Below, one piece after another: positions 1 to 64,000 of a DNA stretch of 64,000 bases (within the stretch, counting starts at the first letter, position 1; the number at the start of each line of letters is the position of its first letter). The stretch comes from Marsupella aquatica. Its lineage: Eukaryota; Plantae; Marchantiophyta. Where the stretch lies: the NCBI GenBank assembly GCA_973895155.1, contig OZ316898.1, positions 9,824,286 through 9,888,285 on the forward strand, written 5' to 3'. The position numbers were made by a program, and so were the translations under genes. The notes under the pieces are model-generated. The model did no database searches. It saw nothing but the letters and a program-made list of their open reading frames with translations, and had not been told where the DNA came from.

Positions 1-1
1 T

Positions 2-202
2 GGAGATGTTGCGGAACAGCTGCCCGACACCAGAACCAAGGACGAAATACTCGAAGATGAGATCGAGACCCTGACTCGAGAAGTGGATCACACCCTCAAG
101 CTCTCGAAAGCCCATCAGCTGCATTTGGAGGATGATGTTCTTGCGAACGCTACCGAAGGCCCCTCAGGGCTATTTTCGGGGAAAACAGGAGGATCACTCT
201 GA
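2..202 (+). CDS. 3' end of an ORF entering from the left edge (acidic, unidentified; possibly TE-encoded)
   Basis: Frame open from nt 2 (GDVAEQLPDTRTKDEILEDEIETLTREVDH...GKTGGSL) to TGA 200-202; no recognisable domain. Confidence 0.3.
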   Translation, partial: GDVAEQLPDTRTKDEILEDEIETLTREVDHTLKLSKAHQLHLEDDVLANATEGPSGLFSGKTGGSL

Positions 203-351
203 ACTAAATAGGACCAGGAAAGAGTCAGTCTACTCAGACGAAGCTAGACTGAGAATACCGAAACATTGGAAAAGCTTCAAGTTCGATACCGGTGAAGACT
301 TCATTACAATTTCATCGGTCCCCTCGAAGCAACTTTTTGATTTACATTCCC

Positions 352-1170
352 TGTTGTGATCTACAGGACTAGTAAGTCTTTGTTGTGTTGTGCTCTACAG
401 GACTAATGAGTCTCTAGTTACAAACATGGAAACAGTAGGAAAAACTCCGAGATGAGCAATATTGGTCGAGATCGACAACTTCAGTACTATAGTGATCTAG
501 AGGACTAGTGAGTCTTTGTTGTGTTGTGATCTACAGGACTAGTGAGTCTACAGTTACAAACATGGAAACAGCAGGAAACTCTCCGAGATGAGAAGTATTG
601 GTCGAGATCGACAACTTCAGTACAATAGTGAACTACAGGGCTAGTGAGTTTTTGTTGTGTTGTGATCTACAGGACTTGTGAGTCTCTAGTTACAAACATG
701 GAAACAGTAGGAAAATCTCCGAGATGAGCAATATTGGTCGAGATCGACAACTTCAGTACAATAGAGATCTAGAGGACTAGTGAGTCTTTGTTGTGTTGTG
801 ATCGACAGGACTAGTGAGTCTACAGTTACAAACATGGAAACAGCAGGAAAATCTCCGAGATGAGAAATATTGGTCGAGATCGATAACTTCAGTACAATAG
901 TGAACTACAGGACTAGTGAGTCTTTGTTGTGTTGTGATCTACACGGACTAGTGAGTCTCTAGTTACACACATGGAAACAATCGGTAAATCTCCGAGATGA
1001 GAAATATTGGTCGAGATCGACGACTTCAGTACAATAGTGATCTACAGGACCAGTGAGTCTTTGTTGTGATGTGATCTACAGGACAAGTGAGTCTCTAGTT
1101 ACAAATTTTGGAAACAGCAGGAAAATCTCCGAGATGAGAACATTGGTCCGAGATCGACAATTTTAGTACC
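352..1170. repeat. Tandem satellite, 136-bp unit, ~6 copies
   Basis: caaacatggaaaca-like anchor at 421, 557, 693, 829, 966, 1102 (spacing 136-137); each unit contains two copies of gtgatctacaggactagtgagtct. Confidence 0.95.
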
Positions 1171-2836
1171 ATATATTCGCATGGCTTGAGTAAAAGAGTG
1201 TATCCTTCTTACGTCATGGTTTATGACGAAGTTGATTCCTGATTGATATCTACCAGAAACTACAATCCGAATCTGATCATCCTGCAATGCCATGTTGGGG
1301 TGCATCATAGTCGATTTGCAAGTTTTTTTCCTTCATGTCATATGCTAGACAGCTCATTTCATGTCCAATTGACAAATAAACGACTGCGTTTTCCATCCAA
1401 TGTCTTGTCCAATCCAAGTTCCCAACTCGAATTCAATTCTTGTCGGGATAAGGTCCCATTGCTTTGGCAAACAATAGCCCTCTCACATTCATACAAAGCT
1501 GGTTACTAGACACCCTTAGGCATTGCTGAAAGAATAAGAACTTAGAAAGGATACTCTATGGTGCACACAGGACAAACAGGTATGGATGAATACGTTCACA
1601 GGACAAACACCTTGAGGAGGGCAGATATGAATCACAAGACAAACAGCTCATCACTGCCTGCTCTTGAAGGGATTGAGTAACCGTAAGGGGGGATGGGGGG
1701 TGAAGATGGCGAACACGAAAAAATTTACTTCTGCACGCCTCCCTTTTGAAGAGTACGAGGCACGGTCAGTCCAATTATCGCTGAGCTTCAACTCTGGCAA
1801 CGGATCAATAGTCGACCCTTCACCTGACTCCAGACAGAATCTCATGATTCAGCAATGTAAGTGCTCTCATGGTTCCGGACCGCCATTATCCATGCCCACT
1901 GTTTAGCCTTTTAGTTGAATAAGGAAACATTGGACTATTCTGCTTTGAAGGAACTCTGGAACGAAATTGGTGTAATACTATACTCACATTCGATATGAGC
2001 TGAGCCTCAGTCGAGTCTACAGCGAGATCTACAGTAGAACGAACGTTCCTGAAAACTTCATTAGCAGGCTGTGAAGCTGGGCGTCTATGAGGGGGGAGCT
2101 ACCCGGGTCAAACCCCGGGTCAAAACAGATTATGGAGGTCTCCAAAGATTTCTCAGCTGATTTGCTTGAGGGGGAAACGCTGTCCCATGACCCAATCTGG
2201 AGACAGTACAAATACCTCCGTTTTGTAGCTCTGAATTCGGGGATGACTGATAGATGGCATGGATCTCCATAATCTGAAAAAGCGACGAGAAATTCATTGA
2301 AGTTCTAAATCTCAAAAGAGAATTGGGGCCTTGCAGTGAACTCTCAGTGAACACCCTCAACATGTTGAAGAGTGAAACGTCTGGCAGGTTGACGGTGAAC
2401 CTGATCCAACCGCAAGAGGATGACTCTGTTGTGAGATAGAATGAGGAGCTGGAATCGGCTTGGGCCTCTACAAATACTCATATTCACATATCTCTCGGAT
2501 TCGGATCAGGGTAGTACATGAATAGAATTGAAGTTCGTTCCAAATCTTGGACCGCCTGCAGGAAACGTGTGCTCTCGGTCTTAGTTCTAGGAACCCGAGG
2601 AAGAGCACTTCAGGGACAAACCGTTCTGGACGTCTCCCTCTTTACAGTTCATGCTTCTAAGAACGGCGTTGCTGGCTACAAATCACAATGTGTTCAGCAG
2701 TCTTGAATAGGATTTGTGAGCACACAAATAGTGTTCCGTGACTAGCTTTTGTCCGGCGTTAAAAAGCAGTGGCCATAACAAAACAAAACACTGGCATGGA
2801 ATCCATGAGAAATGTCGCCAGACGCAGACGGAATTA

Positions 2837-2922
2837 GGCTAGCTTTCAGAGAGAGCCTTCTTTGACATTGAAAAGAATGAGGCTAGCTTTCAGAGAGAGC
2901 CTTCTTTGACATTGAAAAGAAT
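2837..2922. repeat. Direct tandem duplication, 44-bp period
   Basis: ggctagctttcagagagagccttctttgacattgaaaagaat at 2837 and 2881. Confidence 0.9.
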
Positions 2923-3364
2923 TCCAAAGCGGAGGCCTGTAAATATTGAGAGATATAACACCATGCCTAGCTCCACAGATAGTCAGCCTGTTCGGCCGAT
3001 ATCATTATGGTTAGTGAACCGCTCATTCCATACCGTCTTACGGTGGGAACGTGGGGAATTTCGTATCGAGAACTTCCAGTGAACAGACACCGCGATGCAT
3101 CTAGCAGAGAAGTCGAGGGAAGCCCTGAAGCCATGGCAGGGACTACATACGCTTTTCTATACAACTAGAGAAACCTTCTAAATCGAGCTCTAAATATGCA
3201 ATATAATACATCTGAGATTACCTATCCATCCATCTTTCCTTCAGCCTCATGTGAGGAGAAATTCATACTCATGCCATCGGAACCTGTCTCATGGATATCA
3301 AACCAATGTTACCAGAGGTTTACAATCATTTCGAAACCCTTTCAGAGTGCTAGCACTCCCATAT

Positions 3365-6097
3365 TTATAGAGATTTAGATTTTAATTTAGATTTCAGTTT
3401 CGATTTGGTTCCTGAAAGAGAAAGAGAAAACTTCGTGCATTTGTCCAAGGTTGAAAGAAAATCGGTCTCATCGTGATTCCTAGGAAGAATAAATACCAGG
3501 AGTCTTATGGAGAACAGAATGAACGCTAGCAGACATACAAGTCCTCCGACGCAAGTTGTAGCAACTATCAACTGTCCAGCAATTGTTGACGTGACTTTGG
3601 CACTTGCCACTGAAAGAGAACTACAAGCAAATGCTAGAAATAACAATGTTATCGCTGGGAATAACATTATCACAGATAGTGTCACCATATCTTGACCTGT
3701 ATATGGCTTTCGCTGTAGAAGTTGCCATCCAGCTGGAAGGGAGGGAATCAAAGAAATTGTGATTGCAGCGATGGCCAAATAGAATGACATTGTGTCGCAT
3801 ACCATGAATATAATGACCCACATATTGTCATCATGGATCCCATGATCTCCGTAACTCAAAGGAGGTTGTAATGGCCCCACGTATGACGTTGTTGCCACCA
3901 ATGCTGCAGTGACAGATATTGCATTTGCAGCATTGACGCAATCATTTGCGGATGCTTGCAACGCTTTGGTTTGATAGCCAGACCACCAGGACATGAGTTT
4001 TCCGTTGTGCTCCAAGACGTGTCCAGGATAAGGAACATTCTTGCAGTGATTTTCCGCAAAAATCTCACATCCACGTTGCAACAAAAGATCAATACACTCT
4101 TTCCTTCTTTTAGTATCCGCGGCCATATCCTGCAGCTCCTTGGCCTTGTTAGCCGCAGTGTGTGAAAGCATCTCGTCACGAACGCGTTCTAACTTGAAAT
4201 GATCTACCAAGTGAGTTTGAAATCCATATTCGTGCACTCTTAATGCATGATGAAGTGGACTGTTCCCTTGAAAGTCTTCGACTTTGACAAGTTCTTCATC
4301 CTTTAACAACAATTGCAAATTCGCATACTTCCCTGATGCCGCTGCAAGATGGACTGCATGCCATGCATGTTTGTAAAGGTTTGGTGACTGAACCTCGTCA
4401 ATATCAGGGTCCACTTGATTGCTTAGATACTTACCATCCCCGCCAGCATCCTGCCACAGATCACAAAATATCCAGTTATAGTAAGGACTTCAATATACTG
4501 TCGCGTATCATCAAGATGCCCAGTTTGAAATGCCGCTCCACAACGAAGGTGTGCGGTGTAGTGGTCGGAATATTGGCTCGTAAAAGACTGCATGGTCTAC
4601 ATACAAGTTGAGGATGCAAAAGCTATATTTCAAAAACATATTACTGTCATCTTAAACACTCTACATTGAGGACTTCCGGACACCCATTGACAGATTAATT
4701 GTACGTACCAGCAGCAACCGTATGACCGGAGCGTCAGCTCCCACTAAACACGCAAGCTGCATCGTGTCCAACTCAACAATAACATCAACCTTCTCCTCAC
4801 CCTTCTTCTCTTTGCTATACCTGTATGTTCCCCAATCTATGTCGGGAAAACTTTCAATCAAAAGCTTCGCACATTCAGAGTTTCCCTCGAGCAGTGCTGC
4901 ATGGACGGCACTGTAAGGGTGACGGTGATACCCGAAGCCCAGATCTTCGGACAACTTATTGATGTCAATGGGGATCTTACCACCTGAAAAGTGCGGCTCC
5001 TGGTACGTCCATCTCTGCTTACAGCTTTCAGAAACCGCATCTAGGACACATTTTTCGGGATACTCAAGAAGCGCTTTAAGTGCAGAGCATCTACCTAGAC
5101 CGGCGGCCACGTGCACAGGAGACCTTCCAGCTCCGTCAGGTGTTTGGATGGCGAGTATCATGCGGGATATCGTGACATCGTCACTCTCCGCCTGTATTAG
5201 ATCCATGAAGGCGTCAGTTGTTTCACTCCATATTGCACCATGGAAGGGAGGTCTTCCTTGCCTATCTTTAAGTTTCAAAACGAACTCCCAACGATCTTCC
5301 GACCCTATCTTCTTCCGCAGGGCCAACCTGGCGGGCCTAAACTCGTTGTTTTTCGGTTGTTGACACAGAAAGTGAAAGAAGTATTCCTCTATAGGGAGGG
5401 AACTGAAATATGGGTCGCTTCTGTACTTTTCCTCGCACTCCTTGCAAGTAGGGTCAGCGAGGACTTCATTTGTTGCTTCTCTTAGCCCCGCTCTTAGCCC
5501 GTCACTCTCTCCGCTATCGGCCGAACCTTGCAGTTGGCAGACCGTCCTCGGGTTGAGCGAACCTTGCCATTGATTCTTTGTCTGATCGATCCAGATGGGA
5601 GGTGGCTCCTCACGTTCTCTTAAAGCGTCAACGAGAAGACCAAGGACCTCGTTACTTCCGCAAACTACTGCGATTGTAAATGCGTCCACTTTCCACCAGC
5701 CATTCGTCGCAAGCAGCACATCTCGTACCTCATCTCTGGGAGTTGGGTTTTGGCCACCGTTCTTACCCGCATTTTTCTCATCCGTCTCACAACCTCTGAT
5801 CGGGGATACTTTGCGTATTTCAAGCCATTTCTTGACAATATCTACAAATCCAAATCTCGCTGCTTCAAGGAGTGCGCTGGACCCTTCCCATGTCGATGTC
5901 TCCCGGACATCGACAGTCCCGCGCTTGACTGTCCGCTTGACTGTCCGCCCGACTGTCTTTGTAGAGTCTCGTTTCGTGCCGTGTTTCCAGAGCCCCTCAC
6001 GTTTTTCCAGTGATTCCTGCATCTCCAGAAAATCTCCGCCGTAGAGTACATTGCACCAGTTCAGAATAAAATCGTCCTGAGGCACGTTGGTCGCCAT
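3365..6097 (-). CDS. Ankyrin-repeat + PGG-domain multi-pass membrane protein (ACD6/ITN1-like), ~824 aa; exons 6097-4709 and 4450-3365
   Basis: Ankyrin motifs (GSSALLEAARFG, GRPPFHGA, GRSPVHVAAGLG, HAVHLAAASG, GNSPLHHA). PGG-like segment NAISVTAALVATTSYVGPLQPP followed by hydrophobic helices. Phase-0 intron GTACGT(4708)...TGGCAG(4451) joins the two ORFs in frame. Confidence 0.9.
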
Positions 6098-8502
6098 GTG
6101 AAGAGGGCCCTCGACAAGCGTATTCTCTCAGATCCAGAGTAACGATGCAGACCTCTGCTGATTCCACTTACACCCCCTGGGACACCAGTCTGTTTGCGAG
6201 ATCGAGTACAGAACTGCCCTGGGGATGCAGGAACTGGTTCTCCCATTGAGTCCCACTGACGACTTATATCAATGAGATTTGAGGGATGGGACCGAGAAAA
6301 ACTCACAAGGTCGAAGTTGCTGATTTAGACTCCGATGAAAGTCTAATGACAAAATGTCTTGCTGTGCAGTCAGAGTGATAATTTCGGCTCAACGTTTCAA
6401 TTCCCATGGTTACTTTATGCCCCACTTGACTGCCTTAAAATATCCGTCAATGGCTGTACCGTGCTCTCAGGGTAGTTTCTCCCCGAGTCTTTCCTTCTGC
6501 AAGTACTCTGCAGGTGATGCCTGGTATGCAAGGTGTCATCGTACAAACTGTCTCCAATGATGGCCCCAGAAGTGTACCTGTTCTGAAGTTTGAAGAACCT
6601 ACTGCATGCGTCGGTGAAAAGTGGTGATTGAGCAATCCATAACATCAGTAACTTGTGCTCGATCATTATAACGAGAATGCTAAACGAAGCCTGTATTCAA
6701 TCGGTGACTTCTTCAAGTGTTTCCTTTTGGTTGAATGGATCATGATTGTTAGTGCAAAATTGTTTTCATTTTGATTGATGTTGTGAGGGCGAGAGGAGGG
6801 CAAGACAGTTGAGGAGCGGGGCATCCAAAGAAAAATAGAGCTTCCTAGATTTTGAGCCGTTTCACACATATTTCAATATTAAATACAATGTCTCAAAGGA
6901 TTTTGAGTCCCTCTAATTGGGCTGGTCGCCTTGGTTTTTATATCCACTACTTTTGCACTATCTCCTTAGAAAGACGTTGAAGTGACATCGACAGGCGGAG
7001 CTCGATGGAAGTGGCGATGGCGGCTTGGTCAAGGTTGATTGGGGCTTAGATGGGTAGTCGTAGAGAGCTTGGTCTGGCGTCGGCTCGCTTAGCTGACTCC
7101 CAGACATTGATGGAAAACACGGGTGCATATAGGAGCTTGGTGAAGGAATTGACAAGGACACTCGTATGGAGGAAAGGATGTACAGCAGGAGCTGACAAGT
7201 CAGCTGAAGGATGCAGAAGGAAACAATATGATGTCGTCAGGTTTTCATAAAGGCACGATAATTGAGCAATGTACGAAGGATCTGAACAGTCAGATGTTGG
7301 GAGGGGACTTGGTTACTTGCGCAGGGCAGTCTGCTGCACATTTTGATTTTGTCAGTGTTCAGCAAGTAGAACCCGATGCTAAAGGGGCAGTTTCTGCACC
7401 TGGTACTGATTATGGCGAGGGCCAGGGACTGACGACTGGGCAGAACCACGAAGATCATAAAACAGGTACTGCTTCTTCCAGGGGAAACGAGAGGACCAAG
7501 GCTGGAGTCCGGGCTTATGTGGCACAAGATCGGTGGCAGGTGGCGGCTTCATCATTTTGCCATAGAACGGAGGTTGTGCAAAATCAGGACGAGGAGCAGG
7601 ATTGGAGCCAGGATCCGGATTTTGAAGGGGGCCTCTTTTCCGACGACGATGCTGACGAGAACCCTCCCGACCACAATTTTGATTAGTGTCCTACAGTGGA
7701 CTTCGTGGGAAGATGACAACGGAATGTGGCGATTCGTGAAAGATCTGGAGCAGCTTATTTTTTAGGTGCGAAACTTTTGCCAATTTCCACCTCCCCCAAA
7801 AGTGTTGGCCACTTTTAGCTAACATTTGCTATATTTTTTTAATGCCATTCGCCACTTTCCCACCTAATCATGGACCCTTAGAGCTGCTGACATTAGCCAC
7901 ACTGGCTAAAATTGAAAACCCTTAAAAAATACGCTGATCTGGAGGTCTCACCAGTCCACCCTAGAACCACAACACTGATCTGCTAACCAAGAAAGATGTT
8001 AGGACACTACTAACATCTTCCGATCAGTCCAAACGGCCACTCAAAGCCACCTGCAAAAGACAAATTTTAAAGGACCACATGCAAGAGGGATCTAAACTTA
8101 GCAGAATGGCCGTGCTTGTGGGCCCTTCCTGTCAAACAATAACCGATTCTGCGAGTTCATGGCAAGCATATTGGCTTCTACTGCCTTCTGTTGCGAAAAT
8201 TACCATCAGCCTCAGAACATTGGTCTTCCCCTTCAGACATCTCAGGAACCAATCTTGCTGGGTTAGCAGTCTAACGGGACAATCGGGTAAATTGAACGTG
8301 AGCTTGGATGCGATGAATAGCCATTTTGTTCATTCCTGGAGGAGCTGGAAAGATCAGTATGAAATTGGATAAGATTGCTCTCAAAGTTCCAAACAATGCA
8401 CCCCTGATTATGAATTCTTGACATCTGAATGAAGACCGCTTGGATGTATCCTTGTAAATTGCAAATTGCAAGATTCCAGTTCTAGTAGTTCCAAGAGGTC
8501 AT

Positions 8503-8690
8503 AGTCTTATTGGTGTGCGGAATTTCTGATTGATTCTTCGATAGATTAGATACAGCAAGATTATAAAGTGGAAAATTGCGTAGCGTCCACAAAGCACTAA
8601 AAGGGCCGGGAGTCTTATTGATGTCTGAAATTTCTGTTTGGTTCTTTGACAGTGTACATTAAAAAAGATGTCAGAGTGGAAAATTGCATT
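8503..8690. repeat. Imperfect tandem duplication, ~108-bp period
   Basis: agtcttattg..gt...aatttctg.tt..ttct..gacag and agtggaaaattgc each occur twice. Confidence 0.6.
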
Positions 8691-9013
8691 CCCAGGAACA
8701 CAACGAATGAGCCATGACAAAATCCACCCACAAAGACTAGCGTATAGATACTCCAAGACATGAGAAGATAAAGATACAAGTCCCATAGGATTAGCCAAGC
8801 CAGCTCCATCTCCCACAACTTGGACACAGAAGAGCAACAGTACGTAGGCGGTTTAATGCAATAAAACAATGTATCCAATTCCCAACCATACATACGCCGG
8901 GGAACAAATAGGTCTGACAAATTTCACCATAGCACTTTCGAAAACTTTGATGACAACAATATTGTTAAGACCGCAGATTCTATTTTCAACCTCGAAAACT
9001 TTGATGTACAGAG

Positions 9014-10882
9014 TTACTTTTTAAGCAAGGTTTTAATCTCTCCACTTTCTGCAAGTTCACTTATAATGTCTGCTCCCCCAACAAACTCTCCCTTTACATA
9101 TAGTTGTGGAATTGTTGGCCAATTGCTGTACACCTTAATGGCTTCTCTCAGACCTGGGTTGTAGTGCTCGTCTAGTACATTCACAACCTCATAATCGGCA
9201 CCGTGCTCATTCAAGATAGTCAGAACACGATGAGAGAATCCACACTGAGGAGCAGTTCTGGTTCCTTTTATGAAAGCCACTACACGAATTTCCTTCACAA
9301 TCTTATCAAGGAGCTCCGTAAGAGGGATGTTCAGCTCTTTGTGTGGACCTGGAGTCAACTTGAGCTCCGGCTTTGCTGCCCTATTCTTCCTCGTTGTCCA
9401 CGTCGTCACTCCAGTGACATTCCCTGGGGGGGCTTCTCCAGTGGCTTCCACATGCCCTTGTACCCACTCTCTCCAGGCCTCCGTCAAAGCAGCCTTGTCT
9501 GGAGAATCCAACACAGCTACCTGTAGAAGATCATTTAGAGTCCAGTACGCCAGAAATCAGTGTATGCAAAGAGACTCATAAGTCGATCGACAATACAGTA
9601 GGACTAAAAATAATATCCAAAAAAGGCTCGTCAAGAAAACCTACAGATTTCTAAGACAGCTCTGAACAGTGAATGCCACAGATCTTCCACATAATCTTCG
9701 CTGATTTTTAATTTCATTGGGCCTTTCTAACAGCAGGAAACAGCCTCTCAAGAAAACTTACAGTTTCCCAAGACAGCTCTGAACAGTGAATGCGACAAAT
9801 CTTCGACATAATCTTCGCCCACTTTTATTTTCGTTGAGCCTCACCAAACAGCAGGACAGTTTAAGCCAAAGGCGTGGGGCTGTCTCAGAGAAGAGGCCAA
9901 TTAACCTGGGACACGCAACCGTTTGCCTCGAGTGGGATAACGAAAGGAGATGGAGCCTCTGAGTCTAGTCCTCTGTAGCCTACCAAAGATAGATGTCTAG
10001 ACGTGTGGACGCTCCGGAGTCCAGGATTGTAGAGACTCTCGGGTTGTTGCCCACTCTAATCGGGTATTTGATGTAAATCTAATGACCAACGATTGTGGAG
10101 AGCCTCAGGTTGTTGCCCACTCAAATCGGGCATTTGACGTAAATGTAACATGACCAAACGTTTAGGAGATTGAAATCTTCAATTCGGTAATTTTCCTCTG
10201 AAGAGAAAAGAGAAAAAAAGGACAGAAACTTGGAGACCCTAAATTTATCTCGGAAGCTAGAACAGCTTGGAATTCTAATTGAGGCCCAGCCTAGGAGAAG
10301 GTACTTGTTTTAGAATTAGGAATCGTCCAATTTCTATTCTGCGAATTTTTGACGTGATTGCCTCGCAGTGGACGTCAAACAAACACCATACATCCATCCA
10401 TGTTATCGTGAGCAGCACTCTCTACCAAGAGAGGGACGCACCTTGACAGAGCCGCACAGATCCGGCAAGTCCTGCAGATGGGTCTGGACGCTTGCCGAAA
10501 TTCGTCGAGAGATGCCCACATACTGCAGCTTGCCTGCCTTGTCATAAACGGCATATACGCCCGCTGCAGCTGCGACGTCCTTGCCGGGATCGCCGCCTGA
10601 TGTGAGATCCACAGCTTCTACTTCGTCGAGCTTCTTCAATGCTGCCAAGCAGACCCCCAAACCCCTACGATTTGTGCTCCTAACCCCAAGCGCAAAATTG
10701 GAATTCTTCCTCAAATTCGCCTTCTGGCTGATGCCTTTCAGCGTGTTGCCGCTGTTGAGACCATCATGCTTGAAGCACAGACAAGACGGGCCAGCCTGCG
10801 GCCAACTAGAGCAGGAAGTGGTTGTGATGGCGGTGGACATGCATGTGGCAGTTGGCACGGATATAGCCATTACCATCGCCAT
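9014..10882 (-). CDS. GRXS16: Plastid monothiol glutaredoxin S16 (GIY-YIG-like domain + CGFS GRX), ~315 aa; exons 10882-10442 and 9520-9014
   Basis: Ser/Thr-rich transit peptide; GVYAVYD...LQYVGISRRI; TAPQCGFS active site; WPTIPQLYVKGEFVGGAD; phase-0 GT-AG intron. Confidence 0.95.
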
Positions 10883-12310
10883 GACTGGCTAACCAGCACC
10901 TAATTGCTCTACTCGCTCGTCTACGCTCTCTAGTATCAACCGAAAACCTACCACTGAGACTTGGCAAACAAGAATGCCAAGTCTTGTACCGTCGTCGTTA
11001 TGAAATCAGTGGATGGACTCCCAGCCACGCAGAAGCACAGAACCCCCGTTACGAAACAAGAAAATGGATGCTTACTAAGTGTTATTAATTAACCAGGTGG
11101 AATCCGTGTCAGCAGGTACTTCTCACGAAAGTTCTATCCATGAACTATGGTCCTTGCAGGTGACCTCCCCGAATCATCCTCCTTTTGAAATCACTAGTGT
11201 TTACAAACGCACTGCATTCATGTTTCCAATTTCTGTGTTTCAACGCTTGCCTTCATTGGATGAACTTACTCTCCAATGGCTCAAAATCATTTTGCTGCAC
11301 GAGAGCTACAGTTCAGCCCAGATGGATTTATTTAGTTATGGGCTCCACTACTACTGGAACGACGACAGAGAAAACTTAATTCCACTAATATACGGGATGG
11401 AACTTCAAACGTTGGTGCGCCAACCCGGATTCGCGGGTGCTGTCGGCTTATTGGGCCGTCACTGAGTTGTGGGCACTCGTAATCCGACGTGTCCCCATGG
11501 TGTAAGGGTCTAATCGACGGCTACATAAGTGTTCACTTCGCAAGAGAGCACTTTGACCGTCCATTTACCCAGGCAATGAGCCAGTCTTTCAAAGAATTTC
11601 GGTACAGGGTAGAAAGGAAAGGAGCAATTTACTAAAAGACAATAATGGAGATATTTATTCTACCCAGGGTTTCTTCAACGAGTCACATCTATTTACGGTG
11701 GAGCTTTTCAGTAGAAGACTAGAAGGGTTTCAGAGAACGACTCTGAAGCTTCCTCTGTTGCTTCCTTCGTGCTCTTTGCATTCACGGAACGCTCGTCGAG
11801 ACTCTCAGAGCTCAACCTCTGTGTAGATCTCAGTTTAGACTGCAGAGTGAGGGCCAGCTCTACTATTAGTCAGGACCGTCTTACCATTGTCTCCGGCAAC
11901 TGGAGTCGTCGTCCTCGCCAGTTGGCCAGTTCGTCTGATTTTCAATTTCAACTCCGGCCAGTGGCCACCTTTGGATCGAAGGTATTTCTTCCTCTGGCAT
12001 CGAAATCCGCTTCAATCCACTTGGAGAAGTGCTCCACCATAACCAAAACATAACGGTTATGTCGTTGGGTAAGAGGCAATGGACCAACAGGTCTCCATTA
12101 ATTTCTGTGCATGGCACACCAACGCTCAGGACCTGCAAGACCTTGAAGACAACCTCTCCAAGTAACATTACTGAGTATTTACTGTAGTTCCTCATCAATC
12201 CCGGATTCTTATCTACCAGTCTTCTTCAGCAACGTCATAAGTAGTAGTAGTAGTAATTGTAGTCGAAGGAATCTCTGTAAAACGTTGGTGAGGAGACTGA
12301 AAAACCGCCA

Positions 12311-13114
12311 ATGACGACAGCAGCAGGATCCATAGCTACCCTGCTGAAGAGTTTATCGAAGAGCTCATCCTCCGGTGGGAAACTAGTGGGAGCGGACAGC
12401 ACGTGGTCCACTCTCCCAGCCCTTACCCAAACGGTGCCCAAGAGGAGAAATGCGGAACCAGCCCGGCCGAGCATGGAGATGCCCAGGAGGCGAATCCATT
12501 CCACAGCATCTGCCACAAGAAGGGTCATTGCAGCATCAGGGTTGGGCTTGGCAGAGGAGGGGACGGGGGACAAATAGGCTCAGGGGAAAGTAATTCATGC
12601 AAGTGCTTCGTGGCTGGTGACAACATTGACACATAATAGATTATTCCCGCTGAATACCTGACTCTGGTCCCATCCAAGTGAATACGAGAAGCTCGGAAGC
12701 TATGCCATGATAGGGCTCCCTCCCCACCATGGCAAATTCATTGAAGATGGCATGACCAAGACAGAGTATCATGATTGCCGGAGCCAACTTTGGCTGTGGG
12801 TCATCTCGGGAGCAGGCTCCAGTTGCCATGGGAGCTGCTGGAATCAGGGCAGTGGTCGCTTAGTCGTATGCCAGAATTTGCTTCAGGAACTCGGTGGCTA
12901 CCGGAGAGCCCTATCCTGTGGAGGCCGAGGACAGAGATTGTGATGACAACAAAATTGGGGATTTGGTGTCCGTAGACTTAGGTCAGAATGTTCTTATTAA
13001 TCACACTTACGGTAAGCAGTTCAACCGCATCCCCATTAAGGATGCTGGTCCTGTGATTGATGCTGGGGGAATCTTCAACTTTGCTCGGGCCTCTGGAATG
13101 ATTGCTGCTGCCTA
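12311..13114 (+). pseudogene. Isopropylmalate isomerase small subunit pseudogene
   Basis: Aligns to intact copy 29241-30062 but has TAG at 12575-12577 (TCG in the intact copy), a 1-nt deletion near 12599 and further small deletions near 12680 and 12767. Confidence 0.92.
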
Positions 13115-14271
13115 GGAGAGCAATTGTTTTTTCATTCAGATGGACAGAGAAACTGAAATAGGGTAAGAGAGAATGACGAGGGATCGGGATAGGGATGGGA
13201 AAGTGGAGTTATTTGTCTATAATTCACATGGATGGACTGTTAGTCAAGGATGGAGCGGGAGTCATCCCGTTGCAAATTGAAATCACAGTGCCATATAGTA
13301 CGAGTGTGTCTGTGAGTGAGTAGTGAGTAAGTGAGTGAGTCAGAGGCTTCAATGTGACATGTTTTCAGCAACAAATAATTTTTGTCTCCAGATCTTTGGT
13401 CTACAAAAGGAGCAAGAGGACAGCATGGTAGGGAGGTTCTTTATGTACCCCACAGGCGAGCTCAAATCTTTCTGGGAATAAAATCTGGGCTGGGGTTTTG
13501 TGAGAAAAGGGTCTGCGAATTGACGTGTTTCCATTGAGGAAACTTTGAGATGGGCTGTGCTCGATTGAATTTTTGTCTAGAATCGTTAATTACTTCGTAC
13601 ACACTGAGAAATTATCAATTCAATGGAGAGTTGGTAGAAGGGTCGTCCTTGAAACCATTGAACCAATAGACCTTCCAATGGATGTACAAAATTCTGTATC
13701 TAGTCTGGAAGATCTGGAAGTGTAATAGGAATATTATAACCTCATTAGGGCACATATGATAGATCAGAACTCCGGCCTACTGCACATAGTTTGGACTTTT
13801 GACTAGCTCTATGACTGCACTCTCGTTTAGGGTGGCTCTTACGACAGAAATTTGTTTCTATAGAGCCTGTTGCCATGTCTGGATTATGAACAGCTGCAGA
13901 GCTAAATGAGAATCTTAAATTCCAACCTCTTACTTGGATTGAGCTGGGAAGTGCAACTGGAAATTTTTAGAATGTTTCGCACTCGAGAATTGAATATGAA
14001 TTAAAATATCAGCTCTCAGTGCCAATACTGTAGCCTGTTTCAATCTTTTGCCGTCCAGCGTGCTTGAAGATCTTTCAATGATTTTAGGTTTGCTTGAGCT
14101 TCTACTAACGCTACATGGTAGTCTTCTGATTGTGTATCCTCTTCTAATTGTATCTATCCAGCTTCCGCTTCTCACGGTTCCGACTTCACCCCTGCTATCT
14201 GTTATGTTCCTGCTCTTAAACCACACCTGCCCATATAAAAGCCTCATTCCCTCCCTCACTACTCCTCATTC

Positions 14272-14450
14272 CTGTCCTGTGAACAGTGTCTCACCATAAA
14301 AGGTGGAGCACTTGCCAGTAAAAGGCTTTGCACTCACCATCTTTTGTGAAGCTCAAGCCCACTGTCCTGTGAACAGCGTCTCACCATAAAAGGTGGAGCA
14401 CTTGCCAGTAAAAGGCTTTGCACTCACCATGTTTTGTGGAGCTCAAGCCA
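14272..14450. repeat. Tandem duplication, 91-bp period, 2 near-identical copies
   Basis: tgtcctgtgaacag.gtctcaccataaaaggtggagcacttgccagtaaaaggctttgcactcaccat.ttttgtg.agctcaagcc twice. Confidence 0.92.
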
Positions 14451-15426
14451 TTCCTGAACCTGTGCACTTTTTAATGAAAGCTACAGGTAACCCGAAGCTC
14501 TTTGTAGGGGTAGGTGTGGCTTTAAAAGTCCCTTAAACAACAGGAGAATGTCATCCAAGCTAGTTATGAAAGGTTGCATCGAATTGAGGACTAATTACTG
14601 CTGCGTGATAAGCACTTATTGTCGACTGAATCTTATCACTAACTTTCAAGGCATTTAATAGTGGGCTCGCTACAACGCAATTTATCTCCTAGAGTTTTGC
14701 TCCGTTCAGGAGTGTCTTCAACAGCCTGGATTAGAATATGAGAAGAGGTATTGGAACAAAAAGGTGTCCTAAGCGTTAGTTGAATTAGTTTGATTGGATC
14801 AGCTCGTCATCAGGACGATGCCCTTTCGATCAGGACTCTCCACAAGGTTCCACGAGCTCTCTTCTGTAGGTATGCACTTCCTGATGTGACCAAGTTCGAT
14901 GTACAGTTGCCCAGCAAACATCGGACCTGATACGAAGCTAGTTAGCAATGATACATCTGTGTAAGCTTAGTGTAGCTCTTCTGTGTATGTCAAAACTGTA
15001 TGTGCCCACGAAAGAATGAATTTATTTGCAAATCCAATGGAGAGGACTAGAATTTACATGAAACAGAAGATGGCCAAGATGGCATCATTCAGAAGCTATG
15101 ACATAAGCTAATCGATGTACTGCGAAGACATGCAGCCTGTGTGGACTTCAAACTATACACAAGTTAGCTCACGGTTCCTAGTGATCTGCTGCAGAGTAGC
15201 AAGATAAGCGCTTCAAGATGAAATTCTCGAAGGACTTTTAAAAAGGCAATGCAGAGTGCTTCTTAAGGTTCATCTGACATCAGAAGCAAGTGGGAAAGTC
15301 AAATTGATGTCTAGATCGAATATCTGCGGAATGGGCTGAATGAATCGAAATTACTTTACTGATCTACGGAATTATATGTACACAATATAGCTGACTTTGT
15401 TTTCAAACGGAGCATTCTAATCCACA

Positions 15427-17039
15427 TTATACACTATTACTATCCGGTTCGCTGTCGGTAACTGGTGGAGTATACCAAATTTGTGGTGCTGCAGCCCTGA
15501 TGAACTCAGTAAGCTTTCCGATAACTACAAAATCGTTCTCATCCCTTGCTTTACAAACCGCAAAATGATCAGCAGTTCTATCAATGTAGGAATCATCAAC
15601 ATATTGTGTGGCCGAATATTCCCCTACAACGACTTTGGCATTAAAACCCTGCAATATAAAATTCCAAAGAAAAGTCAGTTCAGGTTTGGAAACTGCTTCA
15701 TGGGGATTCCAATTTACAGCTCAACTATTTGCTAAACCAAAATCTCTTCAGCTGGTGATGCAAAACTTAACGGGTCTGCTCCAATTTGCATTGAAGTTAG
15801 TTTAAATGAACATACGAACTACCTATTGACTGTCGCTTACAATCAAGTTCTCGGGTGAAATTGCAAATGAGAAAGAATGAAAGTTTACTTCGAGTTGGAA
15901 GAGAAAGTTTTGAAGGCATCTAAAGTCGGCCTCATCTTAGTGGTCGTCTCAAGGAAACTAACATTTTAGTTCGAGTAGAAAGATTGTCTGCGAGCCTCAC
16001 CTGATAGGTCGTCTCCCGACCTTCCACCACCGCGTAGGACCGCGATTTTGAGATCTTTTGTTGTTTTCTAAACAATTCGTTTATCCTTGCCCTCTTGTTA
16101 TCTGCCGTTTTGAGAAGTCCCAGGATGGGACTCGTGTCTACCAGTTTACCTGCAAACTCTGTGAGCCTTGAGTCTGCTACCTCAGAACCTGCATGCGGGG
16201 TAGCGTAATAAAACGCTCCTTTAAAGCTTCCCAGAAATGTTCGAATTTTATCGATGCATTGCTGGTGGTCCCCACCTTCTTTCATACTTAGCTGTTTTAC
16301 AGCAGAAAGAATGAACTGCTTCATTACAATCCCACCCAGACTGTGTCCCACAAGGAAAACTGGGCGATTATGACCTATGTCAATGTTGCTATCTAGTATA
16401 TCACTGACCAGATTTCCCCCAAGGTTATACATATCCAATTGGCCTTCAGGTCGTGTTGCACTAGAATTGTATGAGATGGATAGTATACGCGCATTAGGAA
16501 GTCTCTTTCTGAGCCAGTCCTTTGGCCAAACCACCGTACTGTCATTTCTGGCTAGCCAAGTCTTCCAAAATGCATCTTCAAAATCACCAATCTGGAGACC
16601 GTGGAAAAATATTATGTCCACATCAGGTAACGGAGGAGAGCAAAATTGCCAAACCGAGTCGTTGAGCTGCGCTTTCAGAAAACATGCATTGTGTCAGTTT
16701 TTTTGAAAACCCAACCCTTGCAAGGCAAGAACTCTCGCAACCTAATTCTACCTAAAGCGTCCAATCTAATGGATTAAGGTGCCAATTAAATTCCATTCCT
16801 TTTTCAAGTGCGATACACTCTCGTGGTACTAGGAGAGACGGTTCACGGAGTAGACTTAGCTCTATTACGAAACTGACTCCTAATTACTAATTCTAAGATG
16901 CATAAATTTCAAGTTGCCAATGGAACAACGAAGATGCCAATTTAAGATGGACACTGACGTTACTGATCACTAACCTGGGTTATGCCCTTAGGTGGGGCTG
17001 CCTCGTGAGGCCCAGCGGTGCCCGTAGCCAGGTGCAAAA
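15427..17039 (-). CDS. Stand-alone alpha/beta-hydrolase (SERAC1/PGAP1/SesB-like; resembles liverwort hydrolase-NLR N-terminal domain), Ser nucleophile; exons 17039-16975, 16666-16001, 15648-15427; start exon unresolved
   Basis: DIIFFHGLQ, VWPKDWL, ARILSISY, PVFLVGHSLGG, FYYATPHAGS, ADHFAVCK motifs; canonical GT-AG junctions preserve frame. Confidence 0.85.
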
Positions 17040-17949
17040 CTGCAGACAATGAAAAGTCATGCATGAGTCCATGTAATCCTGCCTGAGCGAAGCATTCAAT
17101 CAAAGCTTCAGGGAATAAATTAAGCTCGGAATCGAAAGCCCTAAACCTTAAACACTATATATACTCCATCCGCGGTGTCAAATGGTACTTATTCAAAGCG
17201 AAGTACTTCGGAACTGAAGTCATGATCGGTTCAAGCAAGAATACCAGAAGCCAGCAACCTTAGATAATCACATTCTAGCGCTATATACTCGTGAACAGTT
17301 ATATCAGTAATCTCCTTAAACGAAAAATATGATTCCTAGAATCACGCTCGGGCTCCAAATTCCGTTCAACCCGGCCGGACGAAGTACTATCCACCCCTTC
17401 GGCGTAGATCAAGGTATGACATATCCCCCAATAAAGAGATGGGGCTATTTGCAGATTTACAAAAAGAAGGACGTCTAGCTAGAACTGGAGCCCTGATAAT
17501 GATGGGAAAGCCTCCGTCCTGGGAATCCCTCCGTCCTCGGAGGACTCCCAGGGATGACAGAATCACGGAGAATGTTGCCGACTGAGGGCGTCGAGGCCTC
17601 CGACAGAGCACCTGGTTTCCTTACATTTTTTGGCGAAGAAAGCCATAGTACTCGTTGATCAGCTCAATTGGAACTGCTCCAGCACAACTCCACTGGCCAA
17701 GCCCAACTCCACTGGCCAAGCCCAACCTCCCAGTTCCAAGCCCAATTCTCAACCTGGGAGAATGTTGTGAAATAATCTAGGAGGCACTAGTTTACCCCCA
17801 TCAGCACAACTCTAGTAGTAATGTAGGTTGGAGTCGGTCTCCAAGCGCGAAACTGAACTTCAGTTTTCCACTAACCACCGTTGTCGATGAGATCCGATCG
17901 CAAACAAAAGCCAGGCCTGCGTTAATCACCACTCTTGGGGAAATCCTAC

Positions 17950-18680
17950 GGTACTTAAGTAGCTCAGGTGAGGACATCTACAAAACAGTACGGGTAGTGC
18001 ATAGGAAACTTGCAATATTCGTTCATGCCCTCTTGCTGTGAAGCCTTCCGCGTAATGGACTGCTCTGACGCAAACGCGACATGTCAATGGCACTGTGAAG
18101 TGTCTGAACGTGTGTGCACTCGGTAACTTGGCTTCCAAGCAAGTGAAGCTCGCGGTTGCCTTGAAAGCCGCAAGTAGATCAGCATCACTAAGAAATGCCC
18201 ACGGTTGCAACAAGTAGATCATGCGTTGTTCTGGTTTATCCGAAATTCCAGACTCTTTTCAGTGTATTTCAAGTCAAGGGTGTGTGAACTGTGGGGAGAA
18301 CGCCATGTTGAGCACAGTCATCCCACGGTAAGAAAAAAATGTCACCCTAGTCCAGCCTTCGGCGAGGCTTCCTGCTAGCTGACATTGGGGGATTGCATGC
18401 TATAGTGTTTCGATGGTCAGACTCATTTTATCAAAGGCACCTTCAAAAGTTCCTGTCCTGGACCTACGGTAGTGCGCTTGTTTGCACCCTCGTCCCCTAG
18501 GCTCTGAGCTACAATACCAAGGCACCAGAGATTCAGAGAAACGTTTGACGAGAGGGCTAGAGGAGTCATTAATGACCACCACTGACCGCCTTGAAGTTTG
18601 ATCAAAGTTTGCAGAAGTTTGCAGTCAGAACTCGGAGAATTACCTGGCTCCTTCACCTGGTTCCCACCTTCATGGAAGCC
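17950..18680 (+). pseudogene. Degenerate LRR-like fragments (possible NLR relic)
   Basis: Broken frames yield ISITKKCPRLQQV, IMRCSGLSEIPDSF, VLDLR*CACL and LIKVCRSLQSELGELPGSF, resembling LxIxxCxxLxxLPxSF repeats. Confidence 0.4.
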
Positions 18681-19996
18681 ACGTTCACCAAGGAATGACG
18701 TTCACTACTGTATAATTATAACTAAAAAGTCAAAGAACACAGTTTTAGGGTCAGAATTTGGTCATCTCCCCGACCAGGAAACGAGTCGATAGCGGGGACA
18801 GAGACGAGCACAGTAGGACGGGATAGGACTCATGTCGGAGGACCCACACGCTTTCCAGCAGCCTAAGGAATCTTGTGGACCTAGTGATACACTTTTCTCA
18901 GTAGCTAGCTATGATCTAGCTTTCACCTCGAAAGCTATTTTTTATTCCAACAATAAATAACACACACGGTTTCTGGATGGCTGTGATCTCTAACTCGAAC
19001 AATGGTCCTCACCAGCAGTTTTGCCTTTCGGAAAAGGAAGCAAGGACCAATTTACCCAACAGGGCCAAACACAGTACGGTGTTGTATCCTGTCACATTAT
19101 TTGAATGAAAAAGATACAGTCGCGGAGGACAAAACCAAAACCCAGGGGCCAACGAGGTCGTCAACATGGAGTTTTGCTACAGTAGTTCCGCACCTGCTGG
19201 GAAGCCACGCGCGTTTACTAAAAGGGAACCTGTTCACTACAGCTAGGCAAAGCTGCTTTATGTCCCGCGTTTGGTGATCTGAACAAGGGAACAATTCAAC
19301 GAGACATAGGACTCATGTTCGAGGATCCACACGCTTTTCGCATTGCCGGATGAATCCGGTACATTACAAATACGTCGATCAGACACGATGCTCTCTCACT
19401 CTAACAGCATTAAGAGCACTGATCGATTGATACAACCTTGCAACAGCATCGAGCTCCAACAAGTAGCACGATATCGTCTTGCTAGAGCGGAAACAGACAT
19501 TACTTCGCGCTACGAACTGAGGTCCTGAGTGGATCGCTTGACAATATACACGAACTTCACTGAGTAGTCAGGGTGTGCGCGCAGACCGAGATAGCGAAGG
19601 CGGACATAGAAACTCGGAGATTCGCCTTGCCCAGTTGATCCGTGCAGGAGCAGTCACGGGTGTGCTTGCGACTACAATCATGCATTTGTTTGGAAAACAA
19701 GGTTACTAATACAGTGCTTTGTAATGACGCCTTCTTTGATTGCAGTTCTGAACTGTATCTCGTTTCAAATTAGTGATATCGTTTGTCTTCGAATAGTACT
19801 AGGGGTTTCTAGTTCACCGATTATCTGGCTGCTTCTAGCTTCTCTTTCCATAATACACAGAGTGAACACTGAAGAGCTTCTCTTTTGATATATGCCACTG
19901 TCTATTATACCACGGAGTAAAGTGGGCTCCAGCATTATATTTGGACTATCAGTTCCAATACTGACGCATATTTTGCCATTACTTACTTGTGTACAG

Positions 19997-21418
19997 CTGC
20001 AGCTAGCACCGATCCGATCCCACCTCCGGGCTTAACGGTAAGTGCGTGATCGTTGATACGAGCGTCCTTTTGTAGTAGTGCATATTTACTTCTGAAATAC
20101 TTGAAATTTAGCCGGGCATCTTGGAAATGTACGTTATCCTACCCTTTAGGTGTGCAAATTTAAAAATTAAAATGGGCTCTTGTATTTCGCGTTAGAACAA
20201 ATTTCTTTACACTGTCTGTCTAATCAATCAAAACTGAGCAAATGTTATAAACTCTATCACATGCAGGTGGACGCAAAGCTTAACGGTTCCGTTTGGGAAC
20301 TTTACTGTCCTGACGAAGAGCCTGATGCGGACATAATCCTCTTTCACGGTCTTCAGATGGGTGAGAGGTACGAGGAGGCATTTTGGAAGACCTGGCTGGC
20401 CAAGAACCAGGAGCAGCTTGTCTGGCCTAAGGATTGGCTGAGCAAGAGACTTCTTAATGCAAGGATACTGTCAGTGTCATACAATTCTAGTGCAAGCAAA
20501 GTGAAAGGCGAAACTACTCAAGGTGACATGGTAATACTAGGGGGAGATTTGGTCCAGGATATCGTTCTGGATACAGAGCACGATATCGGTCAGAAGTGCC
20601 CGGTATTTCTAGTAGGTCACTGCCTGGGCGGAATTGTCATTAAGCAATTTATTTCATCGGTCATTAGCGAGCAACAGTTCTATGAGCGGAGGGACGATCA
20701 GAGAGCGAACGAGCAGTGGAAACTCGATAGAACCGCTACATTCCTTGAAAACTTTAAAGGAGCATTCTTCTATGGTACCCCCAATGGAGGTATTCCTGAT
20801 AATGTAACACCGTTTGCAAATCGATCGAATAACGCGAGTCCTATTTTGAAACTTCTGAGAACACTTGACACTGAGAGAGGAAGAATCAACGAAGAGTTTA
20901 GACAACTGCGCTCCAATATGCATGTATCAACTTTCGGGATTGCGGAGGGCCGTGAGACTAACTGTGCGGTAAGTCGCGCCCACATGATTTCAAGAAAGTT
21001 TCTTTCTCAATTTTCCAACTCAGCTGTCATTAATTTGAAGCGATTTTCACTTCAAATTAATAAAGCTTCTATGTACGCGTTTTTTCCACCAATGAAGAAA
21101 TTTTGGATAATTTGGAGGTTTCAATCTAATTTCAATTTCTATGATGTAGCTGTCTTGAACTACCTAATTGACCTTTGATTTTGTAATTGTTCATTGCAGG
21201 GTTTTCGTGGCGTAGTTGTTCCAGAGGGATCGGCTCGATACGATGTTGACGACTACTACACTCATCGCACAGCAGATCATTTCGAGGTCTGTCAAGCAAC
21301 AACCATGGCGGATGCTACAGTCATTGGAAAGCTTATTAACTTCATATCTAATGCCGTGCCAACAATCAAGTCGCGTAGTGCACAAGAGGCCAAACGAGAA
21401 GCTAAACTTTTACTGTAA
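19997..21418 (+). CDS. Second stand-alone alpha/beta-hydrolase paralog with GHCLG at the nucleophile elbow; exons 19997-20037, 20267(or 20279)-20968, 21200-21418; possible ATG mini-exon at 19680
   Basis: DIILFHGLQ, VWPKDWL, ARILSVSY, PVFLVGHCLGG, FFYGTP, ADHFEVCQ; same intron positions and phases as the minus-strand paralog. Confidence 0.85.
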
Positions 21419-24400
21419 ATCCAAATAGCCTCCCACTGAGGGTATGCAATCAAACCATGCTACTTAATTCAAGTGATCAGAATCGATTCACAAACATTGA
21501 AGAGGGAGAGAAAACCTATGTGTAACTTATCGGTCCGCTCAACAAGCTGCCATATAGCGCGCAGTTCAGATCAAGGCTAGGATGTAGGTAGTCTCTTGAC
21601 TTGGCTGCCCCTCAGTCCTGTGGTTTGTGATCTTGATGGTAAATATTCCGTCATTGTATAGACTTGTAGTTCGATGGCCCAAGTTGGACCCGGTGGACTT
21701 GTAAATCCATTCATTCTCGTTGTTTATATTCCTAATCCTGACACTAACTTTATTTGCACATTCCACAGACTCGAAATCCTTTCGGAGTCACCGCTTCTGT
21801 TCAAGATTTCTAGGCCTGACCTTTATATTCTGTCTGATTGTGGCCTGTAATTAGTGTACTTCAGTTTCAGTGAGATGCTCATGTGCGAGTCTTGTGAAAC
21901 CTATAGTAAGTCTTTGACCAACTTACAGCTCTTCCGAATGACGTAGAGCTTGGACGACATGTTACGAATGGGAAGTTCGTCTCTGTCAAACAACAACAAA
22001 AGTAGAGCAACTATGTCCCAACAATTTGTCCTCCCAGGTGGGTATTATGAAAAGCTGTTGGACGGGAGAGGGCTGGATCACAAAATATATACGCCGCGTT
22101 CAACCAACAGTCTGGCCCAAAGTTCGTCATACTCGCTCAGATTGGGAATAGGAGGCATGAAGGTTGTGGATAACACTGTCAACAACCGCAAACATCCTTG
22201 CTGTTCCGTAAACAAACTCAAAACCTTTCACAGATTTCTGACGTAGTTTTCGCCCAGTTCTCACATACTCCCTTGGGATGACCATCAGCCTAATTAATCC
22301 AGTCTATGGTGCAGCATATGAATTTTGAACCTCCAAGTCTCCAATGAACTCCTGAATAGTCAACCTCAACATCCCAACCGATGGATTCCCATTGAACCGA
22401 GCTTGTCAGCTGTAGATTTGAATTGACCCATCATGACCGTCGCCCTTACTCCACATCTGATGACAAATGACAAACCCTCAACCTCTCCAAGTTTGCTGAA
22501 TCCGACTTATGTGAGTCAGAGATTTACAGTGTCCTTTCAAGGGAAAATATATATGGCTTCTATCTCCCCTGCCCGGGCCCCTGTCCCTGCTTCTAGGTGT
22601 GGTCTGTTGGCTCTGGTTTTCTGACTACTGTAGCTCTTGGGAGTTCACTATCCCCGGTCCCTTGCTTCTATGCTTACCCTTTTGATATTCAGAATCAGTT
22701 GCCTCATGGGTTTTCTGAATGGTGAGTATTAGATGGTCATAGCACCAGTTGATTGATAGCTGGATCTAATGGCCTAATGACATTATAAGCACTGGCAATA
22801 AAATCACAACTGCACCTATATATAAAGACCTACAGGTTGCACCTCCATGACATCCATATCATTTCTTTGCATACATCTCATTTGCTTGTTTTCTTGTACC
22901 AGACAATGTATTTTTATTTCCATTTCGATGTTGATTTTCAGTGATTAGTGTTTCCTTGGCAACTGCTGGTTCACTTACATATTTCAATACACTATGGCAC
23001 AACACCATATGTGACGACAAATAACACATGTCACAACAAATTCATAAGCATAACCTGCAACAAAAATACAAAGCAAATCTAGACAGTGGTTTAAGACACC
23101 CAAAATCCCCATTGAACGTGAGTAACTTCTGTTCTTTCTAGTTACCTCTTTTCATATGTACTGTGGATATTGTAGGTATGGCACACAATCTGACACTTAG
23201 CCTAAGATAACTCTTATGGGAATGGTGCCAAGGACTAATAAACATTCTCTTGCCTAGCTGCCAAAACCCTTCACTAAATATCATTTATGGGACAGACTAT
23301 ATATACTTAACCTGGCTAGACATGATCACTGGATCAGCTAAAATGGCTGCCCTGATAGGACTCCAGGCAGCCAGTTTGGTGACCCCCCCCACAAGATAAA
23401 ATGGAGATAGATTCCCTGGGCAAGTGTGATCAAGTTTTGACAAGCAAACTTGAGAAAAAAAATGAAGTCCGACATAGCCCGGGACATAGGCAACCCAAAC
23501 AAAGAAGCAGGGGAACAGGAAAAACAGAAACAAGCAGAACTGGTGACCTAATATCCCAAGCCAAAGGTACTGGCCATCTGGGTCCAACTACAATAGGTAC
23601 TGGCAAGTTATCTTACCAGCCACTCTGGGATTCCCTAAAGGACGACCAGAGCTACCACTGGGATCCCATGAACAAGGAAATTTTGGCAATTTGATTCCTC
23701 CAGAAAACAAAAATAAAACCTTTGTTATAATCCATCTATTTAACTAATAAAGCGCAATCAAAAGCTACTCCCTAGCCCTAATGTTTATTTAGAGTGAAAC
23801 CTCTAGACAATGACTCTAACTGAGGAAGGCATACCTGAAAGTGAGAGTGCAGGCAAAACCAGGGATAGCCGTAAAAAAGATGAGCAAGAAGAGCATGGAG
23901 TTTTTTTCTGCAAGTTTTTTTCCCCCCTCCTAATCTATATAACATTCAAGGAATAGGTAACAAGCTACCCCTTAGGGCCCATAGAGGCATGGCTGTGTGG
24001 TAGCTCACTTGAGTAGTGATTTATTAGGCTCAAATGTTATGACCAAATTTTCCTTTTCTGTGAGATTTCACAGACTTCCCCTTTAAAAGAGTTTATTGAA
24101 AAAAAACTAAAAAAACAAATCCTTAGGCCTGTAGAGAGTGAAGCCTAGCCTTTAGACTGTGACTCTAATCAGGGCATAACTGACAGTGAAGGTGCAGACA
24201 GAAACATGAATGGGAGCAAAACATGAATGGGAAATAGTAAGGAATCATTTTTTTGCAAGTTCTTTTTTTTGCCTTCACCTTGATCTACTTTCAAAGAACC
24301 AGTAATCAGGATAGTGATCGATCCTAACAAAACAGAGGGCATGGATTGGACTATTACAACCACTCAAAGTACTACCATAGCTCTTGCACATTCACGTTTG

Positions 24401-25199
24401 GGCATGGTTCAGTCCACATCAGACTAGAGGCACTCCAGCCCAAAATTATTTATGTCTTATTGTATTATTGACAAACGTCACAGGCAGCAGGAAAAGACAA
24501 CCTTGAGGGCCAGAACAAAGACCAGCAAGCAATGCAGAACGGCCAACCAATATCTAGAACCAAAATTGTTTTGAGATGAGGTTCAAAAAATGCAGATTTT
24601 ATAATTCAGGAGGTCAGACTTTAAATTAATTCAGAGAACCTGACCAATCCACATCAGCATATTATTGGGTCCTATGCTTGGCCTATAAGATTGGTTGATA
24701 CCATACTTGAATGGTCCCCCCTGTCTTTTAGTGTACAGCTAGTTACAAACATTTCCTTTCAATCCAAGAGCCCCTGAGTAGATTGATCATTCCAGCTCAT
24801 TAGCTTTTCTACTCAAGTAATGCCCTAGTGTTCAGTTCTCAAATTAAAATGGTCAGTTCTCAACTGTCTCATCAATTGTCTTGGAAGGCAACTTCAAGAG
24901 TTAGGACCACCTTCTAATGAGAGTGTGCAACAAAAGGAAACTCTCAAAGCTAGACATGTTCCTCAATATTTGGCTACTCCTGCTAATCAATGCAAGTTGA
25001 AAGTATGAGGACGGTACCGCTCCCTTACTTGGCCCCTCGTTAGATCTTGATCCAAAATCTAATTTGAGAGTTTTAGTCACTTCACCAGCTAGGATGGCAT
25101 TTATAGTGAAAAGTTAATTGGTGAATATTTTCCAATTTGGCAGTCCTAGGAGGGTTGCTGCAAACTCTACAAAGTGATCAGTATGGACAAGATCTAACA

Positions 25200-25520
25200 G
25201 TTCACATGTGGCAGTACAATACACAGGAACCAGTTCTTGTGAAACAAATCATATTTTGATTAACCCAGATTGAGTTCCACAAGGCAGGAGTGAATTCCCT
25301 TGGGGATATGGTTTTTGCAGATCCTATTGGCGCCGGCCATGTTGCAATTGTTCCCCATGTACCAGGCTCAAGGAGGAGGCCTATGCAGGTCACTCACTAC
25401 CCGGGGGATATGTTTTATTGTTTACTCTGGAGGGGCTCTACACCCTATCTTCAGCTGTTTTTTCTTGTCATGTGCAGTCTACTCTGTTGAGTGATGGTCT
25501 CATGCTCCGATTTCTGTCCT
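25200..25520 (+). mobile_element. Dispersed repeat fragment, probably a non-LTR retroelement remnant
   Basis: ggccatgttgca...ggctcaaggaggaggcctatg...ctacccgg...ctct.caccct shared with 43510-43640. Confidence 0.5.
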
Positions 25521-25898
25521 CATTGCCTTCTTTAGACAATGAGTGTCACTTTGTACTACACAGGGATCAGACATTCACTATTTTGCAGACTGGGATTTTT
25601 GTAATTACTCTTCCTGACCCCCTCATGCAGTTTACTCCTGGGCTGGATCTTTAGTTCCTTGAGAGCATCAAGATGCAAGTCCCAGATGATTAGCTAAGCC
25701 AGCTCTACCTCCCACTCCTTCCACACAGAAAGAGCACCCATAAGTAGGATGTTTAATGCAATAAGACAGGTATCAAATTCCCAACCATACATACGCCTGG
25801 AAACAAATTGGTCGGACAAATTTCACCATAGTACTTTCGAAATTGATGTTAAGACGGCAGAGTTATACTTTCAAACTCAAAAACTTTGATGTACAGAG

Positions 25899-27749
25899 TT
25901 AATTTTTAAGTAAGGTTTTAATCTCTCCACTTTCTGCAATTTCACTTATAATGTCTGCTCCCCAAACTCTCCCTTTACATACAGTTGTGGAATAGTTGGC
26001 CAATTGCTGTACACCTTGATAGCTTCTCTCAGACCTGGGTTGTAGTGCTCATCTAAAACGTTCACAACCTCATAATCGGCACCGTGCTCATTCAAGATAG
26101 TCAGAACACGAGGAGAGAACCCACAATGAGGAGCAGTTCTGGTTCCTTTTATGAAAGCCACTATACGAATTTCCTTCACAATCTTGTCAAGGAGCTCCGT
26201 AAGAGGAATGTTCAGCTCTTTGTGTGGACCTAGAGTCAACTTGAGCTCCGGCTTTGCTGCCAAATTCTTCCTCGATATCCAAGTTGTCACTCTAGTGACA
26301 CTCCCTGGGGGGGCTTCTCCAGTGGCTTCCACATGCCCTTGTACCCACTCTCGCCTGGCCTCTGTCAAAGCAGCTTTGTCTGGAGCATCCAACACAGCTA
26401 CCTGGAGAAGATCATTAAGTCTCCAGTACGTCAGAAATCAGTGTATGCAAAGAGACTCATAAGTCGATGGACACTATGGTAGGACTAAGAATGTTATCGA
26501 AGGAAGCCTCGCACAAGAAAACCTACAGTTTCCCAAGACTGCTTTGAACAGTGAATGGTACAAGTCTTCCACATAATCTTTGCTGACTTTTAACTTCATT
26601 GGGCCTCACTAAAAAAGCAGGAAAAAGCCTCTCAAGAAAACTCACAGTTTCCCAACAGAGCTCTCAATTGTGAATGCTACAAATTTTCAACACAATTTTT
26701 GCCGATTTTTACTTTCAGTGGCCTCACTAAACAACAGGACAGCGTCTATGGTCGTGGATTTTAATTCATCGAAAAGGTTTCTATTGAGTTTAAGCCAAAC
26801 GCGTGGGGCTGGCTAAGAGAAGAGGCGAATTGACCTGGGACGTTCAACCGTTTGCCTCGAGTGGGATAACGAAAGGAGAGGGAGCCTCTGAGTCTAGACC
26901 TATGTAGCCTAAAAAGATAGATGTCTGGAAGAGTGGATGCTCCGGAGTCCAGGCTTGTAGAGAGTCTCGGGTTGTTGCCCACTCTGACCGGGCATTTGAC
27001 GTCATTCTAATGACCGAAAACTTAGGAGATTCAAATCATCAGTTCGGGCAAGTTTCCTCTGAAGGGAAAAAAAAAACGAAAAGGACGGAACCTTGGAGAC
27101 CCTAAATTTCTCTCGGAAGCTGAGGGCAGCTTGGAATTCTAATTGAGCCCCAGCCTAGGAGAATGGACAGTACTTGTTTTAGAATTAGCAATCGTCCAAT
27201 TTCTATTATGCGAATTTTTGACGTGATTACCCTCAGTGTACATCTAACAAACACCATTCATCCATCCAAGTTATCGTGAGCAGCACTCTCTACCAAGGGA
27301 GGGACGCACCTTAACAGAGCCGCACAGATCGGGCAAGTCCTGCAGATGGGTCTGGACGCATGCCGAAATTCGTCGAGAGATGCCCACATACTGCAGCTTG
27401 CCTGCCTTATCATAAAAAGCATAGACGCCCGCTGCTACTGGGATGTCCTTGCCGGGATCTTCGCCTGATGTGAGATCCACAGCTTCCACTTCGTCGAGCT
27501 GCTTCAATGCTGCCAAGCACACGCCCGAACCGATACATTTGTGCTCCTAAACCTAAGAACTGCATCGGAATTTTTCCTCAAATTGACCTTCTGGCTGATG
27601 CCTGTCAGCGTGTTGCTGCTCCTGAGACAACCAAGCTTGAAGCACAAACTAGACAGACCAGCCTGCTGCGAATCAGAGCAGGAAGTGGTGGTGATGGCGG
27701 TGGACATGCATGTGGCAGTTGGCACGGATATAGCCATTACCATCGCCAT
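25899..27749 (-). pseudogene. GRXS16: GRXS16 pseudogene (exons 27749-27310, 26401-25899)
   Basis: 1-nt deletion near 27536 breaks exon 1 (ORFs 27504-27749 and 27271-27522); 4-nt deletion near 25962 destroys FVGGAD; active site reads HCGFSP. Confidence 0.9.
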
Positions 27750-27916
27750 GACTGGCTAATCAGCACCTAACTGCTCTACTGGCTGTCCTACGGTCAATTC
27801 TCTGGTTTCAACCGAAACCTACCACACATAGATAAAGAATGCCCAAGTCCTGGACCTTGGTTATGAAATCAGGGCATGGACTCCCAGCCACGCAGAAGCG
27901 CAGAACATTCGTTACG

Positions 27917-28066
27917 AATCCAGAATATGGGTATTTACTTAGTTTAATTAATTAAACTGGTGGAATCGGTTTCAGCTGTTTTCTCTCATGAATCCAGAAT
28001 ATGGGTATTTACTTAGTTTAATTAATTAAACTGGTGGAATCGGTGTCAGCTGTTTTCTCTCATGAA
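27917..28066. repeat. 73-bp tandem duplication in the GRXS16/IPMI intergenic region of copy B only
   Basis: gaatccagaatatgggtatttacttagtttaattaattaaactggtggaatcggt.tcagctgttttctctcatgaa twice; single in copy A (~11060-11130). Confidence 0.9.
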
Positions 28067-29240
28067 GGTGCCATCCACGATCTATGGCCATTGCAGATGA
28101 CCTGCCAGAAGCATTCTTCCTTAGGAATCAACTAGTGTTACAACACACCGCATTCATGTTTCGCATTTCTATATCTAAACGCTTGCCCTTATTGGATGAG
28201 CTTAATCTCCGCTGGCCCAAGATCGTTTTGCTGCACGAGAGCAACAGTTCAGCCCAGACGCATTCCGCTACTGGAAAGAAGACAGAGAACATTAGAACAA
28301 CTTAATTCTACTAAAATACTGGATCGAACTTGTTGGACTTCAAAGATTGGTGCGCCAACCAGGATTCTCGGGTCATGTCGGATTCTTGGGCATCACTGAT
28401 TTGTGGGCACTCGCGATCCGACCTGTCCCCAAGTGGGAAGGCCTCATCGACGGCAACGTAAGTTCACTTTCGCAAGGGAGCACTTTGACCGTCCATTTGC
28501 CCAGCCAATGAGCCAATCTTCCAAAGAATTTCGGTACAGGGAAGAAAGAAAGGAACAATTTAATAAAAAACAAATGGAGATATTTATTCTACACGGGTTG
28601 CTTCAACGATACACTTCTCATTTACGGTAGGGTTTTACAGTAGAAGCCTAGAAGGGTTAGAGAGAATGACTCTGCATCTTCCTCATGTGCTTCCTTCGCG
28701 CTCATTGCATCCACGGAACGCTCGTCGAGACTGAGAGCTCAACCTCTGCAGATCTCCCGTCTCCGTGTAGATTCGACAGAGGAGGCCGGCTCTACTATTT
28801 AGCAGTGAAGATCGGCTGCATAGGTTGGGGCTGATCAGCTGGATTTTGCAATCATTGGCTCCGGCCAACGTTTGCAAAAGGAGTCGTCTTCCTAGTCAGT
28901 TGGCCTGTTCGCCTGATTGTTAATTTCAAGTCCGACCACTGGCCACTTTTGGATCGAAGGTTTTTCTTCCTCTGTCACCCAAATCCACTTCTTGTGGTCT
29001 CCATTCATTCCCGTGCATTGCACGCCAACCCTCAGGACATTCAAAACCTTGAAGACAACTTCCCCTAGTAACAATTCAGAGTATTTAGTTCCTCCTTCAA
29101 TCCCGGATTCTTATCCAGCAGGACATTCAGCAAGGTGGGCTCGGTTGCCGCCAATCTTATTCAGCAATCGTGATAAGTAGTAGCAATTGTAGTCGGACAA
29201 TACTCCGAAAAACTTTGGTGGGGAGACTGAGAAACCATCA

Positions 29241-30062
29241 ATGACGACAGCAGGAGGATCCATAGCTACCCTGCTGAAGAGTTTATCGAAGAGCTCATCC
29301 TTCGCTGGGACATTAGTGGGAGCGGACAGCACGTGGTCCACTCTCCCAGCCCTTACCCAAACGGTGCCCCAGAGGAGAAATGCGGAACCAGCGCGGCTGA
29401 GCATGGAGATGCCCAGGAGGCGAATTCATTCAACAGCATCTGCGACGAGAAGGGTCATTGCAGCATCAGGGTTGGGATTGCCAGAGGAGGGGATAGGGGA
29501 GAAATCGAGTCAGGGGAAAGTAATTCATGGCAAGTGCTTCGTGGTTGGTGACAACATTGACACAGACCAGATCATTCCCGCTGAATACCTGACTCTGGTC
29601 CCGTCCAAGCGTGATGAATACGAGAAGCTCGGAAGCTATGCCATGATAGGGCTCCCTCCCCACTACGGCAAATTCATTGAAGATGGAATGACCAAGACAG
29701 ACTACACGGTCATGATTGCCGGAGCCAACTTTGGCTGTGGGTCATCTCGGGAGCATGCTCCAGTAGCCATGGGAGCTGCTGGAATCAGGGCAGTGGTGGC
29801 CGAGTCATATGCCAGGATTTTCTTCAGGAACTCGGTGGCTACCGGAGAGCTCTATCCTGTGGAGGCCCAGGACAGAATTTGTGATGACAACAAGACAGGG
29901 GATTTGGTGACTGTGGACTTAGGGCAGAATGTCCTTATTAATCACACTTCCGGTAAGCAGTTCACCCTCATTCCCATTGGGGATGCCGGTCCTGTGATTG
30001 ATGCTGGGGGGATCTTCAACTTTGCTCGGGCCTCTGGAATGATTGCTGCTGCCGCGACCTAG
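29241..30062 (+). CDS. leuD: 3-isopropylmalate dehydratase (isomerase) small subunit, plastid-targeted, intronless, 273 aa
   Basis: Transit peptide then [52 protein letters not shown]. Confidence 0.96.
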   Translation: MTTAGGSIATLLKSLSKSSSFAGTLVGADSTWSTLPALTQTVPQRRNAEPARLSMEMPRRRIHSTASATRRVIAASGLGLPEEGIGEKSSQGKVIHGKCFVVGDNIDTDQIIPAEYLTLVPSKRDEYEKLGSYAMIGLPPHYGKFIEDGMTKTDYTVMIAGANFGCGSSREHAPVAMGAAGIRAVVAESYARIFFRNSVATGELYPVEAQDRICDDNKTGDLVTVDLGQNVLINHTSGKQFTLIPIGDAGPVIDAGGIFNFARASGMIAAAAT

Positions 30063-30251
30063 GAGAGCAAATTTTTTTCGTTCCGAGGGAGAGTAAAATT
30101 GGAAGAGAGGTAGAGAGAATGAAGAGGGATAGGGATTGGGATGGGAAATTGAAGTTTTTAGTCTATAAATCGAAACATGGATTTAGTCGAGGGAGCGGGA
30201 GTCATCATTTGCAAATTGAAGTCAAATTGCCATATACTGAGCGAGAGAGAG

Positions 30252-30312
30252 AGTGAGTGAGTGAGTGAGTGAGTGAGTGAGTGAGTAGTGAGTGAGTGAG
30301 TGAGTGAGTGAA
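30252..30312. repeat. (GTGA)n microsatellite
   Basis: Direct reading; shorter version in copy A at ~13310-13340. Confidence 0.9.
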
Positions 30313-31513
30313 GTGTGACAAGTTTGCAGCAACAAATTGTGTTCGGTCTCTAGATCTTTTGCTTTACAAAAGGAAGAAGAGGACAATAGGTAGAGATGTT
30401 CTTTGTATGCCGCACAGGCAAGCTCAATTTTTCTGGGATTAAAATGTGGGATGGGGGGTTGTGAGAAAACGACCAGTCCATGAAATACTTTCGCCAGTTT
30501 GTGGTCGCACCGTCGTTTTTTGTGTGAAGATGTCTTCATAAACTTGCGCGTGTAGCTGGCTTCTGTGTGCATTTGTACTTCATCACCGCAATGTTATGAA
30601 ATTCATTCGTTGAAGCATGCACATTTCATGACCGATTATGTCTATAACAATACGTCATGGACAATTTTTCCAGCCTTCGATTTAGACCTTCACTGTCCTG
30701 TTGCAAGTTTGGTTTACTTCTCCTTTGCAGAAGTTTGACATAGATTGAATCGACTTCGCGTTAAAATGGCTTGCTGGCTGAGATCTTCTGGATGCATAGC
30801 ATGGACTACAATGAGCTCCCTGCAGACCCTCCCTCAACGACTTGAGATGTTATCATAGAGGAAACTTTCAGATGGGCTGCGCTCGAATGAATATTGTGTA
30901 GGATCGTTGATTGCTTCGTAGAACAGGATAAGTTATCAATTCAGTGGAGAGCTGGCAGAACAGTTGTCCTTGAAACCTTTGAACCACTAGACCTTCCGTA
31001 TCTAAACAGGGACGATCTGGAAGTGTTGTATATGTACTATCACCTCAGTATGGCACAGATGATGTATCAGAACTCCGGCCTTCCACACATAGTTTGTACT
31101 TTTGACCAGGTCTGTGACTGCACTCTCTTAGGCTGGATTTTACGACAGTAATTGGTTGCTAAAGAGCCCTTAGCCATGTTTGGATTATGAACCAGCTGCA
31201 GTACACAATCAGGATCTTCAATTCCAATTGAGCTAAGAAGTGCATGCCACTGGAAAGTTGTACAATTGTTCTCACTCAAAAAATGAATATCATTTTAAAT
31301 GTCAGCTCTCAGTGCCAATAGTGCAGTGACAAACATTGTCACAGGGCTGCCAATAGATTGCTCGAGCAGCAGGAGGACAATGATAGCAGTGCATAACGTC
31401 TCAATACAGATCCACTGCCTAAACTCAACGATTTGGAACTGATTTGGAGCTCTTGAAGAAATGGGGCTCTGAATACTAAGCATGGGCGTTCAACCAATGT
31501 TCTTTGCCAGCCA

Positions 31514-31545
<32 letters not shown>

Positions 31546-33002
31546 GGGAAGAGGAGGAGTATGTTGTATGGACAAATGTTTGTACTACACTTTGTGTCCT
31601 AACGCACCAGCACACTTGGAAGGATCGATGGCACTGCCCCTGGGACGGCCTCACCTACATTCAAGTGCCCCAGGCCAGATGTCCCAGCAATTGGCAAGGA
31701 CAAATCCGAAGACCTGGCTTCCAGGTCATGAGGGACGTCATGAAGCTGGTCCTTGCAATTTGCTACCCCGCAGCAGCGCAGCTATGCCAATGCTTACCGT
31801 AAAATGATCACCCTCTGGCACTTTGACCTCCCGTTCCCCCTTGTTGTCCCCCATTTGTGGGCCACCCGGTTGTATGGTGTCTCTTCGAAATGGATTCTAG
31901 TTGTATGAATCAAGGCAGACAAGTATCAAAGAACAAAGGCCAACCACTGCAGATTTGAAGAAAGGTGGGCTGTAATACTGTCCACATGAGCCCAGTTTTC
32001 TGGAATCCTGATCCATTTCGCTCGACATCTCAGCTGGTGGCTCGTGTGACGACGACCAACACCACTTTGCATCCGTATAAAGTTTGAAGCAAATCGTCAG
32101 AATCGCCTTTCCCACCTTGCCAAAAAGGAACTGCAAGATTCAGTCCTGATGTCTCGATAAAGGTAAAAATACTGGAGTCGTTCTGTTGCCGTCAGGTCGA
32201 AACTAGAACAAAAACTAATTAAGATGTTTGGAGTGAGTAATATATGCAGCTATGCTCGTAGTTTGCACCATTGATGTCCAACCGTGTCCCTTTCTTTGCT
32301 CCCAGAAAATCATCCATCTAAGGAACATAGACTCCTTGTTCCTTGTACCACAACATATGCCCCTCTCTGACCTTCCAACGGGGGGGCCCATAGCAATCCT
32401 TCCATATTCCCAATCGGACGGCATCGTGTTGAGATGCCATGTCAGCTTGACTCGACAAAGCCACATTGTCTACTCGCCACAAGGACACGTAAATTTAGAT
32501 TTTCCACCTTTTGCCATCATTCAATCGAATGTTCACAATGAGAGGACGAAAATAATGGACGATGTGATCTCGGATGTCATCGATTCTAGCATCTTCGGGT
32601 ACTTCGAGCCAAGGCATATCATTATCCAGGACTTCATTTCTCTCCCAAACGAGTCATGCAGTGAATCAGCCACAGATTTATCTGGCCACGAAATTGGGCG
32701 GTGGGGACCAGCTCGAAAGCAAGATTTTCTTAATTACCGGTAAAGCAATCATGCGCAGGTCGTTCCCATCGATATTCAAGTCATGCCGCCGCCGCCCGCA
32801 CTCAGCGGACTGTCAAGCGCAGTAACTTGGGAGTGCTGACATGCTGCATGCAGAGCTCACCACGGAATCGATATCCGCAGTATTGCGGGGTATCGTTTTA
32901 GTAAGCTGAGGGGTTTTTTCAATGGACACCGGAGGTGCTCGATCACGTGGAGCTGTACCTCAGTTGTCACTCCTTCTCGTCAAAAAACAAAAGGCAAAAA
33001 AG

Positions 33003-33400
33003 TGATATATATACATCAAAGTGACAAAAAGGCAACAAATATATATATATATATATATATCAAAGTGACAAAACGCAAAAAAAGATATATATCAAAGTGA
33101 CAAAAGGCATCACAAAGCCAAATCCTGGAGAGAGAATCCCAAAGGCCAACCCAAAGGCCAAGGAACCCAGTAAAGGGAGGGAAGAAGAAGGGGGAAGGGC
33201 CCCAAGAACACCCCAGAGGTCCAACAAGGCAAGGAGTCCCCCATGTGCACAACCAAGGAATGACAACAAAAACAAAGGATCCCCAAAGGAGCAAAGAAGA
33301 CTAAAACCCTGTTGTAAGGAGAACTGAAAAACCTGGTAGAAGTCCAGAGTACACAGCATAGGAGTGTCACAAAGTGGATTCTTGTCAAACTGCATGCAAA
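33003..33400 (-). mobile_element. 3' end of a LINE-like dispersed repeat with a tandemly repeated AT-rich tail
   Basis: Reverse complement matches 43800-44030 (translations HFVTLLCCVLWTSTRFFSSPYNRVLVF vs HFVTLLCDLLWNSIKHFSSLLSRVLVF); ends in three atata..tcaaagtgacaaaa units plus (AT)n. Confidence 0.55.
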
Positions 33401-35107
33401 CAGTTTCAAGGTAGGATGTTTCCGTTTCCATGGCCTTACATCACTCCACAATTCCGTAAACTATTTTTGTCTTTCTATGGATGGTTATTAACCCTCAGGC
33501 CCTGCTAGAATTTACTTTTGTGTGACCTGGTCTACCTATAATATAGTACTTGATAGAAGTTTGATATATCACTATTCTATTCACCAGCAAGACTTAGGGT
33601 CATCTTGCATGTAGACAGTCATGAAAAGAATGGCCCATTACATAACTGGTGGCAGCCCCTGAGTGAGCGGGACTTTCCATTGAGTGAGGTAGTCCTGACA
33701 GCACTAATCTAGGATTTCAAAGGGCAAGGCACAGAAAGTTTCCGGCCCTTCACCGTCTTAGACATTGTGATCTAACCCATTGTAAAGTGTATTAATATTG
33801 CTCGAATGGACCATCAAGTTTGATCTAAAGATTTCCAATGGTTCAAGCAAGTTTTTTATGGTTCCACATAAAAAACTTTTAAGCAAAGAAAAGGATCTAA
33901 TTATAAAAGTAATGTTTTGAACCAGTCCATCTATAACAGTAGATATGAGCATCCTGTCAAACATCACATGATTGAGATCTTTACGGATCCCCATGGGAAG
34001 TTCATTCCAAAATCCCTGGAAGCATGTGTAGTCACATCAGCACTATTAGTCACAAACAAGAACTATTCATCATGCAAAAAGCACCAAACAAGACTTTGTG
34101 TGTTTGAAACAAGTCAAAGAAAAACAGTTAAACCTTGTAACTGTAAAAACATTCAATTGAAAACTGAAAAGTCATATTTCAAATAAACAAACAAAGGGGT
34201 GAAAAAGGGCGTAAAAGAAAATAACCTTTGGATGGGTTGTGATTGATATATCAGTGGTTTTCAGTAGATTGTATCAATTTTCTATTTCATTAGCATTTTT
34301 TGGAATAACCATGGGTAGAAAGAAACTTTTCAACTGCTGTAACATTTACCAAGGTAATGTAAGAAACTATTCAGTTACTATGGAAAAAGGAACTTAAACT
34401 AAGGGAACATAAGAAACCATTTTCAAGACTACTATGGATAAAGGAATACCAAAGGAATGTAATTAAGAAACTCTTTGGCTTTCTATAGCATTTTGCATGG
34501 ACTGTATGGACATAGGAGTACTAAGGGAACGTTGTGCATGCACTTCTTCCATGAATAATCTACTCATTTTTTCCTCTCATCTCCATATTTAAATCTATTC
34601 CAATATGCAACTCTTCATGTGTTCTAACTTAGTTGTTGAATAACATCAAACTTACATAACCAAGGGGTACTCAAAGTAATTTAATTTCAAGGTTTGTCAT
34701 AGAGATGTTATCAGGAGGCTCAACTTCAGGCAATTCTCCTGGAAGGCTGGTCTGATAGGACATCTGGCAGGAACATGGCCTGTTTGAACCAAGAGCTAAT
34801 CTCCATGCCCAATGATTTCTCCTTGAGACCTGTTGAGACAAATAACAATTTGTTATTGTAGAACCCTTCTTAAACTCTGGAATCATAAGTAGAAGTTATT
34901 CAAAATATAAATAAACTTATTACTACATGCCCAAGTGGACCCAAAGGACTAACTAACTTTGACACCCAAAATTGTGTGGTCATAAAAAGAGATGAACTCT
35001 TGAAGTAAAACAGAATATGCCAAGATGGCCCATCCTAGTTTGAAATTGAGATTTGGAATGCAGGTTTTGGAATGCTCTCCTGTAGCAGCTAAGAGGCTTG
35101 CAGCGCT

Positions 35108-35109
<2 letters not shown>

Positions 35110-35148
<39 letters not shown>
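35110..35148. repeat. (CT)n microsatellite
   Basis: Direct reading. Confidence 0.95.
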
Positions 35149-35151
<3 letters not shown>

Positions 35152-38100
35152 TTGTTTCGTTGCGGCTTTTAAGGGAGGGTTCAGGATTTCAGTGCTGACA
35201 GTCACAAACCACAAGGGAATTGGATGGGAGCATCGGCGAAGTTGTCTTTGATGTTGTGATCGTTTGAGGCGTTGTTAGTGGGGACTGTCTACTGTAAAGA
35301 CATCTCAATCTGGTGGAAGAAATGGTTGATACAAGTTGATTGTGGGTTATGAAATGGTTCTCAATCTGATGGAAGAAAATGGTTGATACAAGTTGACAGT
35401 GCAATCTAGACCTTGCGAAAGGACACTAGTTATACTTAGTAGCGTGGTGAGAAGAATCGTGGCGAACTTCGTTGTTGCCTTGGATTTGGAGCGTTTCTGT
35501 GCTATGAAAGTCTTGAGAGACAGTGGATGAAAACAACATCATGTCTATGTCCTGAAAGAACTGGAGCAGGCCCGGAGTGCTTTGTCTTTAACTCTTCTAC
35601 AGTGGCTTGGGCGACGAGACAAAATGGCCAATTGGCAATTACTGGTCTTTCTGGTGAGCATGGCGGCAACGTCAATGGAGCTCCTCACAATTTCATTTCA
35701 GGCCCTCCAGGATATTCTCGGTCTGAACACACTTCCATTCTAGCTAGTCAGAACTCCCTTTCTATTTCTTTTCCATCCTGGCTCTATCTCAATGCATCCA
35801 CTCGTTACAGATTTGCTGAGTCAAGGAAGGCCGATCAGAAAGGCCAAATTTGCATATTGTACATAGCCATTGTGCAGCGGCCAGTCTCGTGGTCTTTGTA
35901 AGGTCCCGTAATGTGACAGCAGGTGCTCTGCAAATCGGGCAAGCTTCACTCCCTCTTGTGTGTCTCATTGTTTTGTCTCCCATCTGTTGCTTTGCGTCTG
36001 CCGTGTCTATGTGACGTGACATTGGAATGGACTTTTGGTCGGGCTCAGTAATCTAGAGAGGTTACTCAAGTATCTGTGAGCCTAAGGTCCAGATACTAAA
36101 TTAAATTCGGACATTTTAGAGTTTGGTATCGGAAGGCTGGATTGACTCAAGGTTTTGTGGAATTGTGTCACGTATCTCTAAGGATGGGGGTAACGACGCA
36201 GGGAATTTGATTGGACGAGATAGAGATTTGGGTTACATTGCAGCTTTGCACGTACTCTTCCTGCAGGACATAAATTGCTGACATTGTCAAAGATGAGGAT
36301 TGGAATTATGCCAATTTCCATAATGTCACTGAAAGTAGCGTTCTTAAGGTGATCCCATCTCAATATTGGGTTGAGATGATCCATCCAGATCTTTGTCAAA
36401 CATTGTAATCCATATGTTTTGTTTTTTTACCCTGAAGCAGCTTATGATCCATCCAGATTATTTGTCAAACATGGTATCCATCGTTCCATGTTTGACAACG
36501 AATCTGGACGTATCATACGGGGGAAAAAATGGTTTGCAAACCATGTACCTCAGGGTTTGCAGAATGGTCAGGACAGACTCACACAACTAACATGGACCGC
36601 AGCGAAACCCTCTTTTTGCTCAGATGATACATAACACACCAGAGAGTCAAATGTGATAAGGAACCAAAATATCTGAAATTTGTAGTTCTCCCAATTCTTA
36701 ATGAAAGTTGACTATATTGGATTTGTTGGAGAAAAAAGTCACAGTAGTTGAGCCCAAGAATATCCTATTTGGTTGCATTGCAATGGAATAATTTGCTGGT
36801 AAAAAGGTTGCCGAAGTGAGACGTGTGTTAAGCAGTGATGGTGTATACCCTGTCAAGTTCCATGGGGGTTAATAGATTTCATGAGCTTGGTCCATCCAAA
36901 CATCTTTTTACAACTGTAAATCCAAAACTTTCACACTTACGCTATATAGGGATAACTACCCGAAGGTCTTAATCGATGAACGTACATAACACCTCACAAA
37001 TTTTCCATCACAAAATTGGACAAGTGAGCCTGTTTTCCAGATTTGGTATATATATTTTTTCCCCTTCTAATCATAGTTTTCCTTTCCCAATGTTGCATAT
37101 TTTTCCTTTTAGGAAACGAGACATTATCAAATGGCCTGGCATCATGGGATCTCGCCGTGGTGGAGGCAAAGTAAATTGGTAATTCCAGAGAAATAAAGTA
37201 CCTATGAAAGTGAATTGTCCTGATTAAAATCTTCTTGAGAAACTCTCTTGGTGCTGGGCCTACCTAGAGTACCCTTACTTGCATTATTATTTTGTCAGTC
37301 TTATCTGTAATACGAAGTAGTACTTACTGTTACTAATGACGGGTGAGAACAACCTATCAACCCCTGGCTGCTCGAACCTCAAATACACAAAAGCGTTGTA
37401 AGTTGTCCCTCTTTTTTTTTTATACAAGACTTGCACAAGCATTGATTGCATAACTTAGCATGCCTTTGAGTAAGTTTGTCATTAAGACGAGAATAAACTT
37501 TCGAGTCAGACGTCGTCTCACTGTTTTCTATGATCTTTACTTATCACTGGGGTGTTGTCCACTTGCATCGTTACATCTATGCTCAAACCTCAATAGAAGA
37601 TTGTAATCAATTCTCCTTGCAGTGGATACATATTCGTCCTCACACAACAAGAGAATTTGAAATTCCTATTTGCAAAGGGCATATGATGATAAACCATAAG
37701 CCTCATCTCGTTCCCCACAGGAGGGCAGTCTTCCTCCCCCCCACCCTCCCACGGGTTAACGCACACACATAAATCATACAGTATTAAAAGAAGTCAGAGT
37801 ATCACGTCCATGTAGATAGGCTCACATCTGGCCTACCAAGCAAACGTGTTGATGGCCAGACTGCAGTCTGAGCCGGCTTTATCTTTTGATTACTCTCCTG
37901 AATTACATAACAATGCGATCCAAACTAAATTTAATCCCGAGTGCTTTGCAACCTGATTTCTGCATATGTACAAGTACCCAACAGTATGTGGTCAACAAAG
38001 CCTCCCTGTCCCGAGCTAGATGTGCAAGAGGTAAAGTGCAGGTTCACCTTGTGGAAAACTCAAAAGCTGCTCTCAAGTAGAAACTTGATTCCAGAAAATC

Positions 38101-38294
38101 TCATGCCAAGAGAACCAGGAGTTTGCAGTTCAATGTGCTGTACCATCTTCTGTTAGGCTATGTTACAAGTTCTTCCCGTAATCGGTCAAATTCTGTGATA
38201 GTACCTTGGGACAAGCATTGTTGATTGCTTCATCAGATTTGGTTTCAATGCCATATGGTTGCTGTTGCGTCTTAGCAATACTGTAACAGCTTTC

Positions 38295-41200
38295 TTAAGC
38301 TGCTTGGAAATCACCAAAATCTTCCTCATGCTCATGCTTCTTAGACTCGTCTGGTTTTTCTGAAGGTTCAAGCTGGAACTCACTACTTTGCGATAATCCA
38401 ACAGCGCCGCTCACAACAGGTGACCCAGTTAAGGTCTTGGGAGGAGTAGACGATTCCAATACAGGTGACAATGGGGGAGGTGGAGGGGGCGCAAGGATGG
38501 GAACTCCACGTCCACCTGACGCTGCTCTCAAAAGGCTAGCATGCTTTGGTGTCTCCGGCAGGGCATCTTGCAATGAAGAAACATCCATTTCTCTACCGAA
38601 CTTGTCCAGGCCACCAGAATCCCTTTTTGGCTGCATCCAAAGGCCACCGGGAACGACAAATGAATTAAGCTGGATCCAAAACGTTTGGACAGGGAAACAT
38701 CACAACGCAGGCAAGCCCATACCTATAGTATCAATCAACCGTTTCATACCTAACTGCAATACTCTGTACCCTCCGTCAGGATCCATCAGAAAACTAAAAA
38801 AAACATTCCCAAGTTCCCATGGGCAAAAAGGGAAATAACAATAGCTTAAAAACTGTGCGTAGTGAAGAACATGTCCGTAAAATCGATATTTTGCAATCAG
38901 TATTCTTACCGTTCTGATTTGCAGAGTAAGCGTCTCTCCTTCCTTGAGACTGTAGTCCGTCGATGGTCTCGATTGATATTCTTGCTCCATTTCCTGGGCC
39001 TCTTTTTTCTTGTTGAGATATCTAAGCTCTTGTCAAGGTACCATATATAGTGAATGATTTAAGTAGATCGTCACCCAACTTAGACTTGAGACTATTGCAG
39101 AAATTTCAAGGAGGGATAAAGGTTAGGGAACAAGGGAGTCAGCTGTACAAGTGACTAGAGTGGACTACAACAGTTTCTGCAAGCAACCATGGAAAGAAAG
39201 TTGAGACGGTCTGGATCACATGATATTCATATATAGATGAGAAAATGCACTGACTAATTCGTAAACGGACTCGTTCGTAAATCAGCAGAGTGGATACTTC
39301 ACATGGTCAAAAATTGCAGCTTGAAAGTCATATGCTTCAGGCCGTTCCCGGAATCCAAGACCAATGAAAGCATGTCTTCCATGTGCTGAATAAAAGCAAA
39401 AGAACAGAAAACCATACTCAGCCCCAATCTGCAATGCATTTCCTGTACCGCCAACGTGACTGGTCTCTCATCTCTCCTTTAGTAACAAATTGTTAAATAT
39501 TGAAAGACACTGCTAAAACTGTGCCCACGCTCTCCCTACTCTGCAAATTAGAAAGTACTTAATCGTTTAGGGTATCCAATTGAAGCTCTTGTGTAAGCCA
39601 TTGACATAATATTTCGTACTAGTGTATAGTATCACTTCATTACAAGCGTATGGTGCCTCAGAATTAGGCATAGTTTGACCACGAGCCATACCAATCAAAT
39701 TCGGAGTACAGTAAATAATGAAAAAGACAGGAATATCGAACAATAGCCCCAGAAAGGCAAAGAACAAGCGCTACTCACAGTCGGCGGATGTGTCTTCTAT
39801 ACGCAACACAAAGAACCTGCAATAAAGTCATGAGCAGTATCAGTTAGGAAATTCTACATGGCAGGGATCAAAACAACCGCACATCTCTGGCTGTGCTGAC
39901 GAGTGACATTCTTCACAGTTATGATCAGAGAAGGCTCAATGCAGCCAATGGGCCAGGTCAACATGCTAGAGAATTTTACCATATGATTATGTCCAAAACT
40001 GATAGCCCAACAAAATAATGATATTCCATAGAAATAAACTTCCTTCATTCTGTCACACAAGTACAGTAGTTCGTTTCAAAAACTGCACGATGCCACCGAA
40101 GTATTGAGATACATAAGGGTAGTGACCTAAATTTTCCGACTTTGTGATCCCTTCATAATTTAAGATGAACTCACCTACTGCTATCAATGACAGCTTCTAC
40201 TGGAAGAGGATAGTCCTCCCGCACAATTGCTTGAGCGTACAACTCTCCTGAATTCCAAATGAGAAACGGTCAGCGCTGCAACCGTCAAACCCATGAAAAC
40301 ACTCACGTACAACGCTAAATAAAATGATGTCAATGGCTAGCAACATGGTCACCTGCACAAAATTCCCTACCCATGTCCTTCGTAGAACCTCTTGCGCATC
40401 GGAATAGTGCAACATTTGGACAGGAGATATGATTCAGATGGCTGCAGCTAAGATGACGGCAATGTTTGAACGATTGCGTACCTGTTGTTTTGTCTTCCAG
40501 TCGTATAGAACACTCTTCTCCTTTGGAAACCACTCTCAAAACCCCCTCCCAATCCCATTTGTTTATGTTCCACTCGTCAGCTCTGAAACGGACAAACGCT
40601 AGAGCCTCAGGTGCAATCTATAAGCCCTACCAGTCTGTCTGGACGACTTGTGGACACCTACTTTCTCGTAGAACAGGACGTAAGATACGTGAGTCCGAAA
40701 AGATCCGACATGACATTTTGGAGGACCAGGAAGGGTAAGACTTACCTGTACGACGCAGCACTCTTCCGAGGAGGTATCTGGTCACATGAGTACGGGTAGA
40801 AATTAGGTTTGGTCTAAAGATGCTATGAGAAACATGGCAGACGAGATCATCAAGTGTTTCGCAACTAAAACAATTATGCAATACTTGATGCACCTGCCAA
40901 TGACAGTGACTCGAATGTCGAATCCAACTCGTTCCGATCAGCCACTTCAACCCCTAAGTCCAATGCATAGGAGCTACCGAGTCCACTGGTGATAACTCTA
41001 CAAGATCTGGCGATCAATTACCCAAGAAATCTACTACGAACAAGATTATGGTACCGACTTGCAGAATACATCGAACTCGAAATTAAAATAAAGAGTGGAG
41101 GGGACTATTATAGTTTAGCACGTGCTGGATGAAACGCTACACATTCAGACATGGGTATGGAGTTTCGAACAGAGTCCAGAGACGATGAGGGTAATTGGAA

Positions 41201-41416
41201 GAGGAAGGAAGTTCTATGGTCGATCGTCCGGGACCACACTAACGTTACATTTAATGAGATGACTACAAGAGATCTCCCCTACGAAGCACGCACCATGTAA
41301 ACGTAGCATTCTTTGACTTGGAACAACACCAAATCAGCGCTTTCCTGGGGATCACTTCCGATATCAGGTGACACGTCCACCACCTTCTCGTTTTCATTGG
41401 TCTCGTCTTGGCCCAT
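38295..41416 (-). CDS. NECAP: Adaptin ear-binding coat-associated protein (NECAP, PHear domain); 8 coding exons 41416-41294, 40777-40746, 40582-40482, 40247-40175, 39816-39779, 39385-39298, 39021-38910, 38630-38295
   Basis: Spliced protein reads VLFQVKECYVYMIPPRKSAASYRADEWNINKWDWEGVL...LEDKTTGELYA...VEAVIDSSRFFVLRIED...HAFIGLGFRERPEAYDFQAA...DYSLKEGETLTL...DFGDFQAA; all junctions GT-AG and in phase. Confidence 0.95.
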
Positions 41417-42474
41417 CCTTACTTGCTCAAAAGTTCAGGTTCATCCGTTCAAATGATAATCAGTGTCAATCCCGATCTTGAGTGAGTATTTGCCAGATCC
41501 CCTCAGAGGACAGATTTCACTCCTCGCGGCTTTCCCGTAATGCTAATCCCGCAATTCAATTCCTTTCAACCATTCCGTATCAATTCGAGATACTCTAGAA
41601 CTACGCTTTTGCTCAATTGCAGTCCAGACTTGGGAAGGACAACAAAACGCCTCCGATCGTGCAATTCAGTCATAAGTTCAACCCCACCGTCGTCCAAAAA
41701 ATCATCAGACTAGCATTCCACCTCGACAAAACTCCAGCCCAAATCCCAAACAAGCAAAACGCTCGCAACCTATGCCGTCATTTCAGTGATGATCATCGCA
41801 AACCAAGCACCATAGTCCACCACTCGGCTTCCTCGTCCTTTCTTTGCCGCCTGCAGACGTCCTCCGTCGCCACATACACAAATGCCCGCTCGGACAACAG
41901 CGTCCCACTGGTCTGCTGCTACTTTGAGCCCGCAATCTCGTCTCCTCGCAACGCCAGGACGACAAGACCAAGAAAAGGTCCAGTCCTATTCTCGGAAGCC
42001 GCACCAGGCTACGACGGAAGTACTCCTGCTCCCTCTGCAGTACCGTGACAATAATAAACAGAAGAATCAGCCGGTCAATAATCCACCATTCGGCGCGCCT
42101 AAGCCAGCCCCACGAGCAGCTGACCGAACAACAAATTGCAACCAAGAAACAGGTCTAAACACAACACCACTTGATTCCACGAACGACTTCTCGTCCTGTG
42201 CAATTACATTAAAATAATGCGAAGACGTGCGAGCAGAAGCGTGCAGCACGGACAGGGCGGAGGATGTGCTTGCCGACGGACGGCAACCCAGCTGTGGGCA
42301 GGAATGGAATGCAGTCACTACTACTACTACTACTACTACTACTACAGTAGGCAGGTACACGAAGTCCGCCATCGCCTCATTCTTACCTTTCCGATTTGTT
42401 TATTGAGATCCCAAATCTTCGACTGTTTGTTGCTTGGAATAGAGAAGTGAAGTGCTCATTTCGAGGTCAGATCC

Positions 42475-42960
42475 AAAGAACAGAAAGCGCCAAACGGGGT
42501 GACAAGATCCCAAAGCCGGAGACCCAATAAAGGGGAGAAGAAATCCGAGGCGATAGAAATCCGAAATCGCATCAATCAATCAATTAATCCAGACCCCAAG
42601 TGTTCGACTCTTTGCTGCTCAGGAGAGAAGAGAAGAGAAGAGAAGAGAAGAGAAGAGAAGTGTCCATTTCGAGGCATACAGCATACTGCCAAAGAACGAA
42701 CAGGAACCGAAAGCGTCAAACCGGAAGCTTGACAAGCTCCCAAAAGCAGGAGTAGGAGACCCAATAAAGGGGAGAAGAAATCAAAGTCAAAACGAAATCC
42801 GAATTCGCATCAATGAATCAAATCCTCACGGGCCCTAGGTTTGGTAGAATGATGCTGAAGGCGCAGAAAAAGAGAATAGGAAGAGGCTGAACGAGACCCA
42901 AAGGCACAAAAAGGAAAGGAAAGGAAAGGAAAGGAAAGGAAAGAGAGAGGAAAGGAGAAG
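42475..42960. repeat. Imperfect ~240-bp duplication, each copy followed by a purine microsatellite ((GAAGA)n, (GGAAA)n), upstream of NECAP
   Basis: gacaag.tcccaaa...ggagacccaataaaggggagaagaaatc...gaaatccgaa.tcgcatcaat at ~42500 and ~42730. Confidence 0.75.
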
Positions 42961-43144
42961 AGGGGGCGGGCAAGGATAGGACTGGGTCGTATGGGCCCCT
43001 TCCGAGGAAGACTAGAGAGCATATCCGAATATCCATACAAGCCAGTGGCAAAACCATGTCCTAGACACTTTAACACACCTTATGATATACAGTTTGGGCC
43101 ATTTGTGAGATCTATCTACGTACTTCTATGACTATAGTATGGAA

Positions 43145-43482
43145 GGGGGCCACACTCAATTACAGTATGTAGCATGGGCCACACTGAGGCATACTGAAAT
43201 TTGCAATCGAAGAGAGCCACACTCGTTTACAGTATACAGTGTGGGCCACACTCATTTACAGTATACAGTATGGGCCACACTCATCCATACTAAAATTTGC
43301 AATCACAGCGAGCCACACTCATTTAACAATATACATTGTGGACCATCCTTTTTGTGACGTCCATCAACCATTATCATATGGGATCCTCCTCACTTACAAG
43401 GGCTTGCAAAAGGAGGAAACAAGACTATGTCCAAAAAGGAGGAAACTAGACTATGCCCAAAAAGGAGGAAACTAGACTATGC
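43145..43482. repeat. Short tandem arrays: gccacact-rich ~95-bp unit x2, then 25-bp aaaaggaggaaac.agactatg.cc x3
   Basis: Direct reading. Confidence 0.85.
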
Positions 43483-44040
43483 CGTCAGATGTTTTTGCAG
43501 CCCATATGCCCGGCCATGTTGCAGCCAAGGCGGTCCGGCTCAAGGAGGAGGCCTATGTAGTTTGCTACCCGGCCGGGGGGATCTTTTCTACCCTTTTGCT
43601 TTGGGGGTTATTGGTGCTCTCCACCCTACCTCAACCAGTTCCTTCAGGCCCGTTCAGTTTTTTGCATTGAGAGGAGGCCGTTCTCCCATGTATCTGTTCT
43701 CACTGCCTTTTTTGGGCAACGGGTGTCTATTGTTCTTCTGCGGGCCCAGGCTTTCACCCTCCTTCATTGGGCCAAGGCAGTTAGTTTTAGAGCTTCTCGG
43801 CAGGTTCCACTTTGTGACCCTCCTATGTGATTTACTCTGGAACTCTATTAAGCATTTCAGTTCTCTCCTCAGTAGGGTGTTAGTCTTCTCGACTACTTTG
43901 TAGGTTATTTATTTGTGTCTTTGTTCCTTAATTGGCTTTCGGTTGGAAACTCCTTCACTTGTTGGACCCTTTGGTCTTCTTGGGGCCCTTTCCTCTCCTT
44001 TCCCCCCTTCATTGGGCTGCTTTGCCATTGGAATCATGTC
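43480..44040 (+). mobile_element. LINE-like dispersed repeat remnant (same family as 25200-25520 and 33003-33400)
   Basis: Shares blocks with both other copies; pyrimidine-rich 3' region. Confidence 0.55.
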
Positions 44041-47000
44041 TCCCAGTTTGGTATGTTTTACATACCCCCATGTATTAAGGATCCATTGGGAGCGTTGTAC
44101 GTGGTCCATAGGAGCTTCCAATTCATTGTATTTTTCTTTAGTCATAAAATTTTTGACAAAGGTATGTGAGAACCTTATTGATTTGGCTAGATTTGAGGAG
44201 AAACATTTGATTCACAACTACACTAGCCCTTGTAATGTAGTTAGATAAGATTTGGCAACATAATCCAAGGACAATGTCTCAGATTTTTAAATCTTTTTTG
44301 TTAAAAAACTTTCAATATTTTCCAGGTTAAAACATTTACTTGGAAAATTGACGGTCCCTTGAAGCTCAGGTTATTAGTGTTTTTAAATTTTTTCCCAATA
44401 TTTAGGTAAAAAACTGGCTAGTCGCATCAAGCTAGGCATGTGATTTCCATAAAAATTCTGCAAGTGCAGAAAAGTAATTAAATTTTGGATACAATCACAG
44501 CGGGAATCACAGGTAAGGTTGAGTAAACTATTAAACTATGAAAATAATCTTGATGAAAATTTCATTCAAATTTTTGAACTTGAATGAGATCTCAAAACAC
44601 TCTTTGTTTGAAAGTTTCTAAAGTACAGCTTTTATTCTAAACCCATATCACCCTAGTTAAATACAAGTTTATGTATGGCCCATGCAAGTATAGTAATTTA
44701 TTTAAGCAAATCATTTGTGATGAAGATAGAATCTGGGCTTATAGTTCTAACGCAAATTCTAAACATATATGTCTATATCTATTTAGATGTCTATATGCAT
44801 AATATTCCAACTGAAGTTATATAGAACCCCGGTATAGAACATGAAACCTAGAGAAACAGTTGTTGGCGTTTAGGTATAATATAGAGATTCTGGGCTCTAA
44901 TCCTTTAAAATATTATCTTTTAACAAAAGTGCAAGGATGTCAAAATGACTCTTTATGCAAGTTTAGAAAATAAACACCATAATTGAAAAAGTAATGAAAA
45001 GAAGGTAAACATAAGCAATGAGTTCAGAATACATGCATAGGAGAGTTCAAAATAATATCAAAATGGACAAAATAACCACAACAAAAAAAACATCATATGC
45101 TAAATAAAAATAAGAATATCAATTAGTGTGATGAACCAGCAGCCATTGGCTTGGGTGGGTAATTCAAATTGTTTGAAACGGATGATGAACCTTAGCTTGA
45201 GGGAGCTAGGGAGGGTCAGTGAGTGTCAAGGGTCAATCTCATAGCGCTTGGTCTAATGCTCTCTATTAGAAGTAATTGTGCTATGTACGACCGGAGTGAA
45301 ATCTTGAGAGTGTCCTACAATGACGTGGATTGGAACGGAGTTGCAATGGCCAAATGGAGCGCGCTTATGTGTAAAGAATTGTGCGAGAACATTGATCGAT
45401 GTTTAAATCGACAATGTACACTCCCAACATTGAAGAGTTGGACCTTACTGGGAAAGCTTCTTCTGTATGGATGGGGATGATTGACAACTTTTTTTTGACA
45501 GTGTGGGGATGAAGACATAGGTGCACAGGAGCCGTTGAGAAAATTAGTGAATGAATGCAACGAAAGCAGCAATATCAGAGTCAGATCGACACAGCCATCA
45601 GCGCTACCGTCAACAAAGACACTAATTGAATGTGAGCCTCACTGGATGACAGTGAAAGAGTTTTCCAGGGACTGTGATACAAATAAAAAAAAGAGCTCTA
45701 CATTGTTTTCAAATTCTGATGAAGCTAGAAGAGCACAAGTCCATGAGACCAGCAGAAAGTATCTACACCCCTAATGCGTCGGAGAGGGAGATGCCTATCT
45801 TTAATTCTGCCAAGCAACATCAAGTGAGTTCTTTCTCTTCCGTGACAAGCCAAAGAATCAATGAAGACTTTGTGTGTGCAAAGAGATGCATGTTAAAAAA
45901 TATGTGTGAATATGTAGATTATTTAGATGTGGCTAGAATGGCATCAATATATATCATCAAAGACTGCCTCAATACGGCTGAATGAACTTGAAAGTAAATA
46001 TGGTTCATAATTCTATCTTGGGTAGGAACAACGACAGTCATTCAGAGTTGCAAAGTAGTGGAAGCAGATTGCTATAATGCTAGTAAGGAGCTATGGTTCA
46101 GCTATTGATGTAAGAATTTGCCTATCCAATTGGAAACTTTTTTGTCAACAATGGATTGCAAGCACTGCAAGCTATTCCAGAGAACAGCTAATCAATTTTG
46201 TCATATCAATTTGTTTGACGTAATATAAGCTAATTTGAAGGTCCTTTAATTCCCTTCATTGCTGGCTCATGGATCGATATGAGGGACAGTACCAGAATTG
46301 CCGAAGACTCCTCCTTTCACCAACTATAGTGTAATTGCAATAATGTCAGCTGAGCTTTAGTTGCTACAAAAAGGAACAAAAAACAATTGGGTAGCAACAG
46401 AGGAAATGATCACAACTTCACAAAGAGTAACTTCCTAGCTCCTCAATCCATGCCACAAACATCACAACTGCACATACTAATTCTTACAAAATGTAAGTTA
46501 CATAAACCACCCTTACAACACTACGTAAACTAAAGTCCTCACAAACTGAAGACGTTACACAATCCACACGTTCCTTCAACCTGTACTATTTCAAAAAATT
46601 CAAAAATATAATGCAAAACACTGATATATCAATCAAGAGAATTCCAGAAGGTTAATTTCTTTAACCCTAGTCTTTATTCATTTCAAGTGTTACCCTTCAC
46701 CATTGTATTGTTTTTACAAATAGTAGGTCTAACTATTTTTTTTGTCATTCCACAAACACAAATCATTAGGATTTGTTTTTCTTGCAAAACCACATTTTCC
46801 TGTTTATGACTAACATTGCTGACGTGGCTCAACGTGGTGCCAGAGATTTTGGAAGGATCTTCCCATGGGGGGTCTGTAACAAGCACAAAAGTGAGTCAAA
46901 AAATTAATAAAAGAGTTGCAACATAGCTCTATTGACAATAACTGGAAGGAAGAATGTAACAAAAAGTCTGCTATCTTTTTTTTTTAGAGTATTTGCGTTT

Positions 47001-49322
47001 TGTGTAGTGAGTTGGTCATCTCTCAAATTATTTAGTGTGTTGAGGAAGTCAAATTGTAAGAAGAAAATTTTCAAAAAGTATGAAGGTGCTTAAGGTGTTG
47101 TGCAAGATTATATGGGTTATTGTGTTATTGTTAAGTCCATTGTAGAGGATTTGCATGGTTTAAATTTAAAGCTAAATTGGTCAAAGTAATGTCTTTTAAA
47201 GCCAAAAAAAAGTATCCCCAAAACTTTTGAGAGAATTGTGCATATTTTAAGGATAATATTATTGCTAGCTAAGCTCGCTAGCAATAATTTGATGTAGTAG
47301 TGAGATTTTTAGTTTAAAGTTTATCACAAATTGATTTTTTGATTGTTGATGTTGTTAGCAAGTCTCGCCGTCAATATTTTTCCATGTGTATTTTGATGAG
47401 TGTTCTTCCCAACAAGGTGTGAAAATACCCTGAACTTAGTTTGCTAGCAATATTTTCCCTCGCTAATAATATTGTTTTCTCATGTTTTCTGTTTCCTGTT
47501 TACTCACATCCTTAAAACCCCGGAAAGAAAGAATGAGAGATGACTTGCTTGGGTGAGGGAGGCTGGTAAACAGTGACAGGAACTGCTTGTGAGAGGGAAG
47601 TGGAAAAGGAAAACATGAAATAAAATTCTAATACAGTCTGGAACCCATTACTCATCTCATGGCTGGAATGTTCAGATCAGACAGACTTTGACCACCCAGA
47701 TGGAATCTCAAGGTATGTTCAAAAGTGCTCTAGTAAAACTGTTCAAGTCTCCTCCAGGCATTTTTGTTCCTTTGCAGTTTCAAAGAAATGAAGACCAGAT
47801 AGACCTCTAGGTTTGGCAAGATGCTCAGGCCGATGGATTTTTGCAACCCAAATGGACCAAATTTTACTCACAATGTCACATGGAATATTCCTAGTTTGTC
47901 CATCCCAATTTTGTGGTTTCTGTCTAGGGTCCATGGGAACGTCGTTTTCCAAGTTCTTACAGTAAATTTCTGTAACTCATATATTATTGTTGTTCATATA
48001 AATGGTTCCAATTCTGAGAGAACCTTTGATGCTATCTGAGCATTGTTTTTCATTTGTTCTGTCAAGTAAAAAACGATTCCTTACTTGGTATATTAAATGA
48101 AATATGATTTTTTATTTGTAGGAAATTTCAGTTATTTGTTTCAAATTTTGGGGAAGTCTTGCTGACACACTTATTTCTTCCCGGATTAAAATTGCCAAAC
48201 CACCCTATCTCAAAAGAATCAAATGTCTTCATTGAAAACCAGAGTTATTTTCCCTGAAAACTGTTCTTCTTCTTTTTTTATCGGATGTCCCCAAAGGGAC
48301 CCTGAAAACTGTTCTTGGAAGTCAACAATGGGGAATAGAACCCAAAGGCCATATTCCTTGAAAATCAACAGTCTCCGCTAGAGAACATAAATGGGCTGAT
48401 TCTAAACATTTCCTCAAGGACAGATGTCTTCAGGAGAGGTAAAAGCCCATTTAAGTGGTGATAGCATTTTCCTTTTTGTATCAACTGCCATAGCTCAAAA
48501 AAGCCAGATGCCTTTGGGAGAGGTCAAAGCCCATTCGGTGAAGGCATTTTCCTCTTTGTGTCAACCACCTTATGATCAATGCCTTTTGCACTGGCACAGA
48601 TGTCATGTTAAATATGACTAATTATGATCTATGGCGAGGCTAACACTTGGAGTGGCTTCAAGGAGAAGCCAAGCATGGTTTGTAGTGTGTTTGCCATATA
48701 ACTGGAGTGACATAAGCGATCCATTGTCTGGAATTAGAGTGGAAAAATTGGCTCTTAAAGATGTGCCTTGTTGGCCAAATCTTGACCCCTCATTGCCTTT
48801 TCATGTCTAGTTGGGACTCCCCTTTTTGCCAAATTTCACTGACGAAGGGCACACTTGTTTTTAAACATCAATTTATAGGGAGTCTAGGAGCCTCCAGACC
48901 CAAGAGCACACTTGGTAATGGGCATTAAGTTCACAGGTGTGACGAAAGCAACCCAGGTGTCAGCCTGTTAATGGACAGGGACCCGTCATAGCTTTTAATT
49001 ATTATATTCACTTTATCACTCAAGGCAAAAACCTTCCGCCAGAGAAGGCTTTGCATTGAAAAACCGAAAAGAACTGAATGTCACGTGAAGTGCGTGGGCA
49101 AATAATTTCCAAGTCAAAATCAAAGGCACACGTAGCCGAACTTCGAAATCAAAGCCAATCACAACAACAAAGATGAAGAAATTTGTTACCACTTGGATAT
49201 CATCCAAAGCTGCAGAGCAGAAGCAGCTGCAGTGCTGATGAGTCCATAGCGTGGACCCATGGAAGATGAGCATTCAGCAGCTGCAAGAGAATTGATGCTG
49301 TCAACGCAAGGCTATTGAGAGA

Positions 49323-49353
<31 letters not shown>

Positions 49354-49373
49354 TCCAAGGAACTCGAATCCGG

Positions 49374-49807
49374 ATGCAAAGCAGCAGTGGGTCGAGTGCT
49401 ATGCCAAAAACCGAGGGACCCAATAATCCTGCAGCGGAGAATAGTGTCATGAAGCCACATGAACAGGATCCGGAACCTGCCGCTGCAGGAGACGGCATTG
49501 ATGGCGGTGATCCAGATAAGTCGACGACAGCAGCACCCTCTGTGAAAGAATGGGCTGACGAAATTCGTGATGACCACTCAGCACCATCTGCATCTGTATC
49601 CACATCTGCTCCACAGGAGACGAAGAACCAAGCAGCTGTTCCTGAGAGCCGTTGTTTTGGTGGGTGCACGGCGTCCATCAAATTTTTTTTGAATAAGCTG
49701 CGCGTCAGTTATGAGACTGCAGCAGCTTCTCGTCGTTCGAAATCTCAATCACAACCTTCCGATTCGCAGCAAGATCCTAAAGCAGTAAGTACTTCTGAAG
49801 CATTTTC

Positions 49808-49840
<33 letters not shown>

Positions 49841-51272
49841 AGAGAGATATCTCACTTCGTTTGAGCTCTAAAAATCACACTCTTTGCTAACTGACGAAGC
49901 AGTACATGAACTCAATCCAACGCCCGTTTTGTTCGATGTGCACACATTCGATCCACGCACTGCCTGCCCAACGAGCTGAGCTGTCCAATGTATGAAGAAA
50001 GAAAGGCCAAGGCTAGTCAAGGTAATATCGAGGGCTTCAAACCGAGTTGCAGCGTGATCTTCAGCTGGGCGCCTTACTGTAGTTAGGAAAGAAGCCAGGT
50101 GGGGTAGTTGAATGACCGAAAGGAAGCATGCTCATTTGATGCGTCTAGCTGGCCAGCCCTTTCTGAAGTCATTGCAGAGTTGAGAAAAGTGGCAGGCCGA
50201 GAAAAATGGAGAGGGAGAGTGGACGCAAGACAGCAGCCAGGATTGAGTTGCCGAGATGGATGTTGCTCGATATAAAAACTTACGTCCATTTCGTCTAGCT
50301 CGATTTTGGGGACCGAGACATCACAAGTTTCCTAGATCTAGCATACAAGAGAGTCTCACGCACACCCCTACCATCTGGACTGGAACTACATATATGTTGC
50401 ATCTTCAAGCGATGGAACTGTGACTGTCACAGTTCCTTCGGAGGGTGCCCTCGCCGGAGCCAATTGAACAAACCCATAACCGTCAATACTACCATTGGCT
50501 AGAGAGTGATGACGCTGTTGCACATTTCTTTCCTTCGCGTTTGCCACAATTATTACAAAAATTTTGAGCTGAACTTTTGGCGGAGATATGTGTGGAAATG
50601 GTGCATCGATAACAAGGGAGAGATATCATCTAAGTCGATGGATGAGGGAATTGGACTGCCTTAATTCTGTTTGGGACTGATCTCTATTCTGAAAGCTGGC
50701 AAGTGTTTTGGGATCCTCTGTCCTCGTGTCGTTCGAAATGACTTAGTTCTGTTTCCGAAATATATTAACCCACACATATGTACCAACCATATCTCAAGTA
50801 TGCATTACGGCTAGAAGAGACCATGTTCTCCCAAACATTTTTGTTGTGATATTAAACATCGACTTGAATTTCAGGTACTGTTACCTTTCCGGTAGGGAAT
50901 TTCATCATCTCTATCGATGAACGTGTTTTCATTCACGCACGTGACTAGTTGACATAGCTAAGACATTGTAATTCCCAAGCTCCTAGTAGCACGCATTCGC
51001 TCTGTATTGGCGGTTTTCTAATCTACAGTTTTCGGGTGCAGAGTGGGAATTCTGTTGCAGTGGATCATACGACTAGCTCAGGCACGCCACAACCTGCAAG
51101 TCAGAATGTGCTGAGCACACAGTCTGCACCAGGCCCAACCCATACGAGTGTGACTGGAAATGAGGCAAGCGCTGCGAAATCTCACGAAAGTTCTACAGAT
51201 CATCATATCGTAAGACTCCCAAGGGCGACCCCGGTGCCACCTAAAGGCCGTCCAAGTCCAATCCATAATTAG
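49374..51272 (+). CDS. Putative peptide precursor (~213 aa; exons 49374-49784, 51042-51272) ending in IDA/IDL-like motif RLPRATPVPPKGRPSPIHN*
   Basis: Phase-0 donor GTAAGT at 49785; acceptor GTGCAG at 51041 with CTAAT branch site at ~51018; C-terminus resembles the IDA EPIP peptide LPKGVPIPPSAPSKRHN. No signal peptide in this model, so the first exon is uncertain. Confidence 0.55.
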
Positions 51273-51699
51273 ACTGTACAGGCTGGACCGACTGCATACG
51301 ACTCTCAGCTGCAATAAATCGCACTTGTGAATCACCAGCTTCCAAGAGGGGCCCAGTTGCCACCCACAGGCAGCAAAGTCCAATCCAGGATGAGAGTACA
51401 GGCTGCCATTCGTGAGACGACTGCCTTGAAGGCGGCTCAAGTGCCACCCACTGGCAGTCGAAGTCCAACCCACAGTAATGCTAAAGTGGGCAATCGGCAT
51501 CAAGAGAACTGTCGTAAATGGCACCTTAACCAGCTTCCAAAGGAGACCCATTTGTCAGCCACAGGCAGTCCAAGTCCAATTCATAATAAGACTACATCGG
51601 AAACTCAGCAGCAACAGCTAAGATAAATCACGCCAAGTGATTCACCAGCTTCCAAGAGGGGCCCAATTGCCACCCACAGGCAGTCCCATCCACAACTAG
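51213..51699 (+). repeat. Five tandem IDA-like peptide-coding modules
   Basis: Modules start at 51213, 51336, 51418, 51531, 51646; consensus (R/Q)LP(R/K)xxx(V/L)PPTGSPSPIHN. Confidence 0.85.
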
Positions 51700-52217
51700 C
51701 CTAATGGGTGGGATTCAGTATCACAGTAGCCACACAGAGAAACATCGAAGGGAGTTCAAGAAATTGTCGAATGCTCTCGTGTTCTGATTACAGATGCCCA
51801 AGCTCCCCATAGTTCCCTAACTATCTCGCAAATTTCTCATCTTTGTGATTTTCAGTGCATAACATAAATTAGTTCCTATTCGTACACCTGGGAGTTTTAG
51901 TCTCAAATTGTAAGACAAGTATCTGTCTTCGCTGAAAAGGAGTAATATGCTCTTGCAGTGTGTTGCTTGCATGACGTGAAATGCTAAGATTCTCTCTCGT
52001 ACTGAGTGTATTGAGTCTAACCTACGGGCTTTTTGAGCACCTGGGGCAGAGCCATGTGTACTAATTAGCGGTCCTTCTAGTTTCCCAGTGAGCTCTGAAC
52101 AGAAGTCCTTATGATTCTCATAAACGCTCTTGTTTCAGAATCTGGTTCGTGTAGGCATGGCCGCAGTAAGCTCATCCACACGACTCCTTGATCACAGAAA
52201 TAAGTGGTCCTAAGCTT

Positions 52218-52297
52218 TGTCACGTGCAATAGCGCGCTGCTTGTAGAAATAAAATCTGTCACGTGCAGTAGCGCCCTGCTTGTAGAAATAAAATCTC
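52218..52297. repeat. 39-bp tandem duplication containing G-box CACGTG
   Basis: tgtcacgtgca.tagcgc.ctgcttgtagaaataaaatct twice. Confidence 0.85.
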
Positions 52298-53912
52298 CCA
52301 CTGCGAGGGACGGGGCAAATTGCAATTGACGCGCATGCGTGTTTATATCCAGAAGGAAATTCCCACTTCACGTGGTTTTGGACAAGTTTTCAGCTAGAAT
52401 TTTCAAACATCTCCGTAGACGAGTCTACTTGATTGAGCCTGGTGCAAATCCAGTTTCAAGAGATCAACAGGTTTCAGATGTTGCACAGTGGCACGTTGAA
52501 AATGTCGAGGGCAAACGAAATTTATATTCTATCAGTGTCAAGTACTCAGATGGAAAGCAGTAAACGAAGTTCCCTCCGTTCTCGGCAATCCTGCTGTGTT
52601 CGGCCCACCTAAGCACGAATCCCTACGCAAATGTACACAGTGCTCGTAGTCGTTTGGCTGAGTTTACGATGGCTTATCTGCATCCACCTTGAACTCTAAA
52701 GAACTACGATGCACAAAAAATTTACCGGAGGTGGCTGTTTAGCTCTCGTTGGATGTTCATGTTAAAACTCGTGGTCTTATTCCACCTGAGTATGCGCTAC
52801 GGTGTCAATATAACTCTCAGTTCAATTGAAATTTACACTCGGCCATACAATCTTGAGAGGTAACCATTTAACCAATAACTCCCAGACGGCTGCAGTTCAA
52901 ATTCCGCAAAGTCATACTTCCGTTGTCGGCGAATCATTCTAGCTGCCACTACGCTGATACCAAAGTTAAGAGTGACAGATGATGGACAGAAACACACAAA
53001 ATAATGAGTCATCTCTTTATTGCAAGCCACATAGATAATAGGAGCAAATTTCCTTGTATCTTATCACTTCTCACGCAAAATACAGTAGTCTCACCAAGCT
53101 TGACGACCTACAACCTTCAACATTCATCAAAATTCACAGAGAGCGTCACGAACAAAGGGAACGCGAAGAAAGGGAAATAGCCGCATAGCTGGTTGTACAC
53201 GAGGAGACAAATCTACTCAGATCATGTGAGATGGCAAATAGCATGTTGGCACTTATTATATTGCATCCTTCAAAAGAGAAACACTCAGATCACATGATTG
53301 AACATGGTCATGAGCCCATTATATGGTGGCCTGAGGCGCTCGAGCTAAAACCAACCTCAAACCCAAGCTCTCAATAAATAATGGCTTTAATTGTCCTCTG
53401 CGGGGACTATTGCATTAAAACCTCCTTTCACCCTGCATCAAGCCACTCGTGAGTTAGTATCCAGTTCAAGATCATGGTAGGTACACAGATGGCTCTACTG
53501 AAACCGAAACAGAAGGAAACCTGCAATGCCCTCCTCACCTTGACGGATAGAATGCTCCTCACAAGGACTTCCGGAGTAAGCCTAGGCTAGAAAGAAATGG
53601 CTACAAACATGGCATTCAAGGTTGAAAATACTCACAGGCATCATTGATGCGGACACTAACATTCGTCCCGATAACTTCCAGGCTCGAAATTCCTTCATGA
53701 CATTTGGCCTGAATCCTCTACTCTTAGAAGTTGACATGATTCCAGTACTGGTCCAACACTCGAATAATACATATACCATCTCTGCCTCAGCGTCGCCCTT
53801 GCGAGACCGCAGCTTCACTTAACTCGCGACCACACTAAAAATAGCCACAAAACACAGAAGACCAGCACCGACTTAGCTGGATCGCTCTTAGGACCTGCCA
53901 AAAATGACTGAT

Positions 53913-56900
53913 CTAGCTTCTCCCTGAAACGTTGGACGGCACAGACATTCCAGCGCCACGGCCATTCTTCTCGAGTCTGCGCAGACCCACGAAAAAGTCA
54001 GATACATCCTGGATTGACCCTGTCATAACATCAGCAAGGAAACCCTCGCTGTATAGCCTTCGCACACTGAAAGATCCGATCCGACTATCCCAGTGGGCAC
54101 AATCACGTTTCAATGTTTGCGAGACGCAGTCAAGGCTATGAACTAAAGTTCTCAGTCAGTATGATGTGCTCCCCGAGTAATCAGTAAGTCGCGAACACGC
54201 CGGCTCTTGGCCGCCAAAAACCTTCACAACTTTTGAACGCCTTGCACCTCAGGAGGCCAGTACTCCTTACTAGCAAACTGGGTTAGACTAGAAGGTTTCT
54301 CTGTACATCACGACATCCGCCTATGTGCTGTTGTATTCACCAAAAATGACAGCATGTGTAGTGCTAGTTTTAAATCTTATACATGGGATCCAAGGTCACG
54401 TGATCTAGCAATATCAAATTCCATAAAGATTATGAGAGCTGTGAGGTTTGACGTACGAAGGTGCAAGACGACCAAGGCTCCTAAGTTCGGAGCCAGTAGC
54501 TTCTTCGACGACTCTTCCTTCAATCTCGATGAGGTACGACATCTCTGGCGTATCTGGGAGTCCACGGCGACATAATTTCTCTTTATCCACATGATGGAGC
54601 TCCCTACCGTTCACAAAAATGCCAGTCCGACCAGCAGCACAATCCCTTGTCATGGGATAATTGAACTCTTCAATAAAAGGCTGCAGCACAAGTTGAATGA
54701 ATGCGTAAGACAGCTCAGAGAACAGATTTCGAATACGGTGCAGCGACTAAGCAAGGATTCCCAATTATAATTTAAGACAGTTCCTGAAGCCTGCCAAGTC
54801 ACGAATTGACATGATGTACAGTCGATAGGTTGGGTCGCCTTACAGGAATAATTCCAAGGCATTGACCTCCTGCCACACCCCAGAATCCAGCTTGACTGTC
54901 ATACCTGCCACAAAAATTCATAAGCTAAACTTCAATTCCATTGAATATGGCATATTGTGAGGCTCCCCTCAACCTTGCTACTGTCGACCAGCGCAAGCCA
55001 AAATGACATGAACCTAGCGTACTATGTATTGACAATGTTGGGAAAGCTTGTCAGTGTCTTCTTGAATCGAGGTAAGAGATACTCACCAGTAAGTGCCAGG
55101 ATAAATAGGACCTGCCTGTTCTTCAGCCTGCTTCACCAGATGATCAGGTATGGGCTTGCCATTGACTACAACCTTTCTACGATAGTGAGCTGCGCTAGCC
55201 TGCCAGCTCTTCCTGAATATAAATATACGATTCAGTGTTTTGTTCAAACCCCGTGGTGCTTCATGCACTTGCTCATTCGTTGCATCAGCAGAAGCACGCC
55301 CAGAAGTCGTCGGATTCTGCTGGGTCGAACGATTCGGTAGGGGCGGAGGAGATCTGGAGTTTAAGTGATTCAACTGTGGAGAACCTGCGGCCGACAGTGT
55401 TCGATGCATAGAATCACTATCAGAGTCACTCAGGATACCCTCTGAAGATGGCTTACGTTCTGGTGCTGGCAATCTGTGACCAGCATTTACATTTAGAGGT
55501 ATAGTATTGATGTACCTACTAGGGTGAGGAGAGGAAGGAGATTCAGTTTCTGAACCCGTCGAGGCACCATCTAGGGCTAGGTTTGCTGGAAGATTGACGT
55601 TAATTGAAAGGTTTTCAACTCTCTCGTAGAGTGCTCTCTCCTCCAAGAGGTCTTCACCTATGTCCTTCAAATCCTCGTTGCCAAGAGAATGCTTCCTGAT
55701 AAGAGGCGTTTGGGTTTGGGCTTGGACTTGTTGGACTTGTTGCTTCCTTTCAGCGAGATCAGAGACAGAGTACCTGCGCATACCCCGTTCGTTCTCACCA
55801 GCACCGAGAGAATCGCTGACGGGTCTGAAAGTTGAGGTGAATTCCGCCTGAGAGTCGGGACTGGAGGCTAACAAACCAGCACCGTTGTTTGGCAGCGAAT
55901 GGGACCTTGAAGAAGAGTTATAAACCTGCAAGGAATTGGAGCCCTCCGTTCGCGGGATAGAAAATGTCGATATCTTCTTGCAGGAACCACAACGTAATTT
56001 CTGCGTATTTTTTTGGTTAGCAGGAAGGTTTTCGGGAACTGCCAAAAGTACCCCACAATGGTGACACAGAACTTGCTGCAACGCACCTGGGGGAGGCAAT
56101 GGAGGATAGAGCCCCTGCTTGGGTGGGAGTTGGCCAGTTTGTAATTGTCCTCGCACAGAAGAGGCTAACCTAGACTGGAAGGGATGCAAGGATGACGGTT
56201 CTGGAAGGTAGGAACGAGGATGGGAAGAAGAATTCGGTGACCACTGGGAAGGTTGGACATATCTGTTGACCCACGGCTGCTGGGGCCCAAGCAAAGGGTT
56301 ACTAGCAAATGGGTTCGTCTGCCTGCTGTAATTGTCATACATAGAGGTTGAGGTGGTTAATGGACGACCTCTGCCTTTGTTATAATCTCTTCCGCTTGGA
56401 TCCGAAGACGCCCTTGGGAGATAATCTGCCTGCTGGCCACTCCCATAGTCCTGACTTGAAGACTTCTGGCGAACCGATAATGGAGTCTCTCTTAGTGGTC
56501 CCGTGTGGCCAGGTCCTGCTGTCCCCACAGTAGAAACTCTATCGTCCCAGCTGTGTCTCCGAGCTGCTACATTAATCAACCTAGTAGCATTATCGATGTC
56601 GTTGTCCAGGCTCGCCGTCTCTCTGTGTGAGCTATACGAACTGCTCTCCTCCGAGAGAACACCTCTGTTACTCGAAGTGCTGCTGGATCGTGGAATGAGA
56701 CGTCTGGACACCGGTTGAGAAATGCCTTGGTCGACGATGGCACGGGGATGCGGCTCCATTTCACCAGAAAATTGCCCAGAGCCAGCTCCTCCTGGGCTAA
56801 TCTCCACTTCCTCCAGAGTTGTGGAGGAGGTGTCACTCGGTTCGTAGTCCAGCTGAGCCACCGAGTTCTCGTACATGTCTAAAGGTCTATGGGAGTGCTC

Positions 56901-58421
56901 TGAAGGAGTGCGCATGAATTGCTGCTGCTGCCCTGCTGCTCGTGCTACTTGTTCATTCTCGCTCAAAGAACGTCTACTCTTGTGTCCATTTCTCCAGTCG
57001 GGCACGACGTAGTCCACCGACGTGCTCTCCTTGACACTCGCGGTGGACGTCACATCGTCCTGCGAGCTCCCGTCATCGTCCGCTCCCGATGAGGTCGCTT
57101 CCTCCCCCGAATCGGACTCTCGGGCTTTCCAACTGAGTTTCCGACGAGACACTACTGAAGCAATATTGCTTCTCACAGCCATTGGTGGCTGGGAGCCATG
57201 GGCCTCGTTGCTACTAGACTCGTGGCCACTACGCAGAGATCCGAGGTCATGATGGTGGTTGTAGGCGTTGCTTTGCACAGAATCCAGAGCGAAACCAGGA
57301 TGATTTCGCTGCTGCACGTGCGATACTCGTAACTGCTGCTGGGGAACCTCGCTGGTGATGAAATCGTTTCCATTATTAGTAGTACGAGACTCGGCCGATG
57401 CGAGGGTTGTTTCGGTTCCGTATGACTGTGCCCCCACACTTGGCATGGTCTTCAACTCGCCTGAGGAGGTTTCGTCTGTGTGCTGTTGGCTGCGAACTTC
57501 AGTTCGCTGCTGGACTTGGATAAGAGACCCATACGATGCGCGTGGGTCGGAGCTCGAGGACCAATGTTGTTCTCTGGATGATGCAAGTTCCTTCTGTTGG
57601 GAAGCTCTGGGTGACGATTCAAAAACACGGTGCATCATGTCCTTCTCCTGATTTCTCAAAGATTGCAGGAATGAATCACTCAAAACCATACCGGCATCTA
57701 GGGCGGAATGTTGTTGTTGCTGAGGCTTCGTCACTCCCCAGCCGACATCCCTTGGACGCATTCCATTCTCGGGGACAATTTCCTGCCTATCCTTATAAAT
57801 AGGTGAATCAATTCCGCTTTCTGTTAAGTCGTACTCATCTGCGACATCACTTCCTATCTCACCAGACGAGGAGTCGGAGTACAACGAGTTCCTTCTCCGC
57901 TGCTCAGCACTGATCCGCCGATTCGCAGCTTCCAAATCTCTCGGTGTTGCGTGCTTGGCTGAATGACAGAGGGCATGGCAAACTTTCAACTTTGAACGCA
58001 ATGCATGGATCTTTCTTTGACACAGATAACCACTTTTCAGGAGAGAGGACCAAGCACCGGTGACAAGATTTACCCATCAGGCGCCTTATTGGTTGAGGAC
58101 GAGCATACAGAAAAGACGAAAGAAAGTTGAAGTACAACCAAGGCGACGAATTGAAATAGACAAACACTGCAAAGCATCTGAACTGACTGGAACGACTACA
58201 AATCGCAAGGATGCTACAATTCCATCACGCTATGATCTATGGACTCATTGAACACCACGCGAAAATCCATCGCCTGAGGACACAGCATAATACAAACCTT
58301 GAAGAGTTGTAGAGCAATTTCCACACTGATAAATAGGGTAACCTGGAGGAGGCTCTTGGAGAATTGAGCGGCACTTGGGACACTTAACAATTCTGGGTGC
58401 TGTGGGTGGCAGTGTTGGCAT
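53913..58421 (-). CDS. EDR4-like/DUF3133 zinc-ribbon protein with C-terminal XLG-like domain, ~1114 aa; exons 58421-58298, 57958-55087, 54904-54844, 54680-54457, 53976-53913
   Basis: N-terminal RIVKCPKCRSILQEPPPGYPIYQCGNCSTTLQAK; internal CHHC...QKLRCGSCKKIS; C-terminal VVVNGKPIPD...AGPIYPGTYWYDSQAGFWGV...CLGIIPPFIEEF...GIFVNGRELH...RGLP...SLGRLAP; all introns GT-AG and in phase. Confidence 0.92.
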
Positions 58422-60837
58422 TGTTTCTCCCCTCCGATTGGAAAATTTTACCCCTTCGGCTACCTAGAAGAAACCACAGCAACAAATTGTAAGATCACCA
58501 ACTTTCCACCACATAAGGGCAGCAGCTCGCAGAAATGACTAGCAAACGCAGTCAATGTCCCAGCTCTTCAATCCGTTCTAGAAGTGTGCATTTGACTGTG
58601 GCCAAACAGATGCCAGGAGAACTTTTCGCAGCGACATTGCCAAAGAGGTGCACGTCCTTACATCGGGTGAATGCCCAACATGTAACAAGGGACAGAGGTT
58701 CACTAGTATTTTATTCAATCTCTGCGTCATTCGCTGCCACACATGCTATTGCTTTCCTCAAGTCAAACCCATTACAAGTCTGACGAACGTCGTCATTGAG
58801 CTCAGTCTTGTCGAATTTATGCTTCGACAAAAACTGAGATACATGCTGTGTGCATCATCATACCTTCAGCTGTCGACCTTGCCAATATCATTCACAAGCG
58901 ATCTCGACGTTCTGGATGAGGACGCGACTTCGGTTCTGCTCAAAATAGAAAAACAGAATTGCCAGTTGAGAGAAGGTTCAACAGTTTCTTAACAATGAGA
59001 AATCTATGTCTAATGCCAAAAAGTCCATACATCGACGTTTAAGAAGAAACAGGAGAAATCTGTGCGAGAATTCGCCTCGTCATGTGAAAGCATTCTCTAG
59101 TCAAAACCAATCACAGCTTTTCCTCATTCTGTCTTTGAATCCTCTGGAAATGCTCGAGAGCAAGCATCTGAATAACAAGAGGGTTTCATCAAAGATATTC
59201 ACTCAAGGATACTTGATTGCAACGAGGTTCCTCAACAACACGGCTAGATTCAGCTACAACATTTGACCCTGAGGATTTCGACAACTTGGAACCTCGATCT
59301 TCGCCGGCTGCAAACTCAAACTCCAACCACCCACAAGATTGCCACGTCAAACGGTCCACTCACACGAGACAGCTTCCGTCGAACCATTCAGCAACCACAA
59401 CTTTAGAAACCTACTATCGACTAGGAGCTTACACTAACAGCAGCACCCATCACAGAAACCGAGCATCCATGTCCTCAACATAATAGCACCGCTCGTGGGG
59501 CCTGTACGACGAATGGCCCTCCTTAAATCAATCACACCCTTATTATGCTCGAGCCAGCCTGCATCCAACCTTACATTTATGCCTTTCCACCGCCGTCACA
59601 TCCCATCCAACGCTCTCCACGTAACGTCACCCTCTGTACGCACAGTCCTGTCCATTACAACCTTTCTCTATATCTTCCCGGTGCCGAACACCCAGCCAGC
59701 CAGTCGACCCTTAGATGATGCCGACAACTTCAAGAGCCACTTCGCCTGAACGATCCCTCGTCCAAATCCAGAGCACCAACTCGAATTCAATTCACTACAA
59801 CGCGTCCCGCCGGCTCCAGCCTCACTCTCTCTGTCTGCCGCGCTCCTCTAGGCTCTAGTCGCAGCGTTCTCGTTTCTCCTCCTACGCCTGATGAGCACCA
59901 GCCAGATCATCATCTCCGAGTACCGTGAGTCAAGGCCGTGGGCGGCGTGCAAGCACAGTCTCTGTTACCAGTTCACGGTACTACTCCTCAGAGACGCCAT
60001 AATCCCAGCACTCAACGGCCAACAACCACTCGGCCATTTTGTTCACATGCGAGTTGACAGCCCACATTAGTAGTGATCGTAGTAGTACTTCACATCCACG
60101 CGGTAGTCAGTCACCAGACTCGGCGTTGCCGGTTCACTTTTTTTCCCTTTCGCTCCCCTCTCTCTCATCAGGCGACGAGGTGATGAGTGCCCTAAGTGCC
60201 GAGCGAAAGCGCTCTCCCGCAGGACCTTTTTCACCTCGGACCGACTTTTTTTTTTAATTCGAAATCAATCCACCCCAAGCTCAGGAAACAGTGCAAACGC
60301 GCGGAAGCTCCCGCGCACTTGGATCATCGCCGTGAACACCAGAATAGTCAAAAGTGAACGCATCACAGCAGAGATTTGTCATTCAAATGAACGAATGTTT
60401 CAAAGGACATACGAGGATCACGATGTACGCGTCCCATACGAGAACGGTACGAGGCCAGCACGCCGCTCGCGAGGCTTGTCGTAGTCTGGGCCTGGACATC
60501 GAGTCTTCGTCAACGAGAGCTGGAATTGAATATAATAGTAGGGAACAGAGACAGAGAGTCGTCCATCGGCGAGCTGACTCTCGATGTTGGAATGCGCTTT
60601 ATCTTTGAAAGTGAGCTCTCGCCATACGACGCTCCGATCCTTAGAGAGTACCGTGTCTCCATCCTTTTTTTCTGTCTCACAGCTCTGGCATTCAGGCGGG
60701 CGGCAACAAGACCGTGGAACAGTCTCAGCGCGGAGTACGAGGGAATCCGTGGGCCAGGTTGAGAGCTTCAGATACTCAGAGCAGTGCACGTGAGGAAATC
60801 CAGTCAGATCTCGAGACGACGTTAGTCGAAATGTGCC

Positions 60838-61225
60838 TTGGTTCGCGATCTGCTGAAGATTGCGAAAGCCACCGTTTACTGGCTTTCCAGACTACTTTCG
60901 TGAGTCGTAATTGACTTGGTTCGCGTGGTTCGCGATCTTTTTGAAGATTGCGAAAGCTAGTTTTACTTCCTTCCAGACTCCTTTTGTGAGTAGTAATTAA
61001 CTTGGTTCGCTATCTTTTGAAGATGCGGAAATTTTTACTTTGCTTCCAAGACTAGTTTTGTGAGTCATAATAAAACTTGGTTTGCAATCTTTTGAAGATT
61101 GCGAAAAGTTGGTTTTACTAGCTTCCAGACTACTTTTGTGAGTCATAATTAACTTTAAAATATTGCGAAAGTTAGTTTTACTTGCTTCCAGACTACCTTG
61201 GTGAGTCATAATCAACCTGGTTTGT
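60838..61225. repeat. Tandem repeat, ~75-80-bp unit, ~5 copies, with degenerate outliers to ~61750
   Basis: ttggttcgcgatct..tgaagattgcgaaag..ttttact.gcttccagact..ttttgtgagtc.taat at 60838, 60916, 61002, 61077, ~61160. Confidence 0.9.
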
Positions 61226-63243
61226 CACCTTTTGAGTGTATTGTTCCCAGTGTTTCCTTCGTACCTAGCCAAAACATGTAATAGTGTTTAATTTCCTCTA
61301 TCTTTTGAATATTAGAGTTTGTTTTACTTGCTTCCAGACTTTCATGGGTGGCAATTTAAATTATTCTCAACTAGAAAGTCCATCTTCTCAGTTTCCTTTA
61401 TACCTGGCCAAAACATGTGGTACAAGAAAATATGCAGATCATTTCAGCAAATAACAGTGTTTGTCCAGGGGCATTTTGCCTTATGTGAAGTTTTTCAAGC
61501 TGCCATGTAAGGAATTTAATTTCATCTTCATTACCCCAAAGTACCCGCATTCTATTCCAACCCATTGTTGTGGGATGTTATATTTCTGCATTGGGTGCCA
61601 AATGCTTTTATTAAATGATTTCTGGTGCAAACCTGATTACCATTGTAGTGACTTAGAGGTAACTTGGTTTGCTATTCTCAAGTGCAACTTGCCTCCAGAA
61701 TTTTATGGGTGGCCATTTAAAATTATCCCAACCAGAAAAAAACAGATGTTTTACGTGTATCTAGCCTAAACATGCGTTGGTGGCAAATTTCAGCATGTAA
61801 CACTTGTGCGGAGCATTTAATCTACAGAAGATTTCCAGGCTCTCCTTTCTTTAATTTCCTCTCCATTTCTCGACATGCACCATATTTTTCCAGTCCACTT
61901 GAAGTTAATGTCCTACCCATTTCCCTAAACAACGCCCATATATCTCCAGTCCACCTTTTGGAAAGTCGCCATTTTGTCCTGGCAACAAACACGATTTAGT
62001 TAAAAATTGGTGGAGGACTAAAGATAGGACAAGAGGAGGACATTTGAACACGGAGATGGTTTTCAGGCCGCAAGACATCCGCCGTGTCTTCATTATTCTA
62101 CAGGGTATATGACACTGCCAAAGTGCCAAACTACGTACACTCCAAATTAATGCGGATTGTTTACAACTCAGGTTCCACCCAGGCGCGACTCGGACTGCCA
62201 TACGAGTTTGTACAATACAGGTCTTCCTTCGTTACACCACTGATACGGAATACGGAGGTACGAACCGGGGGCGGTAGAACGCGGGATGCCGGAATGCCGG
62301 TTGCAGCGTGAAGAAGGGGTCGTTTCTATTTCTTTATTATTGTTTTCATGACTGACACAATCGACGGCGAGGAAGTAGAAGGTGCCGGTGTGGAGGGATC
62401 TCGAGCCGTCAATTTCGAGTTCGTTAACTGCAGTTAGTTTCCTGTTTCCCCAAACGCGGAAATGAAAATCTCTGTTCGGGCCTGTATTCTGCAGTCCCTA
62501 GCGTCCCGAACTCAGGCTGGCGGTAATTCTCCGAGAATTATTGGTTCTAATAATAGGGTGTCTCAAATCTTTCCTTTTTGCCTCAACAACAACTTCCCCA
62601 AAAACATGGTACCCAAACTCTACCGTAGTCGTCATTAGGTTCGCAGTGAAAATAATTAAATCCAGAAAATTGGACGGCCAGCGCACAAATTTGTGACTGC
62701 ATACGTGTCAGGCCGGGAAATTATTTTTTACAGTCCGTGAAACAGTTCAATTTTTTTTACCAGTCCCGTTTCACCCACTTTTACTGGGAATTATTTAAAT
62801 GTGGGACTCATTCGGCCCGGGTACTCTTGGACATTTTTCCCCGTCATTGAAACACGCGACATGAAATTTGGCACCATTTACGACCGCGATGTGCAAGGCA
62901 ATTCACGGAGCACACATTCATGGCTCACAAGAAGACATTCATGATTCACAGGCCCACACGTAGACAGATCCAATGTTTCATGGAGAATGCAGGAGTGTTA
63001 TTCAGATGTTGAAAGCCAAATCATCCACAAGCGAATGGAGGCCTACTTCATTGACAAATTCAATGAATCGTGGAAGATTAAATCCAAACAAAATTTGACA
63101 AAATCACAGAATTGAGTGTGTACACACTTAAAGAAGAGCATACAGGCAAAACGCCCTTAAGTGCCTTCGAGCTTCTATCGATAAAGTTACTACGGCTCAT
63201 CAACTACACTGTAAACTACTTGGAATGCTCTAATCTCTCTAAA

Positions 63244-63924
63244 CTACTTAGAACGCTGCGGTCGTTTGGCAAGTGTTTTGGTTCGCGGGGCTTGTCCATA
63301 GCGCCGTCTAATACTCGCCCGAGCTTCTTCAAGCATCGCAGCCTCCTCCCGTTGTAAACGCCTGTCAAAGTTTGTCAAAGCATTGTCGAAGACGCGACGA
63401 CCATGTGTGCCAACTTCATCTTGTACAGCAGCGCTGGCGCGAGGTGATTCCGCATTGTCGGGAGGAGGCATTGCCTCCCTTCGCAATTGGTTGGGCGGAC
63501 GGTTATCTGAAGTGAAATGCTTTGGATCCAAGTCGTATTGGTCCTGTGGAATGGATGAAAGTTGGAAGAAAATGTCGGCAGGAACCTGCACTGCAATTGC
63601 ATACACATCCACTCCAACACATTTGAACAGAAGCTCCTTGCCAAAGCAAGTCCTAAAAGGCTCCTTTGATGCGTTGGTCCAATTGCTAACATTGGTGCAA
63701 TAGAGTGTCTGATAATGCATACGTTGGGGTCCATGAGCTGGACTTGAAGGATCCTCGGGCTTGGGCAAGAAGAGTGACTCGCACAACATTGTATCATAGT
63801 TCACAGGACATGGCAGCAAGTGAGAACGGTTGTAGTCCACCGGTGTCAAGCTTGAATCCGCGTTCGACATGGAGCTCCTTACACAAGTCCCACACAATGA
63901 ATCAGAAACAATCCCCAAATCCAC
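63244..63924 (-). CDS. Unidentified 226-aa ORF, possibly the last exon of a gene or TE extending beyond the window
   Basis: Long open frame with protein-like composition and a basic C-terminus; no recognised domain; non-ATG start in the track. Confidence 0.35.
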   Translation of the reverse strand: MDLGIVSDSLCGTCVRSSMSNADSSLTPVDYNRSHLLPCPVNYDTMLCESLFLPKPEDPSSPAHGPQRMHYQTLYCTNVSNWTNASKEPFRTCFGKELLFKCVGVDVYAIAVQVPADIFFQLSSIPQDQYDLDPKHFTSDNRPPNQLRREAMPPPDNAESPRASAAVQDEVGTHGRRVFDNALTNFDRRLQREEAAMLEEARASIRRRYGQAPRTKTLAKRPQRSK

Positions 63925-64000
63925 ACAAAAGGAGCTGCGGCGCCAGAGCGAAGTCGATTAGGCACAATGCAAGACACCAGAATGAGTTAGTCCTACCAGG

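Follow-up and report, generated by a model that had tools for sequence, protein, structure and literature searches.

On the plus strand at 51213-51699 of the window (the whole 64-kb stretch of DNA that was analysed), a ~57-nt module was identified in five diverged copies, spread over three reading frames. Judged by their translated motifs, the modules look like IDA-type peptide-coding sequence and the locus looks like the end of a liverwort IDA-like gene. We consider it slightly better than an even chance that the 3′ end of such a gene was duplicated in tandem several times, with the first module (M1) as the working copy. The duplicated unit of ~115-123 bp would have comprised a module, its stop codon and a short piece of 3′-UTR with an AATAAA-like element. 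M1 alone would have stayed joined to a coding exon at 51042-51272, and M2-M5 would lie behind a stop, variously decayed.

The Module Array

The modules were aligned each in its own peptide frame, with indels entered as breaks, which gave the consensus LP[KR]-x4-[LV]PPxGx-PSPIHN. The individual copies are:

51213-51272, plus strand: M1, RLPRATPVPPKGRPSPIHN then TAG; closes the ORF 51036-51272 and is the sole module joined to a long ORF
51336-51394, plus strand: M2, QLPRGAQLPPTGS, one nucleotide missing after 51374, then SPIQDE; QD replaces HN and there is no stop; a decayed copy
51418-51482, plus strand: M3, RLP, two extra nucleotides, KAAQVPPTGSRSPTH, an extra Ser codon between H and N, then NA
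51418-51482, plus strand: lesions of M3, namely a frameshifted head, I changed to T and Ser inserted into HN; a decayed copy
51531-51590, plus strand: M4, QLPKETHLSATGSPSPIHN then AAG; tail intact, PP core gone (SA), Lys in place of the stop
51646-51699, plus strand: M5, QLPRGAQLPPTG-SPIHN then TAG; intact, one AGTCCA hexamer (two residues) missing, in another frame

The preliminary description had read these five modules at these coordinates, and three-frame translations agree with it in every detail, including CAT AAT TAG ACT in M1 against CAT AAT AAG ACT in M4. Its echo of M1-M2 by M4-M5 at ~310 bp was also recovered, the pair recurring ~310-318 bp downstream (318/310 bp). The module start-to-start spacing is 123, 82, 113 and 115 nt, mostly not divisible by three. 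M4 shares a 99-codon ORF (51327-51626) with the head of M2 and the tail of M3. No ORF leads into M5, which is preceded by an in-frame TAA at 51622-51624, eight codons 5′ of its QLP.

A repeat search found three direct-repeat families connecting the modules. The head of M2 and the 11 nt 5′ of it match M5 at 96% identity over 47 nt, and the tails of these two modules differ. The array was not detected by TRF because the copies are too diverged. A degenerate PSPIHN pattern run over the 64-kb window matched the array and a single site outside it with one mismatch, which gave four matches against 0.59 expected; four matches were reached in 1 of 100 shuffles. The outlying site is a chance site.

Four runs were found to hold the stretch, all of them DNA or Hi-C contig sets. 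Contigs X1 and X3 of organism A are identical to the window over the array. In a second study, contig X2 of organism B is identical over 50845-51468 and 51559-52076, and X4 of the same organism has just two SNPs within the array, both in M3 (51430 and 51435). The indels thus agree between contigs from two studies and are not assembly errors of a single data set, with the organism B coverage excluding 51469-51558 (the end of M3 and the first 28 nt of M4) at a contig break. The read depth at the array equals that of the flanks, indicating a single-copy locus.

Family Assignment

IDA homologues have been reported in Marchantia, Anthoceros and Selaginella, but not in Physcomitrium (PMC8462819); Bowman et al. 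2017, cited in that paper, were the first to find those of Marchantia. The IDA peptide has been published as EVPPQGPSPIHN for MpIDA1 of Marchantia polymorpha and as PIPPSAPSKRHN for Arabidopsis (Furumizu et al. 2021, PMC8462819). The family is defined by a signal peptide, a variable region and a C-terminal EPIP-like motif (PMC4526919), and the maturation site of Arabidopsis IDA is YLPK-GVPIPP (PMC13082318).

The comparison with MpIDA1, made with its printed peptide, showed a match at nine of 12 residues. The shared features are a PP-x-G core, a central Pro and an identical PSPIHN hexapeptide end; upstream of these is an LP[KR]G site, and in two copies a stop directly follows HN. Between G and PSPIHN, M1-M4 have one residue more than MpIDA1 (a 13-mer register), because AGTCCA is present twice, whereas M5 has one residue fewer, and four extra module copies trail behind the stop at the present locus.

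A C-terminal Pro-rich motif with a central Pro and terminal His-Asn is present in M1 (..LPRATPVPPKGRPSPIHN) and M5 (..LPRGAQLPPTGSPIHN). The candidate M1 exon also encodes a small, Cys-poor product with a variable middle, as in IDA precursors, and the expected basic plus small residues at the maturation site are seen as LPR|A in M1 and LPR|G in M2 and M5, with LPK in M3 and M4. The canonical 12-residue IDA register (PP at 3-4, Pro at 7, HN at 11-12) was not found; Pro7-x-Pro9-Ile-His-Asn alone is in register. In M1-M3, the extra residue after G shifts PP one position toward the N-terminus, in M4 the same extra residue is present and SA replaces PP, and in M5 two residues are missing. The likeness to Arabidopsis IDA/IDL extends to the LPK/R-G site, [IVL]PP, the central P-S, the C-terminal HN and the location of the motif at the extreme C-terminus of a Cys-free variable precursor (PMC4526919, PMC13082318). 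The differences are SPIHN in place of SKRHN, the extra residue, and the single motif of the Arabidopsis precursors.

The IDA and CLE peptides of bryophytes differ very little, as Furumizu et al. point out (PMC8462819), and the modules share the ending P-x-P-[IL]-H-N with CLE. However, the CLE motif R/H-x-x-P-x-G-P-x-P-[LI]-[HS]-[NH] was not found: M1-M4 read G-x-P, without the adjacent G-P, and lack the conserved Arg/His at position 1, and the LP[KR]G extension belongs to IDA rather than to CLE. The LPK|G site, [IVL]PP, the central P-S, HN and the MpIDA1 match support the earlier proposal that the modules are IDA/CLE-type coding sequence. PSPIHN had also been presented as an intermediate between IDA and CLE, but it is the known liverwort IDA ending, as in EVPPQGPSPIHN of MpIDA1 (PMC8462819).

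The Candidate M1 Exon and the Upstream Region

The elements of the predicted gene are:

49374-49784, plus strand: candidate upstream exon, 137 codons from ATG, with a GTAAGT donor (49785) whose phase, 0, keeps the frame of the acceptor at 51042
51042-51272, plus strand: candidate terminal coding exon of a gene for an IDA-like propeptide, with a variable region of 57 codons, M1 and TAG
51313-51318, plus strand: AATAAA, poly(A)-signal-like, 41 nt 3′ of the M1 stop; includes the in-frame TAA 51315-51317

The open frame that ends with M1 (51036-51272) is 78 codons long. The candidate exon is preceded by an acceptor-like gtgcag| at 51036-51041 (acceptor 51041/51042), and its 76-codon product is Cys-free and rich in Ser, Thr, Pro and Gln. 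The codon usage of the M1 exon frame is the best of the six frames, and M1 keeps all of the key residues (LPR, PP, the central P-S, HN and the stop). The start of contig X3 at 51037, beside the predicted acceptor, was considered as exon evidence and was rejected, as X3 has GATC/GANTC ligation junctions.

Of the upstream candidates, the sequence at 49374-49784 alone has a canonical GTAAGT donor whose phase suits the acceptor. Its codon usage favours its frame, and its product begins MQSSSGSS, is not hydrophobic and has no signal peptide. Judged by phase and donor, it may belong with the M1 exon. All ATG ORFs in 38000-51200 (~13 kb upstream) were scanned and no credible signal-peptide exon was found; a 21-codon ORF at 47080 was rejected (AT-rich DNA, 4 kb away, wrong phase), as was an ORF at 48424, which is repeat-derived. 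This negative result counts against the favoured reading, since a signal peptide is among the features that define the family, and M1 itself may be dead. A neighbouring EDR4-like ORF is streptophyte-like.

The two candidate exons were searched separately and unspliced. When the M1 exon product was compared by phmmer with 1.84 billion representatives, one low-complexity match alone was returned (E = 6.8e-4), which is irrelevant. Homologous proteins were sought for the 99-codon ORF and for each of the two candidate exons, and none was found; this search sees proteins of 0.55-1.75 times the query length and so says little. No match was found for the M1 exon product in the ESM atlas, for the M1 exon, the 49374-49784 exon or a minus-strand ORF in Pfam, or for the exact products of four ORFs among existing records. 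Of two degenerate DNA scans of metagenome contigs, the first returned none and the second returned two bacterial matches (L001 and L002), which were dismissed as chance matches after reading. Neither the protein searches nor the metagenome contig scans, which have low power for short peptides, contained an intact multi-module relative. The M1 exon product has no detectable relatives in these searches, which would be expected if it is the variable part of a propeptide.

The same region bears on the reading that the whole locus is a relic, in which M1 too would be a dead remnant and all five modules would be decaying. The lack of a signal-peptide exon within 13 kb upstream speaks for it, as do the two candidate exons without a homologue in any search, the one residue by which M1 exceeds MpIDA1, and the four runs holding the stretch, which include no RNA run. 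We nevertheless regard a relic as somewhat unlikely. M1 retains every key residue in a 78-codon frame with coding-like codon usage and an acceptor-like site, the tails of the modules show a synonymous bias (described below) that points to constraint, at least formerly, and a blank RNA run search is no proof of silence.

Substitutions among the Modules

The preliminary description had tied its proposal to a bias of substitutions among the modules toward synonymous sites, and the substitutions do lean that way, weakly. The pN/pS ratio was 0.22-0.80 in all ten module pairs. The variable columns at codon positions 1, 2 and 3 numbered 7, 7 and 13 (one-sided p = 0.08), and the independent contrasts M1-M4 and M2-M5 also gave p = 0.08. 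Across the SPIHN of M1, M4 and M5, there were four synonymous changes and no non-synonymous change (p ~0.002-0.004, depending on the transition bias, for a stretch picked post hoc), and M5 differs from M1 there by three synonymous and no non-synonymous differences. The heads of M4 and M5 differ in six codons, all non-synonymous. We take the synonymous bias as a weak sign that some of the copies are translated or once were; it does not quite suit copies that were non-coding from birth, and it allows that M4 and M5 were formerly in use or are used in some other way. The near-identical heads of M2 and M5 suggest either gene conversion or constraint.

Several distinct HN-terminated ligands could come from one locus, now or formerly, if the modules serve as alternative 3′ cassettes or descend from a true multi-IDA precursor, and we hold this pair of readings as a whole to be unlikely. 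The cassettes would require the following putative splice elements, predicted from the sequence alone:

51210-51215, plus strand: GTAAGA, donor-like hexamer immediately before M1, after ...HHI, phase 0
51336-51338, plus strand: putative CAG| acceptor for cassette splicing, before M2
51531-51533, plus strand: putative CAG| acceptor for cassette splicing, before M4
51646-51648, plus strand: putative CAG| acceptor for cassette splicing, before M5

Under this proposal, the GTAAGA at 51210 would be spliced to CAG| before M2 (51338), M4 (51533) or M5 (51648). The products would be M1 if the donor is left unspliced, LPRGAQLPPTGSPIHN via M5, and a three-module tail (the M2 head, the M3 tail and M4) via M2. 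The donor-like site aligns where M2, M4 and M5 have ..ACCAG|CTTCCA, and all of the joins are in frame at the LP[KR] register. Furthermore, the SPIHN and stop of M5 and the SPIHN of M4 differ from M1 synonymously only, and the 96% identity of M2 and M5 begins 11 nt before the putative acceptor. That identity is, however, equally well explained by gene conversion. The acceptor regions are not pyrimidine-rich, the AATAAA at 51313 would terminate transcripts before M2, the M2 tail is dead, and M4 has lost its PP core and has the six non-synonymous codon differences from M5. Cassette splicing therefore seems distinctly doubtful to us.

Origin of the Array

A TAA in frame with the preceding module is present in both the M1-M2 and the M4-M5 spacer (51315-51317 after M1 and 51624-51626 after M4), inside (A/G)ATAAAT. 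The spacer after M4 reads GATAAAT, and the one before M4 reads GTAAAT. As the in-frame TAA is homologous in the two spacers, a stop separated the modules before that duplication took place. The spacer TAA and the TAG after M1 and M5 together indicate that the repeat unit carried a stop and UTR, in agreement with the duplication of a gene end. In the simplest history, tandem duplication of the gene end took place repeatedly and a deletion at the M2/M3 boundary followed; a part of the spacer after M1 (..CGACTGC..) resurfaces as the apparent RLP head of M3.

The preliminary description had instead seen an ancestral multi-IDA polyprotein behind one signal peptide, which the TAG following M1 cut short and which indels disrupted. 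The 99-codon ORF, which still holds the M2 head, the M3 tail and M4, would fit such a precursor, as would the AAG in M4 at the position of the M1 TAG and the overall pN/pS below 1. Multi-motif precursors also occur in the related PIP, CEP and CLE families (PMC4526919). The locus resembles PIP/PIPL (two SGPS motifs), CEP (up to five) and CLE18 in the repetition of a short C-terminal module; in those precursors, however, the motifs lie in one ORF behind one signal peptide, whereas the modules here occupy three frames with stops between them, and two are degenerate. We did not find several motifs in a single ORF behind a signal peptide, the stops falling at 51270, 51315 and 51624. The shared spacer TAA is older than the M1-M2/M4-M5 duplication, and even with AAG instead of TAG, the frame closes 12-15 codons on, short of the next module. 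M5 has a TAG directly after HN as M1 does, so at this position a stop has at least as good a claim as AAG to be the ancestral state. The unit lengths, mostly not being multiples of three, would break the frame, the 99-codon frame crosses frameshifted parts whose translation lacks the motif, and no multi-module relative was found in the low-power searches described above. We therefore judge descent from a polyprotein highly improbable. The shared spacer TAA, the M5 TAG and the frame-breaking unit lengths likewise oppose its truncation by one TAG. The related suggestion of a multi-peptide family overlooked by gene finders fits poorly with M2 and M3 being frameshifted, with HN lost or altered, and with these same negative searches. 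Nor could a signal peptide be linked to any of the modules.

The last alternative, a non-coding tandem repeat that resembles IDA by chance or a gene on the minus strand, has in its favour that a minus-strand ORF of 157 codons (51078-51551) is the longest of the region and that the plus-strand reading has no database match, but it is scarcely credible given the nine of 12 MpIDA1 residues, the upstream LP[KR]G site and the stop right after HN in two copies. The minus-strand ORF was rejected as a gene, being the codon-aligned antisense of Pro/Ser/Gly codons, with poorer codon usage and no Pfam match.

Predicted Processing and Perception

For a duplicated gene end in which M1 is the working copy, we infer the gene model, secretion, processing and receptor by analogy with characterised family members. 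If the gene is active, the precursor would be secreted, as expected from its family, and a subtilase would cleave it behind LPR, just as subtilases cleave Arabidopsis IDA behind YLPK. The released Pro-rich peptide would end in His-Asn and have ~13-15 residues with a PVPPKGRPSPIHN core, and a proline in it would be hydroxylated; the hydroxyprolinated candidate peptides of the locus would be PVPPKGRPSPIHN, ATPVPPKGRPSPIHN and GAQLPPTGSPIHN. An HSL-clade (HAESA-like) LRR receptor kinase with a SERK co-receptor would bind the peptide via its terminal HN. The binding is modelled on IDA and HAESA of Arabidopsis and on the MpIDA-MpHSL2 models that Furumizu et al. present (PMC8462819). The receptor fit of M1-M4 is uncertain given their extra residue relative to MpIDA1 and Arabidopsis IDA. 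There was no HAESA/HSL-clade receptor gene in the 64-kb window.

Discussion

The earlier interpretation stands in part: the modules are read here as IDA/CLE-type coding sequence, and their substitutions lean synonymous, while the intermediate ending, the truncated polyprotein and the missed multi-peptide family were not borne out. As the evidence stands, this is an ordinary member of the IDA family with an unusual trail of four pseudo-modules. IDA-type genes in Marchantia have already been described, and the PSPIHN ending is not new.

IDA-HSL signalling is among the few peptide-receptor pairs that have been traced to the common ancestor of land plants. To our knowledge, just a handful of bryophyte IDA genes have been described, and the locus adds a liverwort IDA-like member with a 13-residue register. 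Should the cassette or the multi-IDA precursor reading hold, the IDA family would have its first reported multi-peptide locus, and if M4 or M5 is expressed via splicing, a single locus would diversify IDA ligands. The locus shows the duplication and decay of a peptide module in progress, which may be raw material for multi-motif precursors such as those of CEP, PIP and CLE.

Sequence variation around the M1 exon

Relative to the window, X4, a contig set from organism B, has three indels in the region 50743-50845: it lacks 2 nt, carries five additional nucleotides (TGACT) after 50783, and lacks a further 21 nt at 50824. These indels fall within the presumed intron located 5' of the M1 exon, the candidate last coding exon of the IDA-like propeptide gene. 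In contrast, the M1 exon itself differed by a single SNP (51135 C>T), which changes proline to serine in the variable region.

Downstream of the module array, the 310-bp segment 52077-52386 is a presence/absence polymorphism in organism B (runs X2 and X4). One contig form carried 16 other letters in its place, and a second form agreed with the window across the segment. No terminal inverted repeats were found for the segment. Within it, positions 52211-52288 form a tandem duplication of 39 nt that includes CACGTG boxes.

Repeats and contig ends

The region 48424-48580 is a short tandem duplication (unit of ~75 nt, GGAGAGGTNAAAGCCCATT...TTTCCTNTTTGT), the translation of which mimics a hydrophobic N-terminus. 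The organism B contigs showed loose ends at 48589/48593, thus suggesting a rearrangement or insertion there. The candidate upstream exon (49374-49784) is flanked by two microsatellites, and the contigs broke at both in all of the runs:

49323-49351, (GCT)9.7 microsatellite, just upstream of the ATG
49809-49847, (AG)19 microsatellite, beginning 24 nt past the GTAAGT donor

Other open reading frames

Two further ORFs were present in the window:

4661-6097, minus strand, 478-codon ATG ORF with ankyrin repeats
55083-58001, minus strand, 972-codon ORF with a zinc-ribbon domain of the EDR4 type (PF11331, E = 9.6e-9)

An exact-product look-up of the 478-codon ORF returned no record in the public gene collection. 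The atlas clusters closest to the 972-codon ORF were streptophyte EDR4-like proteins.
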